Shown here one piece after another: positions 1 to 64,000 of a stretch of 64,000 nucleotides of DNA (position 1 is its first letter; each line of letters begins with the position of its first letter). Below the pieces are notes generated by a model. The model saw only the letters and a program-made list of their open reading frames with translations, was not told where the DNA came from and did not search any database. This DNA comes from Oikopleura dioica (Eukaryota > Animalia > Chordata), in the NCBI GenBank assembly GCA_907165135.1, contig OU015570.1:1-64000 (forward strand), given 5' to 3'. Both the position numbers and the translations under genes were made by a program.

Positions 1-103
1 TACCCTAACCCTAACCCTAACCCTAACCCTAACCCTAACCCTAACCCTAACCTAACCCTAACCCTAACCCTAACCCTAACCCTAACCCTAACCCTAACCC
101 TAA
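1..103 (-). repeat. Telomeric repeat array (TAACCC)n / (TTAGGG)n, chromosome end
   Basis: About 17 near-perfect TAACCC units from base 1, with the C-rich strand on + as expected at a left chromosome end. The array ends abruptly at ...ccctaa|gccggcg. Confidence 0.97.
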
Positions 104-315
104 GCCGGCGCTGGGCCGAGAGACAGATTTTGAACAAGTGCATGAATCTCTTTCCTTATTTGGAATGAGCTTTGTCAAATCACAAGATTCACCCAGAAAT
201 CACCCAGATTCTAGCGGCGTGAAGTGAAGATTTTCGAACAAAATTTGAAGATAATAAAGTCCACCATTGATGATCTCTTTCTTTTCTGGTCACGAAATTT
301 TAATTAAAATATAGC

Positions 316-1514
316 CTATTTCTTGTGACTCTTTCTTGATCCAGCTTCGAATCGGTCTGGCGGTATTCGACGTCGAGACGATGTGCGCCGCGCATATTGT
401 TCCGGCAGAGCTGAAGTTTCTGAAACAGGTTTTACCTCGGGCTCCGCGGCTGAATCTTGAATTTGTTTCATCAGTTCTGGGTCGAGCTCAGCCGGGCGCG
501 ATTTGTGAAGAACACAATGATGACGATGCACCCAAGTAGGAGTTCCGCGAATATCGAGTTGTAGAATAATTCCATTGCTATTTAAACACTCGAACGGGCG
601 AGTCCATTGATTTTTGTTCTCCTTAGCGCTCAGTACTCTATTTAGCAGACATCGGTCCCCTTTTTCAATAACTATGGGTTTTACTGTCGATTTTCCCGCC
701 TCTTTGGTGGCGAGGTCTGCTTCCTCTTGACTCAAATTGATAAATTTCCGAGCACGAATGAGAGTTTCTGCCACTTGTTTTGAGTATGTAGCAGGACTTT
801 TCGCTGAAGGGTTGTCGGCTAGCTGGATTCCTTGAAATGATGGTTTTCGGCCATACAGTATTTCGAATGGCGACATTTTCGTAGCAGCATTTTTGCTTTT
901 ATTTATCATACTTACTACGGATGGCAAAATTAACTCCCAACACTGATTTTTCTCGAGAGTCATGCCAAAAGTGCCGATTATAGAACTCGATGCTGTCGTT
1001 CCAAGCATCCAGTAGATTCCAGTCTGAACGCGACATGAATATTATGTTTGATCCCCAACAAGTTGCAGAGCTCCTCAATCAGTTCATTTTTGAAGTGCGT
1101 CCCTTGATCCGAAGAGATGATTTTCGGAAAGTCGTAGAGAAGAATGTAGCGCATCAGCGCCCGTGCAGCATCCACGGCGCGGCAACGAGCAGTAGGATAA
1201 ACGGCAAAATGACGACTGTAACCACACATTACAGTAAGGGCGTAGTTTTTTCCAGTCTTTGATCTTGGGAGTGAGATAAAGTCGATGTATAATATCTCCC
1301 AAGGTCTTTGAGCACGATAAAGTACCTTGCGGTCGGGCTTGCCTCTTTGCATGTCGAGCCCCTTGAATTTCAAGCAAGTTGAGCATGAAGCGACGAATTC
1401 TCGGATTTGCTGTACCTGATCCGGCCACCACGCCCATTTTAGTTGCTCGCTTGTACGGTTTACTCCACCATGACCATTTTCGTGTGCTATTTTGAGGTAA
1501 TGAGGAACCAGCAA
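316..1514 (-). pseudogene. pol: Integrase (HHCC zinc motif, DDE core, C-terminal region), frameshifted near 1000
   Basis: ORF 978..1514 has HENGHGG..CSTC, RPWEILYIDF, SDQGTHF and ERQHR. ORF 316..1008 continues with SPFEILYGRKP, a typical gypsy integrase C-terminal motif. Confidence 0.92.
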
Positions 1515-1528
1515 TTTCGGATGGACGA

Positions 1529-2660
1529 TTGATCTTCTTTCCCCAGCTCACAGTCAAGCAGCCCGTTTCCGCGTCGACCTCGAGTCGGCTCCAAATTCGC
1601 AGAAATCTTTTTATGCCATTAACATCAGCTGGCACGGCCACTTTTCCCATGTCCACTTTTTTTAATTCGATTTTCAGAATTCGTTTACTCCAACGAACAA
1701 TATTATATGCAGATATCTAATTGATCTATGAATTTTAAAATATCGTGTCGTCACCTGAATATAAATGACGAGCCTACTATCGCCACTTGGATGATAAAAC
1801 TTACACGCCAATTCGTCACTCGGCTGAGTATCATTTTTCTTTCTGACCTTGTCCCACGGTCGCAAAAGCATATCCGCCAGAGTATTTGTTGAACCGCGAA
1901 TATACTGTACCGTGAAGGAATACTTATGTATCCGCTCTTTCCATCTAAATAGTTTGTCGTTGTTTATCAATCTTTTGTCCAGTGAAACCAGTGCTTTGTG
2001 ATCAGTAAGCACCAGAAATGGACGTCCGCGCAAATAATAATCGAATTTTTCTATCGACAGGAGTAGTCCAAGTCCCTCCCTTTCAGTGCTCGACCATTTC
2101 TGTTCAGAGGGTGACAGCGTCTTACTGAACACGGCAATCAATTTTTGCTTGTTGCCTATTTTCTGGATTATTGCTCCGCCTACTGCTACCAAACTCGCAT
2201 CACAAACCACAGTAAAAGGTTCGCTGAAATCCGGTAGTGAGAATACTTTTCCACTTGCCAGAATTCGCTTGGCATTATTAAACGCTGCTTCTGCGTCTTG
2301 ATCTCACTGGAATTCTTTGTCTTTTATATTCAGAAGTGTCAGTTGCTTCAATACTTCTGAAAATGAATTTTTGGCAATTTTGTCGCCGATATTGCATGAA
2401 ATCCATGATTTCCACCAGCTAAATGATCCAAAGACGCTCATAAGTTGCTTTCGAGTTTTCCGCGGCTGCATTTTTTGAAGAGCTTCCATGTTTTCTTTCG
2501 GAATCGAAATCCCATCTTTCGAAATTTCTCTTCCCATGAATTTCGTCGATCTCCTCCCAAAGTTACACTTTGCTCCGCCCAGCCGCGCGTCGAACTTTTC
2601 GCACGCCACCAAAATTTGTCGGATAACTTCGAGATGCGTTTCTTCGTCTTTTGAATGGCA
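1529..2660 (-). pseudogene. pol: RT C-terminal part and RNase H
   Basis: CHSKDEETHLE..KCNFGRRSTKFMGREIS (RT palm/thumb). ORF 1674..2210 has VCDASLVAVGG, EREGLGLL, FLVLTDHKAL and N..ADMLLR (RNase H). Several frameshifts. Confidence 0.9.
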
Positions 2661-3071
2661 TACCGTTGCGCTCTCACTTTTGCGGCGGTGAAAATCTCGA
2701 TCTGAAGCCCCATCAGATCGAGATTTAGCGCGAGGCGTGTATTTTCTGAGACGTACAACACCTACCACACTCCCCGCAGACCAGAGCTTTCCCGAGCGCG
2801 CACCAATCAGAGCGCGGCGTGAAATAAGCGCCCTCACTCGGAAATAACATCAAGAATGAAGGTTAATTAAAATAAACGGTTTTTTGACAGGATTAATGAA
2901 TTGAAAACTTATTTTTTTCTTTAAAAGGCGGTTATTTTATAATAATCTTTTAATAATATAATATCATAATAATAATATAGGTACATATAATGTAGTTTAA
3001 ATAAATTAATCGATTATTAAACTAAATTTTATTGGCTTTTCCACACTCAATCCCGGCTTCACCCACTTTAA

Positions 3072-3655
3072 CCCCTGCCCGCATATCGACCTACGCGTAG
3101 GTAAATTGACTTTTAAACGCGATTATCTCGCGATTGGTAAATATTTTCTATAAAGCTGACCCCCACATATCGGGCTACTTTTTAATGGAGAATCAGGATC
3201 TAAGGTCAAAATAACATTTATTCAAGGATTTAAGATTTTAGCAATTGAACGAAATTTTGATCTCGGGTCAACATGGTAAAACCCAATTTTGATTCAACTG
3301 TTCTCGGCAAGATCTATTTGATCAAATTAATGCTCAGTAGATAATAAAAGTTCGGAATTCTAAATTTTTACTGTATTTAGGACTGCATGAAAATATTTAA
3401 ATTTGTTTTGGACGAGATTTGGAGCGCTGACGACTTATTCTTTTATCAAAAATGAGTACTATTGAAAAGATGACATTTGTTGACATTTGACATCTGACAT
3501 TTGACATTTGATCATGTCCAGGAGAAAGCTCAGCCTTTAATCTTTCCATCCATGTCTTTTGGAAAATTTTATCCCAACTAAAAGACCCCAAAGGCCCGAC
3601 CTACGCGTAGGTCGATATGCGGGCAGGGGTGACAAATTTTTCATGCGGGCAGGGG
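3072..3655. mobile_element. piggyBac-type MITE (584 bp)
   Basis: TTAA at 3068-3071 and 3656-3659. Termini CCCCTGCCCGCA / TGCGGGCAGGGG, plus a longer internal inverted copy at about 3598-3630. Confidence 0.85.
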
Positions 3656-3659
3656 TTAA

Positions 3660-3960
3660 TCTTTGCTTAAACAACTTCGATCCTAGCTTTACAGACGTCA
3701 ATCCTGGTCGCTCCAGCGTCAATCCCGGCTTCTTAAGATCCGATCCGGGCGTCACTTTCTTCAATCCTAGCTTCTCAGATGCCAGTCCCGGCTTTAAAAT
3801 TTTCTTTTATTGCTTCTTGAATAATAATCAATTAAATTGACGTTGGAAAAGCCGAGATTGAAACTGATGAAGCTGGGATTGACGCTAAAAAGTCGGGGTT
3901 GACGTCAAAGAACCCGTGATCGACATTGGAAAATCCAGAATTGGCAGAATCCTGAATTGG
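3660..3960. repeat. Degenerate 21-bp minisatellite in forward then reverse orientation, with an inverted counterpart at about 6600-6750
   Basis: The motif (c/g)tcaatccYggc recurs every ~21 bp. 3669-3710 is a near-exact reverse complement of about 6670-6711. Confidence 0.7.
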
Positions 3961-4325
3961 CTATTTGAGAAAAAAGAAAAGGGTTGAAAATTCCAGCGAC
4001 GAGAAGCACAAAAAAATTTGGCGAGAAAAAGCAATCAAAATCGCGTTTATAAAGGACCATTTTATTGAAATGCACCAAAAATGGGAATTTTATTTAAAAT
4101 TCTAATTATTCCACCCCAGAATCTCATTTTAATCAAAAAATTTTAGGTTCAACAGTGTCCGTGCGAGACCCATTTTGGCCAAAACCGTGGGAAGCTCTTA
4201 AAAATAAAAATAAAAAAAGACCATAAGTCTTTTTAAAACTGGGACAATTCGAATTTTATAAACAATGGGTGTGGGTGGGGTTGGGGACTTAACTGAGATT
4301 GATCATCTCAGAGTTTCCAGCCATT

Positions 4326-6126
4326 GTCAAGCCCCTTAAATTAAAAATCAAGAATCGGGGCTGAGACGGCCCGAAGGGCCGTCAAGCCCCTTAAATTAAA
4401 AATCAAGAATCGGGGCTGAGACGGCCCGAAGGGCCGTCCAGCCCCTTAAATTAAAAATCAAGAATCGGGGCTGAGACGGCCCGAAGGGCCGTCAAGCCCC
4501 TTAAATTAAAAATCAAGAATCGGGGCTGAGACGGCCCGAAGGGCCGTCAAGCCCTTAAATTAAAAATCAAGAATCGGGGCTGAGACGGCCCGAAGGGCCG
4601 TCAAGCCCCTTAAATTAAAAATCAAGAATCGGGGCTGAGACGGCCCGAAGGGCCGTCAAGCCCCTTAAATTAAAAATCAAGAATCGGGGCTGAGACGGCC
4701 CGAAGGGCCGTCAAGCCCCTTAAATTAAAAATCAAGAATCGGGGCTGAGACGGCCCGAAGGGCCGTCAAGCCCCTTAAATTAAAATCAAGAATCGGGGCT
4801 GAGACGGCCCGAAGGGCCGTCAAGCCCCTTAAATTAAAAATCAAGAATCGGGGCTGAGACGGCCCGAAGGGCCGTCAAGCCCCTTAAATTAAAAATCAAG
4901 AATCGGGGCTGAGACGGCCCGAAGGGCCGTCAAGCCCCTTAAATTAAAAATCAAGAATCGGGGCTGAGACGGCCCGAAGGGCCGTCAAGCCCCTTAAATA
5001 AAAATCAAGAATCGGGGCTGAGACGGCCCGAAGGGCCGTCAAGCCCCTTAAATTAAAAATCAAGAATCGGGGCTGAGACGGCCCGAAGGGCCGTCAAGCC
5101 CCTTAAATTAAAAATCAAGAATCGGGGCTGAGACGGCCCGAAGGGCCGTCAAGCCCCTTAAATTAAAAATCAAGAATCGGGGCTGAGACAGCCCGAAGGG
5201 CCGTCAAGCCCCTTAAATTAAAAATCAAGAATCGTAGCTGAGACGGCCCGAAGGGCCGTCAAGCCCTTAAATTAAAAATCAAGAATCGGGGCTGAGACGG
5301 CCCGAAGGGCCGTCAAGCCCCTTAAATTAAAATCAAGAATCGGGGCTGAGACGGCCCGAAGGGCCGTCAAGCCCCTTAAATTAAAAATCAAGAATCGGGG
5401 CTGAGACGGCCCGAAGGGCCGTCAAGCCCTTACATTAAAAATCAAGAATCGGGGCTGAGACGGCCCGAAGGGCCGTCAAGCCCCTTAAATTAAAAATCAA
5501 GAATCGGGGCTGAGACGGCCCGAAGGGCCGTCAAGCCCCTTAAATTAAAAATCAAGAATCGGGGCTGAGACGGCCCGAAGGGCCGTCAAGCCCCTTAAAT
5601 TAAAAATCAAGAATCGGGGCTGAGACGGCCCGAAGGGCCGTCAAGCCCCTTAAATTAAAAATCAAGAATCGGGGCTGAGACGGCCCGAAGGGCCGTCAAG
5701 CCCCTTAAATTAAAAATCAAGAATCGGGGCTGAGACGGCCCGAAGGGCCGTCAAGCCCCTTAAATTAAAAATCAAGAATCGGGGCTGAGACGGCCCGAAG
5801 GGCCGTCAAGCCCCTTAAATTAAAAGTCAAGAATCGGGGCTGAGACGGCCCGAAGGGCCGTCAAGCCCCTTAAATTAAAAATCAAGAATCGGGGCTGAGA
5901 CGGCCCGAAGGGCCGTCAAGCCCCTTAAATTAAAAAGTCAAGAATCGGGGCTGAGACGGCCCGAAGGGCCGTCAAGCCCTTAAATTAAAAATCAAGAATC
6001 GGGGCTGAGACGGCCCGAAGGGCCGTCAAGCCCCTTAAATTAAAGAATCAAGAATCGGGGCTGAGACGGCCCGAAGGGCCGTCAAGCCCCTTAAATTAAA
6101 AATCAAGAATCGGGGCTGAGACGGCC
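4326..6126. repeat. 55-bp tandem satellite, about 33 copies, each with a GC-rich hairpin
   Basis: Unit GTCAAGCCCCTTAAATTAAAAATCAAGAATCGGGGCTGAGACGGCCCGAAGGGCC, with period 55 (4326, 4381, ...). Copies are nearly identical; the hairpin is GACGGCCC-GAA-GGGCCGTC. Confidence 0.97.
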
Positions 6127-7146
6127 TGTATAAATTTATTTTCAAAATTTAATTTATCTGTTCAGCTCAGCTCAGACAATAATCACTCAGCTCAGCTAAG
6201 GTCAGCTGAATCATTCACGAACATGATCTATTCTGCTTAGTTTAGCTCAGCTCAATGACCTCTAAAATGGCAAGCTCAGCTCAGTGAGCTCCGAAATAGG
6301 CCAGCTCAGCTCAGAGAATTTCTCACTTAGGGCGGCTCAGCTCAGCTCAGCAAAAATAAAGCCAAATTTGCAACTCTGGTGGGAGCTTGGAGCTGAGATT
6401 TTTGAAAATTTCGAACCCTGATCTTAATCCTGGGTTCATCGATTTCTATCTGGGCTTTTCCAACCATGATTGACATTCAAGAAGCATGATTTGCAACTGA
6501 GAAGCCGAGACTGAGGTCTGAGAAATTGGTTATGGGTTCCCAATTGGTAATGAGTCCGACCGTTTCCCAAAATGTTTAATTATTAGAATTAGGATTTTAG
6601 TTTGTGACGCTAGGATCGGCATAAAGAAGCCAAAATCGACGCTGGAGATGCCACAATGGACGTTCGAGTCACCAGGATTGACGTCTGAAAAGCTAGGATC
6701 GAAGTTGTTGAAGCTGGGATTGAAGTTGATGAAGCCGGGACTGACTGTGGAGAATCTTAATCAATTCACATCGCCTTTTACCCAACTTGGGGAAACAGCG
6801 ACTTTGGCAAACGGAGACCACTCGATTATTTTGTTTATAATAAGATGTTAAAAGACATATCAGTTGAGACAGCAAGAATATGCAGAAAAAACTGCACAAG
6901 AAAATGTCTTAATTACTTTTATAAATTATAATTATATTAAAGAAGAGTTTCAAATTTGCAAAGGAAGATTTTTGCTCTTCTTAGAGCGCGCTGCTCCTTA
7001 GCGCCCCCACAAGGCCGAGCCTCTGGTCAATTTTTCCCCTGCTTCGAGAATGTTACGTCATTCCGGGTAATAACCACACCGCAGGCCCAAGCGCAAGTGC
7101 GCCTGAATTTTTAGCGCACCGCCTCGCGAGTGAAATCGCAACGGTA

Positions 7147-7200
7147 ATATGTCATCCACATAAGATTTAAAATTATTCTTAACGCGATAACGCGAGTTTG
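7147..7200 (-). pseudogene. pol: RT catalytic motif fragment (KNNFKSYVDDI)
   Basis: Reverse complement of 7151-7162 is TAT GTG GAT GAC (YVDD). It is isolated between two insertions. Confidence 0.88.
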
Positions 7201-7214
7201 AAATTATACGATAA

Positions 7215-7912
7215 CGAGAGCGGGAGCACTTAGTGCACCCGGGCCATCTAGAAGAATTTTAAGCAAAAGAGGACAAAACTGCCTGTCTTCTCGGTCTGTA
7301 AAGCGGCGTTTACGCCGGAATTTTGAAAAATGCTCGGTCTAGAACTCTTGAGAACTCAATTTTGTGGGTAAAAGGCAAAAACAACGCGCGCTCTGTTGAT
7401 GAATGTTATGTAACACTGAGTTCTCGAGACGATTTTCCAAAATTTGCCCCTTTTTTGTAAAAAAGGGATTAAATAAAAAGTATGAAAATTTCTGTAAGTC
7501 AAACTAAGTGAGGAATAGATGTAAGAATCTAAGTTATTTTGAATTTTTGGATTATCTTCAAAATTGAAGAAAATCACAATGCAACAACTACTGATGGGGT
7601 GTTGGATAGCGGAAAAAATCTCATCGGAGCCTGGGTTGGGCTTGTAAGGCTAGTAACCAGACATCCCACTGACGGGCGCTCTGATTCGTCCGTTTACTAT
7701 TTCTCGAATTTTCCATAAGATTCACGTAACCCGTGTTTCCAACATCTGACGAATCAGAGCGCCGACCAAGAAAATGTGTGGTAACTGGCCTCACTAGCCT
7801 AACTCAGGCCCGCTTGAGATAGGCACTCTGATTCGCCACAGCGCTTTGATGGAAATTCCGCTATCAAACACCCCATCAGTAGCTCTGGGAGCACTTAGTG
7901 CTCCCGCTCTCG
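7215..7912. mobile_element. MITE with TAA TSD (PIF/Harbinger-like), 698 bp
   Basis: TAA at 7212-7214 and 7913-7915. TIR CGAGAGCGGGAGCACT / AGTGCTCCCGCTCTCG. It interrupts RT between the PFG and YVDD motifs. Confidence 0.8.
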
Positions 7913-7915
7913 TAA

Positions 7916-8768
7916 TCGGGTTAAGATTTACTGTGGACAACATTTTTGAAATCGCCTTGTTGAAACAATCACCGGAATGTCGTTAACCAAACGGCATTCG
8001 CACATATTGGTATCGCTCATTTTCGAAGATAAAATTTGTCTTGTGTCTATCTTCTTCGTGAATTTTCAAGTTCCAATAAGCGCTACAGGCTGGGCTTATT
8101 TGTGACGAGATAGCGGGGCCTTTGATAGCGGCCCTACGCATTTATTCCGAAATTATCGCCATTATCGAAAATTCCTATCATCCGACCCACAGGTTGAATC
8201 ATTCTGGATGTCGCTTATTGGATGTTATTGCGCGCGCTTCAAATCAACAATGCTGGCGGATTAAAGGAATTTTGATAGAGGTTGCTCAGTCATTCTATCA
8301 GCGTTTCCTTATCTCGTCACAAATAAGCTCAGCCTGTAGAAACGTCGAGATCGGAGAAAATTGTGCTTCCTGTATCGATGTCGCTGAAAATATTGTCGAT
8401 CATTGGTAGACTCCATATTTCTGTATTTTCCGTCAAACACTAATTTAGTGTTTCTTTGTTGTCGGAACACAACCGGATGTCGTCCAATTCCTTCGGTACT
8501 AAGACGAGCGGGGAATGAAACCCCTTTCCATCTTCGCATTTTTCAATAATTCCATCCATCAACATCGTTTTGATTTTTACTCGCGCCTTTGGTTGGAGAT
8601 GCTTCGGTACTGGTCGTGGTCGAACAGCGCGCGTCAATCCGGGAATTGTTGGTATTCTTGCTTTTTCAGAAAATTTGCCGATTGGATCATTTGGTCCCTT
8701 GATCGCCTTTTGTCTCTCGTACAGCATATTTACCAGTTTCCCGAAAGTTTTTGAATTTGAAATTGGAG
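7916..8768 (-). pseudogene. pol: RT N-terminal part
   Basis: PIGKFSEKARIPT..RPRPVPKHL..GIIEKC..FHSPLVLVPK..RLCSD..TLN, then WSLPMIDNIFSDI..FSDLDVS and ERYQYVRMPFG in shifting frames. Confidence 0.88.
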
Positions 8769-8770
8769 TA

Positions 8771-9477
8771 CAGTGTGAAGCACTTTTAAGGCCGATTTTC
8801 GGATGACAGCGAATTTCAAAAGTGGCCTTAAAATGGATATTTTTTGTCCCGAGTCGGATGACAACAAATTTTTACCTTTTTTGGACAAAAAGTTATTAAA
8901 AATTAATAAGGCTTTCATCAACCTCTTGATGACGTCGCATTCTGTGTCGCATTCAGAAAAAGATCCGGGTTTACATTAAAGATTTCCTCGTCGAACATGA
9001 TCACTCGAACATCAAGGAAGAAGATCTCTTGGATCAGGGGAACGAAATCCTCATTAACATGAACCCTGCAATCTTCAAGCGATCCTGGCTCAACACAGGA
9101 CTACTTCAAGAGGATGATTTTGAAGAAAAAATCGAGCAGTTTGAAGATCTCGAGAAAGTTTTCTGGAGAAACAAGAGGAAAAATTGGTCGAGCATTTCCT
9201 AGCGTTTCAAATTGATGAAACACATCCTGCAACATTGATAGAGAGTATAAAAGTGCCTCAAGTTCAAGGGACAGACAATGCCAACGCAGAGAAGCCATTG
9301 ACTTCAAAATGGCCGGAGACGCAGTCGAATATAACTAGCTTTTTTAAGTGAAATTTTCGGATTTTGTATAACAATTGAAAAAATGGCCTTAAAATGGATT
9401 TTTCTGGGATGACAGATTTTGGGGATTTTCCGAAAAACTGGCCTTAAAAGGGTCGGCCTTAAAAGTGCTTCAAACTG
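8771..9477 (+). mobile_element. Internally deleted pogo/Tigger-like DNA transposon
   Basis: TIR CAGTGTGAAGCACTTTTAAGGCCGA / TCGGCCTTAAAAGTGCTTCAAACTG. TA on the left, AA on the right. The interior (about 8918-9220) translates to QPLDD..KIRVYIKDFL..AIFKRSWLNTGL, resembling the DDE_1 transposase C-terminus. Confidence 0.75.
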
Positions 9478-9570
9478 AATTTGATTGGAGGAAAACTTTG
9501 ATCGTACTGTGGGAGAAGGTCCCCTCCTCTTAGGCATAGTAACTGGCTCAAATGGCGGACAAAGTCCCCA

Positions 9571-9642
9571 GGAGAAGTAGTGCAGTGGTAGCACACCGGT
9601 TCATGAACACGGAGGTCCCTGGTTCGACCCCAGGCTTCTTCA
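9571..9642 (+). ncRNA. tRNA-like Pol III cassette in the 5' LTR of the TRIM (degenerate anticodon arm)
   Basis: Acceptor stem GGAGAAG/CTTCTTC, D stem GTGC/GCAC, T arm CCTGG-TTCGACC-CCAGG. A box TAGTGCAGTGG, B box GGTTCGACCCC, TTTT at 9647-9650. The anticodon stem has only 3 of 5 pairs. Confidence 0.8.
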
Positions 9643-9677
9643 ATTCTTTTCACTCGCCTTTGCCTGATCCTACAAAC

Positions 9678-9695
9678 TGGTGAAGACAGTGGGTT
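9678..9695 (+). promoter_or_regulatory. Primer-binding site of the TRIM (possibly tRNA-Leu)
   Basis: TGGTGAAGACAGTGGGTT lies 3 nt after the LTR end. Its complement AACCCACTGTCTTCACCA ends in CCA and resembles tRNA-Leu 3' ends (..CCCAC......A-CCA). The tRNA identity is inference. Confidence 0.7.
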
Positions 9696-9943
9696 GTCTA
9701 GGTAGCCAAAACAAACCCTAAGCTGAGATTGACAAAGGGTCAGTCAGTAGCTCAGGAGAAGCTGAAGGTTGGGAGGGTTGGTAGGCTTGCAACGGTTGGG
9801 GACCGTGGCACCAGACAAAGAACCAAAAACCCAAGGCGGCATATGTAAGACGAGTTGTTAGAGCAGTTACTAGGGGGAGTTGTGGGAGAAGGTCCCCTCC
9901 TCTTAGGCATAGTAACTGGCTCAAATGGCGGACAAAGTCCCCA

Positions 9944-10016
9944 GGAGAAGTAGTGCAGTGGTTAGCACACCGGTTCATGAACACGGAGGTCCCTGGTTCG
10001 ACCCCAGGCTTCTTCA
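9944..10016 (+). ncRNA. tRNA-like Pol III cassette in the 3' LTR of the TRIM
   Basis: Same as 9571-9642 with one extra T in the D loop. TTTT at 10021-10024. Confidence 0.8.
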
Positions 10017-10052
10017 ATACTTTTCACTCGCCTTTGCCTGATCCTACAGTAC

Positions 10053-10224
10053 CTGTTGCTTTTATTTTTCCACATCCGGAAAAGGTCATCTCTGTAGGTG
10101 CGATGTGTTTGTGAAGTGGAATAGGAATGACACTCAGCGGAAGAATACATTTGTCGCTCCCACTGTCTACTAGCGCGTTGATGTCCAACTTGTATCCACA
10201 GAATGATAACGTGACTTTTGTAGC
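10053..10224 (-). pseudogene. pol: Retrotransposon aspartic protease, N-terminal part
   Basis: ATKVTLSFCGYKLDINALVDSGSDKCILPLS... in frame with gag immediately after its TAA. Interrupted by the TRIM. Confidence 0.85.
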
Positions 10225-11328
10225 TTATGTGTTGCTTTGTGAAGTATTACTGTATGCTAATAATGCACATTTTTTATCAGCGCTTATCCAAAAATTCGAA
10301 TTCTCCACTGGCAATTCCTTTTCGTCAACTTTGGCAACCAGCGTCTTCGATTTCGATTCTTTTCTCTTTTCGTGTCGGAATCTGCAATCCTTGCCTTTGG
10401 TACAGTTTCCATTCTCCCAAAATTTGCAGTAGGGCATCTTTGCCTTCTTCTCTGCGTCGCTCTCTGTTTTCTTCGGAGAATCTTTCTTCTTATTGTTGAA
10501 ATTGCCCGGTTTTGATCGAGCGAAAAATACTGATCCCCCATTGGCTGATGTCTTGGAAATCAAAAATTCGATTTTAGTAGCCACCGTCGAAGCGTCGGCC
10601 ACATCCGCCCACTCGTTCGCCATCAGCGAGTGCAGTTCATTTTTAGTGTGCTTCAATCTTTCCGCTACTATGCTCGCAGAGAAGAAAGAAATCACATCTT
10701 CCGGCGCCGGCTTGTTGCAATCATCCTCAAGAGTCGAGCCTGGATTTTTCTTCTGCTTCGTCTTTTTTATTTGAGTCAGAATCGCTTGCTGTGCCGGCGA
10801 CATGCGGTCGTCGATTTCTTCGGCATACCTTTTCCATCCTAGGTTCGGGTCGAAATTAGTCTCCATCGCGCGCTGAAGTAGCTGGATGCTACTCAGTCCA
10901 CTGTCGTAAGTTTTTTCCATCCATTTCTTCAGTTTCTCCCAAGTATTGGTTTCTTCTGTCGCAGCTTTTAGTCGCGAATACGTACTTGGTTTAAATCGAA
11001 GCTTCACTTTCGCGCAAAATTTCTCTTCTAGCTCCACATCTTTGTCTATGTACAAATCGTACAACTGGTCAATCCGCGCAGTAAATCTTCTGGAATAATT
11101 CAAATCCGCCATTGCCGCCTCCGCACTTTTGAGATTGTTGGACTGATCACGGGTGAGCTCGCTTTCGATTTTAACTGATTGGACCGTTTTTGATAGCTTC
11201 TCGCGCATTTCGTCTCTCAGTTTCTTTTTCGCTTTCGTGTCGGCTGAATTTGGACTTTCTGAAGCTTCGATTTCTTCTTCTAGCTCTTTGATGGTGTCCT
11301 TGAGAAATTTGAGCATTTCCAGCGACAT
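10225..11328 (-). CDS. gag: Gag-like protein (367 aa) with C-terminal CCCH zinc finger
   Basis: Uninterrupted ORF directly upstream of the protease. N-terminal coiled-coil-like region and C-x7-C-x5-C-x3-H (CKFWENGNCTKGKDCRFRH). Confidence 0.85.
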   Translation of the reverse strand: MSLEMLKFLKDTIKELEEEIEASESPNSADTKAKKKLRDEMREKLSKTVQSVKIESELTRDQSNNLKSAEAAMADLNYSRRFTARIDQLYDLYIDKDVELEEKFCAKVKLRFKPSTYSRLKAATEETNTWEKLKKWMEKTYDSGLSSIQLLQRAMETNFDPNLGWKRYAEEIDDRMSPAQQAILTQIKKTKQKKNPGSTLEDDCNKPAPEDVISFFSASIVAERLKHTKNELHSLMANEWADVADASTVATKIEFLISKTSANGGSVFFARSKPGNFNNKKKDSPKKTESDAEKKAKMPYCKFWENGNCTKGKDCRFRHEKRKESKSKTLVAKVDEKELPVENSNFWISADKKCALLAYSNTSQSNT

Positions 11329-11344
11329 GGCGAAAAAATATGCA

Positions 11345-11770
11345 GTTACTGTGACTCGTTTAATATCTTGAATATTGAATTTTATTCAATTATCTGAGAT
11401 AACTCGTAATTAACACGGTGGAATGGTAGAAGACTCGGCTTACAATTGGGCCTGCGACGGATGGTGGAGAAGCTGGAACAATGTGACAACAAGAAGGACA
11501 ATGGACGAAGATCAAGCCACAGCTGTCTTGGAGAGGCGAAGTACCCCTGATCTGCATAGAAATACGGTCCGCAGCTGAGCACCTTTTGATCTTCCAAGTC
11601 CAGTAGTACTGATAAAATACTGTCCACTTAATGTAAAAACACTGTTCTTTTTACACTCATTGTTTCCGGCTTCTGTACACTCCCTATTGACTATGAGATA
11701 GGTTATCAATGTCTTCTTGCCAACTAATATTTTTGTGAAACGAAAATATTAGGATAATTTTGTTGTAACA
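11345..11770 (-). repeat. Candidate 5' LTR/leader of the gypsy element
   Basis: The minus strand starts TGTTACAACA at 11770 and has an AATAAA near 11380 upstream of the gag ATG. No second LTR is available for confirmation and no clear PBS was found. Confidence 0.4.
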
Positions 11771-14700
11771 TCCAGCGGCACAAACACTAAATAAACTACA
11801 TACATACATACATACCTCAAATAATACCGAGGTGGTTTCAAACCACCCCACCCCACCTCGAAGAAATCGAGATGATTCGAAAGTCACCTCACCCTCGAGG
11901 TAGGGTGGTCGAGGTGATTTACAACCCTGACTTAAGGCCACTGTTCAAATTAGCTGTCATCCAAAAAGTGGCCTTACGTTGTGGTTTCACTGTAGTTAGT
12001 GGATATAAAATCGTCTCTTACGATAGATCTCAACGGTAAGTCTCAACGTTACCAGGATAAATTTTGAAAATGATAGAACTAGGAAATAAGAAGGACTCCT
12101 CGTGACCAGAGTTCGAAATCCGATGGTAGCAAATGGTCTCCTGCTACTATTGCTTCCATTTTTTGTTATTTCGAGACGCACTGACTATGTCCCCGAATGT
12201 CGTCGAATGTCGCCATGTTGTTCAAAATAGCATCAAATTATTAAAAAATATCTTGTTATCAAAAAAAAATCGCTCTAGAAAATGACGGAGACACAAAAAT
12301 TGACAGACCCGATCTTTGATTTCCCTACTATCCGAAGCGCACAAAGATTTCTTGACGGGATGTATAGTAAAGGTTTACATGGCTAGTTTTATCTTAATTT
12401 CTTTTAAAATTTAATTTTTAACGATCAGAACAGTATTTTTAGAAAAACAACGATATAACGTTCAAGAATCGAAGTTTTCTAGAACATGGTGTTTTTATTA
12501 TTTTTGATGACATTCGGCGACATTCGGCGACAAAGTCAATGTGAGCCGTTATTACCTGTTTTGCCAAATTCTAAAGCCAAATAAATTTTGTCATCGATTA
12601 TTTTGATAAATTCTAGAGCAGATTTATTCGGGTACCCTCCCAATCCCGGGGTTTTTTGCGAATCCCCGGGATTCGGAGGGTCAAATCCGAAATGTTCTAG
12701 AAACGCTCTCGTGTTATTTTTTATTAATCTAAAAAGTAAAAATAGGGTGACCCTCCTTTGGCCGGGAAACCCTCCTTTGGCCGGGAAAATCTGCCAAAAT
12801 CCCGGCCAAAGGAGGGTGACGGCTCAAATTGTCTATAGAAAACTCCGATAAGTATGGTTTTTAGTATTTTTTCGTCTGAAATCATCTTCGGGGACCAACC
12901 CTAACCTTTTTATAGAAATATTCGGGTGTAGGGCGGCCCAGTTCTGTGGCAGAACCTGATTCTTCTAAAATAAAGAGCCTGGTTCTTCCATCAGAGTTTT
13001 TGTGCGCTCCGCGCCAGTCTTGAAGAAACTTCAAGAATTTTGATATTCAGAACATTTCATTCAACAAATTTTGCGACTGAAATCCTCTTCGGGGACCAAC
13101 CCAGGGTTGGCAACCCTAACCCTTTTTATAGAAAAATTCTTCTTATAAAACTAACAAACTATTCAATCGGAGTCTTTCTAGAACAAAACGGATTTGACCC
13201 TCCCTAGGCCCGGATTTTTCGGATTTTCCCGGCCAAAGGAGGGTACCCGTAAAAATATTCTCAAAAAAGGGTTAGGGTTAGTCCCCGAATGCAATTTTCG
13301 TCTAAGAAAATCTGATAATTTGTAATAATCTTTTTATTTGCTTTATTAATTGGGTTAGGGTTAGGTGAGAGACCACTGGAAAACAAATCCTATACTCATT
13401 GAGGCGTTCTAGAAGCATCAAAAATGACCACCCTCCGAATCCCGGGGTTTATGCCGAAAACCCCGGGATTCGGAGGGTACCCCGGGATTGGGAGGGTCAC
13501 CCGATTTATTTGATTGATTATCGAATCCATAACTCGGTAGAAGATTGTTGTGAAAAGGAACAATTTATTTCTAGAATGTTTTTTTCCAAAAAATATGCCG
13601 AGAATACATTTGTGAAAACGATCTGTCAAAAACAAAAGATGAGCATATTCACTTCAAAAGTTGTCTACTCGACCCCCTCTGAACATAAGTTTTCAAGGAT
13701 AATTTTTTTATTTTTTGAAAAAATTGAATAATCTACATTTATAGTATTTTCTAGCCGTTACGTTGACATTTGGATTCAAATTTGGAGAGACGTGTCCAAA
13801 TTGTTGGAAATTTTATAAAGAAAATTCTTTGATTGAAAAATCTTCTGACAGAAGAAAGATGAAGGTCTTTACTTTGGTAAAAATTAATAAAAAGAGTTGA
13901 TCAGTTAGGTTCCTCAGAATTTCCCCGTTTATCTTGCTGATCACTGTTTTGCACAAATTCTAGAGCCAAATTAATTTTGTCATTGATTATTTTGATTAAT
14001 TCTAGAGCATATTTGTTTGATTGATTATCGAATCCATAACTCGGTAGAAGATTGTTGTGAAAAGGAATAATTTATTTCTAGAATTTTTTTCCAAAAAATA
14101 TGCCGAGAATACATTTGTAAAAACGATCTATCGTAAGAGATTATTTTTATCTACTTACTGATTAAAACGTCTCCTTTGAAAACTGATTGTGCTCATTTGC
14201 TTTGAAGAAATCGAGTTTGATTTTAAAAATTTGCGAATTAAAAAATTTTCTTGAATTGTTACCAGAGTTCGGAATCTTTCGGATCAAAATTGGGAGGTTC
14301 CCTTTTTTGGGAGCAGGAGCACAAGTTTATGGGACAAAGAGTAAATTGGGAGCTCCCACTTTGCTCCAAGTTTTTTGAAAATCAACAATTTTAGTCCGGA
14401 ATCTTATCTGCGAACAACAATCATGGAAACGCTTACTTTATAGTATTTTCTTTAGAAGACGCGTTTTTTCCACTCGAAATTTTTGAAAACGTCTCTTGAA
14501 AAATTTTTAAATAGCCCAAATGACATATAGTAGTTTGATTTTAATAATATCAGCAAAATGTGTGTTTTGCCGAGAAGAGACGTTTTTTGGTTCGTTTATA
14601 TTTTTTTAAAATCACTTGAAATTTAAAATATATATAATATAGTAAAAAATAAATGGTCGGTTAACATATATGAAGTACTCAATTATTGATTATAAATAAC

Positions 14701-14823
14701 TTGATATTATTATAAATATATATTATTATAAATTACTTTAAATTTTTGGAAGCAGGTAGCAGCTACATTTCTTCGGATTGCGATTTCTGCTCGTGACCGC
14801 AATTCATTTATATAATATAAGTA

Positions 14824-15224
14824 CCGTCGTTTTCCATCTTAAGAGCGTTTTTCAGATGACAAGGGTAGACCAAAACGCTCTTAAGTTGGAAAATTTACGA
14901 TCAAACTAGGATGACATGAAAAAATGATGAATGAAAATACATAAAAAGAATTTTTCCAAAACTCTAAAAATGCATCTGAGGTCATTTTTACCTATTTATG
15001 ATAAAAAATTACGATCTTTGAATCAGAGGCTATGATTTCACCTGAGAAAAAGCGTAGAAAACAATTTTTTCAATGATTTTTCAGGTTGAAATAAACGTTA
15101 TTCTAATTATTAATTAAAAATTCCTAAAAACGCTCTAAAGTTGGGATTTTCTCAGATAACAAAATTTGGAAAATATTGGCAAAAACGCTCTTAAGTTGGG
15201 CGCTCTTAAGATGGAAAACCACGG
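14824..15224. mobile_element. TA-TSD MITE (401 bp)
   Basis: TA on both sides. 24-bp TIR CCGTCGTTTTCCATCTTAAGAGCG with 1 mismatch. A partial second copy lies at about 63890-64000. Confidence 0.85.
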
Positions 15225-16242
15225 TATTTGAAATAGTCTGATGTGCTGGATATTTGGCCGGGCGGCGTTGCCTTGATGGTCAAACACGTTATAGTTTACA
15301 GTTGATTGTATTGATCTCTGGAGAGAGCAGAGTGTATCAAAAGGTTAAGTGTTTCAGAAGGAGTATCTTTTGGTTGTCTTTGTATCAGAGTGTCAAAAGT
15401 CAGAGTGTCAAGAATCAGAGTGTCGAGTTGTGCCGAGGACTCGCGGACATGTAGTTTACGACATTTGCTCGGGTGCGCCTGTGCGCTGGTGAAACCCTTA
15501 TTCAGCACATCTCTATCCAACCCCTCTTCGTTGTTTTTGATGAATTTCTTGATGCGTTATGATGACGTTCGATACCCTCAATTGTTTCCGTTTGTTTTGA
15601 TTTTTTGAGATACATTTATCCCCTCCCTCCCAAAGAATTTTAGTTTGATTCAAAATTAGTTAAGATATTTGTGCAGATAATACAATTTTTCATTAAAAGA
15701 ATATGTGTTTGACAGCTACAAAAAGATGATCATCGATTAACTTCGCAGAAAATTTTGAATATTTTTAACAGAAAGTATAAGTTGTTATCATCTTGAAAAA
15801 TATGAATTTTGCAGTAAAATATAATTGTTCAAGTTCAATTAAAATACAGTTTCTTATTGATTTTATTTATTTTTGTTGCGGGAATTACTCCCGGTCTTTT
15901 TCTTTTAAGAATTTTTTTTTTCATTTGCCTTTTACATAGACAATCATTTTTATTTAATATTGCGTGTTCCAAGTTTGTGCAGTAATTAATAAAAATTATA
16001 TACAAGTCAGGTCTGATGTCGATTTGAAACTAAAGCCTAGAAATAAGCAATTTTATCTAAAACACTGTTATACCGACAAAAATATAACAGGGTTGATTTC
16101 GTCTCAGAAAACAAATTTAAATCAATGGATTGGTCCGAACAAGCATTTCCAAGATCAATCGCAGAGCGGTAATAAATTTTTATTGTTTTATGACCTTGCG
16201 GTGAAAGTCAACATAAATTTGAGTTGTAGAATAAAAACTTAA

Positions 16243-16908
16243 GGGTACTATCTTCGATTTCCATAAGGTGTCTTTTCAAAAGATATATAAGAATCGGTTG
16301 TTAGAAATAGATTCTTTATTAAATTTTATGATTATATCTTATTGACAACTATTCGTAATTATCAATGTATCTTGAGATATGGCCTCTAGAAGTTTTTCGA
16401 AAAAATTTTGAACTTCGATTTTCTCGACCGAGTGCTTGTTCGAAAGCTCAGAGCAAGGGCAGTATGTTGGTAGCTGTATCGATCGCGACATTAAGATATT
16501 TTCGATTCTAGAGCCAAAAATGTGTCGCAAACTTTTAAAAAATGCTCAATTTTCGCAAAATCGGCGAGACCCAATTTTCAAAAAATTATTTTTGGTATTT
16601 TTAGTTTTTCAATGAAAAAATCCTTCTGTAATTTTAAAGATAAATGCTCAAATAACAAATAAAAAATTAAATAAGGTCAAGTTATCAGACTTGTTTTCGA
16701 GTTATTCAACCGTTTATATGGGCCATTTTGGCGAAGATGACCACTTCAAGCCAAAATTTAGCCGCTTTTCGGTTGAGCAATTAATAAACACCTCTGTAAT
16801 AGTTAAGATCTAGGACAGATCTATTAAATGAGCCTATATCGACTCATCAATCATTCACAAGCTCCGAGTTATTCAAGGCTCAAGTTGGGGAAATCGAAGA
16901 TAGTACCC
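16243..16908. mobile_element. Kolobok-like MITE (GG termini, TTAA TSD)
   Basis: TTAA|GGGTACTATCTTCGATTTCC ... GGAAATCGAAGATAGTACCC|TTAA. Right-part copies at about 21980-22490 (inverted) and 26467-26970. Confidence 0.75.
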
Positions 16909-19310
16909 TTAATTGGTCCTTTGATGTCAATACGAATTCTGGCAGTATTTTGCATTTAAAGATAAACTCGAACAGGCGGATAATTCTATTATTGTATTTA
17001 AGATATTCTAAAATAAATTTCCTCTCACTCATCAGTGTAAGTCCTAAAGAACGACTCTTTTTTTAAGAATATTCCAAGAAGAGACCCTTCACGAGACTGA
17101 TTATTAAAGCTCAAAGTTCAGGCTTCTAATTAAAAGCGAATTTAAGAGGTCTTAAGGGGTTCTCCCTATATTTTTTTTTGAAAAATCGATAAGACCTCAA
17201 AAAATGGCAATTTTTATCGAAAAATTTTTGCCACGGTTTCAGAAGATGGTCTTATTGAGACTATCGGATTCTACGGGATGGAGAACACGAAAAACATAAC
17301 TGCTCTCGATTTCGAGATTTCATGGCGAGCGCTATTCTAGAGCCTCTAGCGCCTTCTAGAGGTGAAGGTCCCGGTGGTTTTCTACACATATTCGGAACCG
17401 TCAGAGTCTCCTCTACAACCGAGTATAAGTTTTATTTCCACAGACCCGGGATACTAGAAGTTACGGTCCCCTATCCGAAGAGTACGAGATATTTGGCCCT
17501 TTGGAAGGCAAAAAGTGCCCCAGGGTATGAGTCAAACCCCTTACCAGGGGTGGATATTTTGATATCAAATCATTATTTCAACCGTTTTTGATTTGAAATT
17601 TCAAAAGATAAGCCTTTTTTCAACTCATTTTCGCAATTGCAAATTCATTTCAAATGATAATGGCGCGGAGCCTTTTTTGAAATTTTCAACTGGTTCATTT
17701 TGCATTTTGCGAAAGGGTTTCAAATCTGGACAGATTTTTCAATCTTTTTTCATTTTTCAAATCAATTTCAAATTGCTGAGCCTTGGAGGACACTAGAGGA
17801 CACAATGTGTTGAAGAGGTATAAAAAGTGAAGTTGGACTCATAAATTATAGAAAATAGGAAAATTTTCTTCAAAGGTACCAATTTTTGGTCGGCTTCTCG
17901 AATTTTGTACCACCTCCTTGACCCCCCGGGACAAGGAATTCTCGCGCTCACAATTACCGTCATAGCCTGGGCTACACACTAAGACATGTGGTGCCAGAGT
18001 TGCAAATTTGCGTAGCGGAGATAGCGGAGCTGACGGCTCCGCTACGGGAAAACACTTTTCGCTCAGCTACTGTGAAGAAAATTCTTACCAGCTCCGCTAC
18101 GGCCAAAAAAATTTTTGCCAGCTCCGATTAGCTAAACTTTCCTCTCAGCTCCGCTATCTAAGCTTAGCTACTGATATTAAAATTAAGGCCCTTTTCTGTG
18201 TGAAAAAAGGCCCTTACTATCAATAGTTAAAATGATCCCCAGCTCCTGGGCTTTCTAAAACTGTATTCTACTAAGCCCAAAAAAAAACTCGTTTTTCGTC
18301 GATTTTCCCTATATATATGCATTTGATATAATTATAAAAAATCTGTCAAGATACATGCAGAGAGAAGTGTTTAAGCAACATTATTCTTATCGAAATTTGA
18401 AATTTGAACGAGTACATATTGAGAAAAACGATCTCAAAGTTCCTCGAGATTACAGAAATCGAACTTCTTTGAAGCGGCGGTAGGGGATTAACGGATAAAA
18501 ATCTACAAAATCGGTCAAGATTAATGCAGAGAGAAGGGTCCAAATAATAATATTCAAATTGATTTTTTATGTAGAAACTATCCGGTTAGTAGAATTATTA
18601 ACTCAAAGTTGATCCTGTTTCAAAAAAATCGTTGGGGACACCCTTAAGGCCACTATTTTTTCAATTTGTAGCTGCTGGATTCCTTCATCATCGGGAAAAT
18701 CGATCCTTATTTTTCGTATGAAAAAAGCAAGTCCACGTGTTTTGATTTTGATTTTCTTTTTCCCGTATTCTTCCTTGATCTTCTTTTCAAATTGCTCCAT
18801 TGATGAAATCTTCGAATTATGAGACATTAAAAACCTTCGTTTCGATGTAGAATCAAAGATTTTTAACCGCTGATCATAAAGTCGAGAAAATGTCCGCGTC
18901 GGAATGTCTTTTCCATCATGTTTCTTTCGAAATAGCCCATTGATAATCTTCTTTGCATCACTCTTGTTCGGCGTCTTCACTAGAATCTCTGCATATCTTT
19001 TTTTCTCGGCCAATATCATGTGGATTCTCTTTTCTTCTTGCGACATGTTTGCAGCAAATTTATTTTTCAGTGAATGAAATATATCCTAAGGTTTGATTCA
19101 AATAGCGCAATCAGTTTTAACAATTCATACTTGGTTCGTGCAAGTAATTTCTGATAAGATCCCCGCCTTTCATTTTTGATTCCCATGATTCAGTCCCTTA
19201 CTCTAGAAATAGAAAAATTTTAGCGTCATCCAACTTGGTTGGAGAATCACCAAACTTAAGCGTTTACATAATAATTAAAATCAAACAAGGTTTAAACTTA
19301 TCTAGTTATA
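16401..19310 (+). repeat. ~2.9-kb direct segmental duplication (second copy about 26467-29352)
   Basis: Near-identical sequence about 10.05 kb apart. Duplicated ORFs in the track include 17322..17591 = 27380..27649 and 18346..18543 = 28396..28593. Confidence 0.9.
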
Positions 19311-20088
19311 CAATATATTGCATCTGCAGATGACATCGATTTGTTTACTTTTACCATAAAAGAGATTACTGACAGCTGCGTTCACGAGACATAAGCTGGC
19401 GTTAATCAAAGATCTTACTTACCTATCTGCATTGACGCTTTGATTCTTGCATAAAATGGATTTGTGTCAGAATGGTTAAAAAGAGAAGTTCAACTTTGAA
19501 AGGATTGAGCGCCCTCATTTTTCATCATATGAAGATAAAAATACATCCAGCGGAAAGAGCAGACAATTCTCTACAAAAGTTAGTTCATGGGGTTTTCTGA
19601 AAATCAATTATAAAGCGGTAAGAATCGGTAATCAGGAGTTATTAGCGCGCCCGTTTCAGGAATCGCGCGCAAACAAGCCAAATTAATGCCTCGCGCAGCG
19701 CAAACGCCCGCTGCGGAACCGATCCACTCCGGAAAAGGCTCGCTTGATCTCGACAGGTAATTGTTATCATAACCCCATACTTACCCCTAAACTATACCCC
19801 TATACTAACCCCTAACTTTTGTAGAGAATCGTCTGCTCTTTCCGCTGGATGTATTTTCATGCGATTTCGTGCGATGAAAAATGAGGGCGCTCAATCCTTT
19901 TAAAGTTGAACTTCTCTTTTTAGCCTTTCTGACTAAAGTATTCATGATATAGAAAAACTAAAAATCGCAATAAAAAGATGACTCTTTGAATATAATATTT
20001 CCAAAAAAAAATTTTGAAAAACCTCAAGTCAAAAATCTATGAGGCGCGCGTGAAGTAGCGTCTTAGCTAGCTCGGCAAGGTCCCTTAA

Positions 20089-21007
20089 GGGATCCCCTCC
20101 CGTTTTGGCCATTTTCAACTGGGAATTCAGCCGATTTGGGCTGATGAATTGGGGCGTATAATAGCTCTACGGATAGCCCAGGTGCTATCCGCTATTCTCT
20201 AGTACAGAGAAGTTTTTTTCTCAAGGCAAACCTACCACTAGGAAGGGCCAAAGTTCGAAATTTTCGAAAAAACGCCATTTTAGGCCATTTTTGAATCGAA
20301 ATTCAGCCAAATTGGGCTTAGATAGACGCAATCTGAAACAAGAGCCTGACAGAATAGTGCCTAATCTACAATCTCTAGTACAGAGAACTTTTTTGGTCAA
20401 GTAAGAAAAAAATTTTCTTAAGAAGAACTTTTTGATGCTACTTTAGCCCTTTTCTGGTTTTTATTAGCTCTCTAGCGCCAAAATATGGCCAAAAATTCTA
20501 GTGCGGTCATCATATTCTTTCTCCTTGCATTCTAAGCTATCGATAGACCCCTTATTCGTCTGTTTTCGTTGACATTGAAAAGTGGAAAAAAATTGCAATT
20601 TTCACGCTAAGTACAATTTATATGCATTTTTACGACTTTCGAGGGCCAGAATTCCGGTGGAAGATATTCGTAAAGGGGAAGTTTGATACAGTCAGGGCTT
20701 GCAATTTCACTGTTTTTTATTTCGGGATTTTTGCCGAAAACCGTGTAATTGCGAGCCTCGAAATCTTAAGGCCAAATTGCAATTTTACAAAACTTATGGG
20801 GTTTTTTTCGTTCAAAAAAGTAAATTTGGTTGCTTCAATTTTACCATGCTGTTATTTTGAGGCTCTAGAAGAGAATATATTCTTTAAATATTCAATAGTT
20901 AGTTCATCTACGTGGATAAATCATCAAAATGATCCTCAGAATATGGGGAATCTAAATATGCTATAAAGAGACCCCTGATAAAGAGTTGAAAAAACAGGGG
21001 GGATCCC
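20089..21007. mobile_element. Kolobok-like MITE (919 bp)
   Basis: TTAA|GGGATCCCC ... GGGGATCCC|TTAA. The empty site gcaaggtcccTTAAgtcaggg is seen in a paralogous copy near 49030-49046. Confidence 0.8.
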
Positions 21008-22502
21008 TTAAGTCAGGGTTGTAAATCACCTCGACCATCCTACCTCGAGGGTGAGGTGTTTTTCGAATCATCTCGATTTCTTCGAGGTGGGCTGGGGTGG
21101 TTTGAAACCACCTCGGTATTATTTGAGGTGGGAAACGGTCGGACTCATTACCAATTGGTAACCCATTACCAATTGTGGTAACCCATTACCAATTTTGGTA
21201 ATGCATTACCAAATTCGTCAAAAAAGTGTCGATTTTTTCATTCGAAGAGCGAGTGTTTTCGAGAAGGGTTGGGGTGGTTTCAAAAATCGCACTCAAACCG
21301 CGAGGTGATGTCTAGGTGAGAAGCTTGAGGTGGCTTCTAGACCAAAATTATTTTGGTAAAATGTTATTTTTTGATGATAAACAGTAAGATTGCTTCATTC
21401 TGGAGACCTATAATCTGAATAATAATGTATATTCCGCGGATAGCTCTACAGAAGAGACGACTTTTAATCTCAAAATTAATCGTATGTTTCTTTTAGAACC
21501 TCAAACTTTAGTCTCTTTTATGTATATTATACATAAATATTATACATATTGTATGTCTCGTGAACGCAGCTGTCAGTAATCTCTTTTATGGTAAAAGTAA
21601 ACAAATCGATGTCATCTGCAGATGCAATATTTGTGGCTTAAATTGCAGCGTTGGCAATTACAAGAATCATACTTAACGAGCATGGATTTTCCAGAAAAAA
21701 CAGTTTTCAAAAAAAAATATAGGGAGAACCCCTTAAGACCTCTTAAATTCGCTTTTAATTAGAAGCCTGAACTTTGAGCTTTAATAATCAGTCTCGTGAA
21801 GGGTCTCTTCTTGGAATATTCTTAAAAAAAGAGTCGTTCTTTAGGACTTACACTGATGAGTGAGAGGAAATTTATTTTAGAATATCTTAAATACAATAAT
21901 AGAATTATCCGCCTGTTCGAGTTTATCTTTAAATGCAAAATACTGCCAGAATTCGTATTGACATCAAAGGACCAATTAAGGGTACTATCTTCGATTTCCC
22001 CAACTTGAGCCTTGAATAACTCGGAGCTTGTGAATGATTGATGAGTCGATATAGGCTCATTTAATAGATCTGTCCTAGATCTTAACTATTACAGAGGTGT
22101 TTATTAATTGCTCAACCGAAAAGCGGCTAAATTTTGGCTTGAAGTGGTCATCTTCGCCAAAATGGCCCATATAAACGGTTGAATAACTCGAAAACAAGTC
22201 TGATAACTTGACCTTATTTAATTTTTTATTTGTTATTTGAGCATTTATCTTTAAAATTACAGAAGGATTTTTTCATTGAAAAACTAAAAATACCAAAAAT
22301 AATTTTTTGAAAATTGGGTCTCGTCGATTTTGCGAAAATTGAGCATTTTTTAAAAGTTTGCGACACATTTTTGGCTCTAGAATCGAAAATATCTTAATGT
22401 CGCGATCGATACAGCTACCAACATACTGCCCTTGCTCTGAGCTTTCGAACAAGCACTCGGTCGAGAAAATCGAAGTTCAAAATTTTTTTCCTTTCAAAAA
22501 TG

Positions 22503-23578
22503 AACTTCTCTTTTTAACCATTCTGACACAAATCCATTTTATGCAAGAATCAAAGCGTCAATGCAGATAGGTAAGTAAGATCTTTGATTAACGCCAGCTT
22601 ATGTCTCGTGAACGCAGCTGTCAGTTATCTCTTTTATGGTAAAAGTAAACAAATCGATGTCATCTGCAGATGCAATATTTGTGGCTTAAATTGCAGCGTT
22701 GGCAATTACAAGAATCATACTTTACGAGCATGGATTTTCCAGAAAAAACAGTTTACTTGTCTTTCACTTGTTTCAGCACAAATTTAATTGAAATTTTTCA
22801 AAAGTCCCTAAACCCGAAAGAACACTCTCAAAGGATGAAGCCCATGCTGTGAGAATATATTATTCAAATGAAAGAAGAAGACTTCTCGTTATTACGAAGT
22901 CAGCTGCATATTTTCTCGATGAAGCAAAAAGTATCGAAGCAAAAAACATGACAGAGTTTTTCCTTAAATAAAACAATACAAATATCATTAAGCCCATTAG
23001 CGAGAATTCGAAATTATACAACAAGTTTACTCAAACATGATCTCAAATAAGAGAAAATGTCTTGTTTTCGAAAAAATCGTTCTAGAATATAACTTGGCCG
23101 CGTAGTCGTTAGAATCACTCCTAAAGTTTTCTCCAACAGAATCGCAGAGGGCATACAAGTTTCTAGATGGAACTTTAATATAGGATATTTTTAGCTTTTT
23201 TGAACTGAATTAAGAAACAATTCTGATTTTAATCACATTAATGATTTCTGATCGGGGCTGAACTGGCCCAAAGGGCCGTCAAGCCATTTGAATTTAAAAA
23301 TCATGGAACAAGGCGTAGACGAACCATCCCCGTCAAAAATTTACCATTTTTGAGAGGCTTGATTGACTAGAAAACCTAAAGGAAACATGATAAACATCTT
23401 ACAAAAGTGAGACCTTGCTCCAATCGTTTTAACAAGCCACTGTGAGCATTTCTAGCCATTACCAGGCATGGGCATTAAATTAAATTTCATTTGATATTAA
23501 AAAATAATGAACGAACCAAAAAGCGTCTCTTCTCGGCGAAACATACATTTTGCTGATAGTATTAAAGTCAAACTCTAT
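22503..23578 (+). repeat. ~1.1-kb module repeated six times in alternating orientation
   Basis: Approximate copies: + 22503-23578, - 25381-26457, + 31079-32150, - 34627-37400 (interrupted), + 40313-41998 (interrupted), - 44200-44595 (partial). The MINASLCLV.. ORF repeats in the track. Confidence 0.9.
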
Positions 23579-26500
23579 GTGATTTTGGCTTTACAGTGAA
23601 AACCCAAAATTTGCCCACCCGAAATTTGGCCGCTTTTTGTCTAAAAAGCCATTTTAGGAACCTGATATCAATTAATTATTAATTTAAAGCAAATCGGGAG
23701 CTCCTTATTTTCTCTCACTCCCAGAAACTTATGCTCCTGCTCCCTACCTGCTCCAAAAGTGAAGGCTCCCAGAGGAGGCTCCCAATTTCGCTCCCAAAGA
23801 GTCCGAACTCTGGCTTATATTCAGGAAAATTTTTCGTTTCGCAAATTTATAAAATAAACTAGATTTTTTCGAAGCTTATGAGCGCTATTTATTCTCAAAA
23901 AACACGTTTTAAATACAGTGAAACCCCAACTTAACCCCACGAGTCCAATTGGAGGGCGTAACCGCACGAGTCTAAGTCGACATTTTTTGTCGAAATGGCC
24001 ATCCCGATGAGATAACTTATTGAAAATTAGTACTTGTACTAGTTAAAACGTGCTCTTTCACAGGGTGGTCTTTGTTTTTCTCTAGCATGAGTAGAACACG
24101 ATTAATTGGGTCTGACCCAATTTTATAATCACCGTTCCATCTATTTTTAGCGAGGCGCTAATTTTGAAATCTTCATGTCAATATTTGAATGAAAACACAC
24201 TGAACCAATTAATTAAGCAAGGGTTTTAGCAGGATAACTGTATGATGTATAAAATGCTTCCGTTTGTGCTGCCTGTATTACCGGTCCTCACTATCACAAA
24301 CTGTCCATCAATCCATGATGACAAGGAGAATTGTGCCAAGTGAAACTGGAATTTCTAGGTGGTTTTCTACACATATTCGGAACCGTCAGAGTCTCCTCTA
24401 CAACCGAGTATAAGTTTTATTTCCACAGACCCGGGATACCAGAAGTTACGGTCCCCTATCCGAAGAGTACCAGTCTGAAACAGGATCTGAAGACTTCATC
24501 CTTTTTGGCCTACCCTAGTACCAGATATTTGGCCCTTTGGAAGGCCAAAAGTGCCCCAGGGTCTTAGTCAAACCCCTTACTATCAATAGTCAAAATGATC
24601 CCCAGCTCCTGGGCTTCCTTAAACTGTATTATACTTCACCCCTACTTAGCCAAAATAAAAGCTCGTTTTTCATCGATTTTCCATACATATATAAATATAC
24701 AATATATAAAATGATGATTTCAACAAAATTTAAACCAAATTTTAGGGCTCTAATCGCTTGATTTTTTCCACATTTAAGTCTAAAGTTCAGACTCTGAACA
24801 TAGTTCGTTCCTTCAATAAAGCTCTCATGAGCTCAGATTGTGCACCGATAAGTAGGATAATCCCCTTTCCCGGCGCCAAAGAGCAGGTGTTTTCGAGTTT
24901 TGACGCGCTCTTACAATAAGTAAAATTCATCGGATCTTTTTGAATATGGTATCAGCAGAAAGGAAATTTTTCAGGCTTTCAGGAGATATATAATTTTCTA
25001 CACTTAATTGAGAATTTCAAAATAGCCATTTTCACAGTGCATTTCTATCGAAGGCTAATGCATTAGCGCGCTCATAGAAAAATTCGGACTCTATTGGAGC
25101 GAAATTGGGAGCCTCCTCTGGGAGCCTTCACTTTTTGGCGCAGGTAGGGAGCAGGAGCATAAGTTTCTGGGAGTGAGAGAAAATAAGGAGCTCCCGATTT
25201 GCTTTAAATTAATAATTTTTCTGTTAATCAACAATTTAATTCTGGAATCTTATCTGCGAACCGAAAACAAGAAAACGCTTACTTTATAGTATTTTCTTAA
25301 GAAGACACGTTTTTTCGACTCGAAATTTTTAAAAACGTCTCTTGAAAAATTCTATATTTATATAAAGCCAAAATCATATAGAGTTTGACTTTAATACTAT
25401 CAGCAAAATGTATGTTTCGCCGAGAAGAGACGCTTTTGGTTCGTTCATTATTTTTTAATATCAAATGAAATTTAATTTAATGCCCATGCCTGGTAATGGC
25501 TAGAAATGCTCACAGTGGCTTGTTAAAACGATTGGAGCAAGGTCTCACTTTTGTAAGATGTTTATCATGTTTCCTTTAGGTTTTCTAGTCAATCAAGCCT
25601 CTCAAAAATGGTAAATTTTTGACGGGGATGGTTCGTCTACGCCTTGTTCCATGATTTTTAAATTCAAATGGCTTGACGGCCCTTTGGGCCAGTTCAGCCC
25701 CGATCAGAAATCATTAATGTGATTAAAATCAGAATTGTTTCTTAATTCAGTTCAAAAAAGCTAAAAAATATCCTATATTAAAGTTCCATCTAGAAACTTG
25801 TATGCCCTCTGCGATTCTGTTGGAGAAAACTTTAGGAGTGATTCTAACGACTACGCGGCCAAGTTATATTCTAGAACGATTTTTTTCGAAAACAAGACAT
25901 TTTCTCTTATTTGAGATCATGTTTGAGTAAACTTGTTGTATAATTTCGAATTCTCGCTAATGGGCTTAATGATATTTGTATTGTTTTATTTAAGGAAAAA
26001 CTCTGTCATGTTTTTGCTTCGATACTTTTGCTTCATCGAGAAAATATGCAGCTGACTTCGTAATAACGAGAAGTCTTCTTCTTTCATTTGAATAATATAT
26101 TCTCACAGCATGGGCTTCATCCTTTGAGAGTGTTCTTTCGGGTTTAGGGACTTTTTGAAAAATTTCAATTAAATTTGTGCTGAAACAAGTGAAAGACAAG
26201 TAAACTGTTTTTTCTGGAAAATCCATGCTCGTAAAGTATGATTCTTGTAATTGCCAACGCTGCAATTTAAGCCACAAATATTGCATCTGCAGATGACATC
26301 GATTTGTTTACTTTTACCATAAAAGAGATAACTGACAGCTGCGTTCACGAGACATAAGCTGGCGTTAATCAAAGATCTTACTTACCTATCTGCATTGACG
26401 CTTTGATTCTTGCATAAAATGGATTTGTGTCAGAATGGTTAAAAAGAGAAGTTCAACTTTGAAAGGAAAAAATTTTGAACTTCGATTTTCTCGACCGAGT

Positions 26501-29500
26501 GCTTGTTCGAAAGCTCAGAGCAAGGGCAGTATGTTGGTAGCTGTATCGATCGCGACATTAAGATATTTTCTATTCTAGAGCCAAAAATGTGTCGCAAACT
26601 TTTAAAAATGCTCAATTTTCGCAAAATCGGCGAGACCCAATTTTCAAAAATTATTTTTGGTATTTTTAGTTTTTCAATGAAAAATCCTTCTGTAATTTTA
26701 AAGATAAATGCTCAAATAACAAATAAAAATTAAATAAGGTCAAGTTATCAGACTTGTTTTCGAGTTATTCAACCGTTTATATGGGCCATTTTGGCGAAGA
26801 TGACCACTTCAAGCCAAAATTTAGCCGCTTTTCGGTTGAGCAATTAATAAACACCTCTGTAATAGTTAAGATCTAGGACAGATCTATTAAATGAGCCTAT
26901 ATCGACTCATCAATCATTCACAAGCTCCGAGTTATTCAAGGCTCAAGTTGGGGAAATCGAAGATAGTACCCTTAATTGGTCCTTTGATGTCAATACGAAT
27001 TCTGGCAGTATTTTGCATTTAAAGATAAACTCGAACAGGCGGATAATTCTATTATTGTATTTAAGATATTCTAAAATAAATTTCCTCTCACTCATCAGTG
27101 TAAGTCCTAAAGAACGACTCTTTTTTAAGAATATTCCAAGAAGAGACCCTTCACGAGACTGATTATTAAAGCTCAAAGTTCAGGCTTCTAATTAAAAGCG
27201 AATTTAAGAGGTCTTAAGGGGTTCTCCTATATTTTTTGAAAAATCGATAAGACCTCAAAAAATGGCAATTTTTATCGAAAAATTTTTGCCACGGTTTCAG
27301 AAGATGGTCTTATTGAGACTATCGGATTCTACGGGATGGAGAACACGAAAAACATAACTGCTCTCGATTTCGAGATTTCATGGCGAGCGCTATTCTAGAG
27401 CCTCTAGCGCCTTCTAGAGGTGAAGGTCCCGGTGGTTTTCTACACATATTCGGAACCGTCAGAGTCTCCTCTACAACCGAGTATAAGTTTTATTTCCACA
27501 GACCCGGGATACTAGAAGTTACGGTCCCCTATCCGAAGAGTACGAGATATTTGGCCCTTTGGAAGGCAAAAAGTGCCCCAGGGTATGAGTCAAACCCCTT
27601 ACCAGGGGTGGATATTTTGATATCAAATCATTATTTCAACCGTTTTTGATTTGAAATTTCAAAAGATAAGCCTTTTTCAACTCATTTTCGCAATTGCAAA
27701 TTCATTTCAAATGATAATGGCGCGGAGCCTTTTTGAAATTTTCAACTGGTTCATTTTGCATTTTGCGAAAGGGTTTCAAATCTGGACAGATTTTTCAATC
27801 TTTTTCATTTTTCAAATCAATTTCAAATTGCTGAGCCTTGGAGGACACTAGAGGACACAATGTGTTGAAGAGGTATAAAAAGTGAAGTTGGACTCATAAA
27901 TTATAGAAAATAGGAAAATTTTCTTCAAAGGTACCAATTTTTGGTCGGCTTCTCGAATTTTGTACCACCTCCTTGACCCCCGGGACAAGGAATTCTCGCG
28001 CTCACAATTACCGTCATAGCCTGGGCTACACACTAAGACATGTGGTGCCAGAGTTGCAAATTTGCGTAGCGGAGATAGCGGAGCTGACGGCTCCGCTACG
28101 GGAAAACACTTTTCGCTCAGCTACTGTGAAGAAAATTCTTACCAGCTCCGCTACGGCCAAAAAATTTTTGCCAGCTCCGATTAGCTAAACTTTCCTCTCA
28201 GCTCCGCTATCTAAGCTTAGCTACTGATATTAAAATTAAGGCCCTTTTCTGTGTGAAAAAGGCCCTTACTATCAATAGTTAAAATGATCCCCAGCTCCTG
28301 GGCTTTCTAAAACTGTATTCTACTAAGCCCAAAAAAACTCGTTTTTCGTCGATTTTCCCTATATATATGCATTTGATATAATTATAAAAAATCTGTCAAG
28401 ATACATGCAGAGAGAAGTGTTTAAGCAACATTATTCTTATCGAAATTTGAAATTTGAACGAGTACATATTGAGAAAAACGATCTCAAAGTTCCTCGAGAT
28501 TACAGAAATCGAACTTCTTTGAAGCGGCGGTAGGGGATTAACGGATAAAAATCTACAAAATCGGTCAAGATTAATGCAGAGAGAAGGGTCCAAATAATAA
28601 TATTCAAATTGATTTTTATGTAGAAACTATCCGGTTAGTAGAATTATTAACTCAAAGTTGATCCTGTTTCAAAAAATCGTTGGGGACACCCTTAAGGCCA
28701 CTATTTTTCAATTTGTAGCTGCTGGATTCCTTCATCATCGGGAAAATCGATCCTTATTTTTCGTATGAAAAAGCAAGTCCACGTGTTTTGATTTTGATTT
28801 TCTTTTTCCCGTATTCTTCCTTGATCTTCTTTTCAAATTGCTCCATTGATGAAATCTTCGAATTATGAGACATTAAAAACCTTCGTTTCGATGTAGAATC
28901 AAAGATTTTTAACCGCTGATCATAAAGTCGAGAAAATGTCCGCGTCGGAATGTCTTTTCCATCATGTTTCTTTCGAAATAGCCCATTGATAATCTTCTTT
29001 GCATCACTCTTGTTCGGCGTCTTCACTAGAATCTCTGCATATCTTTTTTCTCGGCCAATATCATGTGGATTCTCTTTTCTTCTTGCGACATGTTTGCAGC
29101 AAATTTATTTTTCAGTGAATGAAATATATCCTAAGGTTTGATTCAAATAGCGCAATCAGTTTTTACAATTCATACTTGGTACGTGCGAGACATTTCTGAT
29201 AAGATCCCCGCCTTTCATTTTTGATTCCCATGATTCAGTCCCTTACTCCAAAAATAGAAAAATTTTAGCGTCATCCAACTTAGTTGGAGAATCACCAAAC
29301 TTAAGGTTTTACATAATAATTAAAATCAAACAAGAATTAAACTTATCTAGTTAAACATAAAAGAGACTAAAATTTTAGGTTCTAATATGGTGGTTTTATA
29401 CTGAAAGTAATTGGAACACGGGAATCAATCTCGAATGTGTTTATTAACCCTGATAGGTGTGAGCAGAAAATAATAAAATATATATTATTATATTTTATGT

Positions 29501-30100
29501 TATACCTGTAAAGTCAGGGAAAAGAATGATAAAATTATAGGGGTACAGTCGTTTTTATAGTGTAGGACACCACCCATCGGTGGCACGGACTTAGACTTGG
29601 TCGTACGAACTCGGCGTTGGCCATATCGCCAACGCTGGAATAGAGAGATGCGAGCTGTCAAGGTATGATGGAGTGGAAGCCTTGGCGTTGGGCGCGTCAC
29701 GACTCACTGAGCATAATAACATTGACCACGCGCGCTAGAATCCCATATTTCGAAGCGAAAACAGTAGGAAAACCACTACACTAAAAGAAACATACGATAA
29801 ATTTTGAGATTAAAAGTCGTCTCTTCTATAGAGCTATCCGCGGAATATACATAATTATTCAGATTATGGGTCTCTAGAATAAAGCAATTTAAATGTTTAT
29901 CATCAAAAAATAACATTTTACCAAAAAATTTTGGTCAAGAAACCACCTCAAGCTTCTCACCTCGACATCACCTCGCGGTTTGAGTGCGATTTTTGAAACC
30001 ACCCCACCCCTTCTCGAAAAATTCGAGGTGATTTCTAACCACCCCAACTTACCTCAGAAAATTTCGAGGTGATTTCAAATCACCTCACCTCACCTCAAAC

Positions 30101-30367
30101 GGGAACGGTCGGACTCATTACCAAATTTTTGGTAACCCATTACCAATTTTCGGTTGTCGATTATTAATTTATTTTAATTTTTTCGCCAAGTTAATGAATA
30201 AAACACCCCACAAATTTTCTATTATACAGGCGCGGAGCGCACACTCGCTCTTCGAATGAAAAAATCGACACTTTTTTGACGAATTTGGTAATGCATTACC
30301 AAAATTGGTAATGGGTTACCACAATTGGTAATGGGTTACCAATTGGTAATGAGTCCGACCGTTTCCC
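30101..30367. mobile_element. GG-terminal MITE with 9-bp TSD (Merlin- or MULE-like)
   Basis: TIR GGGAA(A)CGGTCGGACTCATTACCAA. Flanks ACCTCAAAC / ACCTCAAAT. Inverted copy at about 49160-49424 and partial copies near 6540 and 21130. Confidence 0.6.
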
Positions 30368-33300
30368 ACCTCAAATAATACCGAGGTGGTTTCAAACCAC
30401 CCCAGCCCACCTCGAAGAAATCGAGATGATTCGAAAGTCACCTCACCCTCGAGGTAGGATGGTCGAGGTGATTTACAACCCTGACTTAAGGGACCTTGCC
30501 GAGCTAGCTAAGACGCTACTTCACGCGCGCCTCATAGATTTTTGACTTGAGGTTTTTCAAAATTTTTTGGAAATATTATATTCAAAGAGTCATCTTTTAT
30601 TGCGATTTTTAGTTTTTCTATATCATGAATACTTTAGTCAGAAAGGCTAAAAAGAGAAGTTCAACTTTAAAAGGATTGAGCGCCCTCATTTTTTATCGCA
30701 CGAAATCGCATGAAAATACATCCAGCGGAAAGAGCAGACGATTCTCTACAAAAGTTAGGGGTTAGTATAGGGGTATAGTTTAGGGGTAAGTATGGGGTTA
30801 TGATAACAATTACCTGTCGAGATCAAGCGAGCCTTTTCCGGAGTGGATCGGTTCCGCAGCGGGCGTTTGCGCTGCGCGAGGCATTAATTTGGCTTGTTTG
30901 CGCGCGATTCCTGAAACGGGCGCGCTAATAACTCCTGATTACCGATTCTTACCGCTTTATAATTGATTTTCAGAAAACCCCATGAACTAACTTTTGTAGA
31001 GAATTGTCTGCTCTTTCCGCTGGATGTATTTTTATCTTCATATGATGAAAAATGAGGGCGCTCAATCCTTTCAAAGTTGAACTTCTCTTTTAACCATTCT
31101 GACACAAATCCATTTTATGCAAGAATCAAAGCGTCAATGCAGATAGGTAAGTAAGATCTTTGATTAACGCCAGCTTATGTCTCGTGAACGCAGCTGTCAG
31201 TAATCTCTTTTATGGTAAAAGTAAACAAATCGATGTCATCTGCAGATGCAATATTTGTGGCTTAAATTGCAGCGTTGGCAATTACAAGAATCATACTTTA
31301 CGAGCATGGATTTTCCAGAAAAACAGTTTACTTGTCTTTCACTTGTTTCAGCACAAATTTAATTGAAATTTTTCAAAAAGTCCCTAAACCCGAAAGAACA
31401 CTCTCAAAGGATGAAGCCCATGCTGTGAGAATATATTATTCAAATGAAAGAAGAAGACTTCTCGTTATTACGAAGTCAGCTGCATATTTTCTCGATGAAG
31501 CAAAAGTATCGAAGCAAAAACATGACAGAGTTTTTCCTTAAATAAAACAATACAAATATCATTAAGCCCATTAGCGAGAATTCGAAATTATACAACAAGT
31601 TTACTCAAACATGATCTCAAATAAGAGAAAATGTCTTGTTTTCGAAAAAATCGTTCTAGAATATAACTTGGCCGCGTAGTCGTTAGAATCACTCCTAAAG
31701 TTTTCTCCAACAGAATCGCAGAGGGCATACAAATTTCTAGATGGAACTTTAATATAGGATATTTTTTAGCTTTTTTGAACTGAATTAAGAAACAATTCTG
31801 ATTTTAATCACATTAATGATTTCTGATCGGGGCTGAACTGGCCCAAAGGGCCGTCAAGCCATTTGAATTTAAAAATCATGGAACAAGGCGTAGACGAACC
31901 ATCCCCGTCAAAAATTTACCATTTTTGAGAGGCTTGATTGACTAGAAAACCTAAAGGAAACATGATAAACATCTTACAAAAGTGAGACCTTGCTCCAATC
32001 GTTTTAACAAGCCACTGTGAGCATTTCTAGCCATTACCAGGCATGGGCATTAAATTAAATTTCATTTGATATTAAAAAATAATGAACGAACCAAAAGCGT
32101 CTCTTCTCGGCGAAACATACATTTTGCTGATAGTATTAAAGTCAAACTCTATGTGATTTTGGCTTTACAGTGAAAACCCAAAATTTGCCCACACGAAATT
32201 TGGCCGCTTTTTGTCTAAAAAGCCATTTTAGGAACCTGATATCAATTAATTATTAATTTAAAGCAAATCGGGAGCTCCTTATTTTCTCTCACTCCCAGAA
32301 ACTTATGCTCCTGCTCCCTACCTGCTCCAAAAAGTGAAGGCTCCCAGAGGAGGCTCCCAATTTCGCTCCCAAAGAGTCCGAACTCTGGCTTATATTCAGG
32401 AAAATTTTTCGTTTCGCAAATTTATAAAATAAACTAGATTTTTCGAAGCTAATGAGCGCTATTTATTCTCAAAAAACACGTTTTAAATACAGTGAAACCC
32501 CAACTTAACCCCACGAGTCCAATTGGAGGGCGTAACCGCACGAGTCTAAGTCGACATTTTTTGTCGAAATGGCCATCCCGATGAGATAACTTATTGAAAA
32601 TTAGTACTTGTACTAGTTAAAACGTGCTCTTTCACAGGGTGGTCTTTGTTTTTCTCTAGCATGAGTAGAACACGATTAATTGGGTCTGACCCAATTTTAT
32701 AATCACCGTTCCATCTATTTTTAGCGACGCGCTAATTTTGAAATCTTCATGTCAATATTTGAATGAAAACACACTGAACCAATTAATTAAGCAAGGGTTT
32801 TAGCAGGATAACTCAGTTATCATAACTGTATGATGTATAAAATGCTTCCGTTTGTGCTGCCTGTATTACCGGTCCTCACTATCACAAACTGTCCATCAAT
32901 CCATGATGACAAGGAGAATTGTGCCAAGTGAAACTGGAATTGCCAGTAGTTCACCTCGCATTTATATTCTGTAGATTTACAGTTTATGTTCAACTTGTTC
33001 TGTCTTCGAATTCAATCGATTTCGAATGAAAATACAGCATTTCAAGCCTTTTTAGACAAAAGTACCGATTTTCGATTGACTTCGTCAACTTCTAGAGGCT
33101 CTAGCGCCTTCTAGAGGTGGGGGTCCCGGTCGTTTTCTACACATATTCGGAACCGTCAGAGTCTCCTCTACAACCAAGTATAAGTTTTATTTCCACAGAC
33201 CCGGGATACCAGAAGTTACGGTCCCCTATCCGAAGAGTACCAGATATTTGGCCCTTTGGAAGGCCAAAAGTGCCCCAGGGTATTAGTCAAACCCCTTACT

Positions 33301-33756
33301 ATCAATAGTCAAAATGATCCCCAGCTCCTGGGCTTCCTTAAACTGTATTATACTTCACCCCTACTTAGCCAAAATAAAAGCTCGTTTTTCATCGATTTTC
33401 CATACATATATAAATATACAATATATAAAATGATGATTTTAACAAAATTTAAACCAAATTTTAGGGCTCTAATCGCTTGATTTTTTTTCCACATTTAAGT
33501 CTGAAGTTCAGACTCTGAACATAGTTCGTTCCTTCAATAAAGCTCTCATGAGCTCAGATTGTGCACCGATAAGTAGGATAATCCCCTTTCCCGGCGCCAA
33601 AGAGCAGGTGTTTTCGAGTTTTGACGCGCTCTTACAATAAGTAAAATTCATCGGATCTTTTTGAATATGGTATCAGCAGAAAGGAAATTTTTCAGGCTTT
33701 CAGGAGATATATAATTTTCTACACTTAATTGAGAATTTCAAAATAGCCATTTTCAC

Positions 33757-34273
33757 CAGAGTTCCAAAAAACGCAAAATTCTCGCGTGCGCGTGCGTGCG
33801 CGTGCGGAGAAATTTAGAATTTCGCGTGCGCGTGCGTGCGCGTGCGGAGACGACTTTCGAACACGCGTGCACACGCGTGCGCACGCGTGCGTGATCGTGC
33901 GCGTGCGCAAAAAGGGATAAAATTGCCAAATCTGACCAATTTTTGGCATCTCTAATTTTTTTCAATCGATAATTCTAGAACAATAATTGCTAGAACCAAG
34001 TCAAAATTGTTTTCAAACATAAGAAAACCGAAAATTTTATGCATTGAAATTGACTCTAGAAATTTTTTCGGCATAAATAACATAAAAACGCCAAATTTTC
34101 TAGGATTTCGAGCACGCGCACGATCACGCACGCGTGCGCAATCTCAATCTTCGCGTGCGCGTGCGTGCGCGTGCGCACAAATTTTCAAAATCTGCGTGCG
34201 AGTGCGTGCGCGTGCGCACGCACGCAAACACGCGCACGCGTGCGCACGGACGCACGCGTGTTTTGGAACTCTG
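33757..34273. mobile_element. hAT-type MITE with (CGTGCG)n-rich interior
   Basis: TIR CAGAGTTCCAAAA. 8-bp TSD ATTTTCAC at 33749-33756 and 34274-34281. The empty site aatagccATTTTCACagtgc is present near 25025 and 39745. Confidence 0.88.
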
Positions 34274-35019
34274 ATTTTCACAGTGCATTTCTATCGAAGG
34301 CTAATGCATTAGCGCGCTCATAGAAAAATTCGGACTCTATGGGAGCGAAATTGGGAGCCTCCTCTGGGAGCCTTCACTTTTTTGGAGCAGGTAGGGAGCA
34401 GGAGCATAAGTTTCTGGGAGTGAGAGAAAATAAGGAGCTCCCGATTTGCTTTAAATTAATAATTTTTCTGTAAATCAACAATTTAATTCTGGAATCTTAT
34501 CTGCGAACCGAAAACAAGAAAACGCTTACTTTATAGTATTTTCTTAAGAAGACACGTTTTTTCGACTCGAAATTTTTAAAAACGTCTCTTGAAAAATTCT
34601 ATATTTATATAAAGCCAAAATCATATAGAGTTTGACTTTAATACTATCAGCAAAATGTATGTTTCGCCGAGAAGAGACGCTTTTTGGTTCGTTCATTATT
34701 TTTTAATATCAAATGAAATTTAATTTAATGCCCATGCCTGGTAATGGCTAGAAATGCTCACAGTGGCTTGTTAAAACGATTGGAGCAAGGTCTCACTTTT
34801 GTAAGATGTTTATCATGTTTCCTTTAGGTTTTCTAGTCAATCAAGCCTCTCAAAAATGGTAAATTTTTGACGGGGATGGTTCGTCTACGCCTTGTTCCAT
34901 GATTTTTAAATTCAAATGGCTTGACGGCCCTTTGGGCCAGTTCAGCCCCGATCAGAAATCATTAATGTGATTAAAATCAGAATTGTTTCTTAATTCAGTT
35001 CAAAAAAAGCTAAAAAAAT

Positions 35020-36709
35020 GATGGCACTCGATGTACCGCATCTGCGGATGTACCGCATCGACGGATGTACCGCATCGGCGGATGTACCGCGCTTGCGGTA
35101 GGTCAGCCGATGCTGTACATCGGCCAATGCGGTACATCGATCGCTTTTTTGCAAAAATGCGGTACGTCGATCGTTTTTTGCCGAAATATTTCTAGAACGG
35201 GTTTTTTGGCTAGTGAGGATGCGGTACGTCGATTGTTTTCACTCATAATGCGGTACATCGATCGTTTTTTTGTGAAAATGCGGTACATCGGTCGCTTTTC
35301 GCCTTCAAAAAGTGATAAAAGCTTTCGACTCTTGGTTATGAATTCCTCGTCGACCCCCTGTCAGCCGAAGATTACGGCCCAAAATTTTAAAGCTGTAAAG
35401 AAACTTTTGAAGACTGAAACAAAATGATCATCTAAGGTCATTTCTTGTTCAGAAATATTTCTATTATAAGTCATTTACTATTATAAGTATATTCAATTTA
35501 TCCTTCTTGAGGATCTCTCCAAGATAAATTCTATCTGCTGACTAATTGACGAATCTTGAGGAAAGCTCGACAAAAATGTAAAACGACGTTCAGGAAACCG
35601 AGTACAGTGGGTTGCGCAGGTAGTTGCCCCTAAAGAGCGGGCGAAGGGTCAACCAATCCTGCAATCACTTTGAGCAAGTCTAGAAAGAAACAATAGAAAA
35701 AGCGCGGGCGAAGGGGCAACCAAAGCGGCAATCGCAAAGGGGCAACTACCTGCGCAACCCACTGTATATGAGCAATAATTATATTAACAATGTTTTTAGG
35801 TTGACCCTGACTTTGTCCCAACCGTATTCAAAATCCTTATGTGGTAGCTGGGCTGCCGTAGCATCTATACATTTTCTGAAAGACTAGATTCTTTTGCGTT
35901 GCCTCGACTGGGTATTGTGACCTTGACGAAGTCATATGACCGGGTGTAGGGCGGCCACGTTCGCAATTTGCGAACGCCGTTCGTAATTTTGCGAACGCCG
36001 TTCGCAATATTATTACTATTGATTATAAGGGGTTAGCTGATGCTCTGAGACAAATTAAGGGGGGTCGAAAAACCCGAGGGTCAACCAAAAAAAGAGTTTT
36101 ATTAGTAGATTCTGTCTTATATTTTATAAGATAGCGCCTTGGCACATAAGTACAGACTGTACTGTACAGTGGGTTGCGCAGGTAGAGCACCCTTTGTGAT
36201 TGCGGCATTGGTGCACCCTTCGCCCGCACGCTTTACGCTTTATTTTTATCGCTACTACCAAAGCTATTTCTGAAGAAGAAATGTCCGATGATGATCATTT
36301 TTGTAGTCGAATATTTCACTTTTCAAAAGTTTCTTTACAGCTTTAAAATTTTGGGCCGTAATCTTCGGCTGACAGGGGGTCGACCAGGAATTCATAACCA
36401 AGAGTCGAAAGCTTTTATCACTTTTTGAACGCGAAAAGCGACCGATGTACCGCATTTTCACAAAAACGATCGATGTACCGCATTATGAGTGAAAACGATC
36501 GACGTACCGCATCCTCACTAGCCAAAAGCCCGTTCTAGAAATATTTCGGCAAAAAACGATCGACGTACCGCATTTTTGCAAAAAGCGATCGATGTACCGC
36601 ATTGGCCGATGTACCGCATCGGCCGACCTACCGCAAGCGCGGTACATCCGCCGATGCGGTACATCCGTCGATGCGGTACATCCGCAGATGCGGTACATCG
36701 ATTGTCACC
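35020..36709. mobile_element. Foldback element with (CGATGTACCGCA)-repeat arms and an A-rich ~8-bp TSD (Merlin-like)
   Basis: Inverted arms at about 35020-35450 and 36270-36709. It interrupts the repeated module at gctaaaaaat|atcc and contains a nested TA-TSD CAGTGGGTTGCGCAGGTAG MITE (about 35605-35763). A related arm lies at about 38400-38770. Confidence 0.65.
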
Positions 36710-38969
36710 TAAAAATATCCTATATTAAAGTTCCATCTAGAAATTAGTATGCCCTCTGCGATTCTGTTGGAGAAAACTTTTGGAGTGATTCTAACGACTA
36801 CGCGGCCAAGTTATATTCTAGAACGATTTTTTCGAAAACAAGACATTTTCTCTTATTTGAGATCATGTTTGAGTAAACTTGTTGTATAATTTCGAATTCT
36901 CGCTAATGGGCTTAATGATATTTGTATTGTTTTATTTAAGGAAAAACTCTGTCATGTTTTTGCTTCGATACTTTTGCTTCATCGAGAAAATATGCAGCTG
37001 ACTTCGTAATAACGAGAAGTCTTCTTCTTTCATTTGAATAATATATTCTCACAGCATGGGCTTCATCCTTTGAGAGTGTTCTTTCGGGTTTAGGGACTTT
37101 TGAAAAATTTCAATTAAATTTGTGCTGAAACAAGTGAAAGACAAGTAAACTGTTTTTTCTGGAAAATCCATGCTCGTAAAGTATGATTCTTGTAATTGCC
37201 AACGCTGCAATTTAAGCCACAAATATTGCATCTGCAGATGACATCGATTTGTTTACTTTTACCATCAAAGAGATTACTGACAGCTGCGTTCACGAGACAT
37301 AAGCTGGCGTTAATCAAAGATCTTACTTACCTATCTGCATTGACGCTTTGATTCTTGCATAAAATGGATTTGTGTCAGAATGGTTAAAAAGAGAAGTTCA
37401 ACTTTGAAAGGATTGAGCGCCCTCATTTTTCATCGTATGAAGATAAAAATACATCCAGCGGAAAGAGCAGACAATTCTCTACAAAAGTTAGTTCATGGGG
37501 TTTTCTGAAAATCAATTATAAAGCGGTAAGAATCGGTAATCAGGAGTTATTAGCGCGCCCGTTTCAGGATTCACGCGCAAACAAGCCAAATTAATGCCTC
37601 GCGCAGCGCAAACGCCCGCTGCGGAACCGATCCACTCCGGAAAAGGCTCGCTTGATCTCGACAGGTAATTGTTATCATAACCCCATAAGCTAATTTTTGT
37701 AGAGAATCGTCTGCTCTTTCCGCTGGATGTATTTTCAATTTTCAAAAGGTTTAATAAAACCTTAGGATATTTTCATTCTCTTAAAAATAAATTTGCTGCA
37801 AACATGTCGCAAGAAGAAAAGAGAATCCACATGATATTGGCCGAGAAAAAAGATATGCAGAGATTCTAGTGAAGACGCCGAACAAGAGTGATGCAAAGAA
37901 GATTATCAATGGGCTATTTCGAAAGAAACATGATGAAAAAGACATTCCGACGCGGACATTTTCTCGACTTTATGATCAGCGGTTCAAAATCTTTGATTCT
38001 ACATCGAAACGAAGGTTTTAAATGTCTCATAATTCGAAGATTTCATCAATCAGAAAATAGGCTTTCTCTCGATTTTGGTTTACTTTTCTTTTGCGCTACA
38101 ACCAATCAGAAGCAGCGCGCGCTCGACAAAATGAATAAGAAAGATGACTCACGATAATTTGGAGATGTGAAAAATCTTCTTTTCTTTGTAAAGTTGACAT
38201 TCCAGTGCAGAATTCGTAATCTGAAAGAAAATGGCGACTGCCACTGCCAAGTGACTGCTAGGCCTTTTAAAATGGGAACTTTATTTGTTTTTGAATAATA
38301 GTAAATACTTATTTTGAGCTTTTCAATTATTGGTAATTAAACGTTAATACAATAAATAAAATAGCAAAGACAAATATTTTAGAGACAAAAAAATCATCTG
38401 CTGGGGGGTCGATCAGGAATTCATTAACAAAAGTCGCAAGCCTTAATTACTTTTTAAAGCCAAAAAACGACCGATGTACCGCATTTTCATAAAAACGATC
38501 GATGTACCGCACTTTCACAAAAACGATCGATGTACCGCATTTTCTGAAAAACGATCGATGTACTGCAATCTCCCTGGTCAATATGATTGTTCTAGAAATT
38601 TTTCGGCAAAAAAACGATCGATGTACCGCATTCTTGCAAAAAAACAATCGATGTACCGCAATGATGGACGTACCGCATTGATGGACGTACCGCAATTGCG
38701 GTACTTTCACGGATGCGGTACGTCCATCGATGCGGTACATCCTTCAATGCGGTACATCGAGTGCCATCGATCCTTCAATAAAGCTCTCATGAGCTCAGAT
38801 TGTGCACCGATAAGTAGGATAATCCCCTTTCCCGGCGCCAAAGAGCAGGTGTTTTCGAGTTTTGACGCGCTCTTACAATAAGTAAAATTCATCGGATCTT
38901 TTTGAATATGGTATCAGCAGAAAGGAAATTTTTCAGGCTTTCAGGAGATATATAATTTTCTACACTTAA

Positions 38970-39722
38970 GGGTAATCCTATACATCGGCGCGGCGCTGCT
39001 CGCTCGATCCGCGCTCCGCCAGAACCTATTTTCACTAGGCCATAAAATTCGACCGGAGTGAGATTTTTCAAAATTCAAAAGATTCGTAATCCTTAAACTC
39101 TCTTCTATCGCTCTAGCAAAAATAAAAAAATCGGGAACGAGGAACTATCTGAAAACCGCCGGTTTCCTTCAAAAGACATTTACCGCGACATTTCTCATTC
39201 AAATTTCACGAAAATCAGATGGTCTTGTAGAGAATCGTCTGCTCTACAATTCCTCTGATTTACATTTTCCTTTAACGTTCTCAAAAATTCTCGATGATAG
39301 TTTGAAGAGAGTGCTATTCTATTCTGCCGGAGCGCGCCGTGAGAAATAGGAAGAAGAGAGGCGCGAGGAAGCATAGCGCTGTTTTAAAATGACCATATAA
39401 AATTATTGAGAGCGCAAAAAGAAAATCTAAATCAGAGGAATTGTAGAGTAGACGATTCTCTACAAGACCATCTGATTTTCGTGAAATTTGAACGAGAAAT
39501 GTGGCGGAAAATGTCTTTTGAAGGAAACCGGCGGTTTTCAGATAGTTCCTCGTTCCCGATTTTTTTCATTTTCGCTAGAGCGATAGAATAAAGTTTAAGG
39601 ATTACGAATCTTTTGAATTTCGAAAAATCTTACTCCGGTCGAATTTTATGGCCTAGTGAAAAATAGGTTCTGGCGGAGCGCGGATCGAGCGAGCAGCGCC
39701 GCGCCGATGTATAGGATTACCC
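38970..39722. mobile_element. Kolobok-like foldback MITE (753 bp, ~270-bp inverted arms)
   Basis: TTAA|GGGTAATCCTATACATCGGCGCGGCG ... |TTAA. The empty site ttttctacacTTAAttgagaatt is seen near 25000 and 33725. Confidence 0.85.
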
Positions 39723-41003
39723 TTAATTAAGAATTTCAAAATAGCCATTTTCACAGTGCATTTCTATCGAAGGCTAATGCATTAGCGCGCTCATAGATTA
39801 TTAATGCAAAAAGTCAGATTATTACAAATTATCAGAATTTTCTTAGCCGAAAACTGCATTCAGGGACTAACCCTTACCCTTTTTTAAGAATATTTTTATT
39901 CTTTAATTAATAAACTGTAACACAGAGGCGTTTCTAGAACATTTCGGATTTGACCCTTCGAATCCCGGGGATTCGCAAAAAAACCCGGGATTGGGAGGGC
40001 ACCCGGACGATTCTCTACAAAAATTAGCTTATGGGGTTATGATAACAATTACCTGTCGAGATCAAGCGAGCCTTTTCCGGAGTGGATCGGTTCCGCAGCG
40101 GGCGTTCGCGCGAGGCATTAATTTGGCTTGTTTGCGCGTGAATCCTGAAACGGGCGCGCTAATAACTCCTGATTACCGATTCTTACCGCTTTATAATTGA
40201 TTTTCAGAAAACCCCATGAACTAACTTTTGTAGAGAATTGTCTGCTCTTTCCGCTGGATGTATTTTTATCTTCATACGATGAAAAATGAGGGCGCTCAAT
40301 CCTTTCAAAGTTGAACTTCTCTTTTAACCATTCTGACACAAATCCATTTTATGCAAGAATCAAAGCGTCAATGCAGATAGGTAAGTAAGATCTTTGATTA
40401 ACGCCAGCTTATGTCTCGTGAACGCAGCTGTCAGTAATCTCTTTGATGGTAAAAGTAAACAAATCGATGTCATCTGCAGATGCAATATTTGTGGCTTAAA
40501 TTGCAGCGTTGGCAATTACAAGAATCATACTTTACGAGCATGGATTTTCCAGAAAAAACAGTTTACTTGTCTTTCACTTGTTTCAGCACAAATTTAATTG
40601 AAATTTTTCAAAAAGTCCCTAAACCCGAAAGAACACTCTCAAAGGATGAAGCCCATGCTGTGAGAATATATTATTCAAATGAAAGAAGAAGACTTCTCGT
40701 TATTACGAAGTCAGCTGCATATTTTCTCGATGAAGCAAAAAGTATCGAAGCAAAAAACATGACAGAGTTTTTCCTTAAATAAAACAATACAAATATCATT
40801 AAGCCCATTAGCGAGAATTCGAAATTATACAACAAGTTTACTCAAACATGATCTCAAATAAGAGAAAATGTCTTGTTTTCGAAAAAATCGTTCTAGAATA
40901 TAACTTGGCCGCGTAGTCGTTAGAATCACTCCTAAAGTTTTCTCCAACAGAATCGCAGAGGGCATACAAATTTCTAGATGGAACTTTAATATAGGATATT
41001 TTT

Positions 41004-41605
41004 GGAAGGTTGCAATTAGAATGGGTCTGAACCCCATTATTCTATAATAAGCCTAAAATGGGTCCAGGACACATTATTCGAATAATATGCGTAAAATGGG
41101 TCTGAGACCCATTATTGCTATAATTTGGCTAAAATGGGTCTAGAACGACCCTGTTATCATTAATCAAGTACTTTTTATTAATAAAGGTTAGGGTTAGGGG
41201 CACTGGGCAAAATGACAGAACAACCTCACACGAGGGGGATAGGCTAGGGTTAGTTAGGGTTACTGAAGGTAACCCTAAGTAACCCTAGACTAGACCCCGG
41301 CATCTTAGGACCTAGGGGCGGAGCCCCAGGTAAGGGGCAATCAGATTTGATAATTTCTGTTTAAATATGAGGCAGTGGGACTGCTTAACCATATCCCAAG
41401 TCATGGAAACCTTCTTAACTGTTTAATTGACTTGAATCGACGTAAAACTTATATTTTGTTGAAAAATAGACCCATTTTACGCTTATTATAGCTAGAATGG
41501 GTCTCGGACCCATTTTACGCATAGTATACGAATAATGGGTCCTGGACCCATTTTAGGCTTATTATAGAACAATGGGTCTTAGACCCATTCTAATTACATA
41601 CTTCC
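41004..41605. mobile_element. GG-terminal MITE with 8-bp TSD (Merlin-like)
   Basis: TSD ATATTTTT (40996-41003, 41606-41613). Imperfect TIR GGAAGGTTGCAATTAGAATGGGTC. It is absent from other copies of the module and has TTAGGG-like motifs inside. Confidence 0.8.
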
Positions 41606-44599
41606 ATATTTTTTAGCTTTTTTGAACTGAATTAAGAAACAATTCTGATTTTAATCACATTAATGATTTCTGATCGGGGCTGAACTGGCCCAAAGGGCCG
41701 TCAAGCCATTTGAATTTAAAAATCATGGAACAAGGCGTAGACGAACCGTCCCCGTCAAAAATTTACCATTTTTGAGAGGCTTGATTGACTAGAAAACCTA
41801 AAGGAAACATGATAAACATCTTACAAAAGTGAGACCTTGCTCCAATCGTTTTAACAAGCCACTGTGAGCATTTCTAGCCATTACCAGGCATGGGCATTAA
41901 ATTAAATTTCATTTGATATTAAAAAATAATGAACGAACCAAAAAGCGTCTCTTCTCGGCGAAACATACATTTTGCTGATAGTATTAAAGTCAAACTCTAT
42001 ATGATTTTGGCTTTATATAAATATAGAATTTTTCAAGAGACGTTTTTAAAAATTTCGAGTCGAAAAAACGTGTCTTCTTAAGAAAATACTATAAAGTAAG
42101 CGTTTTCTTGTTTTCGGTTCGCAGATAAGATTCCAGAATTAAATTGTTGATTAACAGAAAAATTATTAATTTAAAGCAAATCGGGAGCTCCTTATTTTCT
42201 CTCACTCCCAGAAACTTATGCTCCTGCTCGGGGACGGGCGGCTACGTTACAAATTTGTAACGCCGTTACAATTTTGTAACGCCGTTACAAAATTCAGATT
42301 TTTTCGCAGCAAAATTATTTTCCATTCTGTAATTCTTATTATTTTGGACAGAATAAGCAATAAGACATACCAAGAAGTAGTTTCCTTCAATTCAAGCGCG
42401 AAGCGCACACTCACTCAATGATTTTGATTTTGAATTTTTGTAACGCCGTTACAATTTTAACTACTTGTAACGTAGCCGCCCTACACCCTCCTGCTCCCTA
42501 CCTGCTCCAAAAGTGAAGGCTCCCAGAGGAGGCTCCCAATTTCGCTCCCATAGAGTCCGAATTTTTCTATGAGCGCGCTAATGCATTAGCCTTCGATAGA
42601 AATGCACTGTGAAAATGGCTATTTTGAAATTCTCAATTAAGTGTAGAAAATTATATATCTCCTGAAAGCCTGAAAAATTTCCTTTCTGCTGATACCATAT
42701 TCAAAAAGATCCGATGAATTTTACTTATTGTAAGAGCGCGTCAAAACTCGAAAACACCTGCTCTTTGGCGCCGGGAAGGGGATTATCCTACTTATCGGTG
42801 CACAATCTGAGCTCATGAGAGCTTTATTGAAGGAACGAACTATGTTCAGAGTCTGAACTTCAGACTTAAATGTGGAAAAAATCAAGCGATTAGAGCCCTA
42901 AAATTTGGTTTAAATTTTGTTAAAATCATCATTTTATATATTGTATATTTATATATGTAGGGAAAATCGATGAAAAACGAGCTTTTATTTTGGCTAAGTA
43001 GGGGTGAAGTATAATACAGTTTAAGGAAGCCCAGGAGCTGGGGATCATTTTGACTATTGATAGTAAGGGGTTTGATTAATACCCTGGGGCACTTTTGGCC
43101 TTCCAAAGGGCCAAATATCTGGTACTCTTCGGATAGGGGACCGTAACTTCTGGTATCCCGGGTCTGTGGAAATAAAACTTATACTCGGTTGTAGAGGAGA
43201 CTCTGACGGTTCCGAATATGTGTAGAAAACCACCGAGACCCCCACCTCTAGAAGGCGCTAGAGGCTCTAGAAGTTGACGAAGTCAATCGAAAATCGGTAC
43301 TTTTGTCTAAAAAAGGCTTGAAATGCTGTATTTTCATTCGAAATCGATTGAATTCGAATACAGAACAAGTTGAACATAAACTGTAAATCTACAGAATATA
43401 AATGCGAGGTGAACTACTGGCAATTCCAGTTTCACTTGGCACAATTCTCCTTGTCATCATGGATTGATGGACAGTTTGTGATAGTGAGGACCGGTAATAC
43501 AGGCAGCACAAACGGAAGCATTTTATACATCATACAGTTATCCTGCTAAAACCCTGGCTTAATTAATTGGTTCAGTGTGTTTTCATTCAAATATTGACAT
43601 GAAGATTTCAAAATTTGCGCGTCGCTAAAAATAGATGGAACGGTGATTATAAAATTGGGTCAGACCCAATTAATCGTGTTCTACTCATGCTAGAGAAAAA
43701 CAAAGACCACCCTGTGAAAGAGCACGTTTTAATTAGTACAAGTACTAATTTTCAATAAATTATCTCATCGGGATGGCCATTTCGACAAAAAATGTCGACT
43801 TAGACTCGTGGGGTTACGCCCTCCAATTGGACTCGTGGGGTTAAGTTGGGGTTTCACTGTATTTAAAACGTGTTTTTTGAGAATAAATAGTGCTCATTAG
43901 CTTCGAAAAAATCTAGTTTATTTTATAAAATTGCGAAACGAAAAATTTTCCTGAATATTAGCCAGAGTTCGGACTCTATGGGAGCGAAATTGGGAGCCTC
44001 CTCTGGGAGCCTTCACTTTTTGGAGCAGGTAGGGAGCAGGAGCATAAGTTTCTGGGAGTGAGAGAAAATAAGGAGCTCCCGATTTGCTTTAAATTAATAA
44101 TTTATTGATATCAGGTTCCTAAAATGGCTTTTTAGACAAAAAGCGGCCAAATTTCGGGTGGGCAAATTTTGGGTTTTCACTGTAAAGCCAAAATCACATA
44201 GAGTTTGACTTTAATACTATCAGCAAAATGTATGTTTCGCCGAGAAGAGACGCTTTTTGGTTCGTTTATTATTTTTTAATATCAAATGAAATTTAATTTA
44301 ATGCCCATGCCTGGTAATGACTAGAAATGCTCACAGTGGCTTGTTAAAACGATTGGAGCAAGGTCTCACTTTTGTAAGATGTTTATCATGTTTCCTTTAG
44401 GTTTTCTAGTCAATCAAGCCTCTCAAAAATGGTAAATTTTTGACGGGGATGGTTCGTCTACGCCTTGTTCCATGATTTTTAAATTCAAATGGCTTGACGG
44501 CCCTTTGGGCCAGTTCAGCCCCGATCAGAAATCATTAATGTGATTAAAATCAGAATTGTTTCTTAATTCAGTTAAAAAAAAGCTAAAAAAATATACGCT

Positions 44600-45049
44600 T
44601 TGTTTCAAATATTATCAATGAATTATGTGGGAACGGAGCTTATTGAGTTCGATGGCGTGAGCCATGAATTTTATGACAACGACCAAGATCAATGGCATTC
44701 TGGAGGTTATAATAATAACAACTTTGATAGCTTTGAAGGTCAAGTCAATCATCTTACTCCGGAAGGTCACCGGAATCAACATCAGACGGCCCCAGATAAT
44801 AACGATAATTACGGGCAAGATCAAAGAGCGTACTTTAATTATCAGCCGCTCCCAGAGTCAGAAAAAATTCCGAATACTCTGCAAAATTATTACAACACCC
44901 TTGAGCAAGAACCCCCTGGTTATACTTTAAAACGATGCTTCTATTGTGGTAGCCGATTCCATCTTATAAGGTCTTGTCCAGATCTCCCGGATCGAGAAGA
45001 AGAAAATAAAAATGACGAAAATAAGTTTCATATAAACGAAAAGTTTTAA
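44600..45049 (+). pseudogene. Isolated Gag-like C-terminal fragment with CCHC zinc knuckle
   Basis: CFYCGSRFHLIRSC (C-x2-C-x4-H-x4-C) preceded by an N/Q/D-rich low-complexity region. No pol motifs are recognisable downstream. Confidence 0.6.
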
Positions 45050-46401
45050 AAGAAAAAGGAAGCACTGGTGGATTGAATTTTTATATTTTGATAGAAATAA
45101 AGTGAATAAAAAACAGAGTTAAAAAACAGCAATCATAAAGGAATCGATTGTTATTAAAAAAAAAGGGTGTAACAATAATATTTTAATGAAAATGAGAAAA
45201 TATAGGTTGGAATTTTCAATGACAAATAAGGGAATTTTAGAAATTTATATTCTTTATGAAAATATAAAAAACGGGGCCCAAAGTAGTGATTATTTTCGAA
45301 AAGAATTTTTATATGGACAAAATTTCCGAAAAACGTTGTTTATAGCTGACGAGCAGAATAACTGATTTTAACCCCGACCCATATTTATCTTTTTCAAAGC
45401 CGGCTTAGGATTATGTAGAAAAAGAAAGAAAAAAGGGAAATAATTTATATCGACAAAGTTGAAAATGAGAAAAATAAAAAAGTTATATTCGCGCAACAAA
45501 ATTAGAGTTGGTGTTTATTATCAGAAGCCAAGGGATGGCTGGAAAAAAGTGAAAAGATGTTATAAACATGGAATTTGATGAAGAAGTTTGAGCCAAAGGT
45601 GGCCATAAAATAGAAAAGAAAAATTTTTGTCAACATGAGAGTTGACCTAAGTCGTTTTAGCCAAGGAGGGCTTCATATTTTTAGTTACTTACAAAAACAT
45701 GAAAGTTGATCTTATTCGTTAAAACCAAAAAAGATAACAAAAGAAAATAAAGATAAATTATTTTTTCGAACAAATTCGTAATATTAATTTTAAAATCCGC
45801 CGGTCCTTGCATTTTTTGCTAAAAAATTGAATTTAAATCGATATGAAAGATAATTCTTTGACATAAAATTCTCGAACTTCATAATAACCATTGATCTATA
45901 ATAAATGATGCTAACGTGCAATAAATTGAGAGCGTAAAAACCTTAGCCAGATTTTAATGCTAAGTGCTTATTATAAATTATTCGATTATTTATAAATTTT
46001 CGACCCTGTTATATTTATGTCGGTATAACAGTGTTGTAGGGAAAGAAATTGTACAAATTTAGTCATAATTTGGTAAATCGACATCACTTGCGACTGTATA
46101 TCAGTAATTTATTCCTGACATTGAATCACTACCCAATTGCTTCGAATCTGCATATTTTTTATTCGCCTTAATTACAACCAAACCCAAACTTATTAAAAGT
46201 TAAAAAAAATGAATTTCATCTTATCATGAATTTTTATGGGTAAGCGATCAAAACTGCTTCAATCAATTGTTGAATCTTAATTTCGAAAGAAAAAAAAATC
46301 GAAAATAAAAATTTAAAAAGATAAAAGATAAGGAGTTCTCTCGTTCACAAAAAAAAATCAATTCTAACTGTTCAATAAATTTTATTTATAGTTTTAAAAT
46401 A

Positions 46402-47054
46402 CAGTACACTCGCACAATTTGGCCCCGCACAATTCGGCCCTTTTTTCGAATTTCGCTAAAACGTTAGAAAATCGCACAATTTGGCCCCCCTGACCCGTGA
46501 GTTTAACCTAACCCTAACCTAACCCTAACCCTAACCAAGCCATCGACTTGACTTTTCTTTAGCTCTTGAATTACGAATTCTTGGAATTTTTCTTTAATTT
46601 CATCTTTTTGCTTGTATTTTGGACGGCAGATCTTCTTCGTTACTCGAGTTCCATTCGCATATTCCTTCAGAAGATCTGGACCTTCTCTTCTCCATCGTTT
46701 GTAAGTTGTGGAAGCCATCCGCTTTCCATGCTAATCTTCGAAAATTTTACTCAAATCCTTCGTCTTCATTTTTTGGATGACGATCATTCGGGTGTACTTC
46801 AATCTTGTTTCGAGAGAGACATCTACGCGAGTACTCCCTAATTTCTTCCTTGGCTTGGTTTTTCTCTCGTTCATTTTAAAGATTACATTAAAAGATTAAC
46901 TTCTTAAAACTAGCAAAAACAACATCAACTGACAGTTAATCAACGGGGGCTTAAAAAAGTTTTTTCGGAAGTCGCACAATTCGGACCCGCACAATTCGGC
47001 CCTTTTTCGACATATCGCAAAAACAAAAAAGGGCCAAATTGTGCGAGTGTACTG
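46402..47054 (-). mobile_element. Internally deleted pogo/Tc1-type element containing a telomeric tract
   Basis: Perfect 24-bp TIR CAGTACACTCGCACAATTTGGCCC with TA TSD. A minus-strand ORF remnant (YKRWRREG..RPKYKQ) runs into TTAGGG repeats at 46504-46536. Confidence 0.85.
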
Positions 47055-49994
47055 TATATCCGTTTAATATTCGTATTTTAAAGTCATCTTATTCATCTGC
47101 TTATTTTTGTCAAATTATTCTTAAGTGCTTGAAAAAAAAACAAACGAAAAAAAAAACTTAATTCTACTGTTTTCATTAATTTTTCTGGAATTCAACGGAC
47201 CAATTTTTTCTGTTTTTATCATATTCAAATTTTTCTGTTCATCTTGAGAAGCAATCATTTACTGTTAAGAAATTATCATTAGTTAGCTTTCTGTTTTTTC
47301 ATTGCTGTTTATAATTTAAGCTGAACCTATCTTTGCTCTACAAAAAAAAAATTTCGTGAGAGTGGGAATCAAAAAATCAAAAGAAGTCAAAACGATATGA
47401 CTAATCATGACATCAAAAGCCAACAAGCGAAAATTTTATCAAAAGAAAAAAAAACGATTACCGCGACATTCAATCAACAAAAATCAATGAGGGGGAAGGA
47501 TAGAAATTGTCGGAAATGCTGAATACGGGTTAACGCCGGCGCATCGGCGCACACGAGCAAATATCGTAAACGACCCTCTCCGCGAATCCTCGGCACAACT
47601 CGACACTCGGATTCTTGACACTCTGACTTTTGACACTCTGAAACTGAGACACTCAAAAAGAGACTCCTTTTGATACACTCCACCCTTTGATATACTCAAC
47701 CAAAATACAATCAACTGTAAACTAAACTGTGTTCGAATATGATTAGGCTTAAACAACTAGAGTAGCATTAGGCAACGCCGCCCGGCCAAATATCCAGAAC
47801 ATCAGACTATTTGGGTGACCCTCCGAATCCCTGGGCAACCTCCGAATCCCTGGGTTTTTGGAAAAAGTCCAGGGATTCGGAGGGTGATGTTCTAGAAAAC
47901 CCCTACAAAGGATCAAAAAACATATTTTATTTATCATTTTTCAAAATATATGAAAAACTTAAGCATTTGAGAAGATAACTTGTATGTCATATTTGATTTA
48001 ACACTAACCCTAAAAAGAAGAAAATTGAATGAAAGCAAAAAGTAATTTTTCAACCGACATTTTTTCGAAATTACTATCAGACGATATAAATGAAGATTTT
48101 AGGCTAAAAATCATTTCAATTTAACCAATAGTGGATGCTCATAAATATATACTTTTATAAAATAAAATACGTTCGCTAAAGTTGTTTTTCTTTCAACCCT
48201 AACCGATTTTTAGAGAAAACTAATTAATGAATCTGCTGTTAAACAGCTAAAAGACATTTCTAGAACATTTCGATTTGACCCTCCGAATCCCTGGGTTTTA
48301 GATTTTGCCCAGGGATTGGGAGGGTACCCGACTATTTCTATTACCATAAAAGAGATAACTGACAGCTGCGTTCACGAGACATAAGCTGGCGTTAATCAAA
48401 GATCTTACTTACCTATCTGCATTGACGCTTTGATTCTTGAATAAAATGGATTTGTGTCAGAATGGTTAAAAGAGAAGTTCAACTTTGAAAGGATTGAGCG
48501 CCCTCATTTTTCATCGTATGAAGATAAAAATACATCCAGCGGAAAGAGCAGACAATTCTCTACAAAAGTTAGTTCATGGGGTTTTATGAAAATCAATTAT
48601 AAAGCGGTGAGAATCGGTAATCAGGAGTTATTAGCGCGCCCGTTTCAGGAATCGCGCGCAAACAAGCCAAATTAATGCCTCGCGCAGCGCAAACGCCCGC
48701 TGCGGAACCGATCCACTCCGGAAAAGGCTCGCTTGATCTCGACAGGTAATTGTTATCATAACCCCATAAGCTAATTTTTTAGAGAATCGTCTGCTCTTTC
48801 CGCTGGATGTATTTTCAATTTCGTGCGATGAAAAATGAGGGCGCTCAATCCTTTTAAAGTTGAACTTCTCTTTAGCCTTTCGGACTAAAGTATTCATGAT
48901 ATAGAAAAACTAAAAATTGCAATAAAAAGATGACTCTTTGAATATAATATTTCCAAAAAAAAATTTTGAAAAACCTGAAGTCAAAAATCTATGAGGCGCG
49001 CGTGAAGTAGCGTCTTAGCTAGCTCGGCAAGGTCCCTTAAGTCAGGGTTGTAAATCACCTCGACCATCCTACCTCGAGGGTGAGGTGACTTTCGAATCAT
49101 CTCGATTTCTTCGAGGTGGGCTGGGGTGGTTTGAAACCACCTTGGTATTATTTGAGGAGGGAAACGGTCGGACTCATTACCAATTGGTAACCCATTACCA
49201 ATTGTGGTAACCCATTACCAATTTTGGTAATGCATTACCAAATTCGTCAAAAAGTGTCGATTTTTTCATTCGAAGAGCGCGTGTGCGCTCCGCGCCTGTA
49301 TAATAGAAAATTTGTGGGGTGTTTTATTCATTAACTTGGCGAAAAATTATAATAAATTGATAATCGACAACCGAAAATTGGTAATGGGTTACCAAAAATT
49401 TTGGTAATGAGTCCGACCGTTCCCGTTTGAGGTGAGGTGAGGTGATTTGAAATCACCTCGAAATTTCCTGAGATGAGTTGGAGTGATAAGAAATCACCTC
49501 GAATTTTTCGAGAAGGGTTGGGGTGGTTTCAAAAATCGCACTCAAACCGCGAGGTGATGTCTAGGTGAGAAGCTTGAGGTGGCTTCTAGACCAAAATTTT
49601 TTTGGTAAAATGTTATTTTTTTGATGATAAACAGTAAGATTGCTTCATTCTGGAGACCCATAAATTATGGGCCATAATCTGAATAATGTTTATTCCGCGG
49701 ATAGCTCTACAGAAGAGACGACTTTTAATCTCAAAATTTATCGTATGTTTCTTTTAGAACCTAAAACTTTAGTCTCTTTTATGTATATTATACATAAATA
49801 TTATACATATTGTATAACTAGATAAGTTTAGACCTTGTTGTAAAATTCGCGCTTCTCGTCGAAAATACACTCATGAAAATGAAAAATTGATTGATCAACT
49901 TCATTTACGCCGTTTCAGAAAGAACTCGTCGGACATTCAGAAATTGCTGAATCAAAAATTGAAAAAGAACCCTTGATTAAATTAGCGCTGGTTC

Positions 49995-50062
49995 TGCTGG
50001 GTAGCTCAAGGCGAGAGCGCTGTCTTGTACAGAGGTTGAGGGTTCAAGTCCTTCTCCGGCAA
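49995..50062 (+). pseudogene. tRNA-Thr(TGT)-like pseudogene or SINE head
   Basis: Acceptor TGCTGGG/TCCGGCA, D stem GCTC/GAGC, T arm GAGGG-TTCAAGT-CCTTC. The anticodon arm CTGTCTTGTACAG is 4 nt short but keeps CTTGTA. Confidence 0.6.
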
Positions 50063-51689
50063 GCGAAAATTTGAAACAGGGTATTCTTTGATTTTTTGAT
50101 TTTTAAATTTAAATAATTAGTCTATTGAAGCTATTCTGTTGGATGTCAATCTTCCCACGAGTTCTAGAGTCACGTGAACACGTGCTGAGTACAAATCAGA
50201 AATTCCAAAAACATTGGTACGCGCATCAACTATAATGTGTTTTGATAGATACAGGCTTGTAAAACGAGTCTTATGCTTCGACGAAAGTCGCCGAGTTAGA
50301 GAAAAGTTGACATTACGCCAGACGGGCATTCAGCGAGTTTCGCATTTTGTTGTTTCGCGGCCACATGATTGGAATATTATGAATTTTTCAAAGGAAATTA
50401 CTAACAAGTTAAATGGAGCTGTATATTTGCATTTGTCTAGGGAATCTAGCGCGCGTATCGACGGAAAAAGTACAGTACAGCTTCAGCTGCTCAATCTTGC
50501 TCCTTTTTGACGAGCAGAATCACTCTTTTCCAGATGGAGATTTTGCGAGTCGGAATGCATCAATAAACAAGCCCATTCCCTATCACGAGATTTTTCTTAC
50601 TTTCGGGCTGATTGAAAGGAAGAGTCGCCTGAGTCCGACTAAAAACCGATTCTGCTGTTGATTAACTGCGATTTTCAAGAGAATTGAATAATTTCCGGGC
50701 ATTAAAATTGAATTATGTGATTAATAGTAGGCACATTAGGATCTAACTAGGATTTTTATACGAATCATAAGAGATACCCTTAATCGATGTTGGCACCCGT
50801 AGAATGAATGGTTTTCAAAATAAAGCATGGCGTTATAATTCTTCAATTTTCTGTTCAATTTGTTTAATTTTCCGACTCTTTCTGCACAATTTTGAACAGT
50901 TAGATTAGGGTTCGCAATGAAAAATTGGGGGTTTATTTTAATGATTTTATAAAATTTTATTTAATTTTTATATAAATTAGGCTTTCCTGATTTCAAATCT
51001 GAAATCAGATTTTATATATCTTTTTCGTTGATGAATAACGGGCGGTAGAAAAATCGCTATTTTTACGACGTCAGCATGACGTAGTCAAACCAAAAAGCGC
51101 TGAGCGCTTGGCGATGGTGGCGCTGTTGGCTCAGGCAAGCTCAAAGCTCCAACTTTTGAGTTTCAAGCAAGAGTGTGCTCTTACGATTTTTTAAATAAAT
51201 ATATAAATAAAATAAATTTAATAAATAATAATTATATATTTTTTTATTTTTATGTAAAAATATAATACATTAAAATTATTTATCTTCTTGCATTTATTAA
51301 ATTAAATAAATAATAAAATTAAAAATAAATAATAATAAAATTAAATAACTATATATTAATATTTTCCAATAATTCTAGATTTTGAAGATGTTTTTTTTTA
51401 AACAATTTTCATAAAATATTTAAATTATTAAAAATAATACAAGAAAATTTGATGACAATCAAAAAGGAGGCCACGAGAATTTTTCGTCATTATTTTTATT
51501 TATAGCATTTTCCTTGAATTATTCTTAAATTAATCTCAACATTTCAGTCATCAAAACTTTGTGTCGGGTCGATCAATGATGCCAAAACTATTCCTTCTAT
51601 GAAAGTGTCGATTTATACCCCCTTTCATACCACGAGAGATGCTATAGATACATATTCAATTAGTAAAAAGCATGTTCAATATCGCACTT

Positions 51690-52190
51690 ATCATCAGTGG
51701 TGCCATAACAATTCCTTTTAAAGAAGGATTGTAGAGAACGCCTTATTTCATCTCTCTGAAAATCAGACTGATCCATATACATATTCACCTCGAAACCAGC
51801 AATTTTATTTCCTCGCATATCATGATCATGTCTCCCGCTGTGTCAGCCTTTTTATTGATGCCATAACAATTTCTTTTGTAGAAGGGTTGCCAATTACGGC
51901 TTATTTTATTCCTCCGAAAGTCAGACTGACCCATATACATATTCAGCTCCAAAACAGCAATTAAGTTTTTCACATATAAGTTTCATATTTCCCGCTATGT
52001 CAGCCTTATTAGTGATGCCATAACTATTTCTTTTGTAAAATGGTTGAGAAATACGTCGTCTTTCCTCCCTCCGAAAATCAGACTGATCCATATACATATT
52101 CACCTCAAAAACAGCAATTTTAGTTATTCACATATCAGTTTCACCTCTCTCGCTGTGTTAGCTTTTTTGTGATGTGATAGCTATTCCTTC
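51690..52190. repeat. Diverged ~157-bp tandem repeat, about 3 copies
   Basis: GCCATAAC recurs at 51702, 51860 and 52017, with a shared TCAGACTGAYCCATATACATATTCA core. Confidence 0.85.
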
Positions 52191-52375
52191 TGTAGAAGGG
52201 TTGTTAACCCTATGCGTGACGATCAAAGCTACCCCTATGCGTGACGCGGATGCACTCAATGCATCCGAGGCATCTAGAACAATTTTGTCATGTTTCTCTT
52301 TCAGCGCCGCGCTCATTTTTTGATCAAGTCTATCAGTCTTGCAGATACTTCTTATCATTTATATGTTCTCTAGAG

Positions 52376-53186
52376 TAGGGCTCGCCAAAAAAAAGTCGAG
52401 GTCGATTCTCCCCTACGAATTATGCCTTAAAATGATCCCCGTTCTTTCCTGATTCGAATGATATGTCAATGTCAGTCGTAAGTCTTGGGGAAAAAATTCT
52501 AGAGCTAGGCCGAAGTTCCAGTTTTCGGGACTTCAAGCACGTGCTATGACGTCATTTTTCGGAAATTTCATTTTTTTTTTATTTTTCTAGCGTAACTTTT
52601 TCTGCTCTTTTCAATTAACTAATTAAGTTTCTTTTAGAGGTAAAATCAGGATTTCACCCAAAATTTTTTCTCAAAATCCTTGAAATTCACCATTTTTCTG
52701 CCTCGTTTCAACCTATAAAAGCTCTAATATCTCGAGTTCCCCATGCTTTCCCGAGCCGGAAAGGTACTATAAAGAAGCGTAATGCTCTATTCTATGAGAG
52801 TTTTCTATCAGATCTGGGGAGAATCGAAGCAAACTACCGAAAAAATGAATGATTGGGAAAAAGTACGTCAATTTTTGATTTTTCTCAAAAAGACCATTTT
52901 TTCAATAAAAATTCTTAGATAGAACCGAAACCAACACTGCATATTAAAGCTCATACTCTCAGCTTTATGTCTATATCAAATATAAATAGTTTTGAGAGGT
53001 TTTGATTGTTAATTTTTCGGTTAAGCGATCAGACCCCGAAAAAGGGCCATTTTTATCGAAAATTCGCTCTAAAATTTTTTTGGCTGGGTTTCAGGGTGTG
53101 GTTATATGGGGAGTTTTGGGTTTTAGGACATGGGGAATCAGAAAAACATACTCGTTCGCGGCTTCAAAATTTCATGGCGAGCCCTA
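52376..53186 (+). mobile_element. hAT MITE copy 1 (811 bp)
   Basis: TIR TAGGGCTCGCCA. 8-bp TSD CTCTAGAG at 52368-52375 and 53187-53194, matching the nTCTAGAn target typical of Charlie-type hATs. Confidence 0.9.
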
Positions 53187-53307
53187 CTCTAGAGCTCTCT
53201 TTCACTTCTTCGTCTTGAAAGTCCGAGTTTTACTTTTCGTTGATGTCGTTACAGGTGGAATTAATGATATACAATAATATTTTATATGATAAAATAAGAG
53301 CACTTTG

Positions 53308-56300
53308 ATGGAAGACGAGTCAGCACTTTTGACAGAAGTTGACATACTTTCTGATGCAGAGAACAACTCAGATATTGACTTTGGGGACTCCAGCGAAGAA
53401 GAAGAAGATGATGAAGAATGTGTTTGTTTTGCGACTCAGGCGGAGTACGAAGAGTTTCAAAAAACGGTTGATGCTTCAAAAACAGGTTCAAAATTTCCGC
53501 CTTTGCAATTTTCGGAACTAAAACGCCCAATGTCTTCTCAATTTATTCCGCGGAAACTTCCTCCCAAAACACGAATGATTCCTTCCCAATATTTTACGTC
53601 CCCTCGACTTTTGCTTGATAAGATATATGGACTACATCGATTTTTCGACCCGATTCTCAAAAAAACTAACCAGAACATGCGTCGACGATTTCCAATGGAA
53701 AGAGAGCTATCTTTCGATGAGCTTTTGACTGCTTTTGGAATGCTTTTATATTCTGGCCTTGAAAAATCAAATAACAAACCCATCGCCGAATTTTGGGAAG
53801 AAGCAGTCAAAAATCATCGAAATCTTGAAACACTCAATCTTCTTTCATTGCGTCGCTTCCGAATGTTCCGAACGTGTTTGGATTGTGGGGAAGATGAATA
53901 TATATAGGGATTCTCAAAGGCTTATTAATTGAGGAAGTCTACTGTATATGATGTTTGCTAGTATATACAAAAACGTTCTCGTTTCTCTCAAAAAATCCCT
54001 TGAGAATCTCTAATTGTCTTATATCCTGGAGAGGAACACAGACATATTTCAACCTCCAAAAAAATATGGCCTTACATTTCTCTTCTCAACAGCATATCTG
54101 CGAATTATTGCAGCTGGAATTGGGGATATAAAAGTATGTCTCTTGATGAGAGTCTCCGCAGAGTGTCAATTTTGGATACTAAAAGCAACTCGCACATACA
54201 TAAGAACTCATTCAACTTTGAAAACAATTAGCTTAGTGGCAAAATTGACACTCTTTTGCAAGACGATCATTTGGAGGAAAAGATCCCTGCCAAAAATATA
54301 ACCCCGCCAAACCCGCTACTGGGCTCCGCATTCGCCGATTATAAAATTTGAATTTTTGGCACAGCAGAACAATCAACAACTGTCATAGAAACGTATTTAC
54401 TCGAAAAACCAATAATGACATTTTTCGCTCCCCGGCAAATGCCCTCGTCACACCCAAAAATTCACTCTGAGTGTTTTTTCACTGCCATTTGAAAAGGTCT
54501 ATGACCAGAATTTGGAGATAAGTTATTAGCCATGACGTCGATTATTCAAAATGGCGAAAAGAGTGCTGATCAATTGTATCGTGGTCATTTCGGAAACGGC
54601 AGAGTTCTTTATCAACTCTATCTGACTAGACACCGCTATCACCAGCCCTGTTTTTGTGGTTCCGCCCTTTTCAGACTTGTTTTCTCAAATGCAGCTATTG
54701 ATTACTCAAGCGCAATTGAATACTGTATCAGTAGGCTTTCAAGTAAAAATTTCTTCTTTTTTCGATCAAGACCGTTAGTTTCTATTTCTTGTCTTCGAGA
54801 GACAAACTAGCAAAGTGATTAACCCCCTGACGCGTTACAAGCAAAATTGAGCAGTGTCAAGTCAAATAGGATTAAAAATTTCCAAACCCAAAATGAAAAT
54901 AAAAAAAGAATGACGGTTGATTAGTAAAAATGCGTTATGAGCTTATGCAGACGCATTTCAGTAGTAAGGAATTAAAGAGCTTTTGATCTCAATCGACTAT
55001 CGACACTTCTGCCAATCCGCAATTTTATCGCGTAAGAGCCTTTTGCTAGAGGCCCCCAAAAAGGTGCAAAATCGAGGCGAAATCGTTAGTGCGAGTTCTC
55101 GGAAACCAAATTCGGCGTTGATTTTCCCCCATTTTTTCGGCTTCTTTCGGCGCTCGTCCTCACTAGTAGTAGACTCCCTGTTCACAATTTCTGTGAATTG
55201 ATTCTGGTAGAATAGAACCTGCTCTACAAACTGGGACTATGGGTTAAGTGATTGGATGGAGTATTCATCCCTTTCGGGCGCTCTGAAATTTCTAGCGCTT
55301 ATTTTGGGACTTCAGATGCTCATTGTCGGTCGAAAATCAAGTCTGATTCCGATGATCTTGGTATCAAAATGATCGCCGCGACCTAGCGAGTCTAATTCTG
55401 CATCATAAATGAAGTTTTAAAAAGGCGATCATGGGGTCCAATTTTCTACCATTACACCTACACATAATCGGATACGGAGCCCAGACCAGCGCGATACGGG
55501 CATCAAGTCCAAATGTTGTCTGGCCCAGATGGATGTATTTTATCCACTATCCCTGATCTTGATTCCAACAACAAGCTCTACAAAAGCCTGTCCGAACTTT
55601 TCGTGAAAATCATTCCGAGCCGGTGCAAAGGTCTTGGTTTGATGGTCGCTTGCGACAATTTTTTCATCTCGCGAGAGTCAGTAGAAGTTATGGGTTAGAA
55701 CTTATTTATTTTATACCCGAAAAGGGTGGTAGTAGGGGGTTATCATTCGAGCTGCCCCTAACCCTAAACCATAATAGTTTTTACCCTTGTTAGCTCTGAC
55801 TCAAATGCGAATGAAATTCGTTGCAACATGCAGACGATCTCGCCTGGCCAATTTTTTTGGAGGGAGAAATAATGTTCCAGAAGTTTTCTTTCAAAAATTT
55901 GACAAGAAAAATTTCAAGCGGAGCATCATTGTTTTTCGCGCGTCTCTACATCAAACATCACTTGACATCGGAGCTTATGTGGACAAGATGAATAAAAAGC
56001 CCGTTGTCCTGATATCAAATGCCTGGGACGAGCTTTCTGCTTTTTCAGATCTTCCTCATTGTACTCTGGAGCTGAAATCAAACGAAAAGCCACCCATTGT
56101 CTTATTATATAATAAGACGATGGGGGGTGTTGTGTAGGGTTCGCAAAAACATCGAATAAGCAGTCGGTCAGAGGTTGAAAAACTACTCAAAGACTTATCG
56201 GAGCAGATCTGAAACTCCGCTCGTGTTAGTAACTAGCAAATTACTTGAAATTTTCTTGCCAGAACTTGCCATTTCTATAACTTGCCATGGCAAATTTTAC

Positions 56301-56828
56301 TTGTTCATTTTTTCGCGAACTCTAATTCTGATGGCATTGATCAATCCCTTCAAAAATTTACTATTGGCTTTGATTCAAAAAATGTCGAAAAAAAATACAC
56401 GCATTTTGCAAAAAAATTTACAACAAATCTAATCGATCAGTTACTGCACAATGTATTTGTGCTTTACAAAAAAAATCTCATCCGAACAAAAACAAAAATC
56501 AAAAAAAAACAATCATCGCCAGTTTCTCCTCACTCTTATGCATGAATTGATAGGCCAAAAGCTTCCATCACCCCTTATTTCTAATCCGCTTCCATTGCTT
56601 GAAATTCAAAATGTTGCTTCATCCCTTTCTTCTAACTCTGATCAACCACCGCAAAAGAAAATGATTATTATAAGCCCCGTTCACAACCGCGTTTTATGTA
56701 AAGTTTGTCCAAAAAAGACACAAGGAGCCAAACAAACAACTATTTCTTGTGCAAAATGCTTCAAACCCGCCTGCACTGACCATCGCAAGGCTTTTGGCCG
56801 AGCGTTCATTTTCTCCTTGTGTCTTTAA
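53308..56828 (+). pseudogene. piggyBac transposase remnant (fragmented, probably intron-containing)
   Basis: Acidic N-terminus; FFDPILKKTN..ELLTAFGMLLYSGL..FWE..SLRRF; LDESL; GGKDPCQKYNPAKP; VACDNFFIS; KPVVLIS; KPPIVLLYNKTMGGV; Cys-rich tail CKVCP..CAKCFKPACTDH. Confidence 0.88.
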
Positions 56829-57021
56829 ATATAATTTATCACTTCATTTTATAATTTATCACTTTCATTTAATAAATTTCTTTGAAAAAAATTCATTTCA
56901 ATCTCAATTATTATTTGAATAATAATAATTATTCGTATTTCATATTCCATTTCAATTCATATGCATGGCGAAAATCTATTGATCAGTCTGAGAGACCAGA
57001 AAAATAGCGGATTCTCTAGAC

Positions 57022-57838
57022 TAGGGCTCGCCATGAAATTTTGAAGCCGCGAACGAGTATGTTTTTCTGATTCCCCATGTCCTAAAACCCAAAACTCCCC
57101 ATATAACCACACCCTGAAACCCAGCCAAAAAAATTTTAGAGCGAATTTTCGATAAAAATGGCCCTTTTTCGGGGTCTGATCGCTTAACCGAAAAAATTAA
57201 CAATCAAAACCTCTCAAAACTATTTATATTTGATATAGACATAAAGCTGAGAGTATGAGCTTTAATATGCAGTGTTGGTTTCGGTTCTATCTAAGAATTT
57301 TTATTGAAAAAAATGGTCTTTTTTGAGAAAAAATCAAAAATTGACGTACTTTTTCCCAATCATTCATTTTTTTCGGTAGTTTGCTTCGATTCTCCCCAGA
57401 TCTGATAGAAAACTCTCATAGAATAGAGCATTACGCTTCTTTATAGTACCTTTCCGGCTCGGGAAAGCATGGGGAACTCGAGATATTAGAGCTTTTATAG
57501 GTTGAAACGAGGCAGAAAAATGGTGAATTTCAAGGATTTTGAGAAAAAAATTTTGGGTGAAATCCTGATTTTACCTCTAAAAGAAACTTAATTAGTTAAT
57601 TGAAAAGAGCAGAAAAAGTTACGCTAGAAAAATAAAAAAAAAATGAAATTTCCGAAAAATGACGTCATAGCACGTGCTTGAAGTCCCGAAAACTGGAACT
57701 TCGGCCTAGCTCTAGAATTTTTTCCCCAAGACTTACGACTGACATTGACATATCATTCGAATCAGGAAAGAACGGGGATCATTTTAAGGCATAATTCGTA
57801 GGGGAGAATCGACCTCGACTTTTTTTTGGCGAGCCCTA
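57022..57838 (-). mobile_element. hAT MITE copy 2 (817 bp), inverted relative to copy 1
   Basis: Near-identical reverse complement of 52376-53186, with its own 8-bp TSD CTCTAGAC at 57014-57021 and 57839-57846. Confidence 0.9.
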
Positions 57839-58204
57839 CTCTAGACAAAAATGATGTAACATGGCAATCTCGAGACAGAAATCGTAAATTTGACGCATTT
57901 TTACGGAATTGTAGGAACATAAAAACTAAAAAAGAAAAATGAAACTATTAATGAGACGTAAAAAATGACGAAGATTCTTATTTTTTTTTAATTTTTGAAT
58001 TTGGACAAAAATGAAGAGAGATACGGCCTGAAAACCATGTCCGGATGCACTGAGTGCATCCGCGTCACGCATAGGGTTAAGTATGCCTTATTTTATCCGC
58101 GACATTTTAATATGGTGCAATTAACATTATAAAGATATTCTATAGTTCTGATTTATCATCCCTTCTGGACGTTGAAGTTTATTATGCACAAATAAAGATA
58201 TCAT

Positions 58205-59340
58205 TTGTTAGTCAGAAATCTTTTTTATCTTCGAGCATCTTCAAGTCTTTGTCGTTTAGCTTTTTTCTTTCCATCTCTTATTTCATCCGTTATTCTTTTT
58301 CGTTTTTTTCTTGCTTCACTCCAAAGTTTGTCTCTCTTTTCTTTACCCAATTTTCTAAGCCAAGCAATCAGTGAATTTGTCTTTGCGCAGACAACTTGAT
58401 TGATTCTTTCTCCATCGCAATTCTGCGTTTTTGTCAAAGCGTATTTCAGCTCACCAAAAACACTAGAAAAAAATAAATCATTTTCAATTCGAATTATTTT
58501 ACCTTTCGAGCTGATGATTGCTCATGACCATCTTTTCATCTTCTTTGAAGTTTATCTCCAAAAAAAGGTCGTTGTCCTTTTTAAATTGTCGTCTCATCTC
58601 GGTCAATATCGTTACTGTGAGCGTGTTGATTCTTTTCGTCATCGCTGGAAATGCCTTTGTATGCATAATCTTTGTGACAAGTTCATCTTCAATGCATCCA
58701 AAGGCGATTTCTTCATTTTCTTCAAGGCGAGTGTTTCGACTTCGATGCCAAAGTCTGTTGTACGCGTTTTCTGGAATGCGAAGTGGATCGTCGATAGCCG
58801 CCAAGACTCCTTCGAATGCTTTCTGAACGATTTGATATCTTTGTGGTTACTTTGATCAATAAACCTTTCCATCAGCGTAGGTGATTCCATTTTTATTGCG
58901 ACATTTGTTGAAGAAGGGCATCGCAATCGAAACATAAACGATAACCAACAACGAAAGCTCCAAAAGAACTTCTCTTGATGCTAAGGCCTTCTTTATTTGA
59001 TAAAGGCGACCTGTTGATTTCATCGAAGCCACTTCTCTTACTTCTGTTAAGATTTCGAAAACAGCAATTGCATTCACAAAAGGCGCCTATTTTAAGTGTA
59101 GACTCATGAGAAAATTATCTGTCCTACCGAAAATCGATTGCCATAATTGAATTGGAATCTTTTATGAGCTGGCAGGTTGTGCTCTTCAAGAAGAGCAGAT
59201 AGTTCGACTTGGAAGTCCTCCTGATGATAGCCACCCGATGTATGCGCTCGATGCCCGAAGCACTGCGCAAGATTGGCAAGAGTGTCCTTCGTTATTTGAG
59301 ATAAAAATCGCAGACAGTAGCGCTCATTTAAGGCATTCAC
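58205..59340 (-). pseudogene. Transposase-like remnant (hAT-like, tentative) with a 40-nt intron
   Basis: Fragments CFGHRAH..YGNRFSV, KKALASREVLLELSLL and SNHQLE|SVFGELKY. Removing a GT-AG intron at 58463-58502 fuses ORFs 58499..58804 and 58225..58437 in frame. Confidence 0.55.
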
Positions 59341-60194
59341 TAAATTTACAATAAGATTTTATCAAAGTTTTTAAGAGTTTCAAGAGAATGTACCAATCAA
59401 ATTTTTTAAATGAGGAAAAACTCTGGCATTATTGATAACGCGCGTAGATCGGGAGGCTCGATACTGATATGAGCATATTTGAAATTGCTTTTTATATGTT
59501 CGTGGATTTTTCGAGGGATGAAATGTTAGGGTTTAATCAATTCTTTAACCAAAAGATAATTTGTGGCATCAACGAAAAGGTCGACAATCTCATCGACATT
59601 TTCATATTGAAATTTTTATCATGTTTGTTTTTTGTTTGTTTATTTTATTTTAAATGTACAGTTGATAAATTTTTTAATCATTTTTCCATATTTGTATTAA
59701 TAATTATCGAGTTATCAATCTTTTTTTATTTGTCAGACTATGTCAGCATTTGATGAAGGCCACGTCATCTTTCCTGAATCATAATTATATTTTTCAATTT
59801 GCTTTCCCACCTACGCAAAATGATCAATGAAAAAAAAAATATGCCTTATGTTTTTGTATATTCTCAAGAATATTTTGACAATTTTCGTAGGTGGGGAGCC
59901 ATCTAGTGGCGAGAAATCGTCACTTTTATCTATTTTGATGGGTGAAAACCTGTTTTCCGATAATTTTTTTTCAATTTTAATTTTAAATTTAGATTCAGAA
60001 TGATTAAGTTTCTATTCTAATTTTCAATAAAAAACAATTTTGAGGCCATTTTTGTAGCCAAAAAAATTTTTCATTGCGAACCCTAGCCCCTGATAGCTCC
60101 TGTCTCGGTGTGTGATTTAACGCATTAATTACTAGCGCTTATTTTACTTCCAAATTCCTAGATTTTAAGTCTGTTATCCTAACTTTTGATTTGA

Positions 60195-63100
60195 TCATTT
60201 TATGAAGCCTTTCAACCAATCTTTCAAAATCTCCTTTTCCTCTATTTTAAGGGTATACCTTCCAATTATACTTACGTTCAGATTATTCGTGTTAGTTTCC
60301 TGCTCCGCCAATTTCGGCCGAAAATTGACTGTTTCGAATTCTTCTACATCAAATCTTGAAAACCTGCTTAAATAATCAACACAACTTATCACCTCACTTG
60401 TAGCGAGCGCATAAACTATTTTGAGCCTTGGAAAATCAAGAAGGGTAGCAAAAGCTTTCCTGCACCGGGTTTTCCCAAAAGTTTTAATATTGAAAGTTGT
60501 TTAAATTTTCGTGAGAGACTTATGGTCCACTATTCCTAAGACGTCTTCCGACCGCTGTAAAAGGTCTTGGAAAGTTTCGAAACCAAAAGCAAGGCCTAAT
60601 AGTTCTCTACTCCGGGACCCGAGGAGACTTTCATTTTCGGTTAATTTCCTTCTCGCGAATCCAGCGATTTTTACGCTCATAATTTCTCCATCCTTATAAA
60701 CACATGTACCTATTGCCGCACCCGAAGCCGTTAAGCCACTGTCAGTGGCAACAAATAAAACTCGATAACACGTGTTATCAAGGTGATCAAGCTCAATACC
60801 ATTTTCTTTTACTTTCCTTTTAATCTCCAAAATATCATTTTCAATCTCCTTAATTTAAACTCTTTATTTTTACCTATTTCCTTAGATAGCCTAGAAGTCA
60901 ATTCTCCCAGTCCTCTAATAAACCTGTTATAAAAATTTAGAGAGCCAAGAAATTTTTGTTCCTCTTTTGCAGTAGTAGGCATTTGCAGTTTTAATATTCC
61001 TTCGACTTTCTTTTGGTCTGCCCGGATTTTATCCAGAGAGATTAAAAATCCTAAAAATTTGAGTTCCTTTTTAAAAAATGAACATTTTTGTAATCCTAAA
61101 ACACAATTTTCGCTTTTCAGCGCCGTTAACAGATTACGTGTAGCCTCAACAAATTTTTCACCGCATGCGACATACCAGATGTCATCCATATAACTTAAGA
61201 AGTGAAAAAATTGTCCTGATCCTTCGGCCCTTTTCAATATCTGTGAAATAAATTTTTGAAAAATCGAGGGACTTGCACTTAATCCCTGACTCAGTTTTTA
61301 TACTTGTATGCCCTGTCGCCAAAAATAAAGGAAGTAAGTTCCCTTGACGAGTCCCTTATGCTCACAGTGTAATACGCATTTCTTTTATGCTCAAGGTCTG
61401 AAATAAAATTCCCTCCGTCTGCCTTTTCTACAACCAGCAACGGACTATTACAACCACTATTACTCTCCTCTAAAGTACCTACTCCTTCTATCATATTATC
61501 TAGCTTTTCCTGAACCTTATTTATCATACACGAATCGATGTTATACGGTCGTGCAAAAGTGGGGCCTCTCTCCGGGTCTTTAATTCGCAAATCCGCCAGA
61601 AAGTTTGGACTATATCCGCAGTCATTACTTGTCCGTGACCACAGAAAATCCTCCTCATTAAAAAGGCTTTCCAGTGCCCCTGAATATTTATCTGGCGCCT
61701 CTTTTGCTTTTTTAATTATTTTCTCTTCACCGAAACCGATTCGATGAGTTTTTCTCTATTTTCCTTTTCATTTCTCAAGTTCTTTCTTGTGAACAATCTG
61801 GTCAAAATTATCAACATTTTGTGTTTCCACCAAGCAATTTACTTCGAAAAGACCTAATTTATATCCAATTGTTGTACCTTTATTTATTGTTATAATTGAG
61901 CCAGTTAGATTTTCCAGTTTTATCCTGTTCCAGTTTTCCTTCGTAAAATAATCATCAATTCTAACTCCATTGTTAATTAAATGTTCGGAGGTTTTTATTT
62001 TCGCATTTTGTTCAAATTTTTCGACCTCCACCCATAAAAATCAAATGGATAAATTGTAATGTCTTCCAAAATATTAACTGACCCCTCTCTTGTATCCTTA
62101 ACCAATGTAAGAACCTTTATTTCGACCTCCTCACTTTCCTCATTTTCACAAATATTTATTTCAAAAGTTCTCTTGCCCGTATCAAACGACCTTAAGTCGA
62201 GCAAATGAAGAAAGTCCAAACCGAGAATGCCCGAAAAATTAACTTCTCAATACACGTGGTCGGTAAAACCGACCACGGCGACTTTGGCCCTCAATAACTT
62301 CGAAGGTGGTAATCCGTTTGACCTGATTTTTGCAATGTGCACTTATATGAACAAACCGAACCACTCTGCGAAGTTTCGTGAAATTTTTCAAGAGGGATTG
62401 CGCTTTGCACCAGATCTCTTTCGAGCTCATTATCGAAAAATTGGAAGGTTTTTTCTCCTTGATAATAACATGAGTAAATAGCTGAGTGTTCAGGCTTTCT
62501 AACAGTAGAGTTTAAAACTTATTAAATCGACGGAAAAATGAATGAGAGATCAAAATAGTCGGCGCTGTTTTTCACACTCCGAATTTGGCGCGCCGCGCGG
62601 GCTGAATAATACTTGGTGGTCGGTTTTCCCGACCCCGTGTTTTGAGCGCTTAGTCGCCCGCCCGTGTATTGAGAAGTTAAGGGGCTCTTCCAAAACATAA
62701 AAATCTCTATTTGTATATTCTTTCCCGTTCACAATTATATTCGCCTCTAAAACCTTATCTATGGTACCCATTCTACTATTCGCCGCATTTGACAAAAATA
62801 TTTCTGGTATATTCTTAATTTTAAACCCTGATCCTTCTTAAAATTTTTTATGAATAAATGATTTTTGACTTCCTGTGTCTAACAAAAAATTCTCTACTTC
62901 TTTTTCTATTCCTATTGATTTCTTTCCTCGTTTTTGGTACTGTTTAAAAATGATAGAGGCCGTCGGTAACGAATTCATTTTTTATCTTTCTCCTCGCAGT
63001 CATAAATCCAATGACCGGATCTGTTGCAGATTTTACAAACGTAATCCGGCGGTGGTCGATTTTTCCTCTTTTCACCGTCTCGCCTAAAGTTTTGTTTACT

Positions 63101-63856
63101 ATCTCTAGATCTACAATCTAATGAACGATGCGAACGGCTTCCGCAGAGCCAGCACTGGTCCTTCCCAAAATACTTTCTCCGCCTACATTCCGTAGATAGG
63201 TGGTTTTTCAAACCACAAATAAAGCAAGATTTTCCTTCCAATCTGTAACCTTGCTTTTGCTTTTTTCCTTCTCGACCGTAATTTTTATCTTTCGAAAAAT
63301 TTTTCCCGTGATGAAAAGCATTAACCGAAACGTCTGCCTCGCTTGCCACTTATGAGTCTAAAATTTGTTGGGCAATTTGAACGACCTCTTGCCCACTTTT
63401 ACCAGCAATGATCAGGTCAAACAACGGCTCGTTCTTTATGCCATTGGGTAGTTTCTTGATAAACTCGCGCTTCAATATGGCCTCCAATATTTCCTTCGAC
63501 AAATTCTTATTACCAAGTTTGATCAGGTTTTCGATCTCGAAATACTGGTCAAGTAATTGCCTATCCCTAGTGAGCGTATAATCCTCCAGTTTCTTCTCCA
63601 AAAATGATCTATTGTAATTTATCAAGTGAATAAGTGCGTCCCTTAAATCCTCAGGTGTAGCATTTGGTCTGTTTTTAAGTGTTTTTATCAAATTTCCCTG
63701 GTATTTTTCACCCAGACTTCCTAGCAGTAAACTTAACCTAGTATTATTTCGCTTTACTCCTGCCAGATTTAAAATATACATCGAGTCTTGAAACCATGAC
63801 AGCGGATCCTGAAAACTTCCTTCCCCTTTACCAAAAATCGGGGGTGACCCTCCCAA
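60195..63856 (-). mobile_element. Second, decayed Ty3/gypsy retrotransposon (gag with three CCHC knuckles, PR, RT, RNase H, start of the integrase linker)
   Basis: Gag 63856-62975 with CFICGLKNHLSTEC, CWLCGSRSHRSLDC and CKICNRSGHWIYDC and an internal TAA at 63350. Protease FLLDTGS near 62875; RT ELTSFIFG..QGLSASPSIFQ..SYMDDIW; RNase H ATDSG..SRELLGL..VDHKSL. Many frameshifts and no LTR seen. Confidence 0.9.
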
Positions 63857-64000
63857 TGCCTGGACACCCTTCGAATGCCTGGATTTTCCAACGCTCTTAA
63901 GTTGGAAAATTTACGATCAAACTAGGATGACAGTGGGAAAAAAATGATGAATGAAAATGCATAAAAAGAATTTTTTCCAAAACTCTAAAAATGCATCTGA

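Follow-up and report, generated by a model that had tools for sequence, protein, structure and literature searches.

The first 64,000 nucleotides of contig OU015570.1 of the Oikopleura dioica assembly GCA_907165135.1, hereafter the window, contain at positions 9508-10048 a complete miniature LTR element of 541 bp, in which a 167-bp 5' LTR (9508-9674), a non-coding interior of 206 bp (9675-9880) and a 168-bp 3' LTR (9881-10048) follow one another on the forward strand. Both LTRs start with TG and end with CA, and their alignment shows two differences, a substitution (A/T, LTR position 139) and a T inserted in the 3' LTR; a GTAC target-site duplication flanks the whole at 9504-9507 and 10049-10052. 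The interior of this copy begins with AAC-TGGTGAAGACAGTGGG and ends with AGGGGGAG-T. The putative primer-binding site (PBS), TGGTGAAGACAGTGGG, occupies 9678-9693, 3 nt past the 5' LTR, and the G-rich polypurine tract (PPT), AGGGGGAG, occupies 9872-9879; no ORF was found in the interior. An earlier description of this DNA made by a model from the letters alone (the sequence-only reading) had proposed just such an element, complete with LTR ends, duplication, PBS and PPT, with LTRs one substitution and one indel apart and with no coding capacity, and each of these features was located and the LTR alignment reproduced. The 7-bp terminal inverted repeats that it also reported are present, but as an imperfect pair, TGTGGGA and TGTAGGA agreeing at 6 of 7 positions.

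As for the surroundings, the window opens with a CCCTAA telomere repeat (1-110) abutting the degraded interior of a Ty3/gypsy (TOR) element at 316-3840 on the minus strand, in which integrase (978-1514) and RNase H (1674-2210) have broken frames; no 3' LTR lies between the telomere repeat and this interior. The OKI2018_I69 assembly of Okinawan O. dioica comprises 64.3 Mbp in 19 scaffolds and has TTAGGG telomeres (PMC8008620). Positions 4278-6200 hold about 35 tandem copies of a 55-bp unit, with GC above that of the surroundings and a strong AT skew. On the minus strand an ORF of 367 aa (10225-11328), weakly matching CCCH zinc fingers, ends 177 bp from the element, which thus sits immediately downstream of a gene. 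Over 8800-11400, the adjacent CCCH gene included, 0 reads came from four RNA runs carrying the same species label (three oligo-dT, one single-cell), which may stem from another cryptic lineage, and a marine metatranscriptome shared 7% of the sampled words of the stretch.

Each LTR contains a tRNA-like unit, at 9571-9642 in the 5' LTR and at 9944-10016 in the 3' LTR, where the inserted T sits in the D-loop. In the 5' LTR this unit is preceded by a U3-like part (9508-9570) and followed by a TTTT run at a Pol III terminator position (9647-9650, beginning 5 nt past the 3' end of the unit) and by a U5-like LTR end (9651-9674) that is invariant in all copies; the corresponding TTTT run of the 3' LTR is at 10021-10024. 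The Rfam covariance model RF00005 (tRNA) matches the two units at 50.5 and 50.1 bits, its gathering score being 29, and ARAGORN calls both as His(ATG). All pairs form in the acceptor, D and T stems (7/7 with one G-U, 4/4 and 5/5, respectively), while only 3 of 5 canonical anticodon-stem pairs are found and a 10-nt perfect palindrome, GTTCATGAAC, replaces the anticodon stem-loop at 9599-9608. The pairing counts agree with the cloverleaf of 72-73 nt with a broken anticodon arm that had been described from the letters, and the covariance model bears out its tRNA character at about 50 bits in both LTRs. Of the consensus A and B boxes claimed for it, the B box, GGTTCGACCCC (9621-9631), is borne out, but the A box, TAGTGCAGTGG (9578-9588), is one position off TRGCNNAGTGG. 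Such one-position departures of the A box occur in natural tRNAs.

The genome searched, 64,281,565 bases long, is assembled in 19 contigs, of which five are megabase-scale, and in it we found 10 single full-length copies that are 94-99% identical to the window copy, together with one tandem array and two solo-LTR loci. The family totals 27 LTR copies and about 13 interiors, a very low copy number; the single copies are 517-542 bp long and the tandem array 1267 bp. At 12 of the 13 insertion loci the 4-bp duplication is perfect, the remaining one being imperfect (AACC/ACCC), and four of the 12 perfect duplications are palindromic (binomial p = 0.005). The LTR pair is identical in 8 of the 10 single copies, from which recent movement of the family follows. 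The tandem array (C1:2724384-2725650) has the order LTR-int-LTR-int'-LTR-int-LTR, that is four LTRs and three interiors within a single GGTC duplication, with a 13-bp deletion in the middle interior, a pattern expected from unequal recombination. One solo LTR was found twice, at C5:16038752-16038917 and C5:16057306-16057471, 18.5 kb apart and with identical flanks and GTAC duplication, which points to a segmental duplication later than the insertion. Two copies of the same subfamily lie 2.3 kb apart in opposite orientation (C3:540168-540709, minus, and C3:542979-543519, plus), each with its own duplication. The search for further copies that had been suggested with the first description thus yielded a multi-copy family with distinct 4-bp duplications and solo LTRs, and the element is a real, recently mobile miniature LTR retrotransposon.

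A second, related family is represented by a 562-bp element at C3:260971-261532, 197 kb away, with 160-bp LTRs and a TTGT duplication; a solo LTR (C3:2378762-2378913) and an 82% identical fragment (C3:1449116-1449225) are extra copies of it, and this family, too, is present in very few copies. A tRNA-like unit that passes the Rfam threshold is found in its LTRs as well, with TTTT at a similar distance beyond it; a TATAAT lies about 20 nt before the unit, and the PPT of the element is of the G5 type. The interior begins with AAT-TGGTGGTAGCAATGG...GGGTTGTCTGAGG, the family 1 counterpart of the latter being ...GGGTTGTCTAGG, and on such sequence likeness the interiors of the two families are visibly related.

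Across the 27 LTRs of the first family the tRNA-like unit is identical save for one private insertion, that of the window copy. The presence of the cassette in every LTR excludes a SINE inserted in only some of them, an outcome that the sequence-only reading had named as damaging to its own proposal, and no stand-alone SINE family with the unit as its head was found in the whole genome. Genome-wide, only one gene resembling the unit lies outside LTRs, a stand-alone 72-nt tRNA-like gene (L017, C1:10853572-10853643) that is 80% identical to the LTR unit and scores 51 bits with Rfam. It has the anticodon UGA, a T7 terminator and the upstream sequence ATAAATAA, and is without a long variable arm and without any repeat around it; it may represent the source of the LTR cassette or a remnant of it.

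Twenty real tRNA genes sampled across the genome were used as a comparison for the terminator. In these the first T-run starts 1-6 nt past the gene, and the T4 of the element, at +5, therefore stands at a canonical distance. The first run is a T4 in 9 of the 20 genes, and in 7 of those 9 a backup run follows within 40 nt, a hint that in O. dioica Pol III may leak past a T4; the single T4 of the element is probably leaky as well. Taken with its terminator the unit looks like a complete Pol III gene. In the 5' LTR the promoter is separated from the PBS by the T4, and full-length Pol III transcription would thus need a putative read-through, leakiness being the very property that a full-length Pol III template RNA demands of its terminator. 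We rejected the avoidance of further T-runs as proof of a Pol III genomic RNA, as at the element's own low T content the probability of finding no run is about 0.6.

The distribution of variation within the LTRs is sharply uneven: among the 27 LTRs, 21 of 63 columns upstream of the unit are variable, as compared to 2 of the 105 columns that make up the unit and the rest of the LTR (Fisher p = 1.3e-8), and those two vary in the window copy alone. Five states (A, C, G, T or a gap) occur in the column immediately before the unit (9570). Errors of first strand transfer pile up at the U3/R junction, as in MLV and Ty1, and the five-state base accordingly suggests that the U3/R junction is here and that R would begin at the first base of the unit. 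From this we infer that the 5' end of the template RNA would coincide with that base, whether through transcription start or through RNase P cleavage.

Selection on the unit is indicated by covariation. In a set of five related units (that of family 1, three family-2 variants and L017, three of the five being close relatives) 96% of the acceptor, D and T stem cells are paired, as against 33-51% in slid controls, and two-sided changes occur in 7 of 16 stem pairs; the three stems therefore stay paired through compensatory change, as the first description had proposed to check. As the promoter boxes do not include the acceptor stem, selection seems to act on the RNA fold itself, and we infer that the cloverleaf stems are held by selection on the fold besides that on the DNA promoter boxes. 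Thermodynamic folding alone gave no significant z-scores. The palindrome in the place of the anticodon arm is 10 nt long in both families (GTTCATGAAC in family 1, GCTACGTAGC at the same place in family 2), and in the diverged family-2 fragment it reads ACTACGTAGT, preserved as a palindrome via a two-sided change, while in the anticodon region of the 20 real tRNAs even palindromes reach at most 6 nt. It is predicted to form either a short tetraloop hairpin or a 10-bp intermolecular duplex at -12 to -16 kcal/mol.

The sequence-only reading had interpreted the element as a Cassandra-like TRIM whose LTRs each hold a cassette of tRNA type, and the anatomy bears this out. It knew of no described animal equivalent, in which it was mistaken: TRIMs with tRNA-like LTRs were described as Helenus by Kojima (2024, Biology 13:119) and, with Cassandra and Ajax, placed in a proposed class, TRIMp3 (PMC10886601). 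Animal Helenus elements are distributed over six phyla, with 4-bp duplications, PBS types common with Gypsy elements and an apparent dependence on Gypsy; tandem arrays were noted, and Pol III use was expected from the conservation of the boxes (PMC10886601). Their chordate hosts are coelacanth, sturgeon and paddlefish, and ostariophysan fishes, and no tunicate appears in the host table (PMC10886601). An existing description, which the sequence-only reading had listed among its refutations, is thus available for the kind of element but not for the O. dioica family itself. None of six short motifs from our two families occurs in the published Helenus consensus file, and a metagenome scan with a degenerate D-arm pattern returned ordinary tRNAs and no homologue. 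A literature search returned nothing on the element in Oikopleura, although an earlier annotation, for instance as a SINE, is possible in the study of oikopleurid repeats by Naville et al. (2019). The type is thus already described as Helenus, and the O. dioica family is its first tunicate member and not a new class.

The element shows all structural features that define Helenus: short LTRs, a short non-coding interior, a PBS beside the 5' LTR and a PPT beside the 3' LTR, and in each LTR a tRNA-like sequence with box A and box B (GGTTC, here within GGTTCGACCCC). It shares the 4-bp duplications of the animal families, and like Helenus it is multi-copy, with single copies whose size falls within 311-1263 bp, with tandem arrays and solo LTRs, and with a tRNA-like part that is unlikely to be a working tRNA. 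It departs from Helenus in its tunicate host, its very low copy number, the 10-nt palindrome in the place of the anticodon arm and a PBS that by k-mer scans is shared with no autonomous Gypsy element (one TOR copy having been compared directly); unlike in Kojima's families, moreover, the start of the PBS matches the 3' end of the element's own tRNA-like unit.

With Cassandra it has in common that it is a TRIM with a Pol III-type small-RNA gene and terminator in each LTR and that it forms tandem arrays. The cassette of Cassandra is 5S with a type 1 promoter, whereas here it is tRNA with type 2 (Rfam gave a tRNA match and no 5S match to the element at E up to 1), and Cassandra has plant hosts and 5-bp duplications. 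The tRNA-derived head, the A and B boxes, the shortness and the lack of autonomy recall tRNA-derived SINEs (SINE2). SINEs, however, are without LTRs, PBS and PPT, are moved by LINEs, and have a LINE-like or A-rich tail and duplications of variable length, in contrast to the direct LTRs and fixed 4-bp duplications seen here, and their heads usually lose the cloverleaf pairing that in our element is kept by compensatory change. The TRIM-like retrozymes of plants are likewise non-autonomous, with a structured RNA module in their LTRs and 4-bp duplications, but that module is a self-cleaving hammerhead ribozyme that gives rise to circular RNA, whereas the module here is tRNA-like and no hammerhead or other ribozyme family was matched in the element by Rfam.

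We consider it probable that the element is a Helenus-type TRIM of class TRIMp3, a 541-bp non-autonomous LTR retrotransposon of O. dioica that has moved recently and in which the tRNA-like unit likely serves as a Pol III promoter. Each LTR would comprise a U3 (positions 1-63), an R that starts with the first base of the unit, the TTTT run and a 24-nt U5. Carrying A and B boxes and followed at canonical distance by a terminator, the unit would act as an internal Pol III promoter and fix the 5' end of the template RNA. Given a leaky single T4, some transcripts would run on across U5, PBS, interior, PPT and U3 and end at the T4 of the 3' LTR, which we propose as the 3' end of the genomic RNA, yielding a read-through RNA of about 454 nt with a tRNA-like R at both ends. 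Selection would keep the stems of the cloverleaf, with the RNA fold mattering as well as the promoter boxes, and reverse transcriptase and integrase would be supplied in trans by one of the many Ty3/gypsy (TOR) elements.

Mobilisation by a TOR element is argued by analogy, on the basis of the 4-bp duplications and of what Kojima found. At least 150 integrase matches are present in the genome, and many of them sit in long open frames. We examined one intact TOR copy (L238:1474-7960), taken from the most numerous set of matches with identical scores; its LTRs are 256 bp long, its duplication (CTCT) likewise spans 4 bp, its PPT is GGGGG and its PBS, TGGTATCAGAG, differs from that of the element. 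Its LTR tips are weakly similar to those of family 1 (GATCCCTTCA as compared to GATCCTACA), with no likeness beyond the tips, in the interior or elsewhere. Scans with the 16-mer and 11-mer of the PBS gave matches only within the family or at chance level, with no autonomous element sharing 11 nt or more; a genome search with the interior found no helper, and the degraded TOR of the window has no similarity to the element. Of the autonomous gypsy element with the same LTR ends and PBS that the first description had suggested looking for, these comparisons showed a weak similarity of the LTR tips in one TOR copy and no element with the same PBS.

Alternatively, the tRNA-like cassette might be a passenger: an ancestral TRIM could have gained a tRNA gene or SINE head in its LTR, the element being transcribed by Pol II from its U3 or by read-through from a neighbouring gene, with the tRNA-like part having no role in transposition or acting only as a processing or insulator site. 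Kojima's proposal of a SINE insertion into an LTR as the origin of Helenus (PMC10886601) would fit such a history, as would the TATAAT of family 2, which could serve Pol II, and a T4 that would halt most Pol III transcripts ahead of the PBS. A mere passenger, however, would hardly be expected to remain invariant in 27 LTRs along with everything downstream while U3 varies, to have three stems held by compensatory changes across diverged families, or to have the hypervariable junction exactly at its 5' edge, and the genome has no SINE family with this head; we regard this alternative as quite improbable. Another alternative would have the retrotransposon spreading a working tRNA gene, each LTR unit adding a functional tRNA copy. 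Both ARAGORN and Rfam do call a tRNA and the terminator is at the canonical distance, but a palindromic hairpin with a loop of 4 nt and without U33 takes the place of the anticodon arm, ATG is not a standard His anticodon, and the score of 50 bits compares with 63-75 bits for the genome's 63 best-scoring tRNA genes. Kojima came to the same view for most Helenus families (PMC10886601), and we give this idea next to no credence.

A further possibility, which is a variant of the Helenus-type reading and compatible with it, concerns the primer: the processed, CCA-tailed RNA of the LTR unit might anneal to the element's own PBS and prime its reverse transcription. The start of the family 1 PBS, TGGTGAAGA, is the exact complement over 9 nt of UCUUCA+CCA, the 3' end of the unit, and that of family 2, TGGTGGTA, complements its own consensus 3' end UACCA+CCA over 8 nt, so that PBS and acceptor strand change together between the families. 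Apart from the elements' own units, genome-wide pattern scans turned up no canonical tRNA gene with TCTTCA, GCTACCA or GGTR..TACCA as its 3' end, the 20 real tRNAs reach at most 6 contiguous nt of the PBS, and a 13-nt complement of the PBS matched no tRNA gene in the genome; the PBS is shared by no TOR, and the acceptor stem is kept by selection in spite of lying outside the A and B boxes. Matches to the PBS complement with 1-2 mismatches were at chance level (17 were examined, none of them a tRNA at the matching site), and the candidate sites for a primer tRNA obtained with looser patterns were not tRNAs.

The match is nevertheless only 8-9 nt long, 3 of them the non-encoded CCA, and farther along the PBS departs from the T arm of the tRNA-like unit. 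From a primer in use, about 18 nt are normally copied back into the PBS. A decayed tRNA-Leu PBS, as in sturgeon Helenus families, is suggested by the frame TGGTG-7nt-GTGGG, and O. dioica has Leu-type tRNAs with a CCCAC T stem. Predicted duplex energies do not separate the candidates (for family 1, own unit -19.6 and tRNA-Leu -18.8 kcal/mol; for family 2, own unit -17.9 and a Ser tRNA -20.5 kcal/mol). Such complementarity is moreover absent from other Helenus families (PMC10886601), and what favours it comes from two families only. We accordingly think it unlikely, if worth stating, that the unit supplies its own primer. To the extended form of the idea, in which the unit would act besides as a Pol III promoter also as primer, and its palindromic hairpin (GTTCATGAAC, GCTACGTAGC or ACTACGTAGT) as a dimerisation or packaging signal, we likewise assign a low probability. 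If it were true, a retroelement with no protein of its own would supply its own promoter, primer and dimer linkage.

Helenus has so far been defined by bioinformatics only, its use of Pol III being an expectation, and O. dioica, a culturable chordate with a 64-Mb genome and about a dozen nearly identical, evidently young copies, offers a small and tractable system for asking whether a tRNA-type promoter can drive an LTR retroelement. Specific predictions follow from the hypervariable base at the edge of the unit, the compensated stems, the single canonical T4 and the PBS that tracks the acceptor strand. On a practical note, the LTR units score as tRNA genes (His-ATG with ARAGORN) and would inflate tRNA counts in annotation.
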